From: an uncultured bacterium
GTDB taxonomy: Bacteria; Verrucomicrobiota; Kiritimatiellia; CAIKKV01; CAITUY01
Assembly (NCBI GenBank): GCA_903895695.1
Contig: CAITUY010000085.1
Coordinates: forward strand, 25,052 to 89,051
Direction: 5' to 3'
DNA length: 64,000 bases
Part shown: one piece after another, positions 1-64,000 of the stretch
Numbering within the stretch: the first letter of the stretch is position 1
Layout of the letters: each line of letters opens with the position of its first letter
The notes under the pieces: generated by a model
Told to the model about the DNA's origin: nothing
The model's input: the letters and a program-made list of their open reading frames with translations, nothing else
Databases searched by the model: none
Translations under genes and position numbers: made by a program

Positions 1-771
1 AGGTTCAGGCGGATTTGCTCCCACTCGCCCGATGGGAAGAACTCCAGCAAACGGTGGATGGCCATGGAGGCGGTGCCCGAGTGGAGGGTGGTGAACACGA
101 GATGGCCGGTTTCGGCGGCCGCCAACGCAGTCCGGAAGCCGATCTGGTCGCGCATTTCGCCAATGACGATCACGTCTGGGTCCTGGCGGAGCACATGCTT
201 CAACGCGTCCGGGTAACTGAGGGTGTCGAGCCCAACCTCGCGTTGAGAGATAAGCGACTGCTTGTCGACGAACATGTACTCGATCGGGTCCTCAATCGTG
301 ATGATCCGCAGCTTTTCGGTCTCGTTCAGCAGGTTCAGGAGGGCCGCCAGCGTCGTGGACTTCCCTGAGCCCGTGGCGCCGCTGACGATCACGATGCCGC
401 GGGGCGCCTTGGCGATCTTGGTCAGCACGGGGGGCAGGTTGAGGTCTTCCAGCGTCGGCACCTTGGTTTTGACGTAGCGGAAGGCAAAGGCGGGCACGCC
501 CTGGGTCATGAAGGCATTAACGCGAAAGCGGCCGACTTTCGGGATGAAATAGGCGAAGTCGGCTTCATGCCGCTCCGTGAAGACGCTCAACAGGTGCGGC
601 GGCAGGATGGCTTTGAGCGCATCGTTCAACTCGGCGGCGGTTAGGGGCGGAAGGTCTGTCTCCTTCAGTTCGCTGTGGACACGGAAGCATGGCCGTTGGT
701 CCACTTTCAGGTGGATGTCGGATGCCTCGTTCTCCTTAGCCTGTGCCAGCAATGTGTCGAGCGATAGCATG
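1..771 (-). CDS. pilT: Twitching-motility ATPase PilT (type IV pilus retraction ATPase), 3' end truncated by window edge
   Basis: Reverse-strand translation starting at ATG 771 reads MLSLDTLLAQAKENEASDIHLKVDQRP...GIVIVSGATGSGKSTTLAALLN...IITIEDPIEYMF...DPDVIVIGEMRD...TGHLVFTTLHS: Walker A plus the Asp box and His box typical of PilT/PilU. Not in the ORF track because it runs off the window. Confidence 0.85.
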
Positions 772-973
772 GACCTACTCCTGTGCGCCGCGGGTTAGGC
801 GGATCAAAGCAAAACCAGCAGGGGATGACAAGCGTCGCAAACCGGCCGGATCGCCGTCCGGGTGCCTCGACTGGCGTCTGGCCTGCGACAGGTTCACGGC
901 GTGAAGGGCGGCTCGGTTGTGATTCCTGCGGCCGTGTGCTAAGTTGCCGCCGTCCAGAGCAAGGAAGACGAAG

Positions 974-1993
974 ATGATTATTGTCATGCGGGAAGGCGCC
1001 TCGCGGCGCGAGATAGACGAAGTTCAGGAGGAGATCAAGCGGATGGGGTATACCCCGCATCCGATCATAGGCGTGGAACGGACGGTGATCGGCGCCATCG
1101 GCGACGAGCGCGACAAAGCTCGTCTGCAGGAACTGGAGACCGCCCCGGGCGTGGAGCGCGTCATACCCATCCTCAAGCCCTACAAGCTGGCCGGGTTGGA
1201 GCTGAAGAAAGAGAAATCCCTGGTGGCGGTTGGCAGGGATGCCGTATTCGGCGGCAAGCGGATTCCGGTGATCGCCGGCCCCTGTTCGGTAGAGAGTCAC
1301 GAGCAGATTTGCCGCACTGCGGAGGCCGTGAAGGCCGCGGGTGCCACGCTGCTCCGCGGCGGCGCCTATAAGCCACGCACATCGCCCTATGCGTTTCAGG
1401 GTCTGGAAGAAGAGGGGCTCAAGATGTTGGCGGCCGCCCGCGACTGCACAGGGCTTCCGGTGGTTACCGAGGTGATGAAGGAGAGCGTGCTCGATCTCGT
1501 GGCCCGCTATGCGGATGTGCTGCAAATCGGCGCGCGCAACATGCAGAACTTCGATCTGCTCAAGGCCGTGGGCCAGCTCCGCAAGCCCATCCTGCTCAAG
1601 CGCGGACTAGCCAACACGGTCCGCGAGTGGCTGATGTCGGCCGAGTACATCATGGCGCAGGGCAACATGCAGGTGATCCTGTGCGAGCGCGGCATCCGCA
1701 CGTTCGAGACGGCCACACGCAACACGCTGGACCTGAGTGCGATTTCCGTTCTCAGGCGGGAGACCCACCTGCCTGTGGTCGTCGATCCGAGCCACGCCAC
1801 GGGCGTCGCCGCCTACGTGGAGAGTATGACCCTGGCCGCCGTGGCGGCAGGTGCGGACGGTATCATGATCGAGGTGCATCCCAATCCCCACGAAGCTTGG
1901 TCCGACGGCGCGCAGTCGCTGACCCCGGCGGCATTCGCGGGCGTGATGGGGAAGGCGAAAGCCGTGGCCGCCGCCGTGGGACGGGAGATTTGA
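974..1993 (+). CDS. aroF: 3-deoxy-7-phosphoheptulonate (DAHP) synthase, class I-beta with N-terminal ferredoxin-like regulatory domain
   Basis: [26 protein letters not shown] regulatory domain, then a KDSA/DAHPS TIM barrel ([31 protein letters not shown]). Internal ATG at 974 preferred over the ORF-track start 944. Confidence 0.85.
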
Positions 1994-2002
1994 GGCAGCC
2001 TG

Positions 2003-2980
2003 CTACTCTCGCGGCTTAAAAGTCGACACTCGACCGAGTTCCTCGAACAGTTCCCGCTCACGGGCGCTCAGGCGTTTGGGAACAACAATCCGGAGCACCG
2101 CGAAGAGGTCGCCCGGGGTGGTTTTGTGCGGCAGCCCCTTGCCGCGCAGGCGGAGGCGATGCCCCGACTCGCTGCCGGGAGGAATTTGGATGGCGGCTTG
2201 CCCGTCGGGCGTGGGCACCGTGATGCGGGCGCCGAGGGCCGCCTCCCACGGAGTGACCGGCACCTCAGTCTCCAGATCGTGGCCGTCAACTTTGAAGCGC
2301 GAATCCGGGGCTAGGTTGACGTTCAGGAAGAGATCACCGGCCTGCCCGCCGTTCCCGGCGCCGCCGCCCTGTCCGGCCAGCCGGATGCGGGCGCCCTGCG
2401 TGGTTCCCGCGGGAATGCGTACTTCGTAGGTGCGCGTGCGGCGTTGGACGCGCCCTCGGGCGTCGGGCTCCGCGAACTGCAGGGAGATGCTCTTCTTGGC
2501 GCCCCGATAGGCGTCATCGAGCGAGATGGTGACGGATGCCTCCTGGTCCTGGCCCCGATCCGACCAGCCGGCTTCTTCGGCCCACGGGCCGCCGCCTTGG
2601 CCCGCCTGGCGGAACCGTTCGCCGAAGATCGATTCGAAGAAGTCGCTGAAATCGGCGCCTTGCCGCGGGTCGAACCCGCCGCGGGGCGCACCGCGGAACT
2701 CGTAGCGGGCGCCGCCGCCACCCCAGCCGGGCGGCGGCTGGAAGTCCTGGCCCGCCTGCCAGTTGGGACCGAGTTCATCGTAGCGCTTGCGCTTCTCGAC
2801 GTCGCCGAGCACTTCGTACGCTTCGGAAACCTCCTTGAAGCGGTTCTCGGTGCCGGCGGATTTGCTGACATCCGGGTGGTACTTGCGCGCCAGGCGGCGG
2901 TACGACTTCTTGATCTCGTCCGCCGAGGCCGTGCGCGGTACTTCAAGGACTTCGTAGTAGTCTTTGTATTTCAGCGCCAT
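2003..2980 (-). CDS. cbpA: DnaJ-class chaperone, CbpA-like (J domain plus DnaJ C-terminal domains, no Zn finger)
   Basis: KDYYEVLEVPRTASADEIKKSYRRLARKYHPD J domain with HPD motif, Gly-rich linker, C-terminal DnaJ_C-like beta domains. Confidence 0.8.
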   Translation of the reverse strand: MALKYKDYYEVLEVPRTASADEIKKSYRRLARKYHPDVSKSAGTENRFKEVSEAYEVLGDVEKRKRYDELGPNWQAGQDFQPPPGWGGGGARYEFRGAPRGGFDPRQGADFSDFFESIFGERFRQAGQGGGPWAEEAGWSDRGQDQEASVTISLDDAYRGAKKSISLQFAEPDARGRVQRRTRTYEVRIPAGTTQGARIRLAGQGGGAGNGGQAGDLFLNVNLAPDSRFKVDGHDLETEVPVTPWEAALGARITVPTPDGQAAIQIPPGSESGHRLRLRGKGLPHKTTPGDLFAVLRIVVPKRLSARERELFEELGRVSTFKPRE

Positions 2981-3755
2981 GGGTCGCCTTTTCCTCCCGT
3001 TTCACTTCATTCCAGTGCGCGTCGAGTTCGGCGAGGCTGCAGTCGGTCATGGTCTTGCCTTGCGCATGCACGCGCTGCTCGATGGCCTGGAAGCGGCGCG
3101 CGAATTTGTCGACCGTGCCGGCGAGTAACTCCTCGGCCTGGAATTTCTGGAAGCGGCTGAGATTCACCACGGCGAAAAGGAGATCGCCGATTTCCTCGGC
3201 CACGTCCTCGCGGTCGCCGCGCAGTATGGCCTCCTTGACCTCGGCCAGTTCCTCGTCAACCTTGGCGACGACGTCGTGCAAGGCCGTCCAGTCGAATCCC
3301 ACGCGGGCGGCGCGACTCTGGACCTGATGCGCCTTCATGAGCGCCGGCAGATGGCGCGGAACGCCCTCCACCACCGACCGACGGCCGGTCTTCTTCTCCC
3401 TGGCCTTGATGGCTTCCCACTTGGTCAGAACATCCTTGGAACCGGTCACTTTCACGTCGGCGAACACGTGGGGATGCCGGCGGATGAGTTTCTCCGCCAG
3501 GGTCAGGCAAATGTCGTCGAAACCGAACTGGCCGGCTTCCTGCCGGAGTTGCACCTGGAAGACGATCTGCAGCAGGAGGTCGCCGAGTTCCTCCTTGTGC
3601 TTTTCGGCATCGCCGGAGTCGATGGCATCGATGAGTTCGTAGCATTCCTCGATGACGAACGGCTTCAGCGTGGCGAGCGATTGCTCGCGGTCCCACGGGC
3701 AGCCGCCCTGGGGATCGCGGAGCCGCCGCATGATTTCGAGTACCTGGTCAATCGG
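2943..3755 (-). CDS. mazG: Nucleoside triphosphate pyrophosphohydrolase MazG
   Basis: MTKPIDQVLEIMRRLRDPQGGCPWDREQS...EECYELIDAI, with a second EEIGDLLFAVVNL repeat (tandem MazG domains). Start chosen at the MTKPID Met (3755); 38-nt overlap with cbpA start. Confidence 0.8.
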   Translation of the reverse strand, partial: PIDQVLEIMRRLRDPQGGCPWDREQSLATLKPFVIEECYELIDAIDSGDAEKHKEELGDLLLQIVFQVQLRQEAGQFGFDDICLTLAEKLIRRHPHVFADVKVTGSKDVLTKWEAIKAREKKTGRRSVVEGVPRHLPALMKAHQVQSRAARVGFDWTALHDVVAKVDEELAEVKEAILRGDREDVAEEIGDLLFAVVNLSRFQKFQAEELLAGTVDKFARRFQAIEQRVHAQGKTMTDCSLAELDAHWNEVKREEKATHGAEIQRLLRSP

Positions 3756-5037
3756 CTTGGTCATGGATTCGCTTGCTCGTTCGGATGGCGCAAAAATCGC
3801 GGCCGCACATGGAACAGTGGTCGGTTTCCTGGCCGTCGCACGCGCGGGTCTGCTCGTAGCGGGCGCGGGCGCGGACCGGGTCGATCGAGAGGGCGAACTG
3901 GCGCTCCCAGTTGAAGGCCATGCGGGCCTCGGCCATGGCGTCATCGGCGGCCCGGGCGCCGGGCAGGCCGCGCGCCACGTCGGCGGCGTGGGCCGCAATC
4001 CGGTAGGCGATCACGCCCTGGTGCACTTCTTCCTCAGTCGGTAAGCCAAGGTGTTCGGCGGGGGTCACGTAGCAGAGCAGCGAAGCCCCATAGACGGCGG
4101 CCGCGGTGGCGCCAATGGCCGACGTGATGTGGTCGTAGCCCGGCGCAATGTCGGTCACGACCGGCCCGAGCACATAGAACGGGGCGTGGTCGCACACGCG
4201 TTGCTGCCGCTCCATGTTCTCCTGGATCTGGTTGAAGGGCACGTGGCCGGGGCCCTCGACCATGACTTGCACGCCTTCGCGGCGGCACCAGTGCACGAGT
4301 TCGCCGAGCACGTCCAGTTCACCGTACTGGGCCGCATCGCTGGCGTCGGCCAGGCAGCCGGGGCGCAGCCCGTCGCCGAGCGACAATGTCACGTCATGGG
4401 CCTTGCAGATCGCTAGAATTTCCGGCCAGTGGGTGAAGAGCGGGTTCTCCTGCTTGTGCTTCATCATCCACTCGGCCATGAGCGCGCCGCCGCGGCTGAC
4501 GATGCCCATCTTGCGCTGCAAGGCCAGGGGCACGTGGCGGCGCAGCAGGCCGGCGTGCAGGGTCATGAAGTCCACGCCCTGCTTCGCCTGGTCCTCAATG
4601 ACCTCGAGCAGTACCTGCGCCGTCAGTTTCAGGCTTTCGCCGCCCAGGCGCGATACGGCCTCGTAGATCGGGACCGTGCCCAGCGGGACCGGGCTGTGGT
4701 CAAGCATGCCCTGGCGGATGGCCGTCAAGTCGACGCCGACGCTCAGGTCCATGACGAAGTCCGCGCCGGCCTTGAGCGCCACGTCCAGCTTGCGGAGTTC
4801 TTCCGGTTCGGCGGAGCGCTCGGTCGAGCGGCCGAGGTTCGCATTGACCTTGGTCCTGAACGGCCGGCCTACGACCATCGGCTGGCGGGGGGCGTGCGCA
4901 GGATTGAAGGGGATGACGGCCCGGCCGGAAGCCACCGCGTCGAGCACGGTCTCTTGCGCCACGCCTTCAGCTTGGGCGACCGTCTTCATAACGGGAGTGA
5001 TTTCCCGGTTCTTGGCGTATTCAAGTTGCGTTGTCAT
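3748..5037 (-). CDS. thiC: Phosphomethylpyrimidine synthase ThiC
   Basis: MTTQLEYAKNREITPVMK...GPGHVPFNQIQENMERQ...CSMCGRDFCAIR (radical-SAM C-terminal CxxCxxxxC of ThiC). Start at 5037 (MTTQ). Confidence 0.9.
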   Translation of the reverse strand: MTTQLEYAKNREITPVMKTVAQAEGVAQETVLDAVASGRAVIPFNPAHAPRQPMVVGRPFRTKVNANLGRSTERSAEPEELRKLDVALKAGADFVMDLSVGVDLTAIRQGMLDHSPVPLGTVPIYEAVSRLGGESLKLTAQVLLEVIEDQAKQGVDFMTLHAGLLRRHVPLALQRKMGIVSRGGALMAEWMMKHKQENPLFTHWPEILAICKAHDVTLSLGDGLRPGCLADASDAAQYGELDVLGELVHWCRREGVQVMVEGPGHVPFNQIQENMERQQRVCDHAPFYVLGPVVTDIAPGYDHITSAIGATAAAVYGASLLCYVTPAEHLGLPTEEEVHQGVIAYRIAAHAADVARGLPGARAADDAMAEARMAFNWERQFALSIDPVRARARYEQTRACDGQETDHCSMCGRDFCAIRTSKRIHDQAD

Positions 5038-5154
5038 AGGTCGTAATTGTCTTTCGGCGGACAAGGGTAGGCGTTTTCGGGGCAGGGGTCAACCACGCGA
5101 GGGGACACCACGCGAGGGGAACAGTAGACAGTGAGCAGTGAATGGTTAACAGTC

Positions 5155-6720
5155 TCAGCGCGAGACCAGTTCCCGAAAGACCGACGGCAGTTCCTCTATC
5201 ACGTCCGAGGCGCAGAGGCTGGCCTGTGAGCGGCGCCAAGCGGCGTTGTCGCCTGCGCGGCCGTGCAGGAACACTCCCGCGCAGGCGGCTTGGAAAGGCG
5301 ACAGACCCTGGGCCATGAGGCCGCCGATCAGGCCGGCCAACACATCACCCATGCCGCCGGTTGCCATGCCGGCGTTGCCGGTCAGGTTGACGTGCAGGGG
5401 TTTGCCGTCCTGCACGACGAGAGTTCCGGCGCCTTTAAGCACCACCACGGCTTTCGTGAGCGCGGCCGCGCGCCGCGCCGCCGTTTCACGGTCGCCCTGG
5501 ATCTCGGCCGTCGTGCAGCCCAGCAGCCGGGCGAGTTCGCCGGGATGCGGGGTGATCACGAGCGGGCCGGCTGCGCGGGCCAGTTCGTCTGCACAGCCTT
5601 CGAATACGTTCAAGGCGTCGGCGTCGAGCAGGAGCGGCTTCGTGCAGGTACGCAACAGGTGGCGCACCCAGGCGGCGGTATCGGCATGGGGCGTCATGCC
5701 CGGGCCGGCCACGATGGCGTCGAAGGTGTTGGCGCGCGCTTCCCACGCCGGCCAGGCGGCGGCGCTCAGGGAGCCGGCCTCGGTTTCGGCAACGGGGTGA
5801 GTCATGACCTCCAGTGAGGCCCCGGCGACGATGGGATAGATGCCGCGCGGCACGACGGCCGTGGTGAGGCCGACGCCCGATCGTGATGCGGCCCGCGCCG
5901 CCATGGCGGCGGCGCCGGCAAAGCCGGTGGCCCCGCCGATAACCAGGACATGCCCGTACAGGCCCTTATGCGCGTCATTCGGCCGGCGCGGCAGATGGCG
6001 GCGAACGTCCCAACCGGTGATCAGCTCGCGGTCGCTTTCGTAGCGGTTGGCCAACTCGATGGGGATGCCGATGCTCACCACGTCGAGGCTGCCGACGTAA
6101 CGGATCGCCTTGGGCACCAGCAGGCCGGCCTTCGGGAGCCCAATGGTGGCCGTCACGTCCGCCACCACCGTTTCCCCGGGCGCCTCGCCCGTGTCCGCGT
6201 TCAGGCCCGACGGGACGTCGATGGAGATGACGACGTTATCCTCGGAAATGGCATTGATGTAGTGGATGGCGCCCGCGACCGGGCCACGGGCCGGTCCGTT
6301 GACCCCGATGCCGAGGACGCCATCCACCACGATCATCGCGCTGTTGGCCCCGTGCACGGCGTCTTCCCAGTCTTCCATGGTCGGCAGCTCGTGCAGCGGG
6401 ATTCCGGCCTGGCGCATCTTGCTGAGATGGCGAAGCGCATCGCCGCGCACCTCGGAGGCGGTTCCGGCGAGCAGAACTTCGACGTCGAAATCATCCTCGT
6501 GCAGATACCAGGCGGCGGCAAAGGCGTCGCCGCCGTTATTGCCGCGGCCCGCGATCAACTGCACGAACACGTCGCCCATGCGGCCCTGGTCGGCTATGAA
6601 ACTCACGACGGACGCGATGCCGCTTCCGGCTCGGCGCATGAGTTCCACACCGGCAATCTCGAATTCCGCGGATGCAATCTTGTCGAGTTCGCGCATCTGG
6701 GCGGTGGTGATCGCTTTCAT
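5155..6720 (-). CDS. nnr: Bifunctional NAD(P)H-hydrate repair enzyme Nnr (NnrE epimerase plus NnrD ADP-dependent dehydratase)
   Basis: N-terminal YjeF-N (LIAGRGNNGGDAFAAAW) and C-terminal carbohydrate-kinase-like YjeF-C (KGLYGHVLVIGGATGFAGAAAMAA...GGMGDVLAG) domains. Confidence 0.85.
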   Translation of the reverse strand: MKAITTAQMRELDKIASAEFEIAGVELMRRAGSGIASVVSFIADQGRMGDVFVQLIAGRGNNGGDAFAAAWYLHEDDFDVEVLLAGTASEVRGDALRHLSKMRQAGIPLHELPTMEDWEDAVHGANSAMIVVDGVLGIGVNGPARGPVAGAIHYINAISEDNVVISIDVPSGLNADTGEAPGETVVADVTATIGLPKAGLLVPKAIRYVGSLDVVSIGIPIELANRYESDRELITGWDVRRHLPRRPNDAHKGLYGHVLVIGGATGFAGAAAMAARAASRSGVGLTTAVVPRGIYPIVAGASLEVMTHPVAETEAGSLSAAAWPAWEARANTFDAIVAGPGMTPHADTAAWVRHLLRTCTKPLLLDADALNVFEGCADELARAAGPLVITPHPGELARLLGCTTAEIQGDRETAARRAAALTKAVVVLKGAGTLVVQDGKPLHVNLTGNAGMATGGMGDVLAGLIGGLMAQGLSPFQAACAGVFLHGRAGDNAAWRRSQASLCASDVIEELPSVFRELVSR

Positions 6721-7136
6721 GGGCGGAGTTCCTCGGTGGCATCGGCCATCAGCAGCGCGTGGGCTACGGCAAAGTGGTGCGTGTGCGAGAGGCTGATGAG
6801 AACGCGGGTCACGCCGCGCGAGCGGGCCAGTTCGCTGCCCTGGGTCCCGAGCCGCACCGATGGGGCGCCCGTTTCGGGATTGCGCACAACCTCGATATCG
6901 AGCCAGCCGATCGACGGACCGATCCCCGTGCCAAATGCCTTGGAAACGGCCTCCTTCACGGCGAACCGGCCGGCGTAGTAGAGCCAGGGCGAGGCTTTAC
7001 TTTCGCAGTATTCCTGTTCGGCCGGCAGGAACACGCGCTCGCGAAAGCGCGCCCCCCATTTTTCCAGCAGAAGGCGCAGGCGCTCGTTTTCCACCAGGTC
7101 GACGCCCGTCCCGACCACGTTGCCGGAAGGCGTCAC
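6717..7136 (-). CDS. acpS: Holo-[acyl-carrier-protein] synthase (4'-phosphopantetheinyl transferase)
   Basis: GVDLVENERL...FAVKEAVSKAFGTG...ISLSHTHHFAVAHALL; ~139 aa; 4-nt overlaps with nnr and pdxJ. Confidence 0.85.
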   Translation of the reverse strand: MTPSGNVVGTGVDLVENERLRLLLEKWGARFRERVFLPAEQEYCESKASPWLYYAGRFAVKEAVSKAFGTGIGPSIGWLDIEVVRNPETGAPSVRLGTQGSELARSRGVTRVLISLSHTHHFAVAHALLMADATEELRP

Positions 7137-7879
7137 CGCGTGCCTCCGCGGTAAGGACGCAGAGCGGCCAGCATGGCGCGCACGGCCGGCCGCAGGCCAA
7201 CGAAGATCGCGTCGCAGATGATGCTGTGGCCGATGTTAAGCGTGTCGAGGTGCGGCAGGCGCAGGATCGCGCCGACGTTGTCCAGATTGATGCCGTGCCC
7301 CGCATTGACGCACAGACCAAGGTCATGCGCCAGACGCGCACCGGCGATCAGACGCTGCAATTCCTGACGAGCCTTGGCGCCGCGGGCGTCGCAGAAGGTG
7401 CCGGTGTGCAGTTCAATGTAGGGCGCGCCCACAGCGACCGCCGCGCGGATCTGGCGGGGGTCGGGCGCTATGAACAGGCTCACGCAGATGCCGGCGGCCT
7501 TGAGACGGTCGATGGTTCGCCCCAGTTGGCGCGCCTGGCCCGCCACGTCGAGCCCGCCTTCGGTAGTCAGCTCGCGGCGACGCTCGGGAACCAGGCAGAC
7601 TTCGTGCGGCTTTACGTCCAGGGCCACGCCGACGATGTCGGGGTTATTGGCCATTTCCAGGTTCAGCCGCGTGCCGATAGAGCGCCGCAAGGCGTAGACG
7701 TCGCGATCCTGGATGTGCCGGCGGTCTTCGCGCAGATGGACCGTGATGCCGGCGGCGCCGGCGGCTTCACAGACACGCGCGGCTTCCACCACGTCAGGGT
7801 AGGTTGTGCCGCGCACCTGACGCAAGGTGGCCACATGGTCGATGTTGACGCCAAGCCGGCAGGGCTGCACTTTCTTCAT
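7133..7879 (-). CDS. pdxJ: Pyridoxine 5'-phosphate synthase PdxJ
   Basis: LGVNIDHVATLRQVRGTTYPDVV...ITVHLREDRRHIQDRDV...ELHTG; start at MKKVQ (7879). Confidence 0.9.
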   Translation of the reverse strand: MKKVQPCRLGVNIDHVATLRQVRGTTYPDVVEAARVCEAAGAAGITVHLREDRRHIQDRDVYALRRSIGTRLNLEMANNPDIVGVALDVKPHEVCLVPERRRELTTEGGLDVAGQARQLGRTIDRLKAAGICVSLFIAPDPRQIRAAVAVGAPYIELHTGTFCDARGAKARQELQRLIAGARLAHDLGLCVNAGHGINLDNVGAILRLPHLDTLNIGHSIICDAIFVGLRPAVRAMLAALRPYRGGTR

Positions 7880-8086
7880 GGTAGCACTCATAGGGTTTCG
7901 GCGTTGTCATATACACCACGCGTTATAGGGGCGGCAAGCCCACAACAGATGGGATCTGCCTGCTCTCCGCGCTTTTTTCCTTCCGCTGGCGGCGTCCAGC
8001 CCCTAACGTTTGCACAACTACCTGGCTGAACCGTTGTGTGGCCGATCGGGATCGTAAGGGCCTGAGAACCGTGGAGGAGAACCGAA

Positions 8087-8437
8087 ATGATCGCACGTAC
8101 TGTCTTGATTGCCTGCCTCATGGGTATGGCCATGGTCGTGGGATGTTCTACACCCCGGACACAGCCGGCACGTATTGCCGGTGCTTCGGTGAGCCCGGCC
8201 CAGCCAGCCAGAACCCTTGAGGACTTCCAGTCCCGGCTGGCCAAAGGCCTGACTCCCAAGATGGCCGAGGGAAGGTTTGGAAAGCCGGATAAGGTCATCG
8301 GGAGCGGCCTCCTGATCTACGTCTACGCACTAGCGGACGGGCGGGAAATCCTGCTGGGTTTCCCGGGACTGGGACCCATCCTGTATGCAAAGGTGAGAGC
8401 GCCGGATGGACGCACCGTAGAACTGAACCTCAAGTAG
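8087..8437 (+). CDS. Small lipoprotein of unknown function
   Basis: Signal peptide with lipobox MAMVVGC|S; GGAGGAG RBS 10 nt upstream of ATG. Confidence 0.6.
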   Translation: MIARTVLIACLMGMAMVVGCSTPRTQPARIAGASVSPAQPARTLEDFQSRLAKGLTPKMAEGRFGKPDKVIGSGLLIYVYALADGREILLGFPGLGPILYAKVRAPDGRTVELNLK

Positions 8438-8439
8438 AA

Positions 8440-9096
8440 TCAGAAGAAGACATCGCACGCCGGCAGGGCCTTGCGGATGCGATTCTTCTCCGCCTCGGGC
8501 AGCGGGTTGCCCGTGAGATACAGTCGCTTCAGGTTCTTCGTCCAGCCACTCATGTCGGCCGGCAGGTCTGTCAACTGATTGCTGTTCAGGCGCAACCATT
8601 TGAGCGACGCCAGTCGGCCCAGTTCCGGCGGCAGGGACGTTAATTTGTTCCGGTCGAGGTTCAAGTAGGTCAGTTTCGGTAAGTCGCCCAGGCTGGCTGG
8701 AACGGCGACGAGCGCATTGTCGTTGAGATAGAGGGCCGTCAGCGCGGGTAGGCGGCCGAGCGCAGGTGGCAGGTTGGTCAGCCCGGTCTGGCCCAGGTCC
8801 AACCAGCAAATCTTCGGGAGGGCCGCGATGCCGTCCGGCACGGTGCCGATGGCGTTCTTCCGCAGGCTGAGCCGTTCCAGGTTGGTGGCCGCAAGAAGCG
8901 GCTCCGGGAATCCCCGTAGGCTGTGATCGCAGAGGTCGACGTTGCGGACGATCGCAATTTTCTTGATAGCGTCGTCCAGCGTGGTCACCTTCTCGCCGAC
9001 ATCGGGCTTCTTCCAGAACTGGTCCGACGGTGAGCAGCCACTGACGAGCAGGGCTGCAAGTACCGTCCAAAGCCATCGTTTTGTGGAGTTATTCAT
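8440..9096 (-). CDS. Leucine-rich-repeat lipoprotein
   Basis: MNNSTKRWLWTVLAALLVSGCS lipobox, then ~8 LRRs (LxxLxLxxNxLtxLP). Start at MNN (9096) rather than the long upstream ORF extension. Confidence 0.75.
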   Translation of the reverse strand: MNNSTKRWLWTVLAALLVSGCSPSDQFWKKPDVGEKVTTLDDAIKKIAIVRNVDLCDHSLRGFPEPLLAATNLERLSLRKNAIGTVPDGIAALPKICWLDLGQTGLTNLPPALGRLPALTALYLNDNALVAVPASLGDLPKLTYLNLDRNKLTSLPPELGRLASLKWLRLNSNQLTDLPADMSGWTKNLKRLYLTGNPLPEAEKNRIRKALPACDVFF

Positions 9097-9131
9097 CGAA
9101 TTGGGATAGGGGTTGAGCGGAATATGCTTCG

Positions 9132-9779
9132 TCAACCTGCCTGAACCTTCTTCTGCCGCTGCCGCCAGGCATACACCATGATCATCGCCACGCAACTGAC
9201 CGCAGCAATATAAGCCGCAAGTTTGCCGTACGTCATGTACATTGCGTTCAATTGTTCCGTCGTCTTTCCCGCGCTTTCTTTTCCTATGCAATAGCCGATG
9301 ACGGTCAGAATCGAGCACCAGATTGCCGAGCCGGCGGCGGTGTAGGCCATGAATCGCGCCAGGCTCATCTTCGCGAGACCCGCCGGGAATGAAATCAGAT
9401 GTCGCACGCCGAAAATCAAACGGCCCGTGAATGTGCCGATTTCGCCGTGACGCAGAAAGAATCTTTCCATTTTTTCGAACTTATGTGGCGGGCAGAGAAA
9501 GTATTTGCCAAATTTGGTGAAGAACGGGCGGCCGAGAAAGAAGGCGACGCCATAGTTGATTCCCGCGCCGACCATGCAGCCGAGCGTGCCGACGATGACC
9601 GCCAGCGTTCCGCTCATCTGGCCCATCGTTGCCGCGGCATAACCCGCTGGCGGCATTACCAGTTCGCTCGGCACCGGCACAATCGTGCTCTCCAGCGTCA
9701 TCAAAACGAAGATGCCGGGATAGCCCCAGTTGTTTATCAAATGGACCAGATACTGAATCGCTTCGTGAACATGCTGCAT
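9132..9779 (-). CDS. dedA: DedA/SNARE-associated (TVP38/TMEM64) family membrane protein
   Basis: YPGIFVLMTLESTIVPVPSE...FFLGRPFFTKFGKYF...GRLIFGVRHLISFPAG; start at MQHVHEAIQYL. Confidence 0.75.
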   Translation of the reverse strand: MQHVHEAIQYLVHLINNWGYPGIFVLMTLESTIVPVPSELVMPPAGYAAATMGQMSGTLAVIVGTLGCMVGAGINYGVAFFLGRPFFTKFGKYFLCPPHKFEKMERFFLRHGEIGTFTGRLIFGVRHLISFPAGLAKMSLARFMAYTAAGSAIWCSILTVIGYCIGKESAGKTTEQLNAMYMTYGKLAAYIAAVSCVAMIMVYAWRQRQKKVQAG

Positions 9780-10052
9780 GGTGTCGCTCCAAAGGCGCAC
9801 GGTTTTGCCACATCCTAAAGGAGGCGGCAAGCCTCGAATGGGCTGGTGATGCCAGTTGGCGGTGTGGCGAGCGGGCACCGTCACGGTTGTGGCCAGCCGG
9901 TGTGCGAGGGCATGCGCCGTGCGCCGCCGAGAATAGCGTTCCCAGACGGGCCCGTTTCCAATACTGTTCTTGCGGACAGAGTGATCGTAGGCTTCCGGGT
10001 TGCTGAGTAATAGATGGCTGCCCCGGCGAATTCCTTTTGGAGGATAGTTCCA

Positions 10053-10712
10053 ATGTCAGATGACAAGCTCGAGAGTGACGGCGCCGAGAAGGAGACCGTG
10101 GCGCGTTTCGTGAGATCCAGATTGATCTCCGGCTTGTTCGTGTTGGTCCCAGTCTGGGTCACGATTGTCGTGATCGGCGCGGCCTTCGGCGCCATGTCGT
10201 CCCTACTGGCGCCCCTCGTCCGCATGGCGCCGTGGACCCTGTCGCCGTTGGCGGAGCGGGCGATTTCGGTCGTGGCGTTCGTGTTGCTGGTGTTTCTGTG
10301 CGGCGCCGTGGCGAGCCGCATGCTGGGGCGCCGCCTGCTGGCATGGGGCGAGTCGCTTATCCTGCGCGTCCCCCTGGTGAAGAGCATCTATTCGGCCTCC
10401 AAGCAGGTGGTGGATGCCATCTCGCTGACCAAACAGGCGGCGTTCAAGTCGGTGGTGCTGGTGGAGTACCCGCGGCCCGGCCTGAAAGCCATCGCCTTCG
10501 TGACAGGCGTCTCGTCGGACGCGGCCGGCCGGCGCTGGTGTCGGGTATTCATACCCGCGGCGCCTCCGACCTCGGGGTTCCTGGAACTCATTCCCATCGA
10601 GGACGTGGAGGCCACCGACATGAGCGTGGAGCAGGGCCTCAAGATGGTCGTTTCCGGCGGGTTCATTGCGCCGGACCGCATTGCCACGCATCCGTTCAGG
10701 GAAGAGACCTGA
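10053..10712 (+). CDS. DUF502-family membrane protein
   Basis: GGAGGATAG RBS then ATG 10053; LISGLFVLVPVWVTIVV TM, LILRVPLVKSIYSASKQVVDAI..FKSVVLVEYPRPG..GFLELIPIEDV characteristic of DUF502. Confidence 0.7.
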   Translation: MSDDKLESDGAEKETVARFVRSRLISGLFVLVPVWVTIVVIGAAFGAMSSLLAPLVRMAPWTLSPLAERAISVVAFVLLVFLCGAVASRMLGRRLLAWGESLILRVPLVKSIYSASKQVVDAISLTKQAAFKSVVLVEYPRPGLKAIAFVTGVSSDAAGRRWCRVFIPAAPPTSGFLELIPIEDVEATDMSVEQGLKMVVSGGFIAPDRIATHPFREET

Positions 10713-10721
10713 ACCTGTCGC

Positions 10722-11573
10722 ATGAGGAGGCGTATGCAGGAACTGGGCTGGTCGGTGCTGCGGGTCGGCGGGGCGACCTACGTGGGGCTGGCTCTCTGGA
10801 TGTATTTCCGCCAGGCGCATTACGTCTATTTCCCGGCCCGCGAACTGCGCCTGACGCCCGCCACGACGCGGCTGGCCTACGAGGATATCCGGGTGACCAC
10901 GGTGGACGGCGAGACGATCCACGGCTGGTTCGTGCCGCACCCGCAGGCGCGCGGCACGGTGCTATTCTGCCACGGCAACGCGGGCAACATCGCCGACCGG
11001 ATCGATTCCGTCTGGCGTCTTCACGACCTCGGTTTGAACGTATGCCTGTTCGACTACCGGGGGTATGGACTCAGCTCAGGCACGCCCACGGAGGAGGGCA
11101 CCTACCGCGATGCCGAGTCCGTCTGGGAGTGGCTGACCGTGACGCGTTCGCTTCCCGCCGATCGCATTGTCGTGTTCGGCGAATCGCTGGGCGGGGCCGT
11201 GGCGGCCTGGGTGGCGGAACGGAAGCAGCCAGGCGCGCTGATCCTGGAATCGACGTTCACCTCACTGCCGGATGCCGCGGCCCGCGTGTACCCGTTTCTG
11301 CCGGTCCGCTGGCTCTGCCGTTTCCGGTACGACACGCTGGCGCGCCTGCCGCAGATCGCCTGCCCGGTAATGGTGGCCCACAGCCCCGATGACGACATCA
11401 TTCCTTTCGCACAGGGAGAGAGACTTTTCAACGCCGCCCATGAGCCCAAGGTGTTCCTCACGATGAAGGGGCCGCACAACGGGGGACGCGATCAGACCGG
11501 CAGAGCCTACGACGATGCGGTGGATGGCTTTGTCACGCGGGCCCTGGGACCCCGCCCGGCTACGGTTCGATGA
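10722..11573 (+). CDS. Alpha/beta hydrolase (BAAT/prolyl-oligopeptidase-like fold)
   Basis: GTVLFCHGNAGN...VVFGESLGGAVA nucleophile elbow (GxSxG), acid/His in AHSPDDDIIPF...GPHNG. Confidence 0.75.
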   Translation: MRRRMQELGWSVLRVGGATYVGLALWMYFRQAHYVYFPARELRLTPATTRLAYEDIRVTTVDGETIHGWFVPHPQARGTVLFCHGNAGNIADRIDSVWRLHDLGLNVCLFDYRGYGLSSGTPTEEGTYRDAESVWEWLTVTRSLPADRIVVFGESLGGAVAAWVAERKQPGALILESTFTSLPDAAARVYPFLPVRWLCRFRYDTLARLPQIACPVMVAHSPDDDIIPFAQGERLFNAAHEPKVFLTMKGPHNGGRDQTGRAYDDAVDGFVTRALGPRPATVR

Positions 11574-12024
11574 TACTGATGTAACCTTGCGAGCGTTTCC
11601 GGAAACTCCCGGTCGCCAGGTTGCCGTCATCGATCTTCTGGTCGATCTCCAGCATGCGGTCGTCCTGCATAGCGGCGCCGAAGTAAACCGATACGCCGGC
11701 GGTAAACCCGAACGTTTGGTAGTCCCAGTCCCATTGGCCGCCGACCGGCGTGGTCTCGGTCCAGTGCATGCCCGCGAGATACGCATCCATGCCGGGCGGG
11801 ACGACGCCGGGCTGCCCGTCCGGCGGGTAATGGCCGACATCCATCGTGTAGTTCTGGAAGGCCGCGCAGGCGACCCGCAGGTCGTTAATGAACTGAGCGT
11901 TCTCGGTGTTGTGCCGGGCCAGGAAGAACGAGGGTATCGCGATCGCAAGAAGGAGGCCCACGATCGCCACCACGATCATGATCTCAAGCAGCGTGAATCC
12001 CGTATGCGAATATTTCGCCTGCAT
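11560..12024 (-). CDS. Prepilin-type N-terminal cleavage/methylation-domain pseudopilin (type II secretion / type IV pilin-like)
   Basis: MQAKYSHTG|FTLLEIMIVVAIVGLLLAIAIPSF: class III signal peptide with G|F cleavage site and Glu+5. Start 12024. Confidence 0.8.
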   Translation of the reverse strand: MQAKYSHTGFTLLEIMIVVAIVGLLLAIAIPSFFLARHNTENAQFINDLRVACAAFQNYTMDVGHYPPDGQPGVVPPGMDAYLAGMHWTETTPVGGQWDWDYQTFGFTAGVSVYFGAAMQDDRMLEIDQKIDDGNLATGSFRKRSQGYISIIEP

Positions 12025-12149
12025 AAGTGCGCCCGGACGCGAAAGCCGACCACACTGTATACAAGCGCCGTATCGACTTAAAGCGATTTTTTGTGGGGAC
12101 CCGCGCGACGTCTGGCGTCCCGGCATCGGGCGGGTGGCGCTGGTGTCGT

Positions 12150-13369
12150 CTACTCGTGGCGAAGGCTCTCGATGGGGCTGAGGCGGGCCGCCCGCCAAGC
12201 GGGGTAGAACCCGAAGAACACACCCACTCCGGCGGAGAACGACAGGGCGAGAAGGACGGACCCCGGCGAGATCAGCACCGGCCAGTGGTTGACCTGCGCC
12301 ACGGTCAGTGCGGCGCCAATGCCCAGCACAATGCCCAGGATGCCCCCGGCGCCGGCCAGCGCGACCGCTTCGACCAGGAACTGCAGCAGGATGTCGCGGC
12401 GACGGGCGCCCACCGCCATGCGCAGACCGATTTCGCGCGTCCGTTCCGTCACGGACACCAACATGATGTTCATGATGCCGATGCCGCCCACCACGAGCGA
12501 TATCGAGGCGATGACGGCCAACAACACCGTCATCAGGCTGGAAACCTTTGTGATCGTCTGGGTGATCTCGGTCATGTCGATGACCGTAAAATCGTCCTCG
12601 GCTCCCGGCGCCAGGCGATGACGCTGCCGCAGGATGCCGGCAATGTCTTCACGCGCCTGGGCCAGCGTGTCCATGGACGTGAGGCCGATGAGGAGCTGGT
12701 TGACGTTGTTGAAGGGGGAGTTCTGCAACACGCGTCGCGTAGTCGTCCAAGGGACGAGGATGGTATCGTCCTGGTCCTGCCCGAAGGCCGCGCTGCCTTT
12801 GCGCGTCAGCACGCCGATCACGCGGAACGACATGTTGCGGATACGGACCATCTTGCCGACCGGATCATCGTCGGCAAACAACTGATCGACCACGGTCTGA
12901 CCCAGGATGCAGACGCGTACCCCGGTGTGCATATCGTTTTCAGTGAACGGCTCGCCGGAGGCCAGGTCCCAGCTTCGCACGGGCAGATAACCGGTTCCGA
13001 TGCCCTGAATGGAGGTTGCCCAGTCGTTCTCGCGGTAGACGATTTGGGCACCGGTGCGGACGATGGGGCTCATGGCCGCCACGTAGGGGCAATCCTTGAG
13101 AATCGCATCGCCGTCTTCGGCCGTGAGTGTTTGCTGCGTGCCGGAGCCTCCGCGGAAACCCCCGGTGCGCTGGCTGCCGGGGAATACCATCACCAAGTTG
13201 CTGCCCATGGTGCTGATCTGGTCTTTCATGGATACGGAGGCGCCCTGGCCCACCCCTACGACGGCGATGACGGCCGCGATTCCGATGATGATGCCCAGCG
13301 CCGTCAGCAGGGACCGGCCTTTGTTTCGCTGCAGGGCGCGCATGGCGATCCGGACCGTGACGACGGCAT

Positions 13370-13373
<4 letters not shown>
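12150..13373 (-). CDS. ABC transporter permease, MacB/FtsX family
   Basis: MacB periplasmic domain plus C-terminal FtsX four-TM bundle (GGIGIMNIMLVSVTERTREIGLRMAVGARRRDI). Confidence 0.85.
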
Positions 13374-14035
<662 letters not shown>

Positions 14036-14043
14036 GGCGGCTC

Positions 14044-15276
14044 TCAGCGTCGGCGCGTGCCGGGCGGCATCGGCGGGGCGAAGGGGTTGACCGTTTCCGT
14101 CTTTGACGCCTTGCCCGTGGTGTCCGCCAGCCCCACAATGACGGTGCCGCCTTCCTGCAGCGAACCGGCGTCCTTGAGTTCCGTGAACGCCCCGTCGCTG
14201 ATGCCCAGAACGACCGGCACCTCGGTCGGGGGCGCATCCGGTGCCTTCTGTATCCAGACTACCTTGCGGGCAACCTTCCCCGGCCGCGGTCCCTTTGGGG
14301 GTTCGTCCGCCGCCTTGGTCCCACCGCTCTCCGGCTTGAACCGTAGGGCCGCGTTCGGCACTTTCAACGCCCCGGTGCGGCGGTCGACCTCGCAGGTGAT
14401 GTTCGCGGTCATGCCGGGAAATAACTTCTTGTCGGGGTTTTCGGTGCTGATGACGACCGGGTAGGTGACCACATTCTGGACCGTGGCGGCCGCCAGCCGT
14501 ACCTGCGAGACCTTCCCGTGGAAAGGCTCGTCATACGCGTCGACGGCGCATGTCACCGGCTGCCCGGGGCGAACCTTGCCGATATCGGCTTCCGGGATGC
14601 TCGCTTCGACCTGCACCTGCCGCAGGTCGGTGGCGATCGTAAACAACACCTGGGCCGACATGCTGGCTACCACCGTCTGACCCTCGTTGACATTGCGGGC
14701 CACAACGACGCCATCCACGGGCGAACTAATGGTCGTATAGCTGAGGTTGGCCTTGGACAGCCGTAGCGACGCTTTGGCTTGTTCCACGGCGGCCAGGACA
14801 ACCTTCAGTTGAGCCGCGAGCGAATCGCGCGTGGCTACGGCCGCGTCCAGGTCAGCCTGCGACAGCATATCGCGGCGGACGAGTTCCTGCGAGCGGGCGA
14901 GGTCCTTTTCGGCTTGTGACAGCTTGGCGCGCGTCTCCTCCACGCTGGCCTCGCTCTGCGCCAGGTTGGCGGTGTCCTGGGCCAGGTGCGCCTCGTACAC
15001 AATGGGGTCGATCTGTGCCACCAGGGCGCCGGCCTTGACCTCGTCGTTGTAGTCGACATAGAGCTTCGTGATGGGGCCGTTGACTTGCGTGCCGACCTGC
15101 ACAAGTTTGATCGGCTGCACGGTGCCGGTGGCCCGCACGGTCTGGACCAGATCGCCCCGTTCGATCCGCGCGAAACGGTACTCGGTTGGCTTGGCGCTCT
15201 TCGCGTGCCACCATGCCCATCCCCCGCCCGCGGCGAGAGCCGCGCCCACGACTACGATCAAAATCCAGCGTTTCAT
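14044..15276 (-). CDS. macA: Efflux periplasmic adaptor (HlyD/MacA family membrane fusion protein)
   Basis: N-terminal TM anchor, coiled-coil hairpin, lipoyl/beta-barrel domains; start at MKRWIL. Confidence 0.8.
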   Translation of the reverse strand: MKRWILIVVVGAALAAGGGWAWWHAKSAKPTEYRFARIERGDLVQTVRATGTVQPIKLVQVGTQVNGPITKLYVDYNDEVKAGALVAQIDPIVYEAHLAQDTANLAQSEASVEETRAKLSQAEKDLARSQELVRRDMLSQADLDAAVATRDSLAAQLKVVLAAVEQAKASLRLSKANLSYTTISSPVDGVVVARNVNEGQTVVASMSAQVLFTIATDLRQVQVEASIPEADIGKVRPGQPVTCAVDAYDEPFHGKVSQVRLAAATVQNVVTYPVVISTENPDKKLFPGMTANITCEVDRRTGALKVPNAALRFKPESGGTKAADEPPKGPRPGKVARKVVWIQKAPDAPPTEVPVVLGISDGAFTELKDAGSLQEGGTVIVGLADTTGKASKTETVNPFAPPMPPGTRRR

Positions 15277-15278
15277 GG

Positions 15279-16655
15279 TCATTCTTCCCCTATGGCGTGT
15301 TTGATCTGGGCCAGGGCCGTCTGGTAGTCGAAGCGCGCCTTGACCTGGTCGGCGCGAGCCTGGATAACGGCCACCTGGGCATCGGTTAGTTCGACCGACG
15401 AGGCCTGGCCCAGACGGTAGCGCTCAGTCGCCAGGCTCAGGCTCTCCTGCGCCTGGCGGACGATCAGCGCGGTCAGGTCCATCCGCTGGCGGGCGCCTGC
15501 CAGTTGGGCCAGAGACTGCGTGAGGACGAGATAGATCTGTTGGTCGCGGTCCGCGACCTGCGCACGAGCCGATCGCAACTGGGCAGTGGCCTCTGCAATG
15601 CGCGCCGTCTTGCGGCCGCCGCCGAACAGCTCGAACGCCGACTGGAGCGCGCCCGACCAGTTCCACACGAACGGCAACTGGGATCCGGTCACCGTGTAGC
15701 TGGCCTGCAACCCAAGCGAGGGGTAGAGGTCGGCGACGGCGGCATCGACCGCCGCGGACGCGACCAACTCCTGGTCGCGCAGCGCCCGCAGCTCGGGATG
15801 ATGCTCGCGCGCGGCGCTTATCAGCGTGGCGAGGTCGCCGGGGATATCCGCGAGCAGGCTTTCGCTCAGCCGGTAGCCCGGTTCCTCGGCGAGCCCGAGA
15901 CTTCGGTTCAAAGCGGCACGGGCGGTCGTGAGCCCATTGCGGGCTACGATCAGGGCCAGTTCCGCATTGCCAAGATCGACCTCGGCCTTGGTAACGTCAT
16001 ACCGGATGCGGCGTCCCACCTCGGCAAACGCCTTGACCTGGTTCAGGTGCTCTTGATACTGCCGCACGGCTTCCTCGGATACCTGCACCAGTTCCTGGGC
16101 CCGCAGCAGGTCGAAGAAGGCCGTCCGAACCGCGTAGGCCGTGTCGTTGCGCGCGGTGCGCAGGTTCTCGTCGGCAGCCATCTCGGCGAGGCAGGCCTGG
16201 CGCACCAGGGCGGGCGTCTTGCCAAAATCGTACAGCAGAAGATTGAGACCCAGCGACCCGTTGTACGCGCCGGTCGTGCGGGTACTGTGGGGCGTACCCG
16301 CCGCGTTCGCGGTGCTGCGCCCATAGCTGGCGTTGGCGTTCACGCCAGGCCAATAGGCGGCGCGCGTCTCGTCGACCTGGGCGGTCGCGACGGCCAACGC
16401 CTGGCGCGCCTGCGCCCCGGCCGGATGGTTTGACAGGGCGATGCGCACCGCATCGTCAAGCGAGATCACCGAGTTGGACGTCAGCCCGATCTCGGCGGCG
16501 CGAACGGTCCGCTCGCCGGCCGGCGCCCGGGCGTCCTGCTGGGCCAGGCGCGCCTGCCTGACGGTCGCACAGCCCGCGACCATGCAGCCGACCAGGGCCA
16601 GCAGCGTCCCGGCCCGCCCTGCGGCAAGACCCCGGTGTGTAAGGCGACCCCTCAT
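15279..16655 (-). CDS. tolC: TolC-family outer-membrane efflux protein
   Basis: Lipobox/signal peptide LALVGCMVAGC, two OEP repeats; start chosen at ATG 16655 forming ATGA overlap with marR stop. Confidence 0.8.
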   Translation of the reverse strand: MRGRLTHRGLAAGRAGTLLALVGCMVAGCATVRQARLAQQDARAPAGERTVRAAEIGLTSNSVISLDDAVRIALSNHPAGAQARQALAVATAQVDETRAAYWPGVNANASYGRSTANAAGTPHSTRTTGAYNGSLGLNLLLYDFGKTPALVRQACLAEMAADENLRTARNDTAYAVRTAFFDLLRAQELVQVSEEAVRQYQEHLNQVKAFAEVGRRIRYDVTKAEVDLGNAELALIVARNGLTTARAALNRSLGLAEEPGYRLSESLLADIPGDLATLISAAREHHPELRALRDQELVASAAVDAAVADLYPSLGLQASYTVTGSQLPFVWNWSGALQSAFELFGGGRKTARIAEATAQLRSARAQVADRDQQIYLVLTQSLAQLAGARQRMDLTALIVRQAQESLSLATERYRLGQASSVELTDAQVAVIQARADQVKARFDYQTALAQIKHAIGEE

Positions 16656-17131
16656 GGCGTGCTCCCCGATGCGGCACATTCGCCGGGCGTTTCGGTCGGC
16701 GGTCCGGCAATCTTGCGCATTAACGCCAGGAAGACGTCCTGTTCGCGGGTCGAGAGGGCGCCGAGCATGACGCTGCAGAAACGCTGGTGCATGCGCCGCA
16801 TGCGGGCGAAGTGCTGCCGGCCCCCGGCAGTCAGCCGCACGTGCACCGTGCGTCGGTCCTGATCCGAGCGCCGGCGGCCGACAAGTCCCTTGGCCTCCAG
16901 TCGGTCGATCAGGGCCGTCAGGCTGCTCATGCCGCATACCAGGGAACGCGCCAGCTCGCTCATCGTCCAGTCCTGCCGCTCCCCGAGCGCATGGATGACC
17001 CGGAATTCCTGGCGTGTCAGCGGGGCGTGATCGCGGCAGGCGGCTCGCTCCCGGTGCAACGTGCGCCGCGCGAACAGGGTCAGGTAGCGGTCGAGCTCGG
17101 CGGCCCTGGCGGAGATGTCGTTTGGCTTCAT
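16652..17131 (-). CDS. marR: MarR-family transcriptional regulator of the efflux operon
   Basis: Winged HTH: LTRQEFRVIHALGERQDWTMSELARSLVCGMSSLTALIDRLEAKGLVGRRRSDQDRRTVHVRLT. Confidence 0.8.
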   Translation of the reverse strand: MKPNDISARAAELDRYLTLFARRTLHRERAACRDHAPLTRQEFRVIHALGERQDWTMSELARSLVCGMSSLTALIDRLEAKGLVGRRRSDQDRRTVHVRLTAGGRQHFARMRRMHQRFCSVMLGALSTREQDVFLALMRKIAGPPTETPGECAASGSTP

Positions 17132-17210
17132 GGCGAATGCTTCTATATACGAATATTTCGTAATATGAATGAAGTGGCGGCGCGTGTCAACGGAAAGTTC
17201 TGCGGCGCCG

Positions 17211-17876
17211 TCAGGCGACAAGGTCGGCCAGCGTGAGTTCGGCGACGGTCGGGCGGATCAGGGCCGCGCGGCCGAGTTGGGCGGCCGGGAAACTCTGGGC
17301 CACGGCGATGCAGCGGATGCCGGCGGCGAGGGCGGCGTCGATGCCGTTGACGGCATCCTCGATTACGACGCACGCCGCGGGCGGCAGGTTCAGCGCGTGG
17401 GCCGCGGCGAGGAAGATGTCGGGCGCAGGTTTCTTGTGCTCCACCTTTTCGGCGGTGACGATCGCGTCCCACTCCCGGGGCGGGAGGCCGATCGCGTTCA
17501 GGTTGGCCTCAACCTTGATCCAGTCGGCGCTCGAGGCGACGGCCACGCGCAGGCAGGCAGCGAGGCAGCGGCGGACAAGGGCCACCGCGCCGGGGAATGC
17601 CTTGAGCCGGCCGGGGATCATCTGCAGGTAGAACTCGTACGTGCGCCGCTTGGCAGCCGGCAGGTCCAGGTTCAGGCCGTAACGTGCCGCGACCCCGCCC
17701 AGGTACCGGTCCTCGCCGGTGCCCACGAACGGCCGGAAATCCGCGGGCTGCGCGGTCACGCCCAGTTCCTTGAACATCGCGAGGGCGGCGTCGCAGATCA
17801 GGGGTTCGGAGTCGGTCAGTACCCCGTCCATGTCGAAGATGACCGCGCGCGTTCCGGACGTGGGGGAGGCTGTCAT
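17211..17876 (-). CDS. HAD-superfamily hydrolase (beta-phosphoglucomutase/phosphatase-like)
   Basis: DMDGVLTDSE motif I, S/T motif II, K..D motif IV (IEDAVNGIDAA). Confidence 0.8.
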   Translation of the reverse strand: MTASPTSGTRAVIFDMDGVLTDSEPLICDAALAMFKELGVTAQPADFRPFVGTGEDRYLGGVAARYGLNLDLPAAKRRTYEFYLQMIPGRLKAFPGAVALVRRCLAACLRVAVASSADWIKVEANLNAIGLPPREWDAIVTAEKVEHKKPAPDIFLAAAHALNLPPAACVVIEDAVNGIDAALAAGIRCIAVAQSFPAAQLGRAALIRPTVAELTLADLVA

Positions 17877-17919
17877 GGGGGCGGTTCTCGGTGCTCTGCC
17901 GTTCAGCCGGTCCGCCGGG

Positions 17920-18384
17920 TCAGCGTCCGTGCACGGCCAGATTGAGGAGCACGGCCCCGGTGGCGCCGACGAGCATGCCCGCCGCCACCTCGATGCGGGT
18001 GTGCCCGAGGAGCTCCTTCAGCTTCTGCTCCGACAGGTGATGGGCCTTGAAGAGCTCGTCGACGATCTGGTTGAGGAGCCGGGCCTGCTGCCCGGTGGCG
18101 CGGCGGACCGTGGACGCATCGAACATGACGATCAACGCCAGCGCCAGGGCGACGACGAACCCCGTGCTGCCGAACCCGTCGTTCAACCCCACCGACACGG
18201 CGAGACCGCTTACCATGGCCGAGTGCGCGCTCGGCATTCCCCCGAGGCTGGTCAGGTACTGGAAGTCGATCTTGCCGGTGCGGCGCAGGTTGCCGGCTGT
18301 CTTCAAGAGCCCGGCGGCCGTCCAGCCGATAACCGCTGACCAAAACGACACGTTCTTGAACATGTCTCCCACGGCGTAGTGCAT
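17920..18384 (-). CDS. Divergent PAP2 (acid phosphatase/YuiD-like) membrane protein
   Basis: GGMPSAHSAMVSGLA (PSxHS) motif of DUF212/divergent PAP2. Confidence 0.7.
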   Translation of the reverse strand: MHYAVGDMFKNVSFWSAVIGWTAAGLLKTAGNLRRTGKIDFQYLTSLGGMPSAHSAMVSGLAVSVGLNDGFGSTGFVVALALALIVMFDASTVRRATGQQARLLNQIVDELFKAHHLSEQKLKELLGHTRIEVAAGMLVGATGAVLLNLAVHGR

Positions 18385-18464
18385 GGCGCGGGATCATGGG
18401 GAATCGGTAGGGGTGGGTCAAACGAAAACGCAGAATCAGTGAACGGTGAACAGTCAACAGTGAA

Positions 18465-18612
18465 CAGTTTCCGAGAACCCGTCTGCCACAGGGAGCGGAG
18501 CAGCTTCCGGCTCCGGCCCTTCGATGGCGCTCAGGGCAGGCCGGCGCGGGAAGCCGCGTCGCTCCACAAGAGGCAGACGGGTTTCCGGAAAGCTCTAAGA
18601 GCCAGGAACCAA
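18465..18612. repeat. Copy A of a ~120-160-nt highly palindromic intergenic repeat family (REP/MITE-like), inverted relative to copies B and C
   Basis: Reverse complement reads GGCTCTTAGAGCTTTCCGGAAACCCGTCTGCCTCTTGTGGAGCGACGCGGCTTCCCGCGCCGGCCTGCCCTGAGCGCCATCGAAGGGCCGGAGCCGGAAGCTGCTCCGCTCCCTGTGGCAGACGGGTTCTCGGAAA; near-identical to 28476-28640 and 56120-56245. Confidence 0.8.
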
Positions 18613-18628
18613 GAACAGGAACCACCGA

Positions 18629-20032
18629 TCAGTACGCGTTCTTGCGGGCAAAGAACGTGCGCAGCAGGATCTTGAAATCGAATGAGAGCGACCAGTTCTC
18701 GAGGTAGTAAAGGTCGTACCGGATGCGATCTTCGATGCTCGTATTGCCGCGCAATCCGTTCACCTGCGCCCACCCGGTCATGCCGGGTTTGCATACGTGC
18801 CGCCACATGTAACGGCTGATATCCTCCTTGAACTGCTCGACGAAATGCGGCCGTTCGGGACGGGGCCCCACCAGGCTCATGTCGCCGGCAAGCACATTCC
18901 AGAGTTGCGGCAGCTCGTCGATGTTGTAGCGGCGGAGGAACGCTCCGATCCGCGTTCGGCGCGGGTCGTCCTTCACGGTCCAGACGGGGCCAGTCTCTTC
19001 TTCGGCGTTATCGACCATGGTGCGCAGTTTGTAGATCGTAAACGAGCGCCCGTTCTCGCCGCAGCGCTCCTGGCGGTAGAAGATCGGGCCCGGGGAACTG
19101 CGCCGGACGCAGGCGGCGGCCAGAAGAATGAGGGGCGATGCCACGGCGAGCCCGAACAGGGCGCCTACGATATCCTCGAGGCGTTTCAAGACGCGCTTCC
19201 AGAAATAGTCCAGGGGCCAGAGGCTGACGCCCAGCAGTGGGATGTCGTCGACGACGCGCATATCCATGCTGCCGGTCATAATGCGGAACATGTCCGGCAC
19301 CATGTTGAAAACGATGAGGTTGCGCTCGCAGGCGAGGATGATTTCCACGACACGCTGGTGCCCGAGCGTGCTGTCGGTTACGATCACCTGGTCGGCCGGG
19401 TGCGAGTCCAGGATGGACTCCAGGTCTTCGACGCGTCCACGAATCGCCTCGGCCGGCACGGCGGGATCGGCCGGGGTGGGCCCGGTGGCGACAAACCCCA
19501 CGACCCGCGAGCGCAGGCGCGGTTCGTCCTCCAGGCCGCGCTTGAGGTGGGCGGCAATGGAATCGGTGCCGACGATGAGCACGCGGTTATGGACGGAGGC
19601 CCGGCGGGCGTGTGCCACTTCGAGCCGGAACAACATGAAGCGCTCGATCAGCACCAGCAAGACGATCGTGAAGAAGGCGATGCCCACCGTGAGACGGGAG
19701 TAAGGCGGCTGGGTTCCCGCGGCGAAGGCCAGGGCCGTGGTAAGGAGAATGGCGATGCCGGTGGCCCGAACAAGCCGGGGAATCTTGTTGGCGAAGCCAC
19801 CGATCTGGGGGCGGATGTACAGCTCGAGCGCGCGATAGATGAACAGGAAGAGCAGCGTGGCGATCGCCGCGCCCTTTACGTACATGAGCCGCGGCGGGAT
19901 ACTGTCCACGGCGATCAGGTGACTATCGAACCGGATCCAGGTGGCGGCTAGGAAACCAATGAAGATCGCCGCGGCGTCGGCCAGCACAGCGATACCGCTG
20001 GCCAGAACATCCCAAGTATCTCTCGTGCGCAC
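18629..20032 (-). CDS. wbaP: Undecaprenyl-phosphate hexose-1-phosphate transferase (WbaP/EpsL-type polyprenyl glycosylphosphotransferase)
   Basis: N-terminal TM block, CoA-binding-like middle, C-terminal bacterial sugar transferase domain (PGMTGWAQVNGLRGNTSIEDRIRYDLYYLENWSLSFDFKIL). Confidence 0.85.
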   Translation of the reverse strand: MRTRDTWDVLASGIAVLADAAAIFIGFLAATWIRFDSHLIAVDSIPPRLMYVKGAAIATLLFLFIYRALELYIRPQIGGFANKIPRLVRATGIAILLTTALAFAAGTQPPYSRLTVGIAFFTIVLLVLIERFMLFRLEVAHARRASVHNRVLIVGTDSIAAHLKRGLEDEPRLRSRVVGFVATGPTPADPAVPAEAIRGRVEDLESILDSHPADQVIVTDSTLGHQRVVEIILACERNLIVFNMVPDMFRIMTGSMDMRVVDDIPLLGVSLWPLDYFWKRVLKRLEDIVGALFGLAVASPLILLAAACVRRSSPGPIFYRQERCGENGRSFTIYKLRTMVDNAEEETGPVWTVKDDPRRTRIGAFLRRYNIDELPQLWNVLAGDMSLVGPRPERPHFVEQFKEDISRYMWRHVCKPGMTGWAQVNGLRGNTSIEDRIRYDLYYLENWSLSFDFKILLRTFFARKNAY

Positions 20033-20089
20033 GCCGGGACTCTAGCGCACGCGGGGCGCGGGTGTCGAGGGGAGAGGGAGAAAACCTGC

Positions 20090-20926
20090 CTAGGTCCGAA
20101 TCCACAATTCGGGGCGTGACTCCAGGACTTTTAGGAAGGCGTCGATCACGGCGGGGGGGTGCTGAAACCCCCTGGTTTTCTCCAATTCGGCCAGAATCGT
20201 CGCCCGGGGAAGTTTCGTGCGGTAGGGCCGGTCCGAATTCATGGCGTCGAACATGTCGGCAACGGCAATGATGGACGCCTCGATCGGTATCTGCGACCCC
20301 TTGAGCCCTACGCCGTAGCCGGCGCCATCGTACCGTTCATGATGCAGAACCGCCGCCCGGACCTCATCGCGAAGGAAATCGAGAGACGAGAGTATGGTCG
20401 CCGTGCGGGCGGGGTGTTTCTTGAGGATTTCCCATTCCTCGCTCGTCAGCGGCCCGTTCTTATGCAAAATGGCGTCCGGTGTTTCGATCTTCCCCAGGTC
20501 GTGGAGAGCCGCCGCGCGGGACACAACGTTGACGCTTGTCGAACTCAGTCCCAGCATCTTCGCCAGTTCGACGGAAAGGCGCCTGACCTGCTCCGAGTGG
20601 CCGCGGGTATAGGGGTCCTTCGCTTCCACCGCCTCGACAAGCGCGGTCAGCATCCCGACGTGCGAATCCCGCAACGCTGCTTCCGACTTGGAAAGACGCG
20701 ATAGCGTCCGCGCCTGTTGCACCCACAGGTAGACGAGCAGGACCAGCATGACGGCCAACAGGACCTCGTCGGGGACATAAGCGGCATCCGGTGCGACTGC
20801 CGCGCTGACGAGCCGGTAACAGGTGAACGATGCCGCGAGGACAAGGATGAACCACTGGAACTGGGCCGTGACCAATCTCGTCTTGGGTGGTTGTTCCCGT
20901 GTCGCCATTTCCGCCGATTTTTCCAT
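20090..20926 (-). CDS. HD-GYP domain cyclic-di-GMP phosphodiesterase-like protein with N-terminal TM segments
   Basis: HSEQVRRLSVELAKMLGL...ALHDLGKI...HHERYDGAGYGVGLKG (HD...GYP motifs). Confidence 0.75.
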   Translation of the reverse strand: MEKSAEMATREQPPKTRLVTAQFQWFILVLAASFTCYRLVSAAVAPDAAYVPDEVLLAVMLVLLVYLWVQQARTLSRLSKSEAALRDSHVGMLTALVEAVEAKDPYTRGHSEQVRRLSVELAKMLGLSSTSVNVVSRAAALHDLGKIETPDAILHKNGPLTSEEWEILKKHPARTATILSSLDFLRDEVRAAVLHHERYDGAGYGVGLKGSQIPIEASIIAVADMFDAMNSDRPYRTKLPRATILAELEKTRGFQHPPAVIDAFLKVLESRPELWIRT

Positions 20927-21111
20927 GCCTCGGAACGCCTTCCTGATGCCCGTACACAGAGGGTAGAACGGCGGGATTTGGGAAGCAAGGCTGAACCGAA
21001 CCCGTGCCTTGGCTGCAGCGGAAAACGGCATAAATGGCGTATGGCGCAGTTGACAACGGCGGGACACAGCCATACCATTTGTCCTTTGTTGTCCAAACCG
21101 AATGGTGTCAG

Positions 21112-21813
21112 ATGCAGCTTGGCGTAAGAGATGTGGCTCGGATTCTGAATGTGTCCGAGAAGTCGATTTACCGATGGATTCAGCACGGGCAGTTGCCCGC
21201 TTACCGGGTCAACGAACAGTATCGGTTCAACCGATCGGAGCTCCTGGAGTGGGCCAATGCGCGCAAGATCAACGTCTCGGCCGAGATCTTCAAGGAGCCG
21301 GACACCACCACCGAGATGATGCCGGACCTGGCCGATGCGATCGAGGCCGGCGGCATTTTCTACCGGCTGGAGGGGCGGGATACCGAGTCGGCGCTCAAGG
21401 CGGTCGTGGGCGTGATGCACCTGCCCCAAGACGTCGACCGCGAGTTCCTCCTGCGCGTGCTGATGGCCCGCGAGTCCATGGCCTCGACCGGCATCGGCGA
21501 TGGCATAGCCATTCCACACGTCCGCAACCCGATCGTGCTGGCCGTCCACCAACCGACCATCTGTCTCTGTTTTCTGGAGCATCCCGTCGAATTCGGCGCG
21601 CTCGACGGCCAGCCCGTGAACACACTGTTCACCCTGATCAGTCCGACCGTTCGCGTGCACCTCTACCTCTTGTCTCGACTGGCGTTTGCCCTCCAGCAGC
21701 CGGGCTTCCGGGACGTGGTGCGGCGGCAGGCGCCGCGGGAGGAGATTGTGCCGGCATTACGGGCTGCTGAAGCGGCCGTGGCGCAGGCCAAGGCGGAGAA
21801 GGCGGCCGGGTGA
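21112..21813 (+). CDS. Transcriptional regulator: excisionase/MerR-like HTH fused to PTS EIIA(Ntr)-type phosphorylatable domain
   Basis: N-term MQLGVRDVARILNVSEKSIYRWIQHGQLPAYRVNEQYRFNRSELLEW (HTH_17). C-term LMARESMASTGIGDGIAIPHVRN matches the PtsN/EIIA-Ntr active-site His box. Stop overlaps GTG start of hyfB-1 (GTGA). Confidence 0.7.
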   Translation: MQLGVRDVARILNVSEKSIYRWIQHGQLPAYRVNEQYRFNRSELLEWANARKINVSAEIFKEPDTTTEMMPDLADAIEAGGIFYRLEGRDTESALKAVVGVMHLPQDVDREFLLRVLMARESMASTGIGDGIAIPHVRNPIVLAVHQPTICLCFLEHPVEFGALDGQPVNTLFTLISPTVRVHLYLLSRLAFALQQPGFRDVVRRQAPREEIVPALRAAEAAVAQAKAEKAAG

Positions 21814-23810
21814 GCGGCCTGCTGGTCAGCCTGATTCTGCTTCTAACCGCGTCGGCCCTGCCGCTGGCGGCGTGGCGGCGCCCGGCCCTGGCCTCGCGGC
21901 TTGGTTCCTGGGGCGGGGCCGCGGCGTGCGGCGTCGGCCTGGCTAGTTCGATCGCGGCGTTCGCCGGCAGCGTGACAGCCTCGCGCGCCTGGCCCTGGGT
22001 GACCCCGGTCGGCGGCGCGTTCAGCCTGGCGTTGGATCCGTTGAGCGCTTTCTTCCTGATCCCCATGTTCCTTGTCTGTGGACTCGGGGCCGTCTACGGC
22101 CGGGCCTATCTGGCCGGCGATGAAGGCCGTCTGGCGCTTGGTCCCTCCTGGTGTTTCTATAATCTCCTGACCGCCAGCATGATCGTCGTGCTTACCGCCT
22201 CCAACGCGTTGCTTTTCCTGGTGAGTTGGGAGGTGATGACGCTGGCGTCGTTTTTCCTGGTGACGTACGACCACGACCGCGCCGAGAGCCGTCTGGCTGG
22301 CCGTCTCTACCTCATTGCCGCGCATATCGGTACGGCATTTCTTGTCGTTTTCGTGCTGCTGGGCCGGCGTTACACGGGCACGCTGGACATGTCGCAATGG
22401 CCGGCGGCATTTGCCGGGATTCCGGCCGCGCGCCTGGGGCTGCTCTTCGTCTGCCTCGTGATCGGCTTTGGCACCAAAGCGGGCTTCATGCCGCTGCACG
22501 TCTGGCTGCCCGAGGCGCACCCGGCGGCTCCGAGCCATGTCTCGGCCGTGATGTCGGGTGTCATGATCAAGACCGGCATTTACGGGCTGCTGCGGTTCGG
22601 CACGATGCTGGGCACGCCGGCGCTCTGGTGGGGCGGCCTGCTCGTGGCCGTCGGCCTGGCGTCGTGCGTGTTCGGGATTCTGTTCGCCCTCGCGCAGCAG
22701 GATATCAAGCGGCAACTCGCGTATTCGAGCGTCGAGAACATGGGTATCGTTGCCTTGGCGCTCGGCGTCGCGTTGGTCGCCCGGGCACTGCAACTGCCGA
22801 CGGTCGCGCTGCTGGCTCTCGCGGCGGCCCTGCTGCACGTGCTGAACCATGCGGTCTTCAAGAGCCTGCTATTTTTTGGCGCCGGGGCGATTTACCGCGC
22901 CACGCACACCCGTAATCTCGATGCGCTGGGCGGGCTGCTTAAGCGCATGCCGCGGCTCGGGCTGGGCCTGATCGTCGGCGCGGCCGCCATCAGCGCCCTG
23001 CCTCCATTCAACGGGTTCGTGGGCGAATTCCTGCTCTACCGCGCTGCAGTGCTCGGCCTGAACTCCGACGCTGACGCCGGGATGATCCTGCTCGCGGCGA
23101 TCGGGGGCCTGGCCCTCACCGGGGGGCTGGCGGCTGCCTGTTTCACGCGTCTGGTCGGGGTGGCCCTGCTCGGGGAACCGCGCACGCCTGAAGCGGCGGC
23201 CGCCGTAGAGCCGGCCGGCGCCTTTCGGTGGCCGGTCACGATCCTGGCGGCGCTGTGCCTGGCGCTCGGAGTGCTGGGGCCATTTCTGGTTGTCCGCCTG
23301 GCGCCGCTCCTCTCCCTGCTGAGCGGCGATCCGCTGGCGAAGGTGTCGGGGTTGCTGGCCCCGGAAACCGGTCCGCTGACGGCCGTGACGCTCATGGCCT
23401 TGCTTGTCCTCGCGCTTGTGGTCATCGTGGCCTGGGCGCGGCACGGCTTGCTCCGCGGCCGCGACGTGCGCGAGGCCGGTACCTGGGATTGCGGCTATGC
23501 CCGCCCCACGGCCCGCATGCAGTACACGGCCACCTCGTTCGCACAGCCCCTCGTGGGGCTTTTCGTCCGGCTCCTGCGTAGCCGGCGCCGCTACGCCATC
23601 GCGCCTGGCCTGTTTCCCGCTTCCGCCTCGCTGAATGCCGAGACCCGCGACGTGGTGCGGGAACGCGTGTTCACGCCGGTGTTCCAGTTCGTCGACCGGT
23701 GGCTGTCGTTTCTGAAATGGCTCCAGTCTGGCCGTGTTCAGCTCTACATTCTCTACATCGTGATCACCCTGCTGGGGCTCTTGTTCTGGACTCTGAGGGG
23801 GGGCGCATGA
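21810..23810 (+). CDS. hyfB: Hyf/Mbh-type antiporter-like membrane subunit (HyfB/NuoL-like), cluster 1
   Basis: 666 aa polytopic protein; HVWLPEAHPAAPSHVSAVMSGVMIKTGIYG signature of the complex-I antiporter-like family; GTG start. Confidence 0.8.
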   Translation: MSGLLVSLILLLTASALPLAAWRRPALASRLGSWGGAAACGVGLASSIAAFAGSVTASRAWPWVTPVGGAFSLALDPLSAFFLIPMFLVCGLGAVYGRAYLAGDEGRLALGPSWCFYNLLTASMIVVLTASNALLFLVSWEVMTLASFFLVTYDHDRAESRLAGRLYLIAAHIGTAFLVVFVLLGRRYTGTLDMSQWPAAFAGIPAARLGLLFVCLVIGFGTKAGFMPLHVWLPEAHPAAPSHVSAVMSGVMIKTGIYGLLRFGTMLGTPALWWGGLLVAVGLASCVFGILFALAQQDIKRQLAYSSVENMGIVALALGVALVARALQLPTVALLALAAALLHVLNHAVFKSLLFFGAGAIYRATHTRNLDALGGLLKRMPRLGLGLIVGAAAISALPPFNGFVGEFLLYRAAVLGLNSDADAGMILLAAIGGLALTGGLAAACFTRLVGVALLGEPRTPEAAAAVEPAGAFRWPVTILAALCLALGVLGPFLVVRLAPLLSLLSGDPLAKVSGLLAPETGPLTAVTLMALLVLALVVIVAWARHGLLRGRDVREAGTWDCGYARPTARMQYTATSFAQPLVGLFVRLLRSRRRYAIAPGLFPASASLNAETRDVVRERVFTPVFQFVDRWLSFLKWLQSGRVQLYILYIVITLLGLLFWTLRGGA

Positions 23811-24718
23811 ACGGGCGCGGCTTGATCCATTACGCGCTGGCGCTGCTGCTGGCCCCGCTGCTGCTGGGCGTGATCAATCGCGTCAAGGCGGCCTTTGCCG
23901 GGCGCCGGGGCCAGCCGGTGCTGCAGCCCTACTACGACCTCGTCAAGCTGCTGCAGAAGGGCGCTGTCTACAGTCGGACCACCACGTGGGTCTTCCGGGC
24001 GGGCCCGGTCGTGACGCTTGCCGCACTGCTCGCGGCGCTGGCCCTGGTGCCGTTCGCGGGACAGGCCGGCCCGTTGTCGTTCCAGGGCGACGTGATCGTC
24101 TGTGTTTATCTGCTCGGACTGGCGCGCTTCTTCACAGTGCTGGCCGCGCTCGATACGGGGTCGGCCTTCGAGGGGATGGGGGCGAGCCGGGAAGTGCAGT
24201 TCTCGGCGCTGGCCGAGCCGGCATTGCTCGTCGGGCTGGTCGTGCTCGGACGGCAGACGAGCACGGCGTCGCTGGGTCCCATGTTTGCGGCTGTGGGGCC
24301 GGCGCTGTGGATGACCGCCGGTACGACGCTGGCCCTGCTTGCGGTGGCCTTCTTCATCGTGCTGTTGTCCGAGAACTCGCGCGTGCCGTTCGACGATCCC
24401 AATACGCATCTCGAGCTGACGATGATCCACGAGGTCATGGTGCTCGACCACGGCGGGCCGGACTTCGGACTGATTTTGTACGGCTCGGCGCTCAAGCTTT
24501 GGATCTTCAGCGCCTTTGTCGCGGGACTGGTCGTGCCGTACCGCTGCGGCAACGGCTGGGTCGACACGGCGGCGGCCGTCGGCGCGCTGCTCCTGACGGC
24601 GTTGGTGGTCGGCACGGTGGAATCGTGCATGGCGCGGTTGCGTCTGCTGCGCGTGCCGCACTTGCTGATCAGCGCGACCGTGGCGGCCGTGCTGGCATTT
24701 TTGTTGATGACGAGGTGA
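23807..24718 (+). CDS. hyfC: HyfC/HycD (NuoH-like) membrane subunit, cluster 1
   Basis: LQPYYDLVKLLQKG...ENSRVPFDDPNTHLELTMIHEVMVLDHGGP; ATGA overlap with hyfB-1. Confidence 0.8.
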   Translation: MNGRGLIHYALALLLAPLLLGVINRVKAAFAGRRGQPVLQPYYDLVKLLQKGAVYSRTTTWVFRAGPVVTLAALLAALALVPFAGQAGPLSFQGDVIVCVYLLGLARFFTVLAALDTGSAFEGMGASREVQFSALAEPALLVGLVVLGRQTSTASLGPMFAAVGPALWMTAGTTLALLAVAFFIVLLSENSRVPFDDPNTHLELTMIHEVMVLDHGGPDFGLILYGSALKLWIFSAFVAGLVVPYRCGNGWVDTAAAVGALLLTALVVGTVESCMARLRLLRVPHLLISATVAAVLAFLLMTR

Positions 24719-24722
24719 ACCG

Positions 24723-25388
24723 GTGACGTCGTGGCTTGATATTGTGATGGTGCTGCTGTTCCTGACCGACCTGGGCCTGCTCGGGTCGAGCCGGCTGGGC
24801 GTCTACGTGCGCCTGGCGGCCGTGCAGGGCGTGCTCGTGGGGGTGCTGCCCCTGCTGGTGCAGCACACGCTGGCGCTTGAAACCGTCGCCGTTGCCGCGG
24901 GCACGATCGCCGTCAAGAGCGTGTTGTTCCCCTGGCTCATGGCGCGGATCATGCGCGGCTTCGATGACCGTCGCGAACGGCAGCCGTACCTGGGTTACAC
25001 GGTGTCGCTCGTGTTGGGCGTGCTGGCGGTGGGCGCGGCCCTGTGGATCAGTCGGCGCCTGCCCGAGTCCGGGGCCGGTGGCCTGGCGGCCCACGGCTTC
25101 CTGATGCCCGCGGCCTTGTTCTCCATATTCACCGGCCTCATCCTGCTGGTCACGCGGCGCAAGGCCGTGACCCAGGTGCTGGGCTATCTTGTGATGGAAA
25201 ACGGCATCTACGTGGCCGGCATGGTACTGGTGCCGGAGTCGACGTTCCTGGTGGAGTTGGGGGTGCTGCTGGACTTGTTCGTGGGCGTGTTCCTCATGGG
25301 GATCATGATTTTCCACATCCAGCGTGAATTCGATCATATCGATACGGACCAACTGGCGGCCTTGAAGGATTGGGGGGGCGAGCCGTGA
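24723..25388 (+). CDS. hyfE: HyfE-like small membrane subunit, cluster 1
   Basis: 221 aa, ~6 TM; LGYLVMENGIYVAG motif shared with paralog at 32680; GTG start. Confidence 0.7.
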   Translation: MTSWLDIVMVLLFLTDLGLLGSSRLGVYVRLAAVQGVLVGVLPLLVQHTLALETVAVAAGTIAVKSVLFPWLMARIMRGFDDRRERQPYLGYTVSLVLGVLAVGAALWISRRLPESGAGGLAAHGFLMPAALFSIFTGLILLVTRRKAVTQVLGYLVMENGIYVAGMVLVPESTFLVELGVLLDLFVGVFLMGIMIFHIQREFDHIDTDQLAALKDWGGEP

Positions 25389-25404
25389 GGCGGCGCCGAC
25401 GCTC

Positions 25405-26880
25405 ATGCTGAGAGAACTGGTCATGTTGCCGGCCGGGGCCGGATTGATGGCGTTCTTCGTGCGTTCGCACGGGTGGCGTCGCGGCCTGCTCGTGGCGGCT
25501 GCCGTCGCGCACCTGGGCCTCACCGTCCGGGCGTGGGTCGCGCCGCCGGCCGTCGGCGGCTTCTGGCTGGGCCTGGACCCGCTCGGGCTCCTGTTCCTGA
25601 CCATCGTCAGCGTGCTGTTCATGGCCTGCGCCGTGTATGCCGTCGGCTACCTGGGCCGCGAGGACCACCAGCAGGAAAAGGCCGATCTTGAGGAGGGCCT
25701 GCTGTTCAGCAACCAGCCCGAGGCCGTGTTTACCGGATGCATGCTGCTGTTCCTGTCCATGATGTCGCTCGTGTGCCTGAGCCGGCATCTGGGCCTGCTC
25801 TGGGTGGCGATCGAGGCCACCACGCTCACGAGTGCGCCGCTGATCTACTACCACCGGCATCACCGCTCGCTCGAGGCGGCTTGGAAGTACATGCTGATTT
25901 GTTCGGTCGGCATCGGGTTGGCCTTGCTCGGCAACTTCTTCCTGGCCGTGGCCTTCACGCCCGCGGGCGGGGTGACGCCGGCGCTTGGACTGGACGGTCT
26001 GCTGACTGCCACGGTGGGGACGCGCGGCGTGTGGCTGAAGGTGGCCTTCGTGTTCATCGTCGTGGGCTACGGCACGAAGATGGGCCTGGCACCCATGCAC
26101 ACGTGGCTGCCCGATGCCCACAGCGAGTCGCCGTCCGTGGTTTCGGCCCTGCTGTCGGGGGCGCTGCTGAATTGCGCCTTCCTGGGCATTTTGCGCGTAT
26201 GGCAGGTGCTCGTGCACACGGGTCAGGCCGATTTCGCCCAACCCATCATGATCGGGTTCGGCCTGGCGTCGATGGCGGTCGCCGCTGTCTTCATCCTGGG
26301 TCAACCCGACTATAAGCGCCTGCTCGCCTATTCCAGCGTGGAGCACATGGGTATCCTGGCGCTCGGTGTCGGCCTCGGCGGCGCCGCCGTGTTCGGTAGC
26401 CTGCTGCACGCCGTGAACCACTCGTTGACGAAGTGCATGCTGTTCCTCACAGCCGGCAACATACTGGCCGTATACCGTACCAAGGAGTGCGGCAAGGCGC
26501 GCGGATTGCTGCGCGTGATGCCGGTCACGGGCGTGCTCTGGATCGCGGGCTTCCTGGCCATCACCGGCACGCCGCCGTTCGGCGTGTTCCTGAGCAAATT
26601 CATCGTGCTGAGCGCCGCGTTCAACAGCGGCCATCCGGTCATCGGCGTCGTCGCGCTGGCCCTGCTGGCCGTGATCTTCGTGGGCCTCTGCGTGATCGTG
26701 CTGCGCATGGGGCAGGGCGAACGCAGCGATGCGGTGCCGGAGGCGGTGCGCGAGCCCCTGTGGTCGATGATTCCGCCCGTGCTGCTCGGACTGGCCGTGC
26801 TTGCGCTGGGCCTGTGGTTGCCGAAGCCGCTGGAGACGGTCCTGCAGGCCGCCGCCAGGAGTTTGGGAGGCGGGCTGTAA
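25405..26880 (+). CDS. hyfF: HyfF (NuoN/M-like) antiporter-like membrane subunit, cluster 1
   Basis: HTWLPDAHSESPSVVSALLSGALLNCAFLG; 491 aa. Confidence 0.8.
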   Translation: MLRELVMLPAGAGLMAFFVRSHGWRRGLLVAAAVAHLGLTVRAWVAPPAVGGFWLGLDPLGLLFLTIVSVLFMACAVYAVGYLGREDHQQEKADLEEGLLFSNQPEAVFTGCMLLFLSMMSLVCLSRHLGLLWVAIEATTLTSAPLIYYHRHHRSLEAAWKYMLICSVGIGLALLGNFFLAVAFTPAGGVTPALGLDGLLTATVGTRGVWLKVAFVFIVVGYGTKMGLAPMHTWLPDAHSESPSVVSALLSGALLNCAFLGILRVWQVLVHTGQADFAQPIMIGFGLASMAVAAVFILGQPDYKRLLAYSSVEHMGILALGVGLGGAAVFGSLLHAVNHSLTKCMLFLTAGNILAVYRTKECGKARGLLRVMPVTGVLWIAGFLAITGTPPFGVFLSKFIVLSAAFNSGHPVIGVVALALLAVIFVGLCVIVLRMGQGERSDAVPEAVREPLWSMIPPVLLGLAVLALGLWLPKPLETVLQAAARSLGGGL

Positions 26881-26882
26881 TT

Positions 26883-28469
26883 ATGAGCACCCCCCGAACT
26901 CTGCGCATGGGCGAAGCCGTTCCCTTGGCCGAGATTCCGCGTCTCGACACCGCTGGATTCCGCGCCCGGGTGACCGACGTGGCCTGGCGTCTGCGCCTTG
27001 TCGCCCTCTTCGGTCGCCCCTCCTACGCCTTGACGGCTTCGGAGGGCAGGCCCTCGTCCTCTTCGGTGGCTGCGGAGGGCCAGTCTGCGGTCGAACCCGG
27101 GGCGCCGGTGACGCTCACTGCGATCTTTGCGGATGACCGCAACGGCCAGATGCAGGCGTTTTCGACGGACGTGGGGGCGTCGTACCCGGCGCTGACGCCC
27201 GACTGCCCCCAGGCCAACGGATTCGAGCGCGAAATCGCCGAGCAGTGGGGTGTGCGGCCTGAAGGGCACCCGTGGCTCAAGCCGCTCCGCTATCACCGTT
27301 CCGCTGTGCCGGGCCGTGACGCGTGGGGCCGCGCCCCAGGGACGGCGATAGAGCCGTCCGTGACCGATTTCTTCCGCGTGGAAGGCGAGGCCGTCCACGA
27401 GGTAGCGGTGGGCCCCGTGCATGCCGGCGTCATTGAGCCCGGCCATTTTCGGTTCCAGTGTTTTGGCGAGACCGTGCTGCACCTCGAGATCGCACTGGGT
27501 TACCAGCATCGCGGCGTGGAGCAGGCGCTGCGCCACGGCGACGCGCGGCGCGTGATGCCTTACATGGAAACGCTGGCCGGCGACACGACCATCGGCCACG
27601 CCACGGCCTATGCCCAGGCCCTCGAGTCCGCCGCCGGCGCCCGGGTGTCCGCGCGGGCCCATGCCCTGCGGGCCGTGGCCTTGGAACTCGAACGCCTGGC
27701 CAACCACACCGGCGATCTCGGCGCGCTGGCGGGCGACGTAGCCTTCCTGCCCACGATGTCCTACTGCGGCCGGATCCGCGGCGATTTTCTGAACATGACG
27801 GCCCTGATCTGCGGCAACCGGTTCGGGCGCGGACTGGTGCGGCCGGGCGGCGTGCGTTGGGATCTCGACCCGGCCCGCAAAGACGAACTGTTGTCGCGCC
27901 TGGCGGCCGCCGAGGCTGACACCAAGAGCGCGGTCGAGCTGATGTTCGACTCGCCGTCGGTGCTGGCCAGGTTCGAGGAAACCGGCACCGTGTCCTTCGA
28001 CGAGTGCGAGTCGCTCGGGCTCGTCGGGCCTGCAGCGCGAGCCTGCGGCGCCGAACGCGACGTGCGACAGGATTTCCCCGGCGGGATGTACCGGTTTCAG
28101 CAGATCCCGGTGGGAACGTGGAGCACCGGCGACGTATTTGGCCGCGCCTTCGTGCGCTGGCTGGAAATCCAGCGTTCCATCGCGTTCATTCGCGAGGTGC
28201 TGCAGACGCTGCCGGAGGGCGACGTGCTGGCGCCCTGCGGCCCGCTGGCGCCGGACAGCCTCGTGGTCTCCCTGGTCGAGGGGTGGCGGGGCGAGGTCGC
28301 CCACGTGCTGATCACCGGGGCGCAAGGACAGCGCGAGTTCTACAAGATTGTGGACCCTTCGTTCCATAACTGGATGGGCCTGGCGATCGCGATGCGAGAC
28401 CAGGCGATCTCCGATTTCCCGATCTGCAACAAGAGCTTCAACCTTTCGTACTGCGGGCACGATTTGTGA
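26883..28469 (+). CDS. Group-4 hydrogenase large-subunit homolog (fused NuoC-NuoD/HycE-like) lacking both NiFe-binding CxxC motifs (Ehr-like), cluster 1
   Basis: NuoC-like N-domain plus NuoD/HycE-like domain (VGPVHAGVIEPGHFRF). At the position of the paralog's N-terminal ERMCGVCSLSHG this protein has METLAGDTTIGHA. C-terminus CNKSFNLSYCGHDL replaces NKSFELCYSCTDR. Confidence 0.75.
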   Translation: MSTPRTLRMGEAVPLAEIPRLDTAGFRARVTDVAWRLRLVALFGRPSYALTASEGRPSSSSVAAEGQSAVEPGAPVTLTAIFADDRNGQMQAFSTDVGASYPALTPDCPQANGFEREIAEQWGVRPEGHPWLKPLRYHRSAVPGRDAWGRAPGTAIEPSVTDFFRVEGEAVHEVAVGPVHAGVIEPGHFRFQCFGETVLHLEIALGYQHRGVEQALRHGDARRVMPYMETLAGDTTIGHATAYAQALESAAGARVSARAHALRAVALELERLANHTGDLGALAGDVAFLPTMSYCGRIRGDFLNMTALICGNRFGRGLVRPGGVRWDLDPARKDELLSRLAAAEADTKSAVELMFDSPSVLARFEETGTVSFDECESLGLVGPAARACGAERDVRQDFPGGMYRFQQIPVGTWSTGDVFGRAFVRWLEIQRSIAFIREVLQTLPEGDVLAPCGPLAPDSLVVSLVEGWRGEVAHVLITGAQGQREFYKIVDPSFHNWMGLAIAMRDQAISDFPICNKSFNLSYCGHDL

Positions 28470-28475
28470 AGAGGG

Positions 28476-28640
28476 TCATTAGAGGCTATCCGAAAACTTG
28501 TCTGCCTCTTCTGGGAGCGGCGCGGCTTCCCGCGCCGGCCTGCCCTGAGCGCCATCGAAGGGCCGGAGCCGGAAGCGGCTCCGCTCCATGTGGCAAAGGG
28601 GTTTTCGGACAGGCTCTTATTGGACATTGGAGATTGGGCA
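28476..28640. repeat. Copy B of the palindromic intergenic repeat family, between the large- and small-subunit genes of cluster 1
   Basis: AGAGGCTATCCGAAAACTTGTCTGCCTCTTCTGGGAGCGGCGCGGCTTCCCGCGCCGGCCTGCCCTGAGCGCCATCGAAGGGCCGGAGCCGGAAGCGGCTCCGCTCCATGTGGCAAAGGGGTTTTCGGACAGGCTCTTATTGG; nested hairpins CGGCGCG/CGCGCCG and GGAGCCG/CGGCTCC. Confidence 0.8.
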
Positions 28641-28659
28641 TTAGTCATTGGGGCCAGGT

Positions 28660-29433
28660 ATGTTGAGTGTCATCAAAGCGCGGGCGAAGCAGAAGTATCG
28701 CACGAGCCGGTACCCGGCCGAGGCGCCGGTGATGCCGGATCGTTTCCAGGGACTGCCCGAGGTGAAGCCGGACGCCTGCGGCGCGGACTGCCAGGCGGGT
28801 TGCGTGCAGGCGTGTCCCGTGGGCGCCGTCTCGCGCGGGGGGGGCCGGCTGGCCGTCGACCTGGGGCGTTGCCTGTTCTGCGGCGAATGCGAGCGCGCCT
28901 GCCCGCACGGTTGCATTCGGTTTACCCGCGATCACGCGCTGGCGGCCCGATCCCGCGAGGCGTTTGTGCGTGACGGCGGGCCCAAGCCGCTGGCCGCCGC
29001 GCTCGACGGCCGCCTGCGAAAACTGTACGGCCGGTCCCTCAAGCTGCGCCAGGTCAGCGCGGGCGGGTGCAACGCCTGCGAGGCGGACTGCAACGTGCTC
29101 GGCACGCTCGTCTTCGACTTGGGCCGCTTCGGCATCCAGTTCGTCGCGTCGCCGCGGCACGCCGACGGGCTTCTCATTACCGGGCCGGTGACGAAGAACA
29201 TGGAGCTGGCCCTGCGCAAGACTTACGACGCCGTGCCCGAGCCGCGCATCGTCATCGCGGTCGGCGCCTGCGCGATCGCCGGCGGTCCCTACATCGACCA
29301 TGATGAGGTTCGCAATGGCGCCGCGAGCGTGGTGCCGGTCGACCTCTACGTGCCGGGCTGCCCGCCCAATCCCTGGACCATCCTCGACGGCCTCCTGCGC
29401 CTGCTTGGCCGGATCCCAGATCACGCCGGGTGA
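28660..29433 (+). CDS. Fusion of 2x[4Fe-4S] ferredoxin-like domain (HyfH/NuoI-like) and hydrogenase small subunit (HyfI/HycG/NuoB-like), cluster 1
   Basis: N-term CGADCQAGCVQACP (unusual Cx3Cx3Cx3CP) and canonical CLFCGECERACP. C-term NuoB-like with proximal-cluster Cys GGCNACE...VGACAIAGG...VPGCPP. ATG 28660 preferred over TTG 28648. Confidence 0.75.
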   Translation: MLSVIKARAKQKYRTSRYPAEAPVMPDRFQGLPEVKPDACGADCQAGCVQACPVGAVSRGGGRLAVDLGRCLFCGECERACPHGCIRFTRDHALAARSREAFVRDGGPKPLAAALDGRLRKLYGRSLKLRQVSAGGCNACEADCNVLGTLVFDLGRFGIQFVASPRHADGLLITGPVTKNMELALRKTYDAVPEPRIVIAVGACAIAGGPYIDHDEVRNGAASVVPVDLYVPGCPPNPWTILDGLLRLLGRIPDHAG

Positions 29434-29569
29434 TAGTGACGACGGAACTCGGTCTTCCAAGCTGCAGACTCGTGTTTCGGCCTTTTCGAGCCGCGTGCAC
29501 CGGTACGAGAACGTTGTCGCCCCGTCTTGCTCTTCGTCCTAGCTGAGGATCTGGTCATCTGCTGCGTCC

Positions 29570-29598
29570 TTGTAGCTTGCACGTCAGTCGGGTATATA
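29570..29598 (+). promoter_or_regulatory. Candidate sigma70-like promoter for the second hyf-like cluster in a 230-nt lower-GC, G/T-rich spacer
   Basis: TTGTAG (29570-29575) - 17 nt - TATATA (29593-29598), ~65 nt upstream of ATG 29665; the only AT-rich patch between the two clusters. Confidence 0.35.
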
Positions 29599-29664
29599 TG
29601 GTTTGTTTGACTTTGCTTGGTTGTGTCTGTCGGGTGTTGAGTTGGCTGCGGTTTGGCAGGACTG

Positions 29665-31728
29665 ATGACGACGATGGCGACAAGCGTCCGCGCAAGCGGC
29701 GATGGAGATAAACTGACCGCGCATCCCCTGGTCGACAAGGGTGCGGGACCGGTTGTGCGGTGTGCGGTCTGGTTGGGCCACTGGCTTACGCTGGCCGGTG
29801 CGTTGGCCGGCGCCGCGGTGGCCCTGCGCGTCCTGGGCGGTTCCGCGCCCGTTCACGTGGCGCTTCCGAAACTCTTCCCATTCGCTGAGATGTCTCTCCA
29901 CGTGGACGGGCTTTCCGCGTTCTTTCTCCTGGTCGTTTGCGTGGTCGCCGTCGCGGCCTCGGTCTATGGCCCTTCCTACCTCGGCGCGCACGCCAAGGCG
30001 CCGCTGGTCCAAACCCTGGCCTTCATGGTGTTTGTCCCCTGCATGGCCCTGGTATGCTGCGCCGGCGACGCGCTCACGTTTCTGCTGGCCTGGGAGGGCA
30101 TGACGCTCGCGAGCTACGTGCTCGTCGTGAGCGATACGGCGGACGCGGAAAAGACGCGCGCGGGACTGCTTTACCTGATCATGGCGCATGCGGGCACCGC
30201 GGCGCTGCTCGCCGTGTTCCTCACGCTCACCGTGCACGCGCAGGCGTTCGACTTCCCCGCGTTGCGCGACGCGGCGGGCCGGTTGGACGGCTCCACGCGC
30301 ACGGTGCTGTTCATGCTGGCGCTGCTCGGTTTCGGGGCCAAGGCCGGCGTCGTGCCGCTGCACATCTGGCTCCCGGCGGCGCACCCGGCCGCGCCCAGCC
30401 ACGTGTCGGCCCTGATGTCGGGTGCGATGCTCAAGGTCGCCATCTACGGCATCTTCCGTTTCGGGTTTGCGCTGCTGGCCTCGACGACCGGCCCGCTGCC
30501 CCCGTCGTGGGGCTGGACCGTCCTATTCCTGGGCACCGTTTCCGCCGTGTTCGGTGTCTTGCTAGCCCTCCAGCAACATGACCTGAAGCGTCTACTCGCG
30601 TATCACAGCGTGGAGAACATCGGCATCATTCTTATCGGCGCGGGGCTGGCTATGTTGCTGGGCGGCAGACCCGGCACGGAGCGGCTGGCCACGCTGGCCT
30701 TGGCGGCCTCGCTCCTGCACACCTTGAATCACGCGGCGTTCAAGGGCTTGTTGTTCCTGGGCGCCGGCAGCGTCGTCAGCCGCACGTTCACCCGCAACAT
30801 GGAGGAGTTCGGCGGCCTGGCCCGCCGCATGCCCTGGACGGCCTGGCTGTTCCTGCTCGGGTCGGTCGCCATATCGGCGCTGCCGCCGCTAAACGGGTTT
30901 GTCAGCGAGTGGATGACGTTCCAGGCCCTGGTACTGGGCGGCGCCAGAATGGGCGGCGCGTCGGGCCTGCTCGCCGGAATTGCGGCCTCGATGCTCGCGC
31001 TGACCGGCGGCCTGGCGGCCGCCTGCTTTGCGAAGGCCTTCGGCGTTACCTTCCTCGGCCGGCCGCGCTCGGCGCACGCCGAGCACGCGACTGAATCGCC
31101 GGCGCCGATGATCGCCGGCATGCTCCTGCTGGCGGGCGCCTGCGTGGCACTCGGCCTGGTGCCGGGGTATGCCATGCGCCTGCTGGACCGGCCCACCGCT
31201 GAAGTTATGGGCGGCCTGAGCGCCAGCGCGGTCGTCGCTGCCCGGGGGCCCCTCGTCCTTTCCGCCGGCGGCGGGCCGGCGGGCCTGGAGGCGACCTCGA
31301 TCTCGGTGACCCTGGCCGCATCGGTGTTCCTGTTGATCGCCGTGGCCGTGTGGTTTGTGCGGAGTTGGCCACGGAAGGCGCCGCGCCGGCTTGCGCCGAC
31401 CTGGACGTGCGGGATGACCCCCACCAGCCGCTTCGACTATACGGCGACTGCGTTCGCCAAGCCGTTGCGGCTCATCTTTGCCGCCGTTTACCGGCCGCAC
31501 CGGGCGATCGCGCGGGAGCCTGGTCCTTCGCCCTACGTGCCCCGGCGGTTGGTCTACTCGGGCGAGGTTGTCGATCTCACGGAGACGGTCTTCTACGCCC
31601 GGTTCAAACACGCGGTGACCGCCGTGTCCCAAGCCATCCGCGCCCGGAGCACCGGGCGGATCCACGGGTACATCGCCTACGTGCTGGCCACGCTGGTGAT
31701 TGTGCTACTTCTCTTCGGGAAAGGGTGA
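29665..31728 (+). CDS. hyfB: HyfB/NuoL-like antiporter-like subunit, cluster 2
   Basis: Paralog of 21810-23810 (HIWLPAAHPAAPSHVSALMSGAMLKVAIYG); first ATG at 29665. Confidence 0.8.
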   Translation: MTTMATSVRASGDGDKLTAHPLVDKGAGPVVRCAVWLGHWLTLAGALAGAAVALRVLGGSAPVHVALPKLFPFAEMSLHVDGLSAFFLLVVCVVAVAASVYGPSYLGAHAKAPLVQTLAFMVFVPCMALVCCAGDALTFLLAWEGMTLASYVLVVSDTADAEKTRAGLLYLIMAHAGTAALLAVFLTLTVHAQAFDFPALRDAAGRLDGSTRTVLFMLALLGFGAKAGVVPLHIWLPAAHPAAPSHVSALMSGAMLKVAIYGIFRFGFALLASTTGPLPPSWGWTVLFLGTVSAVFGVLLALQQHDLKRLLAYHSVENIGIILIGAGLAMLLGGRPGTERLATLALAASLLHTLNHAAFKGLLFLGAGSVVSRTFTRNMEEFGGLARRMPWTAWLFLLGSVAISALPPLNGFVSEWMTFQALVLGGARMGGASGLLAGIAASMLALTGGLAAACFAKAFGVTFLGRPRSAHAEHATESPAPMIAGMLLLAGACVALGLVPGYAMRLLDRPTAEVMGGLSASAVVAARGPLVLSAGGGPAGLEATSISVTLAASVFLLIAVAVWFVRSWPRKAPRRLAPTWTCGMTPTSRFDYTATAFAKPLRLIFAAVYRPHRAIAREPGPSPYVPRRLVYSGEVVDLTETVFYARFKHAVTAVSQAIRARSTGRIHGYIAYVLATLVIVLLLFGKG

Positions 31729-31732
31729 GTCC

Positions 31733-32683
31733 ATGGCGAGTATCGAACACATCGGGGCCGCCTGCGCGCAGACCGGGCTTCTGGTTGTGCTCGGACCCCT
31801 TGTGACCGGGTTCATCCAGAAGATCAAGGCGCGCCTTCAGTGCCGGCAGGGGGCGAGCGTCTGGCAGCCGTACCAGGACCTCGCGAAGTTGCTGCGCAAG
31901 GGAACCGTGCAAAGCGACACGGCCAGCCCGTTCTTCCAGGTCGTGCCGGTGCTCGTGCTGGCCGCCACCGTGACGGCCGCCGCCATGCTGCCCGTACTGC
32001 GCTCCTCGGTGGGCTCCTCAGCCCTGCCGTTCGGCGACGCCATTCTGCTCGTGGCCCTGCTGGCCCTGGCCCGTTTTCTCCTGGCGATCGGGGCGCTGGA
32101 TGCCGGGGGCGCGTTCGGCGGGATGGGGGCCTCCCGCGAAATGACCGTCGGCCTCTTGGTCGAGCCGGCCTTGATGCTCGTCGTTTTTTCGGTGGCGATC
32201 GTGGGCGGGACCACCGAGTTGGGCGACCTGGCCACGCGCCGGCATACGCTCGCTGCCATGGCGTGGCAGGCGCCCGACCTGCTCGCATTCTTCGCGATGC
32301 TGGTCCTGATACCGGCGGAAACCGGGCGGATCCCCGTGGATAACCCGGACACCCACCTCGAGCTCACGATGCTGCACGAAGGCATGCTCCTCGAGCACTC
32401 GGGGCCTGGCCTGGCCTGCATCGCCCTGGCCACGCACACCAAGCAGATCGTCATCCTCAGCCTGACCGTGGCGCTCTTCTGCCCGTACGGCATGGCACAG
32501 GACATCACGCCGGAGGCCTTGGGTCTGGCCCTGGCGGCCTTCGTCGCCAAACTTTTTGTGTTCGTGGTGTTTCTGGGCGTGATCGAGTCTTCCTACGCCA
32601 AGATGCGTTTCTTCAGGGTTCCCCAATTCCTGGCGTTGGGGTTGCTGTGCGCGTTCCTGTCCCTGGCGTTGAGGATCCTATGA
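31733..32683 (+). CDS. hyfC: HyfC/HycD (NuoH-like) subunit, cluster 2
   Basis: WQPYQDLAKLLRKG...ETGRIPVDNPDTHLELTMLHEGMLLEHSGP. Confidence 0.8.
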   Translation: MASIEHIGAACAQTGLLVVLGPLVTGFIQKIKARLQCRQGASVWQPYQDLAKLLRKGTVQSDTASPFFQVVPVLVLAATVTAAAMLPVLRSSVGSSALPFGDAILLVALLALARFLLAIGALDAGGAFGGMGASREMTVGLLVEPALMLVVFSVAIVGGTTELGDLATRRHTLAAMAWQAPDLLAFFAMLVLIPAETGRIPVDNPDTHLELTMLHEGMLLEHSGPGLACIALATHTKQIVILSLTVALFCPYGMAQDITPEALGLALAAFVAKLFVFVVFLGVIESSYAKMRFFRVPQFLALGLLCAFLSLALRIL

Positions 32684-33336
32684 GCATCGAGCTGGCCACC
32701 CGCCTGATCAATGACCTGGGAGCGCTGCTCCTGGTCACCATGATGCTTATCCTGGCGTCCGGGCAGTTGTTCCGCGCTATCTTCGCCGTCGCCGCGCAGG
32801 CCGTGTTCCTGGGAATCGCCGGCGTGATCCTGGGGATCGTCACCGGGAATCGCGACCTGTGGATTATTGCGGGCATCACGATCGTCGTGAAAGCCGTCCT
32901 GCTGCCCTGGCTGTTGATCCGGGTCGTCAAGCGGGTCCAGATCCAGCGCGAGATCGAGCCGGCCATCCCGATTTCCATCACGCTCATACTCGGCGCGGCC
33001 ATCGTGGTGCTCGCCTTCCACCTCAGCGCCACGCTGGGCCCGGTCCGGCAGGCGATCACCGGCAACGCGCTGCCCGTGGGCGTGGCGCTGACGTTGCTCG
33101 GCGTCCTGGTGATGGCCTCCCGGAAGAAGGCGCTGACCCAAATGGTCGGCCTGTTCGCCTCCGAAAACGGCATCTTCTTCACCGCCATGGCGATCAGCCA
33201 GGGCATGCCGTTCATCATTGAGATCGGTGTCATCCTCGACGTTGTCCTCGGTGCGCTCGTGATGGGAATTATGATCCTGCGGGTCCGTTCCGACGTGGAT
33301 ACGGATATCGCCGATCTTGAAAGTCTGAAGGGCTGA
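32680..33336 (+). CDS. hyfE: HyfE-like small membrane subunit, cluster 2
   Basis: Paralog of 24723-25388; ATGA overlap with hyfC-2. Confidence 0.7.
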   Translation: MSIELATRLINDLGALLLVTMMLILASGQLFRAIFAVAAQAVFLGIAGVILGIVTGNRDLWIIAGITIVVKAVLLPWLLIRVVKRVQIQREIEPAIPISITLILGAAIVVLAFHLSATLGPVRQAITGNALPVGVALTLLGVLVMASRKKALTQMVGLFASENGIFFTAMAISQGMPFIIEIGVILDVVLGALVMGIMILRVRSDVDTDIADLESLKG

Positions 33337-34808
33337 TGACCTCGACGCTTCCATGGGTTCTGCCGCTGGTGCCCGTCATCTCCGGGCTGTGTATGCTGCT
33401 CTTCCGCGACCGGCGGGTGCTCGCGGCGCTCGACATGGCCAGTTCGGGGGTAATCCTGGCGCTCGGGCTGGTGCTGGCGGGTGAGGTCGCCGCCGCCGGT
33501 CCTATCAGTGCTCTGGGCGCCATGCGTGCGGATGAAGTCACGGTGATCTTCCTGCTGCTGATCGGGTTTCTCGCCCTGGCGGTATCGATCTGCACGGTCG
33601 GCTGGATGCGGCAGTCCCTGGCGCGCTCGGAAATGAAGGCGGATCGGCTGCACTATTACTACGCGCTGGTGCAGGGCTTCATCGCCACGATGCTGGTGAC
33701 GGTACTGTCGGACAATCTCGGGATCCTGTGGATCGCCATGGAAGGCACCACCATCACGTCCGCGGTCCTGGTGGGCTTCCAGGGCAACAAGCACAGCCTT
33801 GAAGCGGCGTGGAAGTATATCATTGTGACCACGATCGGGATTTCGTTCGGCCTTTTCGGTACGGTGCTCATCTACGGGGCGGCCGCGCACGCGCAGGGCG
33901 GCGTTTTTGCCGGGGCCATGAACTGGTCGAGCATCTCGGCCATTTCAGGCAAGCTCGATCCCGGCATCGTGCGCATGGGGTTCATCTTTGTGCTCGTGGG
34001 CTACGGGACGAAGGCCGGTCTGGCCCCCGTTCATATGTGGCTGCCGGATGCGCACAGCCAGGCGCCCACGCCGGTCTCGGCGCTTCTGTCCGGCGCGCTC
34101 ATCAAGTGTGCGCTGTTTGGCATCATCCGGTTCCACACGATTGCGCGCGGCGCCTGCGGCCCGGAGTTCAGCGGGAACCTGCTGCTCTGGTTCGGCGTCA
34201 TCTCGGTGGTGGTGGCGACGCCGTTCATCATCGTCCAGCATGACTTGAAACGGCTGCTTGGCTATCACAGCGTCGAGCACGTCGGGATCGTCGTGCTGGG
34301 CCTGGGCTTCGGCGGCCCCCTCGGGACCTACGGGGCCCTGCTGCACACGATCAACCACGGGGTGACCAAGGCGTTGGCGTTCCTGATCGCGGGCGATGCG
34401 ATTCATCGCTACGACAGCCGCGACATGCGCGTGATCAAGGGCTTCCTGGGCGTCGCGCCGTGGGCGGGCACGCTGCTGTTCATGGGGGCGTTCTCCCTCG
34501 CCGGCACGCCGCCGTTCTCCATCTTCATCAGTGAACTGCTCATCGTTCGTGCGGGGCTCGCCTCCAGCCACTACTGGGCCGTGGGCATCTTTCTCGTCAT
34601 GGTGGTGGTCATCTTTGCGGGCCTGATCCACCACGTCGGGCAGATGGTCCTGGGCATCGCGGCAGAACCCGTGAGCCGCGAGAAGGAGTCCCGCCTGGGG
34701 CTGCTGGGGCTGCTTTTGCTGGCGGCGGTGATCGTGCTGCTGGGAGTGTGCATGCCCGCCGGGTTCGATCGGCTGCTCGTGCGGGCCACGGAGATCATCC
34801 ATGGATGA
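33336..34808 (+). CDS. hyfF: HyfF (NuoN/M-like) subunit, cluster 2
   Basis: HMWLPDAHSQAPTPVSALLSGALIKCALFG; ATGA overlap with hyfE-2. Confidence 0.8.
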   Translation: MTSTLPWVLPLVPVISGLCMLLFRDRRVLAALDMASSGVILALGLVLAGEVAAAGPISALGAMRADEVTVIFLLLIGFLALAVSICTVGWMRQSLARSEMKADRLHYYYALVQGFIATMLVTVLSDNLGILWIAMEGTTITSAVLVGFQGNKHSLEAAWKYIIVTTIGISFGLFGTVLIYGAAAHAQGGVFAGAMNWSSISAISGKLDPGIVRMGFIFVLVGYGTKAGLAPVHMWLPDAHSQAPTPVSALLSGALIKCALFGIIRFHTIARGACGPEFSGNLLLWFGVISVVVATPFIIVQHDLKRLLGYHSVEHVGIVVLGLGFGGPLGTYGALLHTINHGVTKALAFLIAGDAIHRYDSRDMRVIKGFLGVAPWAGTLLFMGAFSLAGTPPFSIFISELLIVRAGLASSHYWAVGIFLVMVVVIFAGLIHHVGQMVLGIAAEPVSREKESRLGLLGLLLLAAVIVLLGVCMPAGFDRLLVRATEIIHG

Positions 34809-36426
34809 TTCAACCATGGAATTGGAATCGGTTCTGAAGATGCGGCTGGGCAGTCTCGTCGCCTTCGGGCGCGGTCCGCGTCCATGGGATTTTACCCTGC
34901 GGCTGCGGCGCGCGGAGGACGTCGTCGCGGCCGTCGCGGCGTTCCAGGAGACTGGGCTTTGCCTGGCCACCCTCGTCGCAACCGACGAAGAGGCGACCGA
35001 TGAACACGATTTGAAGGTCCGCTATATCTTCGAACCGGGAATCGGTTTCCCGTTTCCGCTCCCGGACCTGTTCGTCACGCTCACGGCCTCGCTCGATCCC
35101 CGGTGCCCGGTCCTGCCGTCGATCGCGGCGCAGATCCCGGCGGCCAACTGGCACGAGCGGGAGGCCCGGGATTTGTTCGGGATTGTCTTCACCGGCCATC
35201 CGGACCCGAGGCCGTTGGTCGTTCACGACGGCTGGCCGCAGGGCCTGTACCCGTTCCGAAAGGGATTTGATGCCGGACAGCGCCCGGCCGTGGAGCCGGC
35301 CGAGGAATTTCCGCATCTGGTGGTCGAGGGCGAGGGCGTGTTCGAGGTGCCCGTGGGTCCCATCCATGCGGGCATCATCGAGCCGGGGCATTTCCGGTTC
35401 AGCACGATCGGTGAGAAGGTGCTGTTCCTGGACCCCCGCCTTTTCTACACCCATCGGGGGTTGGAGAAGCGCGTCGAGGGCCTGACGGCGCTCGACGGCT
35501 TCATCGTGGCCGAGCGCATGTGCGGCGTGTGTTCGCTCTCGCACGGGCTCGGGTTTTGCGAAGCGGCCGAGCAGATCGCGGGAATCGACATACCGGGGCG
35601 CGCGCGGACGATCCGGACCGTGGCCCTCGAACTGGAACGGCTCTACAACCACGTGGGGGACCTCGGCAACATCAGCGCGGGCGCGAGCTACCACTACGGC
35701 AATTCGGCCGGCTCGCGCATGAAGGAAGCGTTGCAGCAGGTCAACGAGCAACTGGCAGGCAACCGGTTCCTGCGCGGGTTGCTGACGCCCGGCGGCGTCA
35801 GTTTCGACCTGACGGCCGAAGTGGCCCAGTCAATTGGGCGCGTCATCGATGCCACGGAAGAAGCCCTCCGGGACCTGACGGAGCGGATCGAGAATAACCC
35901 GACCGTTCTCGACCGGCTGGATACGACGGGGATCCTGTCGCGTGCGGATGCCGTCAACTTGGGCGTGACGGGCATCGCGGCCCGTGCCAGCGGCCTCGAC
36001 CGCGATGCCCGGAGGGATCACCCCCATGGCGCGTATGCCGACGACGACGGCCCGCGCGTCAAAGTGATGACCGTGGATGAGGGCGACGTTCACGCCCGCC
36101 TGGTGCTGCGCGCGGCCGAGGCCGGCGAGTCCATGCGGTTGATTCGCGCCTTACTGGCGGACGTTCCCACCGGGCTGATCCGGGTCGATTTTCCCGGGGC
36201 ACTGCCCCCGTGGCGGGTTGGGCTCTCGGCCATCGAATCGCCGCGCGGGGCTTGCCTGCACTGGCTTCGCTCCGACGCGGCGGGGCGGATCGATCGTTAC
36301 CACCTGCGCGCGGCGAGCTATGCCAACTGGCCGGCTGTGGCGATCGCGGCCGAGACCGCGATCATTCCCGACTTTCCGCTGGTGAACAAGAGTTTCGAGC
36401 TTTGCTATTCCTGCACCGATCGATGA
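34801..36426 (+). CDS. hyfG: [NiFe] hydrogenase large subunit (HyfG/HycE/EchE-like, fused NuoC-NuoD) with intact Ni-binding motifs, no C-terminal extension
   Basis: N-terminal RMCGVCSLSH (L1 CxxC) and C-terminal ELCYSCTDR-stop (L5 CxxC at the very C-terminus, as in Ech/Coo-type enzymes). Confidence 0.8.
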   Translation: MDDSTMELESVLKMRLGSLVAFGRGPRPWDFTLRLRRAEDVVAAVAAFQETGLCLATLVATDEEATDEHDLKVRYIFEPGIGFPFPLPDLFVTLTASLDPRCPVLPSIAAQIPAANWHEREARDLFGIVFTGHPDPRPLVVHDGWPQGLYPFRKGFDAGQRPAVEPAEEFPHLVVEGEGVFEVPVGPIHAGIIEPGHFRFSTIGEKVLFLDPRLFYTHRGLEKRVEGLTALDGFIVAERMCGVCSLSHGLGFCEAAEQIAGIDIPGRARTIRTVALELERLYNHVGDLGNISAGASYHYGNSAGSRMKEALQQVNEQLAGNRFLRGLLTPGGVSFDLTAEVAQSIGRVIDATEEALRDLTERIENNPTVLDRLDTTGILSRADAVNLGVTGIAARASGLDRDARRDHPHGAYADDDGPRVKVMTVDEGDVHARLVLRAAEAGESMRLIRALLADVPTGLIRVDFPGALPPWRVGLSAIESPRGACLHWLRSDAAGRIDRYHLRAASYANWPAVAIAAETAIIPDFPLVNKSFELCYSCTDR

Positions 36427-36446
36427 GAACACCGTAGGAACCCGGC

Positions 36447-37256
36447 ATGATAAGGGCCATTCTGAGGAACTTGAAGACGGGCGTGGTGACGCAACGCGCC
36501 CCGCTGCCGCCCCCGGCCCGTTTCCGGGGCACGCCGAGCGTCAACCCCGGCGTTCCCTTCGATTCCCTGCCCGGGCCCTCGGTCTGCCCGAGCGGCGCCA
36601 TCACCGGCGGCGCGGGCACGGATGGATACGCGATCGACATTGCCCGCTGCGTCTTCTGCGGACGCTGCGCCCTGGCGTCGCCCGCCAATGCCATTGAGCT
36701 GGGCCGCGAAGTCGAACTGTCGGCGCGCCGTCGCGATCGGCTCGTGGTCCGTGTCGAGCGCGGCGCCGACGGACGGACGGTGATCCCGGCCGCCCCCGCC
36801 GCCCTCGAACCCGTGGCCAACCGAATCCGGCGCCTGCTGGGCCGCTCGCTGCACCTGCGCCACGTGGATTCCGGTTCCTGCAATGCCTGCGACTGGGAGC
36901 TCACCGCACTGTTGAACCCTGTCTACGACATACGGCGGCTTGGTATCGACTTCGTGGCCTCGCCCCGGCATGCCGATGGGATCGTGGTCACCGGTCCGGT
37001 GACCCGCAACCTGGAGACAGCCGTGCGGCGGACCCTGGAAGCCGTTCCCGAGCCGCGCCTGGTCATCGCGATCGGCGCCTGCGCCTCATCGGGCGGCATC
37101 GTCGGGCGCAGCTATGCCAGCGCCGGCGGCGTGGATGCTATTCTGCCGGTGGACGTCTACGTGCCCGGTTGCCCGCCGCGTCCCGATGCGATCATTTTCG
37201 GGATCCTTCTCGCCATTGGCCGGCTCGGCGAGCGCCAACCGGCCGGCCCGCGTTAA
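36447..37256 (+). CDS. Ferredoxin-like::hydrogenase small subunit (HycG/NuoB-like) fusion, cluster 2; Fd domain reduced to one predicted [4Fe-4S] site
   Basis: Motif 1 reduced to a single Cys-Pro (SVCPSG); motif 2 CVFCGRCALASP (Cys4 changed to Ser). Small subunit HLRHVDSGSCNACDWE...IGACASSGG...VPGCPP. Confidence 0.75.
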   Translation: MIRAILRNLKTGVVTQRAPLPPPARFRGTPSVNPGVPFDSLPGPSVCPSGAITGGAGTDGYAIDIARCVFCGRCALASPANAIELGREVELSARRRDRLVVRVERGADGRTVIPAAPAALEPVANRIRRLLGRSLHLRHVDSGSCNACDWELTALLNPVYDIRRLGIDFVASPRHADGIVVTGPVTRNLETAVRRTLEAVPEPRLVIAIGACASSGGIVGRSYASAGGVDAILPVDVYVPGCPPRPDAIIFGILLAIGRLGERQPAGPR

Positions 37257-37404
37257 GATGCGCACGGATGATCGGCGCCCGCCCGGTGGCGCCTCAGGGT
37301 TCGCGCCGGCGAGTCTGGGGGACTCCCCGATGGACGGTCGCCCATGACGCAGTAGAGTGCGGCCAGTATGCCTGTGCAACGCAACCGCGGAAGGAGAAGG
37401 TCGC

Positions 37405-37782
37405 ATGAAGAAGTCGTCGAATCCTGTCGGATGGTTTGAACTGCCGGTCAAGGAGATGAAACGCGCCAAGGCGTTCTATCAGCAGGTCTTCAAGGTCAAG
37501 CTGGAGGTGGCGAAGATGGGCGCCTGTCGCATGGCGTTCTTCGCGATGAGCGATAAGACCTATGGGACTGCCGGCGCCCTGGTCGAGGGCAAAGACTATA
37601 AACCGTCGACCAGCGGCGTACTGGTGTATTTCTTTACGGCGGATATTGAAGCGACGCTGGCGCTGGCCAAGGAGAATGGCGGGCGCGTGTTGCTTCCCAA
37701 GACGTCCATCGGGGAATACGGGTTCATCGGCTGGTTCCGCGATTGCGAAGGGAACCGCGTCGGCTTGCATGCGATGAAGTAG
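37405..37782 (+). CDS. VOC (glyoxalase/bleomycin-resistance fold) family protein
   Basis: GGAAGGAGAAGG RBS; NPVGWFELPVKEMKRAKAFYQQVF...GNRVGLHA typical VOC single domain. Confidence 0.7.
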   Translation: MKKSSNPVGWFELPVKEMKRAKAFYQQVFKVKLEVAKMGACRMAFFAMSDKTYGTAGALVEGKDYKPSTSGVLVYFFTADIEATLALAKENGGRVLLPKTSIGEYGFIGWFRDCEGNRVGLHAMK

Positions 37783-37879
37783 GCGGGAGGACTTGAGTCT
37801 TCTCGACCGGCCGGGGACGGCCGGCTCCAGCGTTCGGAATGATCTGGAGCCGGCGGTCCCCGCCGGTATCTTCAGGCCG

Positions 37880-40800
37880 CTAGGTCCGGCTCGGCGTCAA
37901 CCGCAGCGTCTTGATCTCGAACGGCCGGAAGTCCAGGCGCACCGCGCCGCGTTTCACCGCCGCGTGGCTGCCTTCGGTCTCCAGCATGTTCGTGACGGCC
38001 GCGGCTTTCACGGGGAACCCGATGGCCAGCGTGCAGGTTGTGGCCGTGTGCTTGGCCTCGTAGAGACGCACGATGATGTCGCCCGACTCGTCTTCGGCCG
38101 GCTTGACGGTCTCGACGATGACGTTGGGCGCATCCACACGGAAGAGCGATCTGGTGCCGGCGGCGCCGGCAGCCGTGAACGCGGCTACGTTCAGCTCATA
38201 GGCCTCGCGTACCAACCCGCTCTCGAAGAAGGTCCCGGTCCAGGCGTGGAAGGCGTAAGTGAATTCTTGCATCCCCTGGTCGGCGTGCATGTCGGGCGCC
38301 TGCGGCGCCCGCAGCAGCGTCAGGTTGATGCTCCCGCCGTCAACGTTCACGCCGTACTTGCAGTCGTTCAATACGGCCGCGCCGCAGTTCTCTTCAGTCA
38401 GGGCCGTCCACTTGTGGTTACACACCTCGAAGCGGTCGGCGTCGAACGGCCGCGACGCGTGGTTCGGGCGCCGGAGGTGTCCGAACTGGATATCGTGCAC
38501 GGCCTCGTTCGCGTGGATCGTCGTCGGGAAGTTCACCTTCAGGAGCTTGTGCTTTTCGTTCCAGTCGATCCGGGTCCGGAACTCCACGCGGCGGCTGCCG
38601 GCGGCCAGTCGGATTTCCTGTTCCAGCCGCGACTGGTGCAGGGTCCGCGTCACGCGGACGATCGCCACCAGCGGGCCGGCCGCCACCACGGTCACTTCGG
38701 CCTTGCCGGTCAGCGCGACCGGCGTTGCGGTGTAGGTCGAATCGATGTCCCATGCATCGAACCAGCGTGGCACGTCTTTGTACATCCGGAAACTATTCAT
38801 CGCCCCGGCGGCGAGTTCTCGGCCACTCTGCTTGTCGACCAGGCTCGCGATCTCGCCGTTGGCATTGAGCGTGAGGCGCAGGTGCTCGTTCTCCAGGCCC
38901 CCGATTGAGACCTTGAGGTCCGCGGGCATCGGTGCCGGCCTGGCGCTGGCCAGGGTGGTCCAGCCGCAGGAGGGGACCGTGGTGGCCACGTAAGCCGTCC
39001 CGCCGATCTTTTGTGCGGGCAGGGCCCGGCCATCCTGCGTCGCGCCGGACCAGCCCTTGGGCAGGGCCACGAGCGCCTGGCGGTCCCAGGACAGCGAGTT
39101 GAATACGGTCACGGCCGCGGCCTTGCGGGCCGTCAGTTTCGTGGCCGCGGCAACGGCCGTGGCCCGTGCAGTCGCGAGGATCCCGGCGTAGAGGGCCTCG
39201 GCCTCCTTGTACACGCGGGCGATCGACGAACCGGGAATGATGTCGTGGAACTGGTTGAGCAGCACGCCCTTCCAGGTCTCGTCAATCAGCGCGTACGGGT
39301 AGCGGAAGCCGGGACCGACCATGGCCGCCACGCTCCACATCTCGGCTTCGCGCAGGGCGAGTTCGCTCGTGCGGTTGCCGCGCTTGGTGCGCGCCTGGCT
39401 GGTGTAGGTGCCGCGGTGGGCCTGAAAGTACAGTTCGCCCACGTAGGTGGGCCACGTCTTCGTGCGCTTGAGTTCGGCGCGCAGGTACTCGACGGGTCCC
39501 CCCATTTCCGCCTTGGGCGTGCCTTCCAGGTCCTTTTGCCGGCGCAGGAACTCCAGATGCTCGCGGGTCGGTCCGCCGCCACCGTCGCCGTACCCGAACG
39601 GCACCATGCGGCCGTACAGGCCGTCCTTCTGGACGCGCTCGTTCCAGCGCTGCTGGAGGGAGGCCGGATTGGTGCGCGAATTGTAGTCGTTGTGCAGGTG
39701 GCTCAGCACGCGCGTGCCGTCGATGCCTTCCCACCAGAAGGTGTTGTACGGGAAGCGGTCGCCGCCATTGTAAGTCCAGAAGATCTTCTGCGTGGAGAAG
39801 TACTTGATGCCGCAGCCGGCCATGATCTGGGGCAGGGCGCCGGAATAGCCGAACACGTCGGGCAGCCACATGAGTTCGGATTCCACGCCCAGCTCCTCGC
39901 GGTAGAAGCGCTTGCCGTGGAGGAACTGGCGGATCAGGCTTTCGCCGCCGGTGATGTTGGTGTCGGCTTCGACCCACATGCCGCCCTCGGGCAGCCAGCG
40001 GCCCTGGCGAATCGCCGTCTTGATGCGCGCGTAGAGTTCCGGGTAGAGCCGCTGGGTCATCCGGTAGAGGTGCGGCTGGCTCTGCAGGTACTTGTACTCC
40101 GGGTAGCGCTCCATGAGCGCGAGCTGCGTGCCGAAGGTGCGCGCGCACTTGCGTTCGGTTTCGGCCAGCGGCCATAGCCACGCGACGTCGATGTGCGAGT
40201 GGCCGAAGCAGTACATCGTCGGCGTCGTGGGGCCGTTGCGGCAGTCCAGCACGTCCTTCAGCCGGCGGCGGGCGGCGCGCACGGAAGCCAACAACTCGGC
40301 GCGCGGCAATTCGAGATCGGCGATCGTCGTGAAGTCACGCAGGGCTGCGTCAATCTCGGCCAGGCGCAGGCTGTTGGCGTCGAGGGCGTCGCGGACCTCC
40401 AGGAGGGTGAGCAGGTCGATCCACGCCTGGTAGAGATCCTCCTGCCAGATGCCGAACGAGGTGGCGCCCAGCGTGTGCTGGCGGGCCGGCGTCTCCGGCA
40501 CCGTGGGGTGCCCGTCCGGGGCGGGGCCCCCGCCGCATGGCGTGGGGCCGTGGCCGGCGTAGAGTTCCATCAGGATCTCGAAACGGGCGCCAGGCTTGCC
40601 GCGGGCGGCCAATTCGATCGTGCCGTGTTCGCGGTCGCGTCCGCCGGCTTCCCGGCCGTTCACCAGGACCCGGCCTTCGCCGAAGAATCCGTGCGAATCG
40701 GCAGTGGCGAACACGATCGTTTCGCCGACCGCTTCGGCGGGCAGCTTCACGAAGCCGCGCAACCAGGCGTATTCCCACTTTGCGCCCCACGGGGTCCCGA

Positions 40801-40963
40801 CGGGCATGGACTTGAATGCGTGTTTCAGCGCCTGTTTGGGCGAGAGTTGGTCTTGGGTGACGAACCCGGCCAGGGGGACCTGGCCCAATTCGACGTAGAA
40901 CAGTTTTTCGAGGGTCCACTTCCAGTGGTCGATGCGTCCGCGCCATTCCGGTGTCAGTGACAT
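37880..40963 (-). CDS. GH38 alpha-mannosidase
   Basis: 1027 aa; GH38 N-domain (FGHSHIDVAWLW...WLPDVFGYSGALPQI), central and C-terminal beta-sandwich domains. Confidence 0.85.
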   Translation of the reverse strand: MSLTPEWRGRIDHWKWTLEKLFYVELGQVPLAGFVTQDQLSPKQALKHAFKSMPVGTPWGAKWEYAWLRGFVKLPAEAVGETIVFATADSHGFFGEGRVLVNGREAGGRDREHGTIELAARGKPGARFEILMELYAGHGPTPCGGGPAPDGHPTVPETPARQHTLGATSFGIWQEDLYQAWIDLLTLLEVRDALDANSLRLAEIDAALRDFTTIADLELPRAELLASVRAARRRLKDVLDCRNGPTTPTMYCFGHSHIDVAWLWPLAETERKCARTFGTQLALMERYPEYKYLQSQPHLYRMTQRLYPELYARIKTAIRQGRWLPEGGMWVEADTNITGGESLIRQFLHGKRFYREELGVESELMWLPDVFGYSGALPQIMAGCGIKYFSTQKIFWTYNGGDRFPYNTFWWEGIDGTRVLSHLHNDYNSRTNPASLQQRWNERVQKDGLYGRMVPFGYGDGGGGPTREHLEFLRRQKDLEGTPKAEMGGPVEYLRAELKRTKTWPTYVGELYFQAHRGTYTSQARTKRGNRTSELALREAEMWSVAAMVGPGFRYPYALIDETWKGVLLNQFHDIIPGSSIARVYKEAEALYAGILATARATAVAAATKLTARKAAAVTVFNSLSWDRQALVALPKGWSGATQDGRALPAQKIGGTAYVATTVPSCGWTTLASARPAPMPADLKVSIGGLENEHLRLTLNANGEIASLVDKQSGRELAAGAMNSFRMYKDVPRWFDAWDIDSTYTATPVALTGKAEVTVVAAGPLVAIVRVTRTLHQSRLEQEIRLAAGSRRVEFRTRIDWNEKHKLLKVNFPTTIHANEAVHDIQFGHLRRPNHASRPFDADRFEVCNHKWTALTEENCGAAVLNDCKYGVNVDGGSINLTLLRAPQAPDMHADQGMQEFTYAFHAWTGTFFESGLVREAYELNVAAFTAAGAAGTRSLFRVDAPNVIVETVKPAEDESGDIIVRLYEAKHTATTCTLAIGFPVKAAAVTNMLETEGSHAAVKRGAVRLDFRPFEIKTLRLTPSRT

Positions 40964-40964
40964 G

Positions 40965-43892
40965 TCAATGCTCCTTCTTCAATTCAATGCCCAGCGTGAC
41001 GAACCCGAATGCCGGGATCGTCGTTGCGATGGTGCGGCCCTTGCGCGTCACGGCCTGGCCCTTGACCGGGCGTTCCATCAGGTCCAGCGCTTCCGCGCCG
41101 ACAGGCGCGAAAGGCGCCGCCTTGTCGAAGATCACCTCTGCTTTGACGTCCGTGCCATTCGGGTTCACCAGGCGCACGACGAGCCTCTCGCCGTCCTCGG
41201 CCTTTTTCAGCCCGCACAACCCAATGGCGGCCGGCGTGACCGTGAGGTAGCGGGCCGTGGCCGGCAGGGCGCCCACGTGGACATCCGTGCCGACCGCGCG
41301 GAGGGCATGGTTGAGCGCGTCCCCGGCGCGGGTGGCCGCGGCCACGTCCAGGTCGCCGGCGAACGGCAAAAGGGCGAGATGCACCTCGTGCTGGCCGATC
41401 TCCGGCAGGATGTCGGGCTCGTAACTGCTGCGGATTAATGTCAGCCGTAACGTGCTGCCATCCAGCGAATGGCCATACTTGGAATCGTTGACCAGCAGGC
41501 AACCGGCCGAAGCGCCATTGGCCGCAATGCCGGTGACCTGCGCCCACTGGCGGGCGGGCACTTCCTCGCGGCCGTTCAATGCGCGCTCGATGGCGCCGAA
41601 CGGAATCTCGTAGCGGGCACGGGCCTCGCGGAGCGCGAGCGGCAACACGAACGCCAGGGCCGGCACGCCAGTCTCCTTGGTGCCGCGTTGAAACCACGTT
41701 CCGCGCAGGTGCACGTGCAGGCGCGGATCGCCGGCGCGCAACTCGTAGGTGAGCGTGAAGGTCGATTCGTGAACAACCTGGTCGACCTCGATGGCCACCT
41801 TGTGTGGTCCCTTGAGCGTGCGCCGCAGGGCCGTCGTCTTCATCGGCTCAGGGACGGCCCCGGCGTGGTCGATCAGCCAGGCGGTCATCCCGTGGGGCCG
41901 TTCGGTTTCGTATTCCAGGATCGGCGCCGGCCGGTCGGGCGTCACCAGTTCGACGCCCGTGCGGCGGTCGAGCAGCCGCCGGATGCCGCCGGTGACCGGA
42001 TCGAGCTCGACACGCACGAATTCGTTTTCCAGCCCTTCGACGCTGCGTTCGACGAACGCGTAGCCGCAGTGATGCACGGCGCCGGACTGCACGGCCGCCG
42101 GGCCGGCGGCGGGCGCGCCGGCGGCGCCGGCGGCCGTTTCGATTACCGTGTAAACGGCATGGCCCAGGCCGGGCACGCGCGCCGGGAAGGCGAGCGTCGC
42201 ATGGTCGTGGCCCCAGTAACCGCCGCCGCCGAGAACCTGGGCGGGAATGAGGGCGCCGTCAGGTGTGCGCACGTCGTAACTCCGGTCGCGCATGGGCTGA
42301 GTACCTGCCGGTCCGTTATCCCACACCGCGACCTCGACCACCTCGTCGCGATCGAAGGCGGTGGGGTTGAACAGGACGAACGGCCGCTGATCCTGGCCGG
42401 TGCTGACGTCGGCCCGCGACAGGCCGCCGTCCTGCGTGCCGTGGCCGACGCCGGCCCCGAGGCCCGAGCGCAGGCGCGACGGCGGCACGGCCGCCCTCGT
42501 CGCCGGCGGGGTCCCGGCCGACGTGTCGACCGCCGTGGCCAGGAGGCGCAGGGACTGGGTTTCGGCCTGGGCCGTGGCGGCCATGGTTTGCTGGAAGAGG
42601 CCGTGGGAGTAGGTGCGCGTGTCCATTACGCCCGAGCCGGGCAGGATGTCGTGGAAGTGATTGAAGAGTACGTTGCGCCAGCCGGTTTCAAACGCCTTGC
42701 CGGGATAGGGGGCGCCCACGGCGGCATGCGTGAGGGCGGCGGCGATCTCGGCGTCGACAAGCCGGTTCTCGCCGAACCGGTTGGCCTTCTTGATCAGCGT
42801 TTGCGTGGTATAGCAACCGGTGAACTCCACGTTCAACTCGCCGCGATGCACGGGCAGGCGCCCGCCTTGCGGCGCGACCGTATCGAAGAAGCGGCGTGTG
42901 GTGGAGAACTGGAAGCGGGGATAAATCGGCCACTGGCTCAGTTCCATGCCCATTTCCAAGTCGCGGCGCGTCGGGCCACCGCCGTGATCGCCCACACCGT
43001 AAACATACATTGTATCCTGGAGTCCGGTGGCCTTGAAGGTGGTGAAGGTCTCCCGGTAGAGATCGGCGGAAATCGCGCCGTTGTAGCCGCTCCGCGTGTT
43101 CGAATCATTGCGCACCAGCACGCGCGTGCCGTCCGGTCCTTCCCACCAGAACAGCCAGGGCCGCTCGGGCGTCCACGTGCCCGGGCGGTGCATGTAGAGG
43201 TATTTCACGCCGCCGCGGACCAGGTAGGTGGGAACGGTTGCGGGGTGCCCGAACGTGTCGGGCGACCAGTCGATCGTCACGTCTTCCGGCGCGAGCTTGA
43301 ACAGTTTTTGGAGATAGCGGCGTGTATAGAGGATGTGGCGGCAAAGGCTTTCGGCGCTCGCCAGGTTCTTGTCGCCCTCGACCCAGTGGCTCGCGGTCAC
43401 CTCCCAGCGGCCCTCTTTGACGCGGCGCGCAATGGTCTTCAGCAAGTCGGGCCGGTGTTCCTCGACCAACGCGTAGACGCTGGCCTGGCTCTGCGAAAAG
43501 CAGAAGTCGGGGTACAGTTCCATCAGGCGCAGCACGGTGGTGAACGTGTCCACGGTGACGGCCACGGTTTCGGGCCAGGACCACATCCAGTTCATGTCGA
43601 TGTGCGCGTGGCCCACGCCATGAATGGTGTAAGTCTTGGCCACGGGCCCGAGCGGGGCCAGGGTCGTCTCGACGGTTTCCACGGCGCGGCGCAACGCCGT
43701 GAGGTCGCCGCTTGCCAGGGCCTCGCTCGCCTGGCCTTCGGCTTTGGCGATCAGAGGCTGCCAGGCCGGGCTCTTCTCGGGGTGCAAGGCGCAGAGTTCG
43801 TTCGCGACTCCGATCTCGGCGGCGAGGCGTTCGGTCAGGTGACGGACGTGGGCCGCCGCCTGGTCGGCCGCTGCCATAAGCTTGCTTGTCAT
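40965..43892 (-). CDS. GH38 alpha-mannosidase (second, divergent paralog)
   Basis: HGVGHAHIDMNWMW...WSPDTFGHPATVPTYL...FNHFHDILPGSG; start at MTSKLMAAAD (43892). Confidence 0.85.
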   Translation of the reverse strand: MTSKLMAAADQAAAHVRHLTERLAAEIGVANELCALHPEKSPAWQPLIAKAEGQASEALASGDLTALRRAVETVETTLAPLGPVAKTYTIHGVGHAHIDMNWMWSWPETVAVTVDTFTTVLRLMELYPDFCFSQSQASVYALVEEHRPDLLKTIARRVKEGRWEVTASHWVEGDKNLASAESLCRHILYTRRYLQKLFKLAPEDVTIDWSPDTFGHPATVPTYLVRGGVKYLYMHRPGTWTPERPWLFWWEGPDGTRVLVRNDSNTRSGYNGAISADLYRETFTTFKATGLQDTMYVYGVGDHGGGPTRRDLEMGMELSQWPIYPRFQFSTTRRFFDTVAPQGGRLPVHRGELNVEFTGCYTTQTLIKKANRFGENRLVDAEIAAALTHAAVGAPYPGKAFETGWRNVLFNHFHDILPGSGVMDTRTYSHGLFQQTMAATAQAETQSLRLLATAVDTSAGTPPATRAAVPPSRLRSGLGAGVGHGTQDGGLSRADVSTGQDQRPFVLFNPTAFDRDEVVEVAVWDNGPAGTQPMRDRSYDVRTPDGALIPAQVLGGGGYWGHDHATLAFPARVPGLGHAVYTVIETAAGAAGAPAAGPAAVQSGAVHHCGYAFVERSVEGLENEFVRVELDPVTGGIRRLLDRRTGVELVTPDRPAPILEYETERPHGMTAWLIDHAGAVPEPMKTTALRRTLKGPHKVAIEVDQVVHESTFTLTYELRAGDPRLHVHLRGTWFQRGTKETGVPALAFVLPLALREARARYEIPFGAIERALNGREEVPARQWAQVTGIAANGASAGCLLVNDSKYGHSLDGSTLRLTLIRSSYEPDILPEIGQHEVHLALLPFAGDLDVAAATRAGDALNHALRAVGTDVHVGALPATARYLTVTPAAIGLCGLKKAEDGERLVVRLVNPNGTDVKAEVIFDKAAPFAPVGAEALDLMERPVKGQAVTRKGRTIATTIPAFGFVTLGIELKKEH

Positions 43893-44176
43893 GGTGCGTC
43901 GAGCTCCTCTATGGGCCCTGTCCGGAGGGCCTGACTTGGGGCTGAATTGGCCGCTGACAATGGAAGAAACGCAGGGGTCCGTCAAGTGAAGAGCACGGGG
44001 CCCCATTGGGGCGGAAACGGAGGGAGCGGCTCAAGAAGGAAGGCAATGAAACCGTGACGGATTGTCACGCTTTCAAACAGACTAAGGGTAATGGCAAGCT
44101 GCGCTGATCGTTTTTCAACTGTTTTCCGGCTGTCTTCCGGCTTGAGCGACAACGCTAACCGTGGTAAACGTCAATC

Positions 44177-44392
44177 GTGGTAAATACCGACAAATACAGC
44201 AGTAATGCCGCGACAACGGCCGACCTGATGGAAGGCGGCATCGCGTTGATGCGGCAGAACATTCGGCGGCGCAATCCGGTCGCGTCCGAGGCCCAAATCG
44301 ACGCCTTGCTGGTTGCCTGGCTGCACCGCACGGACGACCCCTTTCCCGGCGATACGGCCGGCCAAGTTCGCGTGCGCGAGTGGGTTCCATGA
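44177..44392 (+). CDS. Small protein of unknown function, translationally coupled (ATGA) to the downstream nucleotidyltransferase-fold gene
   Basis: 71-aa ORF; stop overlaps ATG 44389 of next gene. Confidence 0.4.
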   Translation: MVNTDKYSSNAATTADLMEGGIALMRQNIRRRNPVASEAQIDALLVAWLHRTDDPFPGDTAGQVRVREWVP

Positions 44393-44988
44393 ACCGTCTG
44401 GAGTCACTCTTGCGGCAGATTGCCGCTTTGTTCGGCGGACAAGATCCACGTTGGGCCTTGGTGGGCGGGCTGGCGGTTTCCGTGCGCACGGAACCGCGTT
44501 TTACGCGCGACCTGGATCTCGCCATGGCCGTGTCCGACGACCGAGAGGCAGAGGCCTTCATCCATCGGTTGCGTAACGCTGGGTTTCGTGTGCTGGCAAT
44601 AGTGGAACAAGAGGCGGCACATCGTCTGGCGACAGCGCGACTGGCGGTGCCCGAGGACGAACCCCAGGGGCTGATGCTCGACCTCTTGTTTGCCTCATCG
44701 GGAATCGAACAAGAAGTCTGTGCGAATGCGGAATTGATGCAGGTTTTTCCGGGACTTGTCGTGCCGGTTGCACGACTTCACCATCTCATCGTGCTCAAGA
44801 CCTTGGCTCGTGACGACCGTACCCGCCCACAAGACGCTGGCGATCTGCGTCAGTTGATCGCGGCGGCGGCTCCCACCGAGCTGGATGCGGCTCGTGACGC
44901 TGCCCGGCTCATTGAACAACGCGGTTTCAATCGATCGCGCGATTTGGTCGAGGCAGTGTCGAGAGCGTGGCAGGAATTTCGACCGTGA
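44389..44988 (+). CDS. Minimal-nucleotidyltransferase-fold protein (AbiEii/MNT-like)
   Basis: WALVGGLAVSVRTEPRFTRDLDLAM = hG[GS]-x(9-13)-DxD NTase signature. Confidence 0.55.
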   Translation: MNRLESLLRQIAALFGGQDPRWALVGGLAVSVRTEPRFTRDLDLAMAVSDDREAEAFIHRLRNAGFRVLAIVEQEAAHRLATARLAVPEDEPQGLMLDLLFASSGIEQEVCANAELMQVFPGLVVPVARLHHLIVLKTLARDDRTRPQDAGDLRQLIAAAAPTELDAARDAARLIEQRGFNRSRDLVEAVSRAWQEFRP

Positions 44989-45444
44989 TGTCACGCGCGT
45001 GTGGCAACAGAATAGTGACCGTTGCACCGTCTGCTTGACGGTCAGCGGCGTCGCTGGTGTTGCGTGCCCCATCCCTGTGCGGTACCTTCTTGCCATGTCG
45101 CGGCAGGGGGATGTCGCCGAATGGAACTGTCGATGAAACGCATTCTAGTCCTGGCGACCACCATCCTCCCTGGCCCTTGGCGTCTTTGCGCCGCCCCGCC
45201 CGCCATCACGTCGTTTGACAATTCACAGGAGAATCCACGGCATGGAGAACTGCGTTTGCCAACTGGCGGAAGCCATCACACGGATCCGCCTGACGCCTAT
45301 CATCCCTCGCCCGACACCTTACTATGCGTCATCAAACTGTCATAACTTGCGTATTGCCAATGCAACTCATGAGGTTCTTCACGGTCAGTGACGCACCGGC
45401 GGTTTGCCATGCTTGACGGCTAATACAAGGCTCAGGGAGATAGA

Positions 45445-46017
45445 ATGGAAAATGATGTCATCGCCGTAGACAAGAAGATCCGGGCGGAAGGCGATCGTCT
45501 CCTCAATGTTACCGGGCTGGGAGAACTGATTCGAGAATACGCCCCGTTCGCTGTGACCGGGAGTCACACGCTTGAACTGATGGTCTGGCGAGACTTGGAC
45601 ATTGCGATGAACGCCCCCGGAATCTCCATTGATGACTTCTTTGACCTCGGTAAACGCATCACGGCCCTTCTATCCCCCTGGAAGATGTTCTTCACGAACA
45701 ATCGCGACAACAACGGAGGACGATACCCTGTCGGGCTGTATTGGGGCACTCGTCTCGGCGACATCAAGAAGGGGGCATGGAAGCTGGACCTTTGGGCATT
45801 CAGCACTGAAGAGTTCAGGCAGAAGGTGGAGGAGTGCCAGAATCTGAAAGGACGTCTGAATGACGGGAACCGTCTGACAATCTTGACGATCAAGGCGCAG
45901 ATTTGGAACCATCCTAAGTACAGGGACACGATGACAAGCCAAGACATTTACGACGCGGTCCTGGACCACGGGGTTACTTCGCTTGAAGGGTTCTGGCAGT
46001 ACATGAAGTCAAAATGA
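45445..46017 (+). CDS. Nucleotidyltransferase-domain protein in a low-GC (~50%) patch
   Basis: FAVTGSHTLELMVWRDLDIAM (GS...DxD) NTase motif; codon usage and GC clearly atypical for the flanking DNA. Confidence 0.55.
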   Translation: MENDVIAVDKKIRAEGDRLLNVTGLGELIREYAPFAVTGSHTLELMVWRDLDIAMNAPGISIDDFFDLGKRITALLSPWKMFFTNNRDNNGGRYPVGLYWGTRLGDIKKGAWKLDLWAFSTEEFRQKVEECQNLKGRLNDGNRLTILTIKAQIWNHPKYRDTMTSQDIYDAVLDHGVTSLEGFWQYMKSK

Positions 46018-46271
46018 GGAGTCAACCAGCAAGTGCTCGGTACGGTTTCGCCGCCCGAGATTTGCGCCGTTGGGCACTGGAAAGGGCAGTGGGGCCGCAT
46101 CGCAACATCTAACAATTGCCAGTCCGGGCAGCCGACGATGAACAAGGCACAAACCAAACTCCAAATCCGCGACAGCACGGCCGAGTTCCTGATTCCCACC
46201 CGGCGGGCGGGCGAGGACGGGATCGAGGTGCGGGTGGAGCGGGAGACGGGCGGACAGAACGAGGCTAATCC

Positions 46272-47315
46272 ATGAGTGACGATCAATTGCCGAAGTCCGA
46301 GATCATCCTCTATCAGACCGAGGACGGGCGGACGCGGATCCAGTGCCGATTCGAGAACGATACGCTGTGGTTGACGCAGGCGCTCATCGCTGAGTTGTTC
46401 CAGATCGGCGTGAACACGGCCAATTACCACTTGAAGTCTATCTTTGCCGAGGAGGAGCTACAAAAGGAGGCAACTATTCGACGTTATCGAATAGTTCAAA
46501 CCGAGGGTTCTCGGCAAATTGCCCGCGAGGTTGAGCACTACAGCCTGCCCGCCATCCTTGCCGTGGGCTACCGTGTGCGGAGCCATCGCGGCACCCAGTT
46601 CCGGCAGTGGGCGACGGCGCGCTTGAGTGAGTACCTGGTGAAAGGTTTCACCATGGACGACGAGCGGCTCAAGAACCCGCCGGGCAAAGGTCAGAAGGAC
46701 TACTTCGACGAGCAACTGGAGCGCATTCGCGACATCCGTTCCTCGGAGCGGCGTTTCTATCAGAAGGTGCTCGATATTTACGCGACGAGCGTGGACTACA
46801 CGCCGGATACGGCTGTGTCGCAGCAGTTCTTCGCCACGGTGCAGAACAAGATGCATTGGGCAGCGCACGGTCACACGGCGGCGGAGGTGATTCATGAGCG
46901 CGTTGACGCCGGGAAGCCTTTCATGGGTCTGAAAACGACGCGCCCGGGTGGCATCGTGCGGCGGGAGGATGTGTCCATAGCCAAGAACTACCTCGACGCA
47001 ACGGAACTCGGGGTGTTGAACCGCATCGTGAACGCCTATATCGAATTCGCGGAGTTGCAGGCGCTCCGGCGCAAGGTCATGACCATGCGGGACTGGATCG
47101 AGAAGCTGGACGATTTCCTGAAATTGTCGGAGCACGAGTTGTTGAATCACGCAGGCAAGATAACCGCCGAATCCGGCAAGGCAAAAGCGGAACTGGAATA
47201 CGAGCGCTATCGGGCGCTCGTGGATGCGCAGCCGCGCCCGGTCGATGCGGATTTCGAGAAGGCGGCGAAGCAGTTGAAAACGGCTCACGCGGAGACGCGG
47301 AGAACGCGGAGGTAA
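46272..47315 (+). CDS. rhuM: RhuM-family (virulence-associated, KilA-N/ORF6N-like N-terminal domain) protein
   Basis: KSEIILYQTEDGRTRIQCRFENDTLWLTQALIAELFQ N-terminal signature and ~345-aa length typical of RhuM. Confidence 0.7.
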   Translation: MSDDQLPKSEIILYQTEDGRTRIQCRFENDTLWLTQALIAELFQIGVNTANYHLKSIFAEEELQKEATIRRYRIVQTEGSRQIAREVEHYSLPAILAVGYRVRSHRGTQFRQWATARLSEYLVKGFTMDDERLKNPPGKGQKDYFDEQLERIRDIRSSERRFYQKVLDIYATSVDYTPDTAVSQQFFATVQNKMHWAAHGHTAAEVIHERVDAGKPFMGLKTTRPGGIVRREDVSIAKNYLDATELGVLNRIVNAYIEFAELQALRRKVMTMRDWIEKLDDFLKLSEHELLNHAGKITAESGKAKAELEYERYRALVDAQPRPVDADFEKAAKQLKTAHAETRRTRR

Positions 47316-47362
47316 CCGAGACAGTTTGCCTTGCCCGCGAATAATATCCGAACGGAACTCCT

Positions 47363-48151
47363 ATGAACCCAACCGCAAACAGCCCCTGGCCCGCCGGTCA
47401 ACGGTGCGCCGTGTCATTGACCTACGACGACGCGGTGCCCGTGCACTACCAACACGTGGCGCCGCTCCTGTCGGCTAAAGGCCTGACGGGGACCTTCAAC
47501 CTGACGGGCCAGGCTAGCGTGACGGAGGCGATCGAGCAATGGCGGCACGTGGCGGAGGCCGGGCACGAACTCGGCAATCACACCCTGTTCCACCCTTGCC
47601 GGCGGGATCCGCCCGAGCGCTATGGCTGGCTGGAGCCGCATTACGACCTGTGCGCCTACACCATGCAGCGTCTGGCGGACGAACTGCGGGTCGCCAACGC
47701 CCTGCTGCGGCTGATTGACCGGCGCACGCGGCGGACGTTCGCCCACCCGTGCGGCCACGCCACGGTCGGCCCGGCCGGCCGCGAGATCAGTATCGACGAT
47801 CTCGTGCTGCGGCTGTTCGTCGCCGGGCGCGGCTCCAGCACCGGACGTCTCGTCGATCCCGCCTGCCCGAACTACGCGTCGCTCGGGTGTGTCGGCGGCG
47901 ACGGCAAGACGTTTGACAGCCTCCGCGAGTCGGTCGAGCAGGCCGTCGAATGCGGCGCCTGGTTGATCTTCATATTTCACGGCGTGGGCAAGGGGACGCA
48001 CGGCGGGTATGTCGAAACCGAAGCGCACGACGCGCTGGTGGACTACCTGGCGGCCAACGCCGACCGGTGCTGGGGCGCATCCATGGTTGAGGTGGCCCTC
48101 CACCTGCAGGCCCAGGCGCCCGCGAAGCGTCCGGACGGTCCGGCGACCTGA
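47363..48151 (+). CDS. Polysaccharide deacetylase (NodB-homology) family protein
   Basis: AVSLTYDDA...HELGNHTLFH...FHGVG motifs. Confidence 0.7.
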   Translation: MNPTANSPWPAGQRCAVSLTYDDAVPVHYQHVAPLLSAKGLTGTFNLTGQASVTEAIEQWRHVAEAGHELGNHTLFHPCRRDPPERYGWLEPHYDLCAYTMQRLADELRVANALLRLIDRRTRRTFAHPCGHATVGPAGREISIDDLVLRLFVAGRGSSTGRLVDPACPNYASLGCVGGDGKTFDSLRESVEQAVECGAWLIFIFHGVGKGTHGGYVETEAHDALVDYLAANADRCWGASMVEVALHLQAQAPAKRPDGPAT

Positions 48152-48247
48152 CCGCGGCCCGTTTTCCCATTGCGGCCCAGCGGCGGCATCTGACATAGTG
48201 CCACCGCACAGGGACCGACGTGTCGTCCCTCCTGCGAGGATACCGGT

Positions 48248-49231
48248 ATGAAACGTTTCGGCATTGTTTTCTGGGCGGCAGCAACCCTGTCCGCCGTGGC
48301 CCTGGCGGAGCCCATCACCGTCGACGGCGTGGCGGCCTATGTGAACGATTCCGTGATCACGATCAGCGAAGTGCGCGAGGCCATGGCCCCGATGGTGCCG
48401 GAACTGCGCGAGGTTTACCAGGGCCCCGACCTGCAGGCCAAGATCCAGGAGACGTACGACGACGTGCTGCAGAGCATGATCGACGACAAGCTCATCGTGC
48501 GCGCCTACGACGCGGATACCAAGCTGAACAAGGATGCGATGAACCGACACGTCGAGCGGCGCGTCACCGAGTTCATCGAGGAGCGGTTTGGCGGCGACCG
48601 CCAGGAGTTCCTCAAGGTGCTTAAGGACGAGCACATGCCCTACGACCAATGGCACCAGCGGATGCGAGACCACTTGATCGTGGGCATGATGCGGCAGAAG
48701 GAAGTCGACGGCCAGATCGTGATCCCGCCGCGCGAAGTTCGTCGGATTTACGAGGAGAACGCGGCCAAGTACCAGAAGCCCGAACGCGTGCGGATCAGCG
48801 TGATCGTCATCCACGCCGGCACGAACGACGAGACTCGCGTGGCCAAGCTCAGGCTGGCCACCGAGACCCTGGCACAGCTCAAGGGCGGCGCGTCGTTCGC
48901 CGAGACCGCCAAGCGTGTCTCCGAAGAGACCAAGGCGCAGGAAGGCGGCGACTGGGGCTGGCTCGACCTGGCGGACCTGCGCCGCGAGCTGGTTGAGGCC
49001 GTGAAGCCGCTCGGATTTGGCGCCCTGAGCGGCTTGGTGAGCGTCGATGGCGATCTCTACGTGGTCAAGCTCGTCGGTCGCCAGGCTGCCGGCCTGACGC
49101 CCTTCGACACGGTGCGCGCCGACATCGAGAAGGACCTGCGGCGCAAGGAAACCAAGCGGCTTTACAAGCTGTGGGTCGACCGCCTGCGCAAGGATGCCTT
49201 CGTCCAGGTCGTGAAAACCAACAACCCGTGA
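48248..49231 (+). CDS. surA: SurA-like periplasmic chaperone / parvulin-type peptidyl-prolyl isomerase
   Basis: Signal peptide, SurA N-domain, one parvulin PPIase domain (RISVIVIHAG...GGDWGWLD). Confidence 0.8.
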   Translation: MKRFGIVFWAAATLSAVALAEPITVDGVAAYVNDSVITISEVREAMAPMVPELREVYQGPDLQAKIQETYDDVLQSMIDDKLIVRAYDADTKLNKDAMNRHVERRVTEFIEERFGGDRQEFLKVLKDEHMPYDQWHQRMRDHLIVGMMRQKEVDGQIVIPPREVRRIYEENAAKYQKPERVRISVIVIHAGTNDETRVAKLRLATETLAQLKGGASFAETAKRVSEETKAQEGGDWGWLDLADLRRELVEAVKPLGFGALSGLVSVDGDLYVVKLVGRQAAGLTPFDTVRADIEKDLRRKETKRLYKLWVDRLRKDAFVQVVKTNNP

Positions 49232-49241
49232 GGAGGCGGGG

Positions 49242-50258
49242 GTGAAGCGACCCGTTGTGCTCGGACTCACGTTGGGCGACCCGGCCGGGATCGGCCCCGA
49301 GATCGCGGTCAAGGCGGCCTTGGGTCGCCGTTGGCCGGGATCACTCCGGCTCGTCCTGATCGGCTCTGCCGCCCTCATCCGCGCCGAATGCCGCCGGCAG
49401 AGACTGCCGTTCCCCCCTATCCGCGGGGATGGCATCGAGCTTCCGCCCGTCAGTCTGTGGGATCCAACCCCCGGCCCGGCCGCAGCCGTTCCTCCGGGGC
49501 GCTGTTCGGCCCGGGGCGCCCGACAGGCCGTGGCCTGGATCGAGGCCGCCGTGCGCGCCTGCCAGTCCGGCGAACTGGACGGACTTGTGACGGGGCCCGT
49601 CAACAAGGAAGGACTCAAGCGGGCCGGCGTGCCGTTCCCCGGGCACACCGAAATGCTGGCCGCGCTGACGGGCACGCGCCGCTTCGCGATGCTGCTGGTC
49701 GGGGGCCCCCTGCGCGTCGTGCTGGCGACCCGCCATATCCCGCTGGCCGAGGTGGCCGCGCGCCTTGATGCGCCGGCCATCATCGAGGCCGCCACCCTCA
49801 TGGCGCAGGCGCTGCCCTGGCTGGGGGCGCCCAAGGGCACCATCGGCGTCTGCGCGCTGAACCCGCATGGCGGCGACGGCGGCGCGCTCGGCGACGAAGA
49901 ACGCCGCGTCATCACGCCCGCGCTAAGGGCTCTGCGCCGGCGCGGCATCCCGGTCGAGGGACCTGTGCCGGCCGATGTCATCTTCCACCAGGCGATGCGC
50001 GGGCGCTACGCCGCCGTGCTGGCCCTGTACCACGACCAGGGGTTGGGACCGCTCAAGATGCTCGCCTTTGAGTCGGGCGTGAACGTCACCCTGGGACTGC
50101 CGATCGTCCGGACCTCGCCCGACCACGGCACGGCCTACGATATCGCCGGCCGCGGCACGGCCAGTCCCGCGAGCCTGGTGGAGGCGATCCGCCTGGCCGC
50201 GGACCTGGCCGCGCGGCCGAATCCATGGCGGCGCGCCGCCGCCGGGAGCCGCGCATGA
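49242..50258 (+). CDS. pdxA: 4-hydroxythreonine-4-phosphate dehydrogenase PdxA
   Basis: GDPAGIGPEI...TGPVNKE...PGHTEMLA...LNPHGGDGG...HGTAYDIAG. Confidence 0.9.
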   Translation: MKRPVVLGLTLGDPAGIGPEIAVKAALGRRWPGSLRLVLIGSAALIRAECRRQRLPFPPIRGDGIELPPVSLWDPTPGPAAAVPPGRCSARGARQAVAWIEAAVRACQSGELDGLVTGPVNKEGLKRAGVPFPGHTEMLAALTGTRRFAMLLVGGPLRVVLATRHIPLAEVAARLDAPAIIEAATLMAQALPWLGAPKGTIGVCALNPHGGDGGALGDEERRVITPALRALRRRGIPVEGPVPADVIFHQAMRGRYAAVLALYHDQGLGPLKMLAFESGVNVTLGLPIVRTSPDHGTAYDIAGRGTASPASLVEAIRLAADLAARPNPWRRAAAGSRA

Positions 50259-51148
50259 GCGAAGCCGTCAACCTGACCAGTCCCACCCGGATCCGGGCGC
50301 TGCTCGAGGAACGCGGGCTCCAGACCAGTCAGACGATGGGCCAGAATTTTCTGATTGACGCGAATATTCGCGATATCATCGTCGCGACCGCGGCCGTCGG
50401 CCCGGACGATGTCGTGCTGGAGGTCGGCCCCGGCCTCGGCGTGATCACCGAGCCGCTGACGCGGCTGGCCCGCCGCGTCATTGCGGTTGAAAAGGACGCG
50501 GGCTTTTTCGCGTGGCTGCAGGAGTCGCTGGGCAGCCGGCCCAACCTGGAGTTGATCAAGGGCGACGCCCTCGACCTGGTCGCCGAACGCGTGCCCGGCT
50601 GGGGCGTCACACAGGTGGTCTCGAATCTGCCGTACTCGGTCGGCAGCCGCATCCTGATGGATCTGTTTGCCTTGCCCGATCCGCCGGCGTTCATTACGGT
50701 GACCGTCCAGCTCGAAGTCGCCGAGCGGCTGAAGGCGCGGGTGGGGCACCCCGAGCGCGGGCTGATGGGTGTGTGGGCCCAGCGGTGGTATGACGTCAAG
50801 GTCGTCAAGACCATCCACCCCACGTGTTTCTTGCCGCGGCCCAAGGTGCAGTCGGCCATCGTCCGGCTGACCCGGCACGGGAACGTGCCGACGGCCGACG
50901 GGGCGTTCTTCCGGGCGCTCACGCGGGTTGCCTTCGGGTACCGGCGCAAGCAGATCGCCACGATTTTGAACCGGTCGGCGGCCGAACTGCGCCTGGACGG
51001 CGCGGCCACGACGGCGGCCCTGGGCGAACTCGGGATCGACCCGCAACGGCGGCCCGAAACGTTCGACCGGGAAACGTGGGAGCGGCTGGCCGGACGGTTG
51101 GCGGAGGGACGGACGCAGGGGACGAGCATGGAGACGACGACGGCATGA
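50255..51148 (+). CDS. rsmA: 16S rRNA (adenine1518/1519-N6)-dimethyltransferase RsmA/KsgA
   Basis: GQNFLID...VLEVGPGLGVIT...VVSNLPY; ATGA overlap with pdxA. Confidence 0.9.
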   Translation: MSEAVNLTSPTRIRALLEERGLQTSQTMGQNFLIDANIRDIIVATAAVGPDDVVLEVGPGLGVITEPLTRLARRVIAVEKDAGFFAWLQESLGSRPNLELIKGDALDLVAERVPGWGVTQVVSNLPYSVGSRILMDLFALPDPPAFITVTVQLEVAERLKARVGHPERGLMGVWAQRWYDVKVVKTIHPTCFLPRPKVQSAIVRLTRHGNVPTADGAFFRALTRVAFGYRRKQIATILNRSAAELRLDGAATTAALGELGIDPQRRPETFDRETWERLAGRLAEGRTQGTSMETTTA

Positions 51149-53652
51149 GCGGCGAAACGTTGACCCCGATGATGGCCCAGTACCGGCAGGTGCGCAACCG
51201 CCTGCCGTCCAATACCATTCTGTTCTTCCGGCTCGGCGACTTTTACGAAATGTTTTTCGAGGACGCCAAGACGGCGGCGCAAATCCTCGATATCGCCCTC
51301 ACCAAGCGGCAGGGCATACCAATGTGCGGCGTGCCGCATCACAGCGTCGACGTCTACCTGGCCAAGCTCATCCGGGCCGGCAAGAAGGTGGCGATCTGCG
51401 ACCAGGTCGAGGACGCGGCCGTGGCCAAGGGGATCGTGCGGCGCGAGGTGACGGGCATCGTGACCCCGGGCACCGTGATGCAGGATGCAATCCTGACCTC
51501 GGCCCAGAACAACTATCTCGGCGGCCTGTGCCGGAGTGGCGCGCTGGGCGGATTGGCCATGCTTGACGTGTCGACCGGTGCCTTCTGGATCGAGGAATCC
51601 GAGGACCTGGGCCGCCTGGCCGACACGCTGCGCCGCTTCGGTCCGCGCGAAATCGTAGTGCCGTCCGAGCAGATGAACGATCCGGCGCTTCGCCGGGCGC
51701 TCCAGTCCCTGCCGGGCCTGGTCGTGAACCCCTGCGAGGACTGGGTGTTCCAGGTCGGCGTCGCCCGGGACCGGCTGATCCGCCAGTTCGCGGTTCATTC
51801 GCTGGAGGGGTTCGGCTGCGAACAGAAGACCGCGGCCGTCGGCGCGGCCGGGGCGGTCCTGTACTACGTGCAGGAGGAGTTGCACCGGGACGTGCGCCAC
51901 GTGCGCGGCGTGCGGTTGAACAACCCGGCCGACTTCATGGTGCTCGACGAGTCCACGGGCGCGAACCTCGACTTGATTCCGCGCCGGGGCGAGGAACGGC
52001 GCGGCTCGTTCACGCTGCTGGGCGTGCTCGACGTGACGCAGACGCCCATGGGCGCCCGGCTGCTGCGCGAGTGGATCCTGCGGCCGCTGGCCGAGGTGCG
52101 CGGCATCGTGCGGCGGCTCGACGCGGTCGAGGCCTGCGTGCGCGACCGCGGCCTGCTGCGCGACCTGCGCGATCCGCTGAGCGGCATCCGCGACCTCGAG
52201 CGGCTCGTCGCGCGGCTTAGCGCGGGCGCGGGCAACGCCCGGGACCTGCGCGCCATGGGGATGTCCCTGGCGGCCCTGCCGGGCCTCAAGGCCGTGGCCG
52301 TCAGCCATGCCGACCCTCTTTTCCATGAACTGGGCGAAAGCATCACGCTGCTGCCCGAGGTCGCGGGCCTGATCGAAAAGGCCATCGCCGACGAGCCGCC
52401 CGCCACGCTCAAGGAAGGCGGGATGATCCGCAAGGGGTACCGGCTCGATCTCGACGAGTTGCGCTCGGCGGCGACCCAGGGGCGGGAGTGGCTGGCGGAA
52501 TTCCAGGCACGCGAACAGGCGCGCACCGGCATCAAGACGCTCAAGGTCCGCCACAACCGGGTGTTCGGTTATTACATCGAGATTTCGCGCGGGCAACTGG
52601 CCAACGTGCCGCCCGAGTACCAGCGCAAGCAGACACTCGTCAACGGCGAACGGTTCGTCACGCCGGAACTCAAGGAATACGAGGACAAGATTGTCGGCGC
52701 CCAGGACAAGGCCGTAGCCCTCGAATACGAGGTGTTCGTCGAGGTGCGCGACCGGGTGGTGGCCGAGACGGCCGCCATCCAGCGCACGGCGGCCGCCCTG
52801 GCCCAGGTCGATGTGCTGACCGCGCTGGCCGACCGCGCCGCGGTGCTGCGCTACGTGCGGCCGCGCGTGCATGACGGCGATCGGTTGTGGATCAAGGACG
52901 GGCGGCATCCGGTGATCGAGCAACTGCCGGAGGCCGAGCGGTTCGTGCCCAACGACACGCTGCTCGACGGCACGCAGAACCAGTTGGTTGTGCTTACCGG
53001 GCCGAACATGGCCGGCAAGTCCACCTACATCCGGCAGGTGGGCCTGATCGTGATCATGGCGCAACTGGGTTCGTTCGTTCCGGCGGCCGAGGCCGAGATC
53101 GGCATCGCCGACCAGGTGTTCACGCGGGTGGGGGCGAGCGACGATATTGCCCGGGGCCGCAGCACGTTCATGGTTGAGATGCAGGAAACCGCGAACATCC
53201 TGAACAACGCGACGCCGCGCAGCCTGATCATCCTGGACGAGATCGGGCGCGGCACGAGCACGTTCGACGGGATCAGCATCGCCTGGGCCGTGGCGGAGTT
53301 CCTGCACAACAATCCGAAAGCCAAGGCGAAAACCTTGTTCGCCACGCACTACCACGAGTTGACTGACCTGGCCCTGACCCTGCCGGGCGTGAAGAACTAC
53401 AACGTGCTCGTGAGCGAACGCAACGACTCGGTGGTATTCCTGCGCAAGATCGTGCCCGGGGCCGCGGACAAGAGTTACGGGATCCAGGTGGCGCGGTTGG
53501 CGGGGTTGCCCCTGGAGGTTGTGGACCGGGCCAAGGAGATCCTGGCCAATCTTGAAGAAGGCGAGTTCGGCGAGGCCGGGCAACCCAAGCTGGCCCGGCA
53601 GAGCCGCCGCAGAGGCCGGCCGAGCGACGGGCAGATGAACCTGTTCGGGTGA
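51145..53652 (+). CDS. mutS: DNA mismatch repair protein MutS
   Basis: TPMMAQY...FFRLGDFYEMF mismatch-binding domain; Walker A GPNMAGKST; STFMVEMQETA; ATGA overlap with rsmA. Confidence 0.95.
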   Translation: MSGETLTPMMAQYRQVRNRLPSNTILFFRLGDFYEMFFEDAKTAAQILDIALTKRQGIPMCGVPHHSVDVYLAKLIRAGKKVAICDQVEDAAVAKGIVRREVTGIVTPGTVMQDAILTSAQNNYLGGLCRSGALGGLAMLDVSTGAFWIEESEDLGRLADTLRRFGPREIVVPSEQMNDPALRRALQSLPGLVVNPCEDWVFQVGVARDRLIRQFAVHSLEGFGCEQKTAAVGAAGAVLYYVQEELHRDVRHVRGVRLNNPADFMVLDESTGANLDLIPRRGEERRGSFTLLGVLDVTQTPMGARLLREWILRPLAEVRGIVRRLDAVEACVRDRGLLRDLRDPLSGIRDLERLVARLSAGAGNARDLRAMGMSLAALPGLKAVAVSHADPLFHELGESITLLPEVAGLIEKAIADEPPATLKEGGMIRKGYRLDLDELRSAATQGREWLAEFQAREQARTGIKTLKVRHNRVFGYYIEISRGQLANVPPEYQRKQTLVNGERFVTPELKEYEDKIVGAQDKAVALEYEVFVEVRDRVVAETAAIQRTAAALAQVDVLTALADRAAVLRYVRPRVHDGDRLWIKDGRHPVIEQLPEAERFVPNDTLLDGTQNQLVVLTGPNMAGKSTYIRQVGLIVIMAQLGSFVPAAEAEIGIADQVFTRVGASDDIARGRSTFMVEMQETANILNNATPRSLIILDEIGRGTSTFDGISIAWAVAEFLHNNPKAKAKTLFATHYHELTDLALTLPGVKNYNVLVSERNDSVVFLRKIVPGAADKSYGIQVARLAGLPLEVVDRAKEILANLEEGEFGEAGQPKLARQSRRRGRPSDGQMNLFG

Positions 53653-53678
53653 GGCAGGGGCGGGCTCCGGCCCCAAAA

Positions 53679-53712
53679 AGAAACCGGCCGGGGTTGCCCC
53701 CGGCCGGTTGTG
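53679..53712. terminator. Bidirectional rho-independent terminator between convergent mutS and the RRM-protein gene
   Basis: CCGGCCGGGG-TTGC-CCCCGGCCGG 10-bp GC stem; T-run on minus strand (TTTCTTTTTGGGG) and weaker TTGTGGGTCTTCT on plus. Confidence 0.6.
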
Positions 53713-53732
53713 GGTCTTCTGCGAGGTGTAGG

Positions 53733-54032
53733 CTACCAGCGACGTTCGCGGGATTCGCCGCCGCCGCCACCGCCATTGCGCGGGGCATCCGTGCGCGGAC
53801 GCGCTTCGTTCACCTTAAGTTTGCGGCCGCCCATATCCTTGTCGTTCAAGGCGCCGATCGCGCTCTGGGCCTGCGTTGCATCAGGCATCACGACGAAACC
53901 AAAGCCCTTCGACCGGCCGGTTTCGCGGTCCTGGATGATGTTCACCGATTCCACGGTGCCATGCTGTTCGAACATCTGACGCATTTCTTCCTGCGTCGTC
54001 GAATAAGGGAGATTGCCAACGTAAATATTCAC
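53733..54032 (-). CDS. RRM (RNP-1) glycine-rich RNA-binding protein
   Basis: MNIYVGNLPYSTTQEEMRQMFEQHG...KGFGFVVMP (RNP2/RNP1) plus G-rich tail. Confidence 0.9.
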   Translation of the reverse strand: MNIYVGNLPYSTTQEEMRQMFEQHGTVESVNIIQDRETGRSKGFGFVVMPDATQAQSAIGALNDKDMGGRKLKVNEARPRTDAPRNGGGGGGESRERRW

Positions 54033-54287
54033 TCTGTCACCTTGCTTGAAAACTAAGACTTACTACACATTACCCAAACAACCGATCGCGTCTAACGTGT
54101 CGCCAACTCTGCCTGCCTCGTACACCTCCATATATTGCCCGCGCCCACTTTCAGGCACTATAGGGCGGGACAATACCGCAACCCCAAACGGCCGCGCAAC
54201 AGTTTTTTTGATGGTTTGGCGGGGCTTCGAAAACGCTGCGTTGCCGGGTATGGTCTCTTGTGTTATTGAGGGTCATAACAAGGTTAC

Positions 54288-55187
54288 TTGACGATGCTTA
54301 AGTATTCCGTCTACGTGCTGGCAGAGGCGGTGAGCCGGGCTATCCCCCGGCCGTTCGCCTACTGGCTCAGCCTGCGGATCGCCGACGCCTACTTCTTCTG
54401 TGACCGGCGCGGGCGGGAAGCGGTGATGGACAACCTGCGGCACGTGCTGACGTTCGGCGGGGCCGCGGTTTCGGAGCGCGAGTTGCGCCTGGCGGCCCGG
54501 CGCACGTTTCAACACTTCGGCAAGTACCTCGTCGAATTTTTTACGTTCGCGCGGCTTACGCCGGAACAGATTCGGGAGTTGGTGGCCGTCGAGCACCGTG
54601 AGTATCTTGAGAAGGCTGTGGCCGCCGGCCGCGGCGTGATCGTGGTGACCGCGCATCTCGGCAACTGGGAACTAGGTGGGGCCGTGATGGCGGGGTTGGG
54701 TTATCCCCTCAATGTCGTCACCCTGCAGCAGACCTCGGCCAAGCTGAACGAGTTCTTCCAGCACCACCGGCAGCGGCGCGGCATGGCGATCATTCCGCTG
54801 GGGCATGCCGTGCCGCAGCTGATCCGGGCCTTGAGGCGCAAGGAATGCGTGGCGTTGCTGGCCGATCGCGATTACTCGCAGCGCACGGATTTCTCTCCGC
54901 TGTTCGGCGCCGCAGCGTGCCTGCCGCGGGGGCCGGTCTGGCTGGCGGAAAAGACGGGGGCCTTGGTCCTGCCCGGTTTCATGTTGCGCAAGGAGAACGA
55001 TACGTTCGAGTTGCGTTTCCATCCGCCCATCGACCCGACCGGCCTGTCCGCGGAACAGATCCGGAGTGCCATCGGCGCGGTTCTCGAGGACAGCGTCGCG
55101 CGCAATCCCCACCAGTGGTTCATGTTCGAGCGCGTTTGGAACGGACAGAGCTACGGTCGGGAAGCCGGGAAAGCCAGCGAACAGTGA
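54288..55187 (+). CDS. Lipid A biosynthesis acyltransferase family (LpxL/HtrB-like lysophospholipid acyltransferase)
   Basis: ~300 aa; HLGNWE (HX4D-like) motif and overall LpxL/LpxM architecture. Confidence 0.7.
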   Translation: MTMLKYSVYVLAEAVSRAIPRPFAYWLSLRIADAYFFCDRRGREAVMDNLRHVLTFGGAAVSERELRLAARRTFQHFGKYLVEFFTFARLTPEQIRELVAVEHREYLEKAVAAGRGVIVVTAHLGNWELGGAVMAGLGYPLNVVTLQQTSAKLNEFFQHHRQRRGMAIIPLGHAVPQLIRALRRKECVALLADRDYSQRTDFSPLFGAAACLPRGPVWLAEKTGALVLPGFMLRKENDTFELRFHPPIDPTGLSAEQIRSAIGAVLEDSVARNPHQWFMFERVWNGQSYGREAGKASEQ

Positions 55188-55354
55188 AGGGGTGCCGAGA
55201 CTGTAGGCTATAGGCTGTAGACCTTAGGAATACTGCAGCTTTTGGCTCTGGTGCTCGGCAAGGCATTTTCGACCTTCAGTTCCTGGATCTGCCCCGTTCG
55301 GCCCTACAGCCTACAGCCTAAGCTGCTACAGTCTTGGTGTTCACTGTTCACTGG
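55179..55354. repeat. Long imperfect palindromic element built from CTGTAGGCT/AGCCTACAG units, bounded by inverted CAGTGAA motifs
   Basis: Left arm GACTGTAGGCTATAGGCTGTAGACC (55199-55223) pairs with right arm GGCCCTACAGCCTACAGCCTAAGCTGCTACAGTC (55301-55334); GCAGCTT/AAGCTGC inner pairing; outer ACAGTGAA ... TTCACTGTTCACTG. Confidence 0.6.
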
Positions 55355-55411
55355 CTTCCTTGACGAACCTCGTGAGGCCCGGCATAGTACGGCGAACACG
55401 GGAACGTTAAC

Positions 55412-56113
55412 ATGTCACAAACGCGGCAATTGCAACGCGGATGCGTGGTCATACCGGCTTACAATGAGGAGCGGCGCATTGCCGCGGTGGTGCGGCGCGC
55501 GAAGGAGCAGGTTCCGGCGGTAATCGTGGTGGACGACGGATCGCGCGACGGGACGGCGCGTGAGGCGGAAGCGGCGGGGGCGTCTGTGTTGCGGCACGAG
55601 TCCAATCGCGGCAAGGGCGCGGCCCTTGAGACCGGCTTCCGTTATGCGCGCGGGCATGGGTTCGACTACGTCATCACGATGGATGGCGACGGCCAGCACG
55701 ATCCGGCCGATCTGCCGAAATTTGTGGAGGCTTATGTGCGCACCGGGATTCCCGTGCTGGTCGGCAACCGGATGGCCGATGCGGGCCAGATGCCGTGGAT
55801 CCGGCGATTCACCAATCGTGTCATGAGTTGGTTGTTGAGTCGCGATATGGGGCAGTACGTGCCCGACACGCAGTGCGGGTACCGGCTGCTGCGGTGCGAC
55901 GTTGTGCCGCTGGTATCGGCCGAATCCACGCGCTATGCGGCGGAATCCGAGATGCTGCTGCACGTGGCCGACCGGGGGATCCGGATCGATGCCGTGCCCG
56001 TCGCCACGATCTACCGGGACGAGAAGAGCAAGATCAACCCCTTCCGCGACACGATCCGGTTTATCCGGATGCTCCGGAACTATCGTCGGAAGAAGCGCGC
56101 CGCACGCCGGTGA
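55412..56113 (+). CDS. Family 2 glycosyltransferase (polyprenyl-phosphate sugar transferase, DPM1/ArnC-like)
   Basis: VVIPAYNEE...VVDDGSRDGT...DGDGQHDP (DXD). Confidence 0.8.
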   Translation: MSQTRQLQRGCVVIPAYNEERRIAAVVRRAKEQVPAVIVVDDGSRDGTAREAEAAGASVLRHESNRGKGAALETGFRYARGHGFDYVITMDGDGQHDPADLPKFVEAYVRTGIPVLVGNRMADAGQMPWIRRFTNRVMSWLLSRDMGQYVPDTQCGYRLLRCDVVPLVSAESTRYAAESEMLLHVADRGIRIDAVPVATIYRDEKSKINPFRDTIRFIRMLRNYRRKKRAARR

Positions 56114-56119
56114 GGGGTG

Positions 56120-56245
56120 CGGGTGCGAAGTCCGTCCTTTCTGGTCTGCCTCTTCTGGGAGCGGCGCGACTTCCCGCGCCGGCCGGAGCCGGAAGCGGCT
56201 CCGCTCCTTGTGGCAGGATGGTTTTCGGAGGCCTCTAGGACAACA
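56120..56245. repeat. Copy C (shorter variant) of the palindromic intergenic repeat family
   Basis: GTCTGCCTCTTCTGGGAGCGGCGCGACTTCCCGCGCCGGCCGGAGCCGGAAGCGGCTCCGCTCCTTGTGGCAGGATGGTTTTCGGAGGCCTC; lacks the central 26-nt segment present in copies A and B. Confidence 0.75.
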
Positions 56246-56610
56246 GGGATTTCACCACCCGCTGCGCTTGAGACACGGAGACCCGGAGGGGGATGCGGAG
56301 AGCACCAGAGGGGAAAAGATGCCGCTGCATCCTCCTATGCACTCGGCAGCTCGGTGTTGCGCGCATTTGGCACAGGGCTGCACCTCGCACGGGACCGGCC
56401 AATCGCCTGAAAGGCCCTCGCCCTGTGCCAAATGCGCGCAACGTTTCCACGGGAGAAGAAGGGGGCAGTGCCAAGCCAGGTCTTCCCCGTGCCTTCGCGC
56501 CCTCGGCCCGCCGTAGCTAACAGCGAAGGCGGCTCCAGCGTAGCGGGTGGTTCAGTTCTCGAGATAAGCTACGCCAACCTGGATTTCCCGGATTTCCCGC
56601 CGGAAACCTT

Positions 56611-56638
56611 TTGACATGGCGGCCGTTTCCGATATGCT
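56611..56638 (+). promoter_or_regulatory. Candidate promoter of tRNA-Pro
   Basis: TTGACA (56611-56616) - 16 nt - TATGCT (56633-56638), ~20 nt upstream of the tRNA 5' end. Confidence 0.35.
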
Positions 56639-56658
56639 TGTTGGGCTTTTTGGTCAGT

Positions 56659-56735
56659 CGGGGTGTAGCGCAGACTGGTAGCGCGTTTGGTTCGGGACCA
56701 AAAGGTCGGGGGTTCAAATCCCCCCGCCCCGACCA
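56659..56735 (+). tRNA. tRNA-Pro (anticodon CGG); 3' half serves as attachment site for the downstream integrated element
   Basis: Manual cloverleaf: acceptor CGGGGTG/CGCCCCG, D-arm, anticodon stem TTTGG/CCAAA with loop TTCGGGA (CGG), T-arm GGGGG-TTCAAAT-CCCCC, discriminator A, encoded CCA. Confidence 0.85.
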
Positions 56736-56820
56736 TTTCTTCCTTGCGTAGAATCACTCGAAAGCCCTGTGAATACAGGCTCTAATCGATGTTCAGCGCC
56801 TGCGGCGGTCCGCCTGCACT

Positions 56821-56884
56821 TCTGTGGAATTCTGCGAAATCCCTTTCTGTGGTTGCCACAGTTTTTACCACAGTTACCACAGTC
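56821..56884. promoter_or_regulatory. Cluster of CTGTGG / CCACAGT repeats at the left end of the integrated element (candidate integrase arm-type sites)
   Basis: TCTGTGGAATTCTGCGAAATCCCTTTCTGTGGTTGCCACAGTTTTTACCACAGTTACCACAGTC; matching TTGCCACAGTTTTAACCACAGTAGG at 63311-63334 near the other end. Confidence 0.5.
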
Positions 56885-56934
56885 GGCCGGGAAGAAAAAA
56901 CCTGAGTATTGTGCATGTGGTCCAATGCGCTTGC

Positions 56935-57342
56935 TCAGTTTGTGAACATTGCGCGCCACTTGAACCAGGCAAACCAGGAGATCGTGACGCCCAGGAAGCG
57001 CACGCCCGCGCGCACCGACCCCATTCCATACGCGCACTGGGTCCGGTAGAACCGCACGTTCGCATCCCACCCGCCGTTGCCCGTGCCCCAGTCGAAGTCA
57101 TGCCGCAGGCACGGCGGGAAGTAGATCGTCGGCCAGTAGACCTCCGACACCCCGGTGCACCCGTCGCAGTCCGTGAACCAGTCCCACTTGTCGGAGTCCA
57201 GCGCCTCCCGGATTAACGCCTGGATGTCCGCCGGCACGTTCAGCACGTCGAACGACTCGATGATTCGCCGGTACTCGGTCGCCCGGTCCAACCCTTCGCT
57301 CTTACCCTTGCCACACCCCATCACCCCGCAACGCCCGCTCAT
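56935..57342 (-). CDS. Hypothetical Cys/Trp-rich protein (last gene of the caspase-like operon)
   Basis: 136 aa from ATG 57342 (TAA-1nt-ATG junction with upstream gene); aromatic C-terminus ISWFAWFKWRAMFTN; no family recognised. Confidence 0.45.
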   Translation of the reverse strand: MSGRCGVMGCGKGKSEGLDRATEYRRIIESFDVLNVPADIQALIREALDSDKWDWFTDCDGCTGVSEVYWPTIYFPPCLRHDFDWGTGNGGWDANVRFYRTQCAYGMGSVRAGVRFLGVTISWFAWFKWRAMFTN

Positions 57343-57343
57343 A

Positions 57344-57601
57344 TTACCGCCCTTTCGCAATAGCCCACTTGAACAACAGGATCAGTCCCATGACGGCCGC
57401 AGTGAGGACCGTGCCCACGATGATCGAGAGCGCCCAAAGAAGACCGTGCAGAATCTGCTCGTGCCGCTCGATCCGGGTCTGAATCGACAAGGTCCCGTTA
57501 TCGCGGAATAACCGTTTCTCGATGGACTCCAGCTTCTGAAACACGCGCTGGTTGATCTCGCCGCATTGCGCGTGCGTCACGAATTCCCCTGTCTCCTTCA
57601 T
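57344..57601 (-). CDS. Small membrane protein, XhlA/holin-like (N-terminal coiled-coil, single C-terminal TM)
   Basis: 85 aa; INQRVFQKLESIEKRLFRDNGTLSIQTRIERHEQILHGLLWALSIIVGTVLTAAVMGLILLF; ATGA overlap with caspase-like gene. Confidence 0.5.
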   Translation of the reverse strand: MKETGEFVTHAQCGEINQRVFQKLESIEKRLFRDNGTLSIQTRIERHEQILHGLLWALSIIVGTVLTAAVMGLILLFKWAIAKGR

Positions 57602-58395
57602 TCCAACGCCCTGCCGTTTCTGAACGCCTCCAGGACCGTGCCGTATTCCTCATAGACCGGCACTTGAGTCCCCGGCATCAACGCGGCCGCGTTCGTGAAC
57701 CAGGACCGATACGTTCCCGTCTCGCTCCAGGCGTCAACCAGTGCCGTCGTGAATACGCCGCCTTGCGGCCCGCCGAGACTGCTCTGCCCGTCCGCACATC
57801 CGCCGTAGTGAATCAGCGCTGCATGGAACGGGGCAGGGAGGGCCTTCTTGTAGGACCGGCGCCGATAGTTCGTGCCTGAGTTGCAGGTATCGGTCACGAA
57901 GAAGACCCGCACGCCGACCGGAACCTCGGCCAGCACCGTGGAAAGGTAGGTGTCCGTCATCTGGCCATCCCAAAGGCAAAGCGTCTCGGAAAGACCATCC
58001 GCCTCCGTGGTGTCCCCATCGTCTACCTGGCCGCCGTGCCCCGATACGTACACCACGAGCAGGTCACCGGCCTTCATGCCCGCGCATGCCGCCCGAGCGG
58101 CCGCCTCCAGTGCGCCCTTGGTCGCCGCCGCGTTGTGATGCAGCGACACCTGCAGGCCCCGCTCGCGGCAGAGCATTGCGAATGTATCCGCATCCACGTC
58201 ACACCCGGGGCACGCGCCCGCCCACCCGCCGTATGCCGCCGGATCCACGGCCGTCAACCCGGCGACCACCGCCCGGCGCACTACGCCGGTCACCGACGTG
58301 AAGTCGTTCGTACAGTCGGTCACCGGTTGTGGCGCCGGCTGGCTCGCGCAACCCGCCATCAAAACACCCGCCAGAACGATCAAGATACCTCGCAT
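57598..58395 (-). CDS. Peptidase C14 caspase/metacaspase-like (orthocaspase) lipoprotein
   Basis: Lipobox LAGVLMAGC|AS; p20-like catalytic dyad in metacaspase context: LLVVYVSGHGGQVDDGDTTEADGLSETLCLWDGQ...VRVFFVTDTCNSGT (His in SGHG, Cys in DxCxSG). Confidence 0.7.
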   Translation of the reverse strand: MRGILIVLAGVLMAGCASQPAPQPVTDCTNDFTSVTGVVRRAVVAGLTAVDPAAYGGWAGACPGCDVDADTFAMLCRERGLQVSLHHNAAATKGALEAAARAACAGMKAGDLLVVYVSGHGGQVDDGDTTEADGLSETLCLWDGQMTDTYLSTVLAEVPVGVRVFFVTDTCNSGTNYRRRSYKKALPAPFHAALIHYGGCADGQSSLGGPQGGVFTTALVDAWSETGTYRSWFTNAAALMPGTQVPVYEEYGTVLEAFRNGRALE

Positions 58396-58496
58396 GTTAA
58401 ATCCCCCCTTGTTGTGTTTTCACCCTCGTCCGGGCAGCACTCGCCGCCCACTCACACCCGCATTACGCCTACCGCGCCACCCAAAGCCCGCCACCC

Positions 58497-59018
58497 ATGA
58501 CCACAGCGATGTGGTACTCGGACGGCAGTGTCAATGCCTGCCGTGTCAGCATTCCCGATCATGCCGGCCGCGAGGGCTATCTCCGGGAATACCCATCGCA
58601 CGCCGAAGTCAAAGCGCACATGCAAACGCGTCTGCAGCAAGGCGTGGCGTGTCCAACCCATGCCGGTGCGGTGACGACCACCCTCCCGTCCCGCGCTGCC
58701 ATGCGACAGTGCATGTCAACCTGTCCTGCAGGCACATGCACGACAAGAACTGCCGTTAAGTGCTATGCGCGCCGGCATGCCGGCGAACTCGAAGCCCGAT
58801 TCCAGAGAGCGGTAGTCGAGGGATTCGATGCCCTGTGGCAGTTTGGGGTGGGGGTGGCCTATGCCCTGTGGCCAGAAGCAGGACGGCAGCATGCCGGCCC
58901 GTTTTGTGCCGTCATGGCCATCGCCGGAAGCATGGGCATGTCCGAACGGGACATGCAGGTGCTGAGGGGTAACATGGCCCGACTAAGCGATACCCAGCGA
59001 CAAGGAGGCCCAACGTGA
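58497..59018 (+). CDS. Hypothetical protein (first of a translationally coupled trio on the island); start uncertain
   Basis: ORF ends with AAGGAGG RBS and GTGA overlap into next gene; C-terminal half protein-like, N-terminal half Cys/Thr-rich and possibly not coding. Confidence 0.35.
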   Translation: MTTAMWYSDGSVNACRVSIPDHAGREGYLREYPSHAEVKAHMQTRLQQGVACPTHAGAVTTTLPSRAAMRQCMSTCPAGTCTTRTAVKCYARRHAGELEARFQRAVVEGFDALWQFGVGVAYALWPEAGRQHAGPFCAVMAIAGSMGMSERDMQVLRGNMARLSDTQRQGGPT

Positions 59019-59611
59019 AAGAGGCGAGTATCATCGACGAACAAGCCGCCGATTCGGAAAAAGTGCAGGTCGGTCATCTGAAGGAACACACGGAGACGGA
59101 AAGGCTTGAGGGTGCGGCGGAGCATATCAGCCAGATCAAGCAGCTTCGGCCCGAAGTGTGGTCGGGTCTCACCGAGGCAGGGCGCGAGAGCTGCTTGCGG
59201 CAAGTCGGGCGGAGATTGTCGGAAGCCTATGAGTGTCCTGCCCCGCCGTTTATCGGAAGCCGCCTGGCCGAGGATGATCGCGGCATTACCCTTGGCGAGC
59301 ACTCCGATGACGAGTACATCACGAAAGTGAACCACAAGGTGCTCAACATGAACGAGTCTGGCCGGGCACTGGAGACATACAGCCACGAATTCCGCCACGC
59401 CTATCAGCACGAGATGGCGACTCGGTACAACTCAGCATTTAGACACCTGTGCCACGATGAAACCAAGGCCGCCCAGTGGGCCGAGAACCTGAAGCCCGGA
59501 AGCTACGTCTCCTTTGACGTGAACGCGGAGGGCTATGAGGCGCAGCCGGTCGAGAAGGATGCACGGGACTTCGCTGCCAGACTCAAGGAGGAGGTGCGGA
59601 GAAGGCAATGA
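59015..59611 (+). CDS. Hypothetical protein with HExxH zincin-like motif
   Basis: GTG start after AAGGAGG; acidic N-terminus; SHEFRHAYQHE motif. Confidence 0.45.
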   Translation: MKEASIIDEQAADSEKVQVGHLKEHTETERLEGAAEHISQIKQLRPEVWSGLTEAGRESCLRQVGRRLSEAYECPAPPFIGSRLAEDDRGITLGEHSDDEYITKVNHKVLNMNESGRALETYSHEFRHAYQHEMATRYNSAFRHLCHDETKAAQWAENLKPGSYVSFDVNAEGYEAQPVEKDARDFAARLKEEVRRRQ

Positions 59612-59705
59612 AGACGAACCACATGATACCAACTGCACGAGTTCTGCTCACGACTGAGTTGACGGCCGGACACGTCTCGCGCTAGGAAAACTGGAGGTAC
59701 GAAAG

Positions 59706-59945
59706 ATGGGATTCACGCTTGCAGGAGATATCACCGTCAAGGTGACGACTATGGCGCGTACGATGGGCACCAGCGATGAAGCGGTGGTCATTCCGGACAC
59801 AAACAATCAGGTGCTCGTTAGGCTCGGTTCAAGAGCCTTCCATGAACGGATGAAAGACACGACGATATTCAAGATTCCGGTAAGGTTGAAGACCGTGATA
59901 GGCGGGGTTGAGACTGAAGAACTATTCTTCGTTTGTACAAAGTGA
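59706..59945 (+). CDS. Small hypothetical protein, lower GC
   Basis: 79-aa ORF with AT-richer codon usage than host; preceded by GGAGG. Confidence 0.35.
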   Translation: MGFTLAGDITVKVTTMARTMGTSDEAVVIPDTNNQVLVRLGSRAFHERMKDTTIFKIPVRLKTVIGGVETEELFFVCTK

Positions 59946-60062
59946 TGTCGTGGGCACGTGCCAAGCACTGCGGTGCCAACGCGGCGAACCCTTGATGACA
60001 GATATTCCGCATTTGCCCCGCACTAATGCGCGGGGTTCAGGAATACGAACGGTCAAACCCTG

Positions 60063-61043
60063 TCATCTGAGCGCGTTAATTTCGGCTTCGAGTGCCTGCA
60101 ATCCGGCCACAATGACGCCGAAATCGGGCCGCTCGCCGAAGATCATGGACTGCATCTGTTCGTAATCGCGCGCTAACACCTTCATCACATGCTCAGGCGG
60201 CACGAGTTTCATCGTTCCCGGCGTCGCCAGGTCGTACCGAGCCCACCCGCGGTGATAGAACTTGTCCTTGAAGGCCGCCACCGCATGAAGCAGATCCAGG
60301 TCGGCGAACGCGTCACCCTTCACCCGGGTCTGCGCCATGCGATGCACGTCGTAGTAATGCCGCGAGTAACCCGCCGGCTGGACGCTTCCGGCGGGACGGT
60401 TGGCCTCATGATGCAGGATCGTGATCTTCTCCCAAAACGTTCGTTCCGCCTTGATGGCCTGTACCCGGCACGTCGGCCGCCGGAACACCGCAGGCAACGC
60501 CTCGGCCGAATAGGGCCGGATGTCATACTCCGCGTTCGGGATCCACGCAGCCAGTGGCCCCACTTCGAGTTGGATCTCCGGCCTCAGGTAGTCGCTGCCG
60601 AATGCCGCCGGATACTTGACCTTCACAATCTCGGGGTTGTCCCCGATCGTCGCCTCGCACGTGTCCCCTACGAGCCGGCGGACCTCAGGCAGGAAGGTCT
60701 CCCGCAGATACACGTGCGCCTGCCGCAGCAGTTCCTTGTTGAACACATCCTGTCGACTGACGGATCGCGCGGCCCGCGGATCCTCCTGCGTGATCTCCGT
60801 CCAGTCCAGGATCAGGTCGATGTCTTCGGAGAACCGCTCGATCAGACCAAATACCTTCGATAGGGAAGTGCCGCCTTTGAACAGAATCCTGCGGCCAATG
60901 GTCGCCGAACCGAATAACCGATCCAGCGTCCAGCACACCCAGAAGTCTTTCTCCACGACTTCCGGGGGCATCTTCTTGATCGCAGCGGCCTCGCGCATCA
61001 GATCCGCGCGGTCGGCCGCGCTCCAAGTGGCAACGGCATCCAT
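60063..61043 (-). CDS. abiEii: Type IV toxin-antitoxin nucleotidyltransferase toxin AbiEii/AbiGii family (DUF1814)
   Basis: ILFKGGTSLSKVFGLIERFSEDIDLIL hallmark motif; ~326 aa. Confidence 0.8.
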   Translation of the reverse strand: MDAVATWSAADRADLMREAAAIKKMPPEVVEKDFWVCWTLDRLFGSATIGRRILFKGGTSLSKVFGLIERFSEDIDLILDWTEITQEDPRAARSVSRQDVFNKELLRQAHVYLRETFLPEVRRLVGDTCEATIGDNPEIVKVKYPAAFGSDYLRPEIQLEVGPLAAWIPNAEYDIRPYSAEALPAVFRRPTCRVQAIKAERTFWEKITILHHEANRPAGSVQPAGYSRHYYDVHRMAQTRVKGDAFADLDLLHAVAAFKDKFYHRGWARYDLATPGTMKLVPPEHVMKVLARDYEQMQSMIFGERPDFGVIVAGLQALEAEINALR

Positions 61044-61654
61044 CAGGATTCCTCCCGGCAGATCTTCAGGATCGTGTCACGCACCCAGCCGCTCGCCGTC
61101 GCTGTGTCTTTCAACACCTTGGCCCGGAGCCCGGCGTTCAGGAAACCGCGTAGGGCCCGGATCGTGTCCGCAGTGATCCGGTCTGGCCCGAGTGTCTTCA
61201 ACGCCTGCACCAACAAGGAACTCTCCCGCTGTTTGAAACCGGCCTCTTTCAGCATGGTATGCTCAAACACGAGTTCCTGGCCGCCGACACGATACGTCCG
61301 GTCCGGTCCATCGGAGAGGTACGCGACGCGACCCATGACTTGCGTCGACAGCCCCAGCAGGTTCAACGCAGCCGGCCCGGTTGCCTGAATGCGCCACCCG
61401 AACTTCCGCGCCAACGCGTGCGCCACGCGGTCGATATCGGGACTCAACTCCCGGTCCAATTTCTTGCTGTACCGGGGATAGTCGTAGAGGCCCCGTATGA
61501 CACGGCGGATAGTCCCCCGTGCAAGCAATCGGTGCAGCGCCACATCAACCGCCGTCCGGGTCCCGATCCCGCTAAAATCAGTCTCGGAAAATGCCCAACC
61601 CCTCCCGTTGCCATAGACCCGGCTAACGACCCTGTTTTCAACGGTATTGTGCAT
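61043..61654 (-). CDS. abiEi: AbiEi-family antitoxin / transcriptional regulator
   Basis: ~203 aa, immediately upstream of and overlapping (1 nt) abiEii; size and position typical of AbiEi. Confidence 0.65.
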   Translation of the reverse strand: MHNTVENRVVSRVYGNGRGWAFSETDFSGIGTRTAVDVALHRLLARGTIRRVIRGLYDYPRYSKKLDRELSPDIDRVAHALARKFGWRIQATGPAALNLLGLSTQVMGRVAYLSDGPDRTYRVGGQELVFEHTMLKEAGFKQRESSLLVQALKTLGPDRITADTIRALRGFLNAGLRAKVLKDTATASGWVRDTILKICREES

Positions 61655-61755
61655 CTGAGTGACCCTGTTCCTGTAAGAAAATGTGCCACCTTCTTCTTAC
61701 AGCCGCAAGCCCCATCTTCACGCGCCCAATGCGCCGGCCGATCGCGCACTTCCCG

Positions 61756-63246
61756 TCATACCCTCTGCGCTTCCCGTACCACCCGCGAGTCAACCCAGTC
61801 TTTAGCCTGATTGACCAAATCGGCGGCCGTCTTCACTTGCTTCCGCCAACTCGGCTCAGGCACGATGGCTGCATTCTCCGCCAGGGCCGCCTGCAGCAAC
61901 TTCAGCCCTGCTTCCAGCAACTCACCCGGCCCTTGGGCCTCCCCGTACGTCTGACCGTCGTCACGCAGCACCGGCGCCCCTATGTCGGCCGGCTTCTTGC
62001 CTTCCCCCAGCATCAGCGCCGGCATCGCCCCCGTGATCGTCTTCGTAAAGTCATCACGCCCCGGCTTGAAGTAATTCTTGAGCACCACGTCCGCCGCCTT
62101 GTGGCCGGTCACGCGTCGAACCAGTTCCATCGGCACCCCCGCTGCCAGCGCCATGGTGATCCATGTGACCCGGAAACTGTGGAACCCCCGCACGTTCGCA
62201 GGGTGCAGCCCCTTGCCCCCTTCGCGCTCCACATGCACGTCTCCGCGCGTCTTGGTGTCGAGGCGTGCCAGCCCCTTCTTCTCCCGTTCCTTGTTCTTCT
62301 TGTCGATGACCGCTTGGTCGATGAACCCCGCCTTCTTGAACACAACCCCCAACCGCCAGTTCACACCATCGGGGTTATTCTGGTACATGTGCGCCAGTTC
62401 CGGGAACACGTACCCGCTCGCAGCGGCCGTCCGCTTCTCGAGTTCCTCCCGGAGCAACGCCAATAACGGGATTTCAACAGTCTCCCCGGTCTTGGACGTC
62501 TTCACCCGGATGTAGTTGTTCTTGAGGTCAACCGATTCCCACTTCAACAGGCAGGCATCCCCGCGCCGCATGGCCGTGCAGACGCCCACCACGACCAACG
62601 GTCGCATGAGTTCGTCATTCATCGCGGCATTCAGGATGATCCTCAGTTCCTCGGCGCTGAACGGCTTGCGGTGGATCGTATCCCGGTCCTTCGTCACGAT
62701 CCTGCCAAAGGGGTTCGTCAGCATGCCGGCGTCCTCGCGCAGGTGTTCGAAGGCGCCGCGCAGCAGGATCAGTTCCGAATTGAACGTCTTTGGGCTGATC
62801 TTGCGGTCATCCTCATGACGCATGAACGCTTCCGCCACCTTCTTGTCGACGGCCGCCATTTCCTTCACGCGCGGGAACTTGTCCTTTACGAAGTCCTGTA
62901 GGCGTTCAAACGTCCGCTCCGCCCACTTCACGTAGTGCTTCTTCGGTTGGCGTTTCCGCGGGATCTTCTTCCAGGCATCGTTCAGGTGGAGCAGGGGAAT
63001 ACTGCCGATCCGGTGCCCGAACTTCACCCTGTGGATCTCTTGCACCAGATCCTCCGGCCGCTTCTGCTGGTCGGAGTCCGCCACGACCTTTTCGAACGCC
63101 GTGAGCGCTGCTTGCCGGGTCACCTCGAAAGCCGGCTCGCCCGGTTTACCCACCGCCTCGACATTCAGGCGAGCGAAGTGCCGTTTCCCGTCCCGCATCC
63201 ACCGTCCGTACCAATTTTTACTGCCCGGCTTGAGTTCAATCCCCAT
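61756..63246 (-). CDS. int: Tyrosine site-specific recombinase / phage-type integrase
   Basis: C-terminal catalytic domain with R...HSFRVTWITMALAAGV...RVTGHKAADVVLKNY (R-H-R-Y tetrad); N-terminal SAM-like/arm-binding domains. Confidence 0.85.
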   Translation of the reverse strand: MGIELKPGSKNWYGRWMRDGKRHFARLNVEAVGKPGEPAFEVTRQAALTAFEKVVADSDQQKRPEDLVQEIHRVKFGHRIGSIPLLHLNDAWKKIPRKRQPKKHYVKWAERTFERLQDFVKDKFPRVKEMAAVDKKVAEAFMRHEDDRKISPKTFNSELILLRGAFEHLREDAGMLTNPFGRIVTKDRDTIHRKPFSAEELRIILNAAMNDELMRPLVVVGVCTAMRRGDACLLKWESVDLKNNYIRVKTSKTGETVEIPLLALLREELEKRTAAASGYVFPELAHMYQNNPDGVNWRLGVVFKKAGFIDQAVIDKKNKEREKKGLARLDTKTRGDVHVEREGGKGLHPANVRGFHSFRVTWITMALAAGVPMELVRRVTGHKAADVVLKNYFKPGRDDFTKTITGAMPALMLGEGKKPADIGAPVLRDDGQTYGEAQGPGELLEAGLKLLQAALAENAAIVPEPSWRKQVKTAADLVNQAKDWVDSRVVREAQRV

Positions 63247-63398
63247 ACGCGCCTCCCGGTTTAACCCTGTGCAATTCCTTTCAATCCGGCGACCTAAGTC
63301 ACCTACGAAATTGCCACAGTTTTAACCACAGTAGGCCAAAAAATCAACTCAAGAAGCCAGTAATGTCGGCAATCATTGGCAAAAACAGCAATTTCCGA

Positions 63399-63441
63399 TT
63401 TGGTTCGGGACCAAAAGGTCGGGGGTTCAAATCCCCGACCA
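63399..63441 (+). repeat. attR: 38-nt exact (43 with GACCA) direct repeat of the tRNA-Pro anticodon/T-arm
   Basis: Identical to 56686-56723 of the tRNA gene; the upstream half of the tRNA is absent here. Confidence 0.85.
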
Positions 63442-63458
63442 TCTTTCGTGAATAAAAA

Positions 63459-63497
63459 CCTCGCATTTCTTCAGGAAATGCGGGGTTTCTTGTCTTT
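63459..63497 (+). terminator. Rho-independent terminator (presumably the original tRNA-Pro terminator displaced to the far side of the island)
   Basis: CCTCGCATTTC-TTCAG-GAAATGCGGGG 11-bp stem (one G-U) followed by TTTCTTGTCTTT. Confidence 0.6.
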
Positions 63498-64000
63498 CAG
63501 CCGAAATGTTTTTCAGTCTGAAACAGGGCTGAATTTCTTGGTCAAGAACACCCACAAACGCACCCACAAACACCCACGAAATTTTGGGTCGCCGAGTGTG
63601 AGGGTCTACGGCAGCAACAAGTACCCAACGGCGGACGATGCACCGTCCGATGACGCCCAGCCATTCACGAGGTTCCTGCGTGCCGTGAGCCGCCTTGCTG
63701 ACGGACGAACCTTCGAGTGAACATGGGCAAGTACGAAATCCTCGCCCTGGGCGTGATCGCCGTCTGCCCCGCCATCCCGTGAGGGAACCGCCCGTCCACG
63801 GAATGCACCTGCGAAAAAACCGCCCACGGAACTGGCAACGCCGACGGTTGCGATCCTTGCGTGCAGGCACTGCATTTCAGTAATAATGAAATGTAGTTGA
63901 CCGTTTGTGCCTCGGGCTCTACCGTGCCACAAGGTGCGGCATATGAAACCGACTACTCGTACCGTAGGCAAACGTGTTGCGAAGGCGAGGCTGGCGATGA

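What the first reader, a model, noticed from the sequence alone, without database searches (positions are those of the whole stretch)
56659..63500. Integrative element at tRNA-Pro(CGG) with integrase, displaced tRNA terminator and CCACAGT arm-type repeats
A complete tRNA-Pro is followed by 6.7 kb of cargo. The cargo ends with a direct repeat of the tRNA's last 38-43 nt (63399-63441) and then a strong terminator that looks like the tRNA's original one. The tyrosine integrase sits ~150 nt inside the right end. Both ends carry clusters of CCACAGT/CTGTGG repeats (56821-56884; 63311-63334), plausible arm-type integrase binding sites.
Basis: seen in the sequence. Interest (0 to 1): 0.6.

Follow-up and report, generated by a model that had tools for sequence, protein, structure and literature searches.

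The report
Small genomic island in tRNA-Pro gene
A 6.7-kb piece of foreign DNA carrying its own lambda-like integrase and an AbiE phage-defence pair has inserted into a proline tRNA gene of a Kiritimatiellia-like bacterium; this is a well-known, ordinary kind of mobile island, though from a little-studied integrase family.

Summary
An intact tRNA-Pro(CGG) (56659-56735) is followed by 6.66 kb of lower-GC DNA. That DNA ends in a 38-nt exact copy of the tRNA's anticodon-stem-to-T-arm segment (63399-63436), then GACCAT after a 7-nt deletion, then a strong terminator hairpin. A 496-aa tyrosine integrase starts 152 nt inside the right end. A 22-nt block with two CCACAGT sites occurs only at the two island ends, and the left end has three further sites.

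Eight elements with 54-69% identical integrases show the same layout: reverse-strand tRNA-Pro(CGG) 3' fragment, a repeat pair at 12-nt spacing, then int. The repeat sequence changes with the integrase clade. A complete 5.9-kb island at tRNA-Met has the same two-arm arrangement. The integrase model has a lambda-Int-like N-terminal domain.

Related genomes share the left flank and the tRNA but lack the island; a clean empty site was not found. Cargo is AbiEi/AbiEii plus a caspase-like lipoprotein cassette that is also found in other elements.

Caveats: the deletion means excision would leave a broken tRNA, and the right flank may belong to an older element.

Verdict: a new member of a known kind, of low to moderate interest.

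The parts
56611..56638 (+). sigma-70-like promoter (TTGACA-16-TATGCT) upstream of the tRNA; host side
   Evidence: The region is conserved in relatives L094 and L097.
56659..56735 (+). intact tRNA-Pro(CGG) with encoded CCA. Its 3' portion from position 28 onward is inferred to be supplied by the island (attL).
   Evidence: The sequence is identical to the tRNA in relative L097.
56686..56736 (+). attL copy of the identity block. It starts at the first nucleotide of the anticodon stem and runs to CCA+1. Positions 56686-56723 are the 38-nt exact repeat.
   Evidence: (D3)
56821..56883 (.). P' arm with five arm-type sites: TCTGTGG at 56821 and 56846 (inverted orientation), and CCACAGT at 56856, 56868 and 56877. 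It includes the 22-nt block 56853-56874.
   Evidence: (D10). L024 has the same layout.
56935..57360 (-). 141-aa protein with an invariant DGC...CxRHDF motif; weakly PLA2-like, all-helical in the model (cargo)
57344..57601 (-). 85-aa protein with a C-terminal hydrophobic (possibly membrane-spanning) stretch (cargo)
57598..58395 (-). 265-aa caspase-like (Peptidase_C14) protein with a lipoprotein-type signal sequence (cargo). Together with the two genes above it forms a cassette, 56954-58513, that is 89-95% identical in nucleotide sequence to copies in other elements.
58497..59018 (+). 173-aa ORF with no family match; its stop overlaps the next start (GTGA); coding status uncertain
59015..59611 (+). 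198-aa protein with an HEFRH (HExxH-like) motif; function unknown (cargo)
59706..59945 (+). 79-aa ORF, function unknown
60063..61043 (-). AbiEii nucleotidyltransferase toxin (type IV TA / abortive infection)
   Evidence: PF08843, 5e-38; PDLC02289, 1e-101
61043..61654 (-). AbiEi / DUF6088 antitoxin-regulator; its stop overlaps the AbiEii start
   Evidence: It is 80% identical to the gene following int in L007.
61756..63246 (-). tyrosine integrase, 496 aa. Conserved residues R227/R228, K249/K252, H356, R359, H382 and Y392. N-terminal three-stranded sheet plus helix, and a helical tail of about 100 aa after the catalytic Tyr.
63311..63332 (.). P arm: two CCACAGT sites 12 nt apart, 66-86 nt upstream of the int start. 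The 27-nt block is identical to that of L009.
   Evidence: (D10)
63399..63442 (+). attR: displaced tRNA-Pro 3' fragment. It has 38 nt of exact repeat, then a 7-nt deletion (CCGCCCC between CCCC runs), then GACCAT.
   Evidence: It is not called as a tRNA.
63456..63488 (+). intrinsic terminator hairpin plus T-rich tail, displaced from the tRNA by the insertion
   Evidence: Relatives have an equivalent hairpin 9-10 nt after the tRNA.

Best explanation
What it is. Window 56736-63398 is a 6.66-kb genomic island. It was inserted into the tRNA-Pro(CGG) gene of a Kiritimatiellia-like (PVC superphylum) chromosome by its own lambda-type, heterobivalent tyrosine integrase.

How integration works (inferred). 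The circular element carries an attP of about 290 bp made of three parts:
- a P arm with two CCACAGT sites next to the int start;
- a copy of the tRNA from the anticodon stem to the 3' end;
- a P' arm with five sites.
The integrase's N-terminal domain binds the arm sites. Its core-binding and catalytic domains bind the two halves of the anticodon stem. Strands are exchanged within the 7-bp anticodon loop.

Result of integration. The element's tRNA 3' portion completes the host gene at attL. The former 3' portion and its terminator are pushed 6.7 kb downstream to attR.

Cargo. The island carries an AbiEi/AbiEii abortive-infection toxin-antitoxin pair, a three-gene cassette (caspase-like lipoprotein, small membrane protein, PLA2-like protein), and three unknown ORFs. 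It has no transfer, replication or virion genes, so movement between cells must depend on something else.

Shown versus inferred. Shown: the anatomy, the conservation and covariation of the sites, the fold prediction, and the island's absence from related genomes. Inferred: the crossover point, Int binding to the arm sites, and whether the island is still active.

The deletion. The attR fragment has since lost 7 nt of the acceptor/T-stem 3' strand. Precise excision would therefore leave a defective tRNA-Pro(CGG), which should select for keeping the island.
For: - Anatomy: an intact tRNA plus a same-orientation 38-nt exact 3' fragment, with an internal integrase.
- Composition: island GC is 60.8% against 65.6% for the rest of the window. 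That is lower than any equal-sized window elsewhere, where the minimum is 62.2%.
- Integrase: the invariant residues are those expected of a tyrosine recombinase. The AF2 model has an N-terminal three-stranded sheet plus helix at pLDDT 85-91. The best Foldseek hits are full-length lambda Int, 1z1b/1z1g, at E = 4e-9 over about 410 columns.
- Family architecture: 64 of 78 family loci have a reverse-strand tRNA T-loop within 400 nt upstream of int.
- tRNA-Pro targeting: eight elements with 54-69% identical integrases all abut a tRNA-Pro(CGG) 3' fragment. In the alignment, conservation on the int side ends just past the 5' strand of the anticodon stem.
- Arm sites: 51 of 82 loci have their best direct-repeat pair at exactly 12-nt spacing, 70-150 nt upstream of int. 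Control windows give 70 of 1558. The repeat word differs by clade (ACTGTGG, TGTTTGG, CTTTGGT, ACTTGGG, AACTACGG, GTGTGGG), but both copies change together within each element.
- A complete relative: L024 is a 5.9-kb island at tRNA-Met with a 53-nt repeat, two sites in P, and two direct plus two inverted sites in P'.
- Related genomes: L094 and L097-99 share Lip_A_acyltransferase-GT2-tRNA-Pro(CGG) at 75-95% nucleotide identity. They show no homology to the island.
- Cargo: relatives carry other defence cargo, including type I R-M, HipA, WYL, GmrSD and AIPR.
- Published principle: Islander paper, PMC4383910.
Against: - No clean empty site was recovered. An exact-match search for the predicted attB junction in metagenome contigs found nothing. 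Relatives differ downstream of the tRNA as well.
- No circular or excised form was seen.
- No excisionase-like gene was recognised.
- The attR fragment carries a 7-nt deletion that none of the seven aligned relatives has. The island may therefore be decaying, or locked in place.
- The P' arm could not be checked in the closest clade, because no relative there has both ends in hand.
- The integrase's domain assignment rests on a predicted structure with pTM of only 0.54.
Confidence: 0.88

Rival explanations
1. Fossil island. The element arrived by the mechanism above but is now immobile or domesticated. The damaged attR fragment and the lack of an excisionase would mean it no longer excises, or excises only at the cost of the tRNA.
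For: - The 7-nt deletion is unique to the window's copy.
- No Xis-like gene was found.
- Small deletions in displaced tDNA fragments are a known feature of islands (PMC4383910).
- L026 shows decayed repeat copies in the same family.
Against: - The integrase ORF is full length and keeps all invariant residues.
- The presumed core (anticodon stem-loop) is identical in both copies.
- The 27-nt P-arm block is identical to that of L009.
- The deletion lies outside the inferred crossover region.
Confidence: 0.35
2. Tandem array. The attR fragment, its terminator and the DNA to its right belong to an older element at the same tRNA. On this reading the 'original' terminator is element-supplied rather than chromosomal.
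For: - The right flank has low GC (55.6%).
- It contains CACCCACAAAC twice plus a degenerate copy at 12/11-nt spacing (63549-63582), which resembles the GTGTGGG arm-site class.
- It shows no similarity to the DNA downstream of the tRNA in relatives.
- L024's element supplies its own terminator next to the tRNA.
- Tandem integrations at a single tRNA are documented for tycheposons (bioRxiv 10.1101/2020.12.28.424599).
Against: - The order and orientation of the repeats is mirrored relative to the family's P' layout.
- No integrase or second fragment is visible, because the window ends at 64000.
- The repeat word matches no P arm among the roughly 110 loci fetched.
Confidence: 0.3
3. Remnant prophage or phage satellite. 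The caspase-like / membrane protein / PLA2-like cassette would be a lysis module, and the island would depend on a helper phage.
For: - The three-gene cassette has the shape of an exported-enzyme / holin-like / lipase-like module.
- Distant relatives of the integrase (39-42% identity) lie at the ends of IMG/VR viral contigs.
Against: - No island protein other than the integrase and AbiEii hits a PHROG family.
- The caspase-like protein has no relative in phage genomes or viral contigs.
- The island has no capsid, terminase, primase or packaging genes.
Confidence: 0.08
4. Not a mobile element. The repeat would be a chance match or part of a second tRNA or pseudogene, with the integrase unrelated to it.
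For: None beyond the lack of a demonstrated empty site.
Against: - The repeat core occurred in none of 100 shuffles.
- Only one tRNA is called.
- The same fragment-arm-int layout recurs in dozens of unrelated contigs.
Confidence: 0.01

Closest known systems
tRNA-gene genomic islands as defined by Islander (Williams 2002; Hudson, Lau & Williams 2015, PMC4383910), anticodon-loop ('symmetric') sublocation class
   Same: The island has an intact tDNA plus a displaced 3' fragment in the same orientation, and an internal tyrosine integrase. The identity block runs from the anticodon stem to the 3' end. The family uses several tRNA identities: Pro-CGG, Pro-GGG, Met, Asn, Arg, His and Glu. Small deletions near the 3' end of the displaced fragment are already described for such islands.
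   Different: The hosts are Kiritimatiellia, Lentisphaerae and Verrucomicrobiota. The integrase has no curated family name: nothing in NCBIfam reaches its cutoff, and identity to annotated phage integrases is at most 29%. The int gene lies at the end far from the intact tRNA, with its 5' end toward the att site.
Bacteriophage lambda Int and other heterobivalent integrases (P2, HP1, L5, Tn916/Tn1549 Int)
   Same: The predicted architecture has three domains, with an N-terminal sheet-plus-helix domain. Short repeats lie on both sides of the core in an attP of about 290 bp. The catalytic residue set is conserved.
   Different: Identity to lambda Int is about 15-17%. There is a 100-aa helical tail after the catalytic Tyr and an insertion of about 45 residues before the HxxR motif. 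The arm sites form a fixed pair at 12-nt spacing. No Xis or IHF sites were identified. The target is a tRNA anticodon loop rather than attB between gal and bio.
Tycheposons (Hackl et al., bioRxiv 10.1101/2020.12.28.424599) and other cargo-carrying, tRNA-seeded island builders
   Same: It is a small tyrosine-recombinase element at a tRNA, carrying defence or adaptive cargo. The tRNA locus differs between related genomes. A tandem arrangement is possible.
   Different: No replication module (primase or helicase) and no excisionase is present. The integrase was not tested for relatedness to tycheposon recombinases.
AbiE (AbiEi/AbiEii) type IV toxin-antitoxin / abortive-infection systems on defence islands
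   Same: The two genes overlap and give strong HMM matches.
   Different: Here the pair is cargo of a minimal integrase island. The AbiEi-like gene is also found directly after int, without AbiEii, in relative L007.

Membership tests
tRNA-integrated genomic island (Islander criteria) | Full-length tDNA at one end | tested here: met
   ARAGORN and Rfam both call tRNA-Pro(CGG) at 56659-56735.
tRNA-integrated genomic island (Islander criteria) | Cognate 3' tDNA fragment downstream, in the same orientation, and not itself a tRNA gene | tested here: met
   A 38-nt exact repeat at 63399-63436 (+), followed by GACCAT. No tRNA is called there.
tRNA-integrated genomic island (Islander criteria) | Tyrosine integrase gene inside the interval; length 2-200 kb | tested here: met
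   int at 61756-63246, PF00589. The island is 6,663 bp.
tRNA-integrated genomic island (Islander criteria) | Absent from the same site in related genomes (empty attB) | tested here: inconclusive
   Relatives L094 and L097-99 keep the left flank and the tRNA and lack all island DNA. Their downstream DNA also differs from the window's right flank. The exact-junction search found nothing.
Anticodon-loop ('symmetric') sublocation class of tDNA integrases | Identity block starts at the anticodon stem/loop and extends to the tRNA 3' end | tested here: met
   The block starts at tRNA position 28, the first nucleotide of the anticodon stem. The same boundary is seen in 8 aligned elements and in L024. 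The actual crossover point is not testable here.
Lambda-type heterobivalent (arm-site-dependent) tyrosine integrase | Catalytic R-K-H-R-H-Y set | tested here: met
   R227/R228, K249/K252, H356, R359, H382 and Y392 are invariant in 18 sequences. The assignment to the lambda positions is by motif and fold, not by a residue-level superposition.
Lambda-type heterobivalent (arm-site-dependent) tyrosine integrase | Separate N-terminal arm-binding domain | tested here: met
   AF2 predicts strands 3-5, 11-18 and 21-30 plus helix 38-59 at pLDDT 85-91. The best fold matches are full-length lambda Int chains. This is a prediction only; Pfam found no arm-binding domain.
Lambda-type heterobivalent (arm-site-dependent) tyrosine integrase | Repeated arm-type sites on both sides of the core within attP | tested here: met
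   Two sites at 63314/63326 and five at 56821-56883. Position and spacing are conserved, and the sequence covaries with clade.
Lambda-type heterobivalent (arm-site-dependent) tyrosine integrase | Int protein binds the arm sites; directionality factor (Xis) and bending protein are used | not testable with these tools
   No Xis-like gene was recognised. Binding needs biochemistry.
AbiE type IV TA / abortive infection | Adjacent AbiEi (wHTH antitoxin) and AbiEii (nucleotidyltransferase) genes | tested here: met
   PF08843 5e-38, and DUF6088/AbiEi_4. PADLOC gives AbiEii 1e-101 and AbiEi 3e-58. The genes overlap at 61043.
Prophage | Virion structural, packaging and lysis genes | tested here: not met
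   Only the integrase and AbiEii hit PHROGs. The caspase-like protein has no phage matches.
Integrative conjugative / mobilizable element | Relaxase, T4SS/coupling protein or oriT | tested here: not met
   No such Pfam families were found in any island ORF. oriT cannot be recognised with these tools.
Tycheposon | Tyrosine recombinase plus a replication module (primase/helicase) at a tRNA | tested here: not met
   No primase or helicase is in the island. Relatedness of the recombinases was not tested.

The most novel reading that the evidence does not exclude
This island may be one member of a large, undescribed integrase family of the PVC superphylum. In that family, arm-site specificity (a fixed pair at 12-nt spacing) and tRNA target have diversified together, and small defence cassettes shuttle between members. 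In this copy, the 7-nt loss in the displaced tRNA fragment makes the island's own tRNA 3' half indispensable. The tRNA is then held 'hostage', which stabilises an element that has no other maintenance function apart from AbiE.
Probability: 0.3. Interest if true: 0.4.

Novelty: new member of a known kind. Interest (0 to 1): 0.25.

Why it matters
It adds a cleanly delimited, minimal example (integrase plus att sites plus 7-8 cargo genes) of tRNA-targeted integration from Kiritimatiellia and other PVC bacteria, where mobile elements are barely described.

It also yields predicted attP, attB and arm-site sequences that could be tested directly. The family-wide covariation between integrase clade and a rigidly spaced arm-site pair is a useful natural data set on how heterobivalent integrases change specificity.

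The principle itself is textbook, so the finding does not change understanding.

Tried and rejected
- Empty site. An exact-match search of metagenome contigs for the predicted attB junction (CGCCCCGACCATCTTTCGTGAATA) gave 0 hits.
- Genome collection. It gave no close genome.
- Source contig and right flank. The P0001 contig turned out to run into the island, not into the right flank. The P0252 look-up found nothing.
- Viral collections. No viral contig matches the arm block or the caspase-like protein. Only 39-42% integrase relatives were found there.
- P' arm in the closest clade. None of the loci fetched reaches the far end of its island. The both-arms argument therefore rests on the window itself and on L024.
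- Right-flank repeats as arm sites. The words CACCCACAAAC and, from the relatives, GGACGATTCG were tested as arm sites of other family members. Neither matches any P arm among the loci, so this is left open.
- Literature. Williams 2002 and 2003 are not held in the library. Their content is cited only through PMC4383910 and from my own knowledge.
- Rejected ideas. A second tRNA gene is ruled out. ARAGORN's 72-nt minus-strand 'tRNA-Pro' next to int in L016 has a poor acceptor stem on inspection and was treated as a fragment.


Full report
**1. Observation**

- The window holds one tRNA gene, tRNA-Pro(CGG), at 56659-56735 on the + strand. Rfam finds only this tRNA in 55000-64000, at 67.9 bits.
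- A sigma-70-like promoter (TTGACA-16-TATGCT) lies at 56611-56638.
- The longest direct repeat in 56300-64000 is 38 nt and exact: 56686-56723 / 63399-63436 (D3). A 31-nt core of it occurs exactly twice in 64 kb and never in 100 shuffles.
- The repeat begins at tRNA position 28, the first nucleotide of the anticodon stem.
- In the right-hand copy the sequence after AAATCCCC reads GACCAT. In the tRNA it reads CCGCCCCGACCAT. The right copy therefore lacks 7 nt lying between two CCCC runs. The ancestral repeat was about 51 nt, reaching one nucleotide past CCA.
- Eleven to fourteen nucleotides after the fragment comes a 15-bp hairpin with a T-rich tail at 63456-63488. Its MFE is -21.3 kcal/mol and z = -5.65.
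- The sequence after the intact tRNA folds only weakly (z = -2.2) and has no T-run.
- The 496-aa ORF 61756-63246 (-) matches Phage_integrase and phrog_1. It starts 152 nt inside the right repeat.
- CCACAGT occurs 7 times in the window, which is not more than chance overall: 6 are expected. Five of the seven sit in two short clusters at the island ends.
- With the two inverted CTGTGG copies, the left cluster is the only place in 64 kb with at least 3 hexamers in 80 nt.
- The 22-nt block TTGCCACAGTTTTNACCACAGT occurs only at 56853 and 63311.

**2. What lies between the repeats**

The 6,663-bp interval has 60.8% GC, against 65.6% for the rest of the window. That is lower than any equal-sized window elsewhere, where the minimum is 62.2%. 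Reading from the integrase end, it encodes:

- AbiEi/DUF6088 (61043-61654) and AbiEii (60063-61043). The two genes overlap and give strong Pfam and PADLOC matches.
- A 79-aa ORF, a 198-aa ORF with an HExxH-like motif, and a doubtful 173-aa ORF.
- A three-gene operon on the minus strand:
  - a Peptidase_C14 (caspase-like) protein with a lipoprotein-type signal sequence;
  - an 85-aa protein with a C-terminal hydrophobic stretch;
  - a 141-aa protein with an invariant DGC...CxRHDF motif, which is weakly PLA2-like.

No virion, replication, conjugation or excisionase genes were recognised.

**3. The integrase and its relatives**

- The protein has hundreds of homologues in metagenomes. The named ones come from Lentisphaerae and Verrucomicrobiota MAGs.
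- An 18-sequence alignment keeps R227/R228, K249/K252, H356, R359, H382 and Y392 invariant.
- The AlphaFold model (mean pLDDT 75, pTM 0.54) has an N-terminal three-stranded sheet followed by a helix at residues 1-59, with pLDDT 85-91.
- Its best Foldseek matches are full-length lambda Int chains, 1z1b_B at E = 3.6e-9 and 1z1g_A, aligned over about 410 columns. Tn1549 Int and XerA follow. Sequence profile search agrees.
- No curated NCBIfam model reaches its cutoff. Annotated phage integrases are at most 29% identical.

**4. Comparative evidence for the att site**

I fetched the DNA around relatives of the integrase.

- tRNA fragment next to int.
  - In 64 of 78 loci with enough upstream sequence, a reverse-strand tRNA T-loop lies within 400 nt upstream of int.
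  - Eight elements with 54-69% identical integrases all carry a reverse-strand tRNA-Pro(CGG) 3' fragment.
  - When aligned, sequence conservation begins exactly at the tRNA 3' end and stops just past the 5' strand of the anticodon stem.
  - Only the window's copy has the 7-nt deletion.
- Paired repeats.
  - About 65-80 nt further on, every element has two copies of a short word with 12-nt start-to-start spacing, 70-100 nt before the int start.
  - The word is ACTGTGG in the closest clade. There the 27-nt block of L009 is identical to the window's.
  - The word becomes TGTTTGG or CTTTGGT in the next clades, and both copies change together.
  - Across the family, 51 of 82 loci have their best short direct repeat at exactly 12-nt spacing in this region. 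Control windows give 70 of 1558. The words differ by clade: ACTTAGTCC, ACTTGGGT, AACTACGG, GTGTGGG and others.
  - This is what co-evolving protein-binding sites look like.
- A complete relative, L024 (44% identical integrase).
  - It is a 5.9-kb island at tRNA-Met with a 53-nt direct repeat.
  - Its layout is the window's: fragment, two AAACTTGGGT sites, int, cargo, then two direct plus two inverted copies of the same word, a terminator, and the intact tRNA.
  - The window's P' arm has three direct plus two inverted copies in the same order relative to the tRNA.
- Target switching. Within the close clade, other members use a tRNA-Asn-like fragment (L015) or sit after an intact tRNA-Arg (L019). 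Different tRNA identities within one integrase subfamily fit the behaviour reported for such subfamilies (PMC4383910 and the Klebsiella preprint).

**5. Related genomes**

- The neighbouring GT2 glycosyltransferase has homologues named Kiritimatiellia/Kiritimatiellae. Lentisphaerae and Verrucomicrobiota names appear further down the list.
- Contigs carrying 84-85% identical GT2 proteins (L094, L097-99) share Lip_A_acyltransferase-GT2-tRNA-Pro(CGG) with the window. Flank identity is 75-88% in nucleotides, and 90-95% around the tRNA.
- These contigs have no similarity to any part of the island.
- In them a strong hairpin terminator follows the tRNA after 9-10 nt, with MFE of -23.8 and -23.5 kcal/mol. 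That matches the spacing between the window's displaced fragment and its hairpin.
- Their DNA further downstream does not match the window's right flank either. This shows the island is accessory and the locus variable, but it is not a clean empty site.
- An exact-match search for the predicted attB junction found nothing.

**6. Mechanism**

- The best reading is classical lambda-type site-specific recombination at the tRNA anticodon loop.
- The stem halves TTTGG/CCAAA would serve as core-type sites around the 7-bp loop TTCGGGA. The CCACAGT sites would be bound by the N-terminal domain.
- The attP of about 290 bp spans 63311-63398, then the identity block, then 56737-56883.
- Integration leaves the element's tRNA 3' part completing the gene at attL. 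The previous 3' part and its terminator end up at attR.
- The anatomy, conservation, covariation and fold prediction are shown. The crossover position, Int binding to the sites and present activity are inferred.
- The P-arm sites lie 66-86 nt upstream of the int start, so they may also autoregulate int. That is speculation.

**7. The deletion**

- Every possible crossover within the 38-nt identity lies upstream of the deletion. Precise excision would therefore leave a tRNA-Pro(CGG) lacking its acceptor 3' strand.
- Small deletions near the 3' end of displaced fragments are a known feature of such islands (PMC4383910).
- Slippage between the CCCC runs is the simplest origin.
- The consequence would be selection against loss of the island. 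I cannot exclude an assembly error.

**8. Open point on the right flank**

- Region 63442-64000 has 55.6% GC.
- It contains CACCCACAAAC twice plus a degenerate third copy at 12/11-nt spacing, at 63549-63582.
- An HTH-like ORF starts at 63944.
- This may be the edge of an older element in a tandem array, as described for tycheposons. In that case the terminator was supplied by that element.
- The repeat order is mirrored relative to the family's P' arm, and the word matches no known P arm.
- The window ends too soon to decide.

**9. Verdict**

- It is a new member of a well-known kind. It meets all testable Islander-type criteria and the testable features of a heterobivalent integrase system.
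- It is not a prophage, an ICE or a tycheposon by their defining genes.
- Interest is low to moderate. The most useful by-product is the family-level picture of covarying, rigidly spaced arm sites in a PVC-wide integrase family that carries defence cargo: type I R-M, HipA, WYL, GmrSD and AIPR in relatives.

Noticed in passing
window 56954-58513: The caspase-like lipoprotein / 85-aa membrane protein / 141-aa PLA2-like operon is 89-95% identical in nucleotide sequence to a cassette on other metagenome contigs (L101-L107). There it follows helicase-C, 96-aa, 262-aa and BNR-propeller genes. In L101 it abuts an unrelated 396-aa integrase next to tRNA-Ser(CGA). The homology breaks 19 nt inside the 141-aa gene's 3' end and 118 nt upstream of the C14 start. 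The cassette therefore appears to move between different islands. Its function (lysis, toxin or defence) is unknown.
   Followed up: partly
window 56935-57360: The 141-aa protein belongs to a tight family of about 186 homologues, all at least 60% identical, all 'hypothetical', and named Kiritimatiellae where a name exists. The motif DGC...PPCLRHDFD is invariant. The model is all-helical (pLDDT 79). Foldseek finds no significant PDB match. The best profile hit against PDB sequences is a PLA2 chain, but only at E = 1.1.
   Followed up: partly
window 63549-63582: CACCCACAAAC occurs twice, plus ACCCACGAAA, at 12/11-nt spacing. The repeats lie about 110 nt after the displaced tRNA fragment, in 55.6%-GC DNA, upstream of an HTH-like ORF that starts at 63944. 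They may be arm sites or the remnant of a second element at the same tRNA.
   Followed up: partly
L094 10966-10989; L097 2857-2880: In two related genomes, a conserved pair GGACGATTCG-N2-GGA(C/T)GATTCG at 12-nt spacing lies about 100-120 nt after tRNA-Pro(CGG) and its terminator. The surrounding DNA is otherwise diverged. L094 continues with island-like genes (DUF6161, DUF2726, HNH). This suggests the tRNA is a recurrent integration hot spot.
   Followed up: partly
window 56114-56592, inverted repeat 56356-56378 / 56420-56442: The GT2-to-tRNA spacer is 545 nt here, against 203 nt in L097 and 68 nt in L094. The extra DNA contains a perfect 23-bp inverted repeat with a 41-nt loop. One metagenome contig (L002) ends in it. 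It may be a small insertion or a MITE-like element.
   Followed up: no
window 61043-61654; L007 11545-12156: The AbiEi/DUF6088 protein is 80% identical between the window and L007, more than the integrases are (62%). It sits directly after int in both. L007 has no AbiEii next to it; HsdM follows instead. The gene may be part of a conserved int-proximal module rather than a simple antitoxin.
   Followed up: partly
window 61756-62070 (integrase residues about 393-496): The integrase has a helical extension of about 100 aa after the catalytic Tyr392, and a low-confidence insertion of about 45 residues (about 310-355) before the HxxR motif. Many homologues cover only about 83-85% of the query length. 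The role of these parts is unknown.
   Followed up: no
window 63371-63385 (A2 alignment columns about 145-160): A short block (GCCAATGATT on the int strand) between the tRNA fragment and the arm-site pair is partly conserved among the tRNA-Pro-targeting elements. It may be an accessory-protein site or part of the int promoter.
   Followed up: no
L015 9740-9800; L019 229-305: Within the 61-65% identity clade, one integrase abuts a tRNA-Asn(GTT)-like fragment whose identity starts in the anticodon loop. Another lies directly downstream of an intact tRNA-Arg(TCG) on the same strand, which is the opposite arrangement. This indicates switching of both target and orientation within the family.
   Followed up: partly

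Follow-up and report, generated by a model that had tools for sequence, protein, structure and literature searches.

The window analysed here is a 64,000-nucleotide stretch of contig CAITUY010000085.1 from an uncultured bacterium of the Kiritimatiellia, and it contains three genes, here called A, B and C, on a 6.7-kb island with an integrase, at the end marked by tRNA-Pro (Table 1). A first-pass annotation had described three overlapping ORFs on the minus strand, and all three were found in their expected places. A and B do overlap, by ATGA, but a single base lies between B and C (TAA-T-ATG). The three genes are translationally coupled. Counted from its ATG, the product of C is 135 aa and not the 136 aa first reported, and this start is supported by the homologues, which begin MSGRCG.

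For each of A, B and C, at least 130 close homologues were found. Comparison with four orthologous cassettes gave dN/dS values of 0.009-0.33 across the three genes (0.09-0.17 for A and 0.009-0.18 for B), and all three are under purifying selection. The number of homologues and the low dN/dS indicate that these are more than chance ORFs. A scan of the operon region for sigma-70 promoters and terminators gave nothing usable, as expected for a PVC organism.

Table 1. Coordinates of the A-B-C operon and of the surrounding island within the 64,000-nt window
Feature	Position	Strand	Description
Gene A	57598..58395	(-)	265 aa; exported lipoprotein, Peptidase_C14, predicted caspase fold
Gene B	57344..57601	(-)	85 aa; helical, C-terminal TM; new small family
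Gene C	56935..57342	(-)	135 aa; divergent DUF1353/TtaP-type PLA2-like protein, no signal peptide
tRNA-Pro(CGG)	56659..56735	(+)	ARAGORN; island integration target
Left 38-nt direct repeat	56686..56723	.	100% identity; att core in tRNA 3' half
Right 38-nt direct repeat	63399..63436	.	displaced tRNA 3' fragment; far end of ~6.7-kb island
22-nt repeat TTGCCACAGTTTTTACCACAGT	56853..56874	.	just inside left island end
22-nt repeat, 95% copy of TTGCCACAGTTTTTACCACAGT	63311-63332	.	just inside right island end
Tyrosine integrase	61756..63246	(-)	496 aa; ORF + tblastn
AbiEii toxin	60063..61043	(-)	nucleotidyltransferase; PF08843 5e-38; PADLOC 1e-101
ORF abutting AbiEii	61043..61654	(-)	203 aa; presumed AbiEi antitoxin from position only
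Two ORFs between A and AbiE	58497..59611	(+)	173 aa; 198 aa with HExxH (SHEFRHAYQHE)

The operon had also been placed next to AbiE on a mobile island. The mobile island is borne out by the tRNA-Pro gene, the paired 38-nt repeats and the integrase, and the 22-nt repeats near its ends are candidate recombinase arm-type sites. A and AbiEii are 1.7 kb apart, and two ORFs on the opposite strand lie between them; AbiE, presumed to comprise two genes, is a system of its own that shares the island and does not belong to the A-B-C operon. The ORF abutting AbiEii had no sequence match in the PDB. The two intervening ORFs gave weak matches only, to DUF3920 and TIGR04549, with no PDB match and no counterpart in the related loci described below. 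The island integrase is 28-42% identical to integrases flanking C in those loci (tblastn: L001, L006, L020, L076 and others), and the best explanation of the island is a reduced element that kept its integrase, gained AbiE and is without head genes.

Protein families of A, B and C

The reading of A as a lipoprotein with a caspase core held in profile searches. The product matched Pfam Peptidase_C14 (PF00656) over residues 54-249 with 60.4 bits (cut-off 21.4, E = 2.6e-16), and GSU0716 of Geobacter (PDB 3bij), an uncharacterised protein with a solved caspase fold, over most of its length (E = 5e-37). From the homology to 3bij, the nearest solved relative, A would adopt the caspase-hemoglobinase fold. 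The dyad is intact and common to A and GSU0716: His120 in VSGHGG and Cys171 in DTCNSG align with 3bij as well as with metacaspases of yeast and plants, and both are invariant in 24 homologues of A. A is therefore assigned by homology to Peptidase C14, with proteolysis as a prediction. The NCBIfam model 'caspase, EACC1-associated type' gave a weak domain-level match (19.6 bits, cut-off 140). In contrast to GSU0716, the family of A is defined by a lipoprotein signal (lipobox ...VLMAGC), a conserved CPGC motif and carriage by phages. Nearly all A homologues read have lipobox-type signal peptides; a few, such as those of L169 and L180, have no lipobox signal at the called start. The phage-borne C14 peptidases form a coherent lipoprotein clade on viral contigs of 33-67% GC, which is at odds with the picture of bacterial caspase homologues as cytoplasmic proteases of cell death and defence.

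B has a hydropathy peak of 2.5 at residues 58-76, which corresponds to its TM segment, and the AlphaFold2 model consists of one helix over residues 10-84. An invariant juxtamembrane motif, RLFxDNGxxSIQTRxxRHEQ, is found in the family, and none of the 146 homologues has a Pfam domain. B had been likened to XhlA and holins. XhlA of Bacillus PBSX (PF10779) is encoded in the prophage lysis region and consists of an N-terminal helical or coiled region and a C-terminal TM segment, and B shares this architecture. No match to Pfam, including the XhlA and holin families, was obtained at E ≤ 1 for B or for 29 family members, and the holin family phrog_689 was reached only at E = 0.19-0.3, in 4 of the 29. 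The resemblance therefore stands for the helix and single TM segment, in architecture only, and falls for family membership. Short matches of the B profile to designed armadillo repeats, the only ones in the PDB, were judged spurious.

C alone reached no Pfam gathering score: it gave 17.8 bits with PF09056 (E = 0.005; cut-off 29.4) and no match to PF07087 (DUF1353). PF07087 was matched by 30 of the 70 relatives retrieved by HMM (best E = 5.4e-11), and hhalign of the C alignment (A1) with an alignment of relatives (A3), 6 of whose 24 members match PF07087, gave 99.8% and E = 3.6e-28. The top three hits of a PDB profile search with another alignment of C relatives (A2) were the PLA2s 8k1w, 7ygk and 1faz (E = 0.0034-0.024). 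Judged by these profiles, C is a divergent member of the DUF1353/TtaP PLA2-like superfamily and would be an enzyme.

C contains the core motif WDWFxDCDGCTxVSExYWPTxYFPPCLRHDFD. His81-Asp82, which corresponds to H70/D71 of TtaP, is invariant in 70/70 aligned relatives, and the Cys62/Cys78 pair is conserved. The column of the TtaP catalytic Asp85 is occupied by Asn95 in C; Asp is found there in 49 of the 70 relatives, and Asn, Ser or Cys in the close clade of C. Since the D85A mutant of TtaP is inactive (PMC11525133), C may be weakly active or non-catalytic. The N-terminal 45 residues include several Arg and Lys. The Trp-rich C-terminus noticed in the first-pass annotation was confirmed, and forms a helix in the AlphaFold2 model.

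PHROGs scans of A, B and C gave no significant match, and tblastn of C against GenBank phages found only Tenacibaculum phage pT24, the context of which is uninformative because all neighbours are hypothetical proteins. The same search with a typical relative of C, P0292, gave no match.

Related phage-like elements

About 60 related loci from Kiritimatiellia/PVC metagenomes were compared. For IMG/VR, alignment-based scans were needed, as single-sequence scans found one locus with C and none with A. In the related loci, C closes a compact phage head operon: in L001-L085 it comes after TerL, Portal_Mu, Mu-like protease, capsid and p141, sometimes also after genes for secreted cargo, and is followed by an integrase or by host genes. 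The near-universal presence of C could have been an ascertainment artefact, and this was rejected by a reverse test anchored on the capsid gene, in which 19 of the 22 metagenomic loci that extend 4.5 kb or more downstream were found to have C. Of about 45 loci that reach far enough upstream, about 5 non-redundant ones have A, whereas the capsid-anchored loci all lack it. Thus, the survey of three-gene co-occurrence suggested with the first-pass annotation found the B-C pairing near-constant and did not find A as a constant partner: in this Kiritimatiellia/PVC clade A is optional and the B-C pair is the conserved core. Upstream of C, L001 has genes for products of 230 aa and 90 aa that are not homologous to A or B, which also indicates that A is not a constant partner of C.

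The gene upstream of C encodes a helical, single-TM protein of 75-157 aa wherever the upstream sequence was readable and the small ORF resolved; at the thresholds used, L054, L056, L057, L065 and L077 gave no small TM ORF at this position. B itself directly precedes C in about 20 loci, and its place is taken by other small TM proteins in about 30. Among these proteins at least four families can be told apart (B, TM90, the L017/L059 type and the L142/L018 type), which look unrelated or only distantly related and appear interchangeable. Genes often overlap or are closely spaced. By analogy, such swapping of the TM-protein gene before a constant partner resembles the mosaic pattern typical of holin-lysin pairs. 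B would be holin-like by its size, its TM segment and its late-region place beside a candidate lytic enzyme, and hole formation is a prediction from these features.

The genes between p141 and B/C all encode products with an N-terminal Sec signal peptide, and for this reason the post-capsid genes were rejected as tail genes. The related elements seem to consist of a head module without tail genes, that is, to be head-only, and they bring to light a widespread family of such integrative elements in Kiritimatiellia. Since they are head-only in appearance and their post-capsid proteins carry Sec signals, they may be satellites that depend on a helper phage for lysis, in which case B-C would have another role.

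The Sec-exported proteins also bear on a second possibility, that B-C transiently permeabilises the envelope without lysis and frees periplasmic cargo across the outer membrane, as in holin/endolysin-dependent secretion and in the typhoid-toxin islet. TtaP comes from this prophage-derived islet (PMC11525133), where it sits beside the muramidase TtsA, and a secretion pair of a holin and an endopeptidase is known from Serratia (PMC4259817). Against this, TtaP was found to be dispensable for toxin secretion (PMC11525133), and the minimal elements L018, L142, L146 and L060 have B-like genes and C with no cargo genes at all. We consider non-lytic release very unlikely.

In the minimal elements, C directly follows the head genes, a position that would also suit a role in the virion or its assembly, with C as a capsid- or tail-associated entry lipase or a fibre-assembly chaperone and B as an unrelated membrane protein. 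The 'tail assembly chaperone' family phrog_1158 was matched by 35 of the 70 relatives of C, the DUF1353 gene of Francisella phage KIRK adjoins a tail-fibre assembly gene, and among the domain fusions of DUF1353 is one with Caudo_TAP. However, the phrog_1158 label is positional and not experimental, the His-Asp motif and the Cys pair favour an enzyme over a chaperone, the constant pairing with a membrane protein would be left unexplained, and the window island retains C without virion genes. A virion or assembly function is very unlikely in our estimate. Other fusions of DUF1353 are with lysozyme, NlpC/P60-type and peptidoglycan-binding domains, and in phage FNU1 a DUF1353 gene lies two genes from an amidase.

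Outside this clade, at least four further viral lineages have a C14 lipoprotein gene adjoining a canonical DUF1353 gene. The order is coiled-coil TM protein (ccTM), A, lipoprotein and DUF1353 (E = 5e-11) in L169, and a 2-TM protein followed by A, lipoprotein and DUF1353 in L172; A and DUF1353 are also paired in the L171/174/175/176/179 lineage and in L177. Unrelated viral contigs thus repeatedly combine DUF1353 with C14 and either a lipoprotein or a small TM protein. In Mu-like prophages, an A homologue lies beside lipolytic enzymes (GDSL lipase, GHSFG hydrolase, patatin) and beside a spanin-like pair of a lipoprotein and an N-TM coiled-coil protein. The A cluster of L167 and of the L171 group lies within the head module, a moron-like position.

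A proposed envelope-disruption module and its alternatives

We propose that A-B-C forms the last late-gene cassette in a family of integrative elements of Kiritimatiellia/PVC bacteria that are phage-like and make capsids, and that it would be a non-canonical module for envelope disruption, in lysis or release, and we give this reading a probability of about one half. B would act as a holin or membrane adaptor, and C would gain access to the membrane or periplasm. There its Cys pair could oxidise and Ca2+ would be available, and C would then attack envelope phospholipids. A would be an optional third component, exported by the Sec and Lol pathways and already in the periplasm, and its targets would be envelope proteins or peptide links. 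The three products would jointly disrupt the envelope with no recognisable peptidoglycan hydrolase; Pfam domains of muramidases, amidases, transglycosylases and known endopeptidases were not found in A, B or C, nor were Pfam-recognisable muramidases, amidases or peptidoglycan peptidases in the called genes of the related elements examined.

The second reading offered for the locus had been a lysis module of a prophage, with a C14 peptidase as one component, and it fits much better than the first, by its late position, the swappable TM genes, the co-occurrence of C14 and DUF1353, and the spanin-like neighbours. The canonical endolysin that was envisaged alongside such a cassette was encountered in none of the elements examined, and for that reason we infer the lysis function rather than read it from gene content. 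With this qualification, the data are best explained by a non-canonical lysis-type cassette of phages.

Several observations count against a lysis role. None of the three products is a known peptidoglycan hydrolase, and the host clade has peptidoglycan (PMC5148204). C has Asn95 and by itself falls short of every Pfam gathering score, B has no holin-family match, the elements look head-only, PHROGs labels the DUF1353 family 'tail assembly chaperone', and the position of A in L167 and the L171 group is moron-like.

The last of these belongs with a different reading, in which B-C, together with A, is moron-type cargo for envelope modification or defence that excludes superinfecting phages or kills the infected cell through phospholipid damage, and A trims surface receptors or activates C. 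The cassette lies at the att-proximal end beside the integrase, a classic hotspot of accessory genes, A varies among other variable secreted cargo proteins, its cluster interrupts head modules in L167 and L171 as morons do, and the window cassette persists with AbiE on an island without virion genes. Activation of C could be accommodated by the Arg and Lys residues near its N-terminus, as group XIV PLA2s are activated by N-terminal processing (PMC11525133). On the other hand, C is near-core and not patchy as defence cargo would be, and the B-C pair is tightly coupled to a late structural operon through genes that overlap or follow closely on one another. Most B-C pairs are without A, and A is predicted to be periplasmic whereas C has no export signal. 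A PADLOC scan of A, B and C gave no match at E ≤ 1. We regard this cargo reading as rather unlikely.

The envelope-disruption reading can be taken further for PVC phages or satellites, to a three-part demolition free of peptidoglycan hydrolases in which B frees C into the periplasm, and A, already in place there, cuts envelope or peptidoglycan peptide links as a stand-in for the endolysin or matures C by proteolysis. We think this unlikely; if true, it would add a new class to the lysis machineries of phages and give phage-borne C14 peptidases and DUF1353 proteins their first assigned role. As far as could be found, no lysis system of a PVC phage has been described, which makes the A-B-C module a concrete candidate. 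DUF1353 also gains a reproducible genomic syntax, with a small membrane protein directly upstream, a place at the end of the late operon, and repeated partnering with an exported caspase-fold lipoprotein or other lipases. This syntax makes a lysis or envelope-attack role of DUF1353 directly testable.

Comparison with known systems

Bacterial gasdermin systems combine a cytoplasmic caspase-like protease with a gasdermin and act against phages, and the first-pass annotation had favoured a caspase-activated abortive infection of this kind. A-B-C resembles them in having a Peptidase_C14-type protease beside small, potentially membrane-damaging proteins. In contrast to them, it has no gasdermin domain in the Pfam scan and no PADLOC match, B-C mostly occurs without the protease, and the homologues lie at the ends of phage head operons and not in defence islands. 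Moreover, the protease is an exported lipoprotein and C is without a signal peptide, so that the protease and its putative substrate start in different compartments. Abortive infection is not supported by these results, and A-B-C looks like a cell-envelope-attacking, lysis-type module rather than a caspase-triggered anti-phage suicide system.

DUF1353 comprises more than 6000 sequences, mostly phage-borne, of which TtaP, the founder, is the sole characterised member; its PLA2 activity was shown experimentally, it has no signal peptide, its relatives include prophage genes, and its biological role is not known (PMC11525133). TtaP and DUF1353 (PF07087) are distant kin of the group XIV secreted PLA2s of S. 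violaceoruber (1faz/1lwb) and Tuber borchii (4aup). C and TtaP are alike in length (about 125-135 aa), predicted helical character, the lack of a signal peptide, prophage relatives, the DG[CA][ST]...C/x..HD core with its invariant His-Asp, and profile-level homology. They differ in that TtaP is without the Cys pair, whereas C retains one that aligns to the cysteines of secreted PLA2s. C also has an extra Cys-rich N-terminus, the Trp-rich C-terminal helix and a replaced distal Asp, is paired with a small membrane protein, and falls below the PF07087 and PF09056 thresholds.

Canonical lysis cassettes of Gram-negative phages consist of holin, endolysin and Rz/Rz1 spanins, with lipase variants such as LysB of mycobacteriophages. 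Searches of the literature on orthocaspases or Peptidase_C14 with phages or prophages, and on phospholipases with holin lysis cassettes, turned up no account of the A-B-C combination. The cassettes and A-B-C have in common the late-operon position, a small membrane-protein gene directly before a signal-less enzyme, the mosaic nature of that gene, and a lipoprotein component; the spanins of the former have a parallel in the spanin-like neighbours of A homologues in Mu-like prophages. Unlike the canonical cassettes, the elements examined here have no detected peptidoglycan hydrolase, the TM segment of B is at the C-terminus of a protein without a holin-family match, and the putative enzymes are a caspase-fold peptidase and a PLA2-like protein.

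The cassette and its island

The first-pass annotation had placed three ORFs on the minus strand, and all three were present. Comparison of A (Peptidase_C14 lipoprotein, 265 aa), B (helical single-TM protein, 85 aa) and C (DUF1353/PLA2-like protein) with four orthologous cassettes gave pairwise dN/dS values of 0.009-0.33, indicating that they are real genes under constraint, and each had at least 130 close homologues. The overlap claimed for all three genes holds for A and B, which share ATGA, but not for B and C, where the B stop TAA is followed by one base and then the ATG of C. For this reason C is 135 aa, not 136 aa; its homologues begin MSGRCG.

A 6.7-kb island carries the cassette at its left end, and the tRNA gene, direct repeats and tyrosine integrase listed below confirm this island. 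The 22-nt repeats are candidate integrase/excisionase arm-type binding sites, and further TGTGGTAA-type repeats were seen at 56850-56885. AbiE, reported as adjacent to the operon, is on the same island but separated from A by two opposite-strand ORFs, for which no counterparts were found in the related elements. Elsewhere in the window, GC was 0.56-0.60 at 9001-10000 and 44001-47000 versus a background of ~0.66, and these stretches may be further foreign segments.

The gasdermin-style defence cassette proposed earlier failed on composition, co-occurrence, topology and context, and the alternative offered with it, a prophage lysis module using a C14 peptidase, was favoured. With AbiE on the same island, att-proximal accessory or defence cargo is a tentative second explanation.

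Features of the island in window coordinates
Feature	Position	Strand	Remark
tRNA-Pro(CGG)	56659-56735		
Direct repeats	56686-56723 and 63399-63436		38 nt, exact
Arm-like repeats	56853-56874 and 63311-63332		22 nt, 95% identical, just inside both island ends
Gene C	56935-57342	minus	ORF, 135 aa
Gene B	57344-57601	minus	ORF
Gene A	57598-58395	minus	ORF
ORF between A and AbiE	58497-59018	plus	
ORF between A and AbiE	59015-59611	plus	198 aa; HExxH motif SHEFRHAYQHE; DUF3920 and TIGR04549 matches, both weak
AbiEii	60063-61043		PADLOC 1e-101
Presumed AbiEi			abuts AbiEii
Tyrosine integrase	61756-63246		

Head operons ending in C

When C homologues were looked up on long contigs and in a GTDB genome scan, ~60 non-redundant loci were obtained, nearly all in Kiritimatiellia, Verrucomicrobiota or Lentisphaerae MAGs and frequently in several copies per genome. 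In every informative locus, C was the final gene of a compact operon in the order TerL, Portal_Mu, Mu-like protease, p140, a highly conserved 314-aa capsid protein and p141, at times followed by variable genes; past the operon lay an integrase or host genes. To guard against ascertainment bias, retrieval was also anchored on the capsid: of the metagenomic loci whose downstream sequence reached 4.5 kb or more, 19 of 22 carried C.

These integrative elements of ~10-17 kb (L001-L009, L018, L085, L087-L166) are widespread in Kiritimatiellia/PVC MAGs. Of virion functions they encode head and packaging only, by the same gene series headed by DUF5681, and then come secreted cargo genes and B/C; the capsid protein is 68-99% identical across the family, in which no tail genes were seen. 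They may be capsid-forming satellites. In one locus (L060), two B-C pairs, at 9443-10372 (+) and 12600-13527 (-), have an integrase between them, pointing either to a rearrangement or to back-to-back insertion of two elements.

Every variable gene lying between p141 and B/C encodes a product with a Sec-type signal peptide (L001, 6951-9718; L004, 6894-9669; L010, 1543-3930; L085, 5866-9987), which argues against these products being parts of a tail; the elements appear to be head-only. Directly behind the signal, many of the products share an [AG]GW[IL]xDG-like motif that might direct sorting or processing. Non-lytic release of such secreted cargo proteins is an unlikely account of the module. 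No Pfam peptidoglycan-hydrolase domain was found in any called gene of the related elements; Kiritimatiella possesses peptidoglycan (PMC5148204).

Relationship of C to phospholipases

C alone matched prokaryotic PLA2 (PF09056) below threshold (E=0.005). Exhaustive HMM search with the C-family profile recovered 128 representative clusters, and among 70 aligned relatives 30 matched DUF1353 (PF07087; best E=5.4e-11) and 6 matched PF09056. Alignment of the close clade with 24 distant relatives, 6 of which match DUF1353, gave 99.8% by hhalign (E=3.6e-28), and the top three PDB hits of the broad profile were bacterial PLA2s (8k1w, 7ygk, 1faz). The AF2 model is all-helical (pLDDT 80.8), and fold searches with it placed PLA2s/DUF1353 proteins at or near the top with weak scores. 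His81-Asp82 is invariant in the family, and the nearly invariant Cys62 and Cys78 align with PLA2 cysteines; the Cys pair, together with a His-Asp of PLA2 type, points to activity outside the cytoplasm, which is reducing and low in Ca2+. DUF1353 has one characterised member, TtaP from the typhoid-toxin islet; its PLA2 activity is proven, it lacks a signal peptide and it has relatives in prophages (PMC11525133). At the position of TtaP's essential Asp85, C carries Asn95 and its close clade carries Asn, Ser or Cys. It seems improbable that C serves in the virion or in assembly, to which its PHROG label 'tail assembly chaperone' points. A retrieved 1022-aa protein (P0303), in which the DGC...HD core of the profile is matched at 19 separate places, appears to be a tandem-repeat protein made of PLA2-like core motifs.

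Partners of C and the envelope-attack reading

Neither B nor 29 members of its family matched Pfam, NCBIfam or PADLOC models, and PHROGs gave nothing significant; the XhlA/holin likeness noted previously is therefore one of architecture only. B has a strongly hydrophobic segment (residues 58-76) within a single predicted helix (residues 10-84). The invariant motif RLFxDNGxxSIQTRxxRHEQ stands just ahead of that segment, and B is a new small family. Wherever resolvable, the gene directly upstream of C encodes a small single-TM helical protein, from the B family (~20 loci), the unrelated TM90 family (~25 loci), a 144-157-aa N-TM coiled-coil family (L017, L059) or a 76-aa variant (L018, L142, L146); at the thresholds used, no small TM ORF was found there in L054, L056, L057, L065 and L077. 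B resembles holins genomically in small size, membrane embedding, mosaic replacement and its place directly before a signal-less enzyme.

The caspase/metacaspase core and lipoprotein nature ascribed to A were both borne out by a PF00656 (Peptidase_C14) score of 60.4 bits, by His120, Cys171 and a CPGC motif unvaried across 24 homologues, and by lipobox-type signal peptides in almost every member read. The closest solved relative is GSU0716 (3bij; E=5e-37), an uncharacterised Geobacter protein. The only loci of the window's clade with A ahead of B-C are the window itself, L010, L019, L081/82 and L083/84, and no capsid-anchored locus has A, indicating that A is an optional addition; of the proposed three-gene association, C with a small TM protein is the recurrent part.

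Members of the wider A family are carried by phages and recur beside enzymes that attack lipids. On one side of A in the Mu-like prophages L012-L016 is a GHSFG hydrolase, in some cases accompanied by a GDSL lipase; on the other are two lipoproteins, one large and one small, and an N-TM coiled-coil protein whose Rz-like match is weak. The lysis genes of Mu occupy the matching position. A is grouped with a patatin phospholipase and lipoproteins in L167 and L170, lies between a small TM protein and a lipoprotein followed by a canonical DUF1353 (E=5e-11) in L169 and L172, and adjoins DUF1353 in the L171/174/175/176/179 lineage and in L177. The C14-DUF1353 association therefore recurs in at least four viral lineages besides the window's clade, and a literature search found no description of it. 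An HExxH lipoprotein family (HEMAHAL/HEAAHAL; conserved C-terminal WKxWVxxWHP; BLASTP E=2e-26) adjoins A in phage L167 (8864-9424) and is directly upstream of a C homologue in L071 (619-1131). C14 lipoprotein homologues, with genes for small TM proteins or lipoproteins behind them, were also seen in low-GC (33-49%) IMG/VR viral contigs L173 (321 kb), L178 (144 kb) and L183 (201 kb), indicating that the family is not limited to PVC phages.

The best-supported reading, with a probability of roughly 0.5, is an envelope-attack module that derives from a phage and is expressed late. For the mechanism, past what gene identity and syntax show, we infer that B would play a holin-like role, C would be the effector and A would be a facultative lipoprotein peptidase in the periplasm. 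Caution is called for mainly because the elements are head-only and C has Asn in place of Asp. By sequence, A and C fall in known superfamilies, C14 and DUF1353/PLA2; what is new among phage lysis-type cassettes is their recurring combination and the near-universal terminal placement in the Kiritimatiellia element family.
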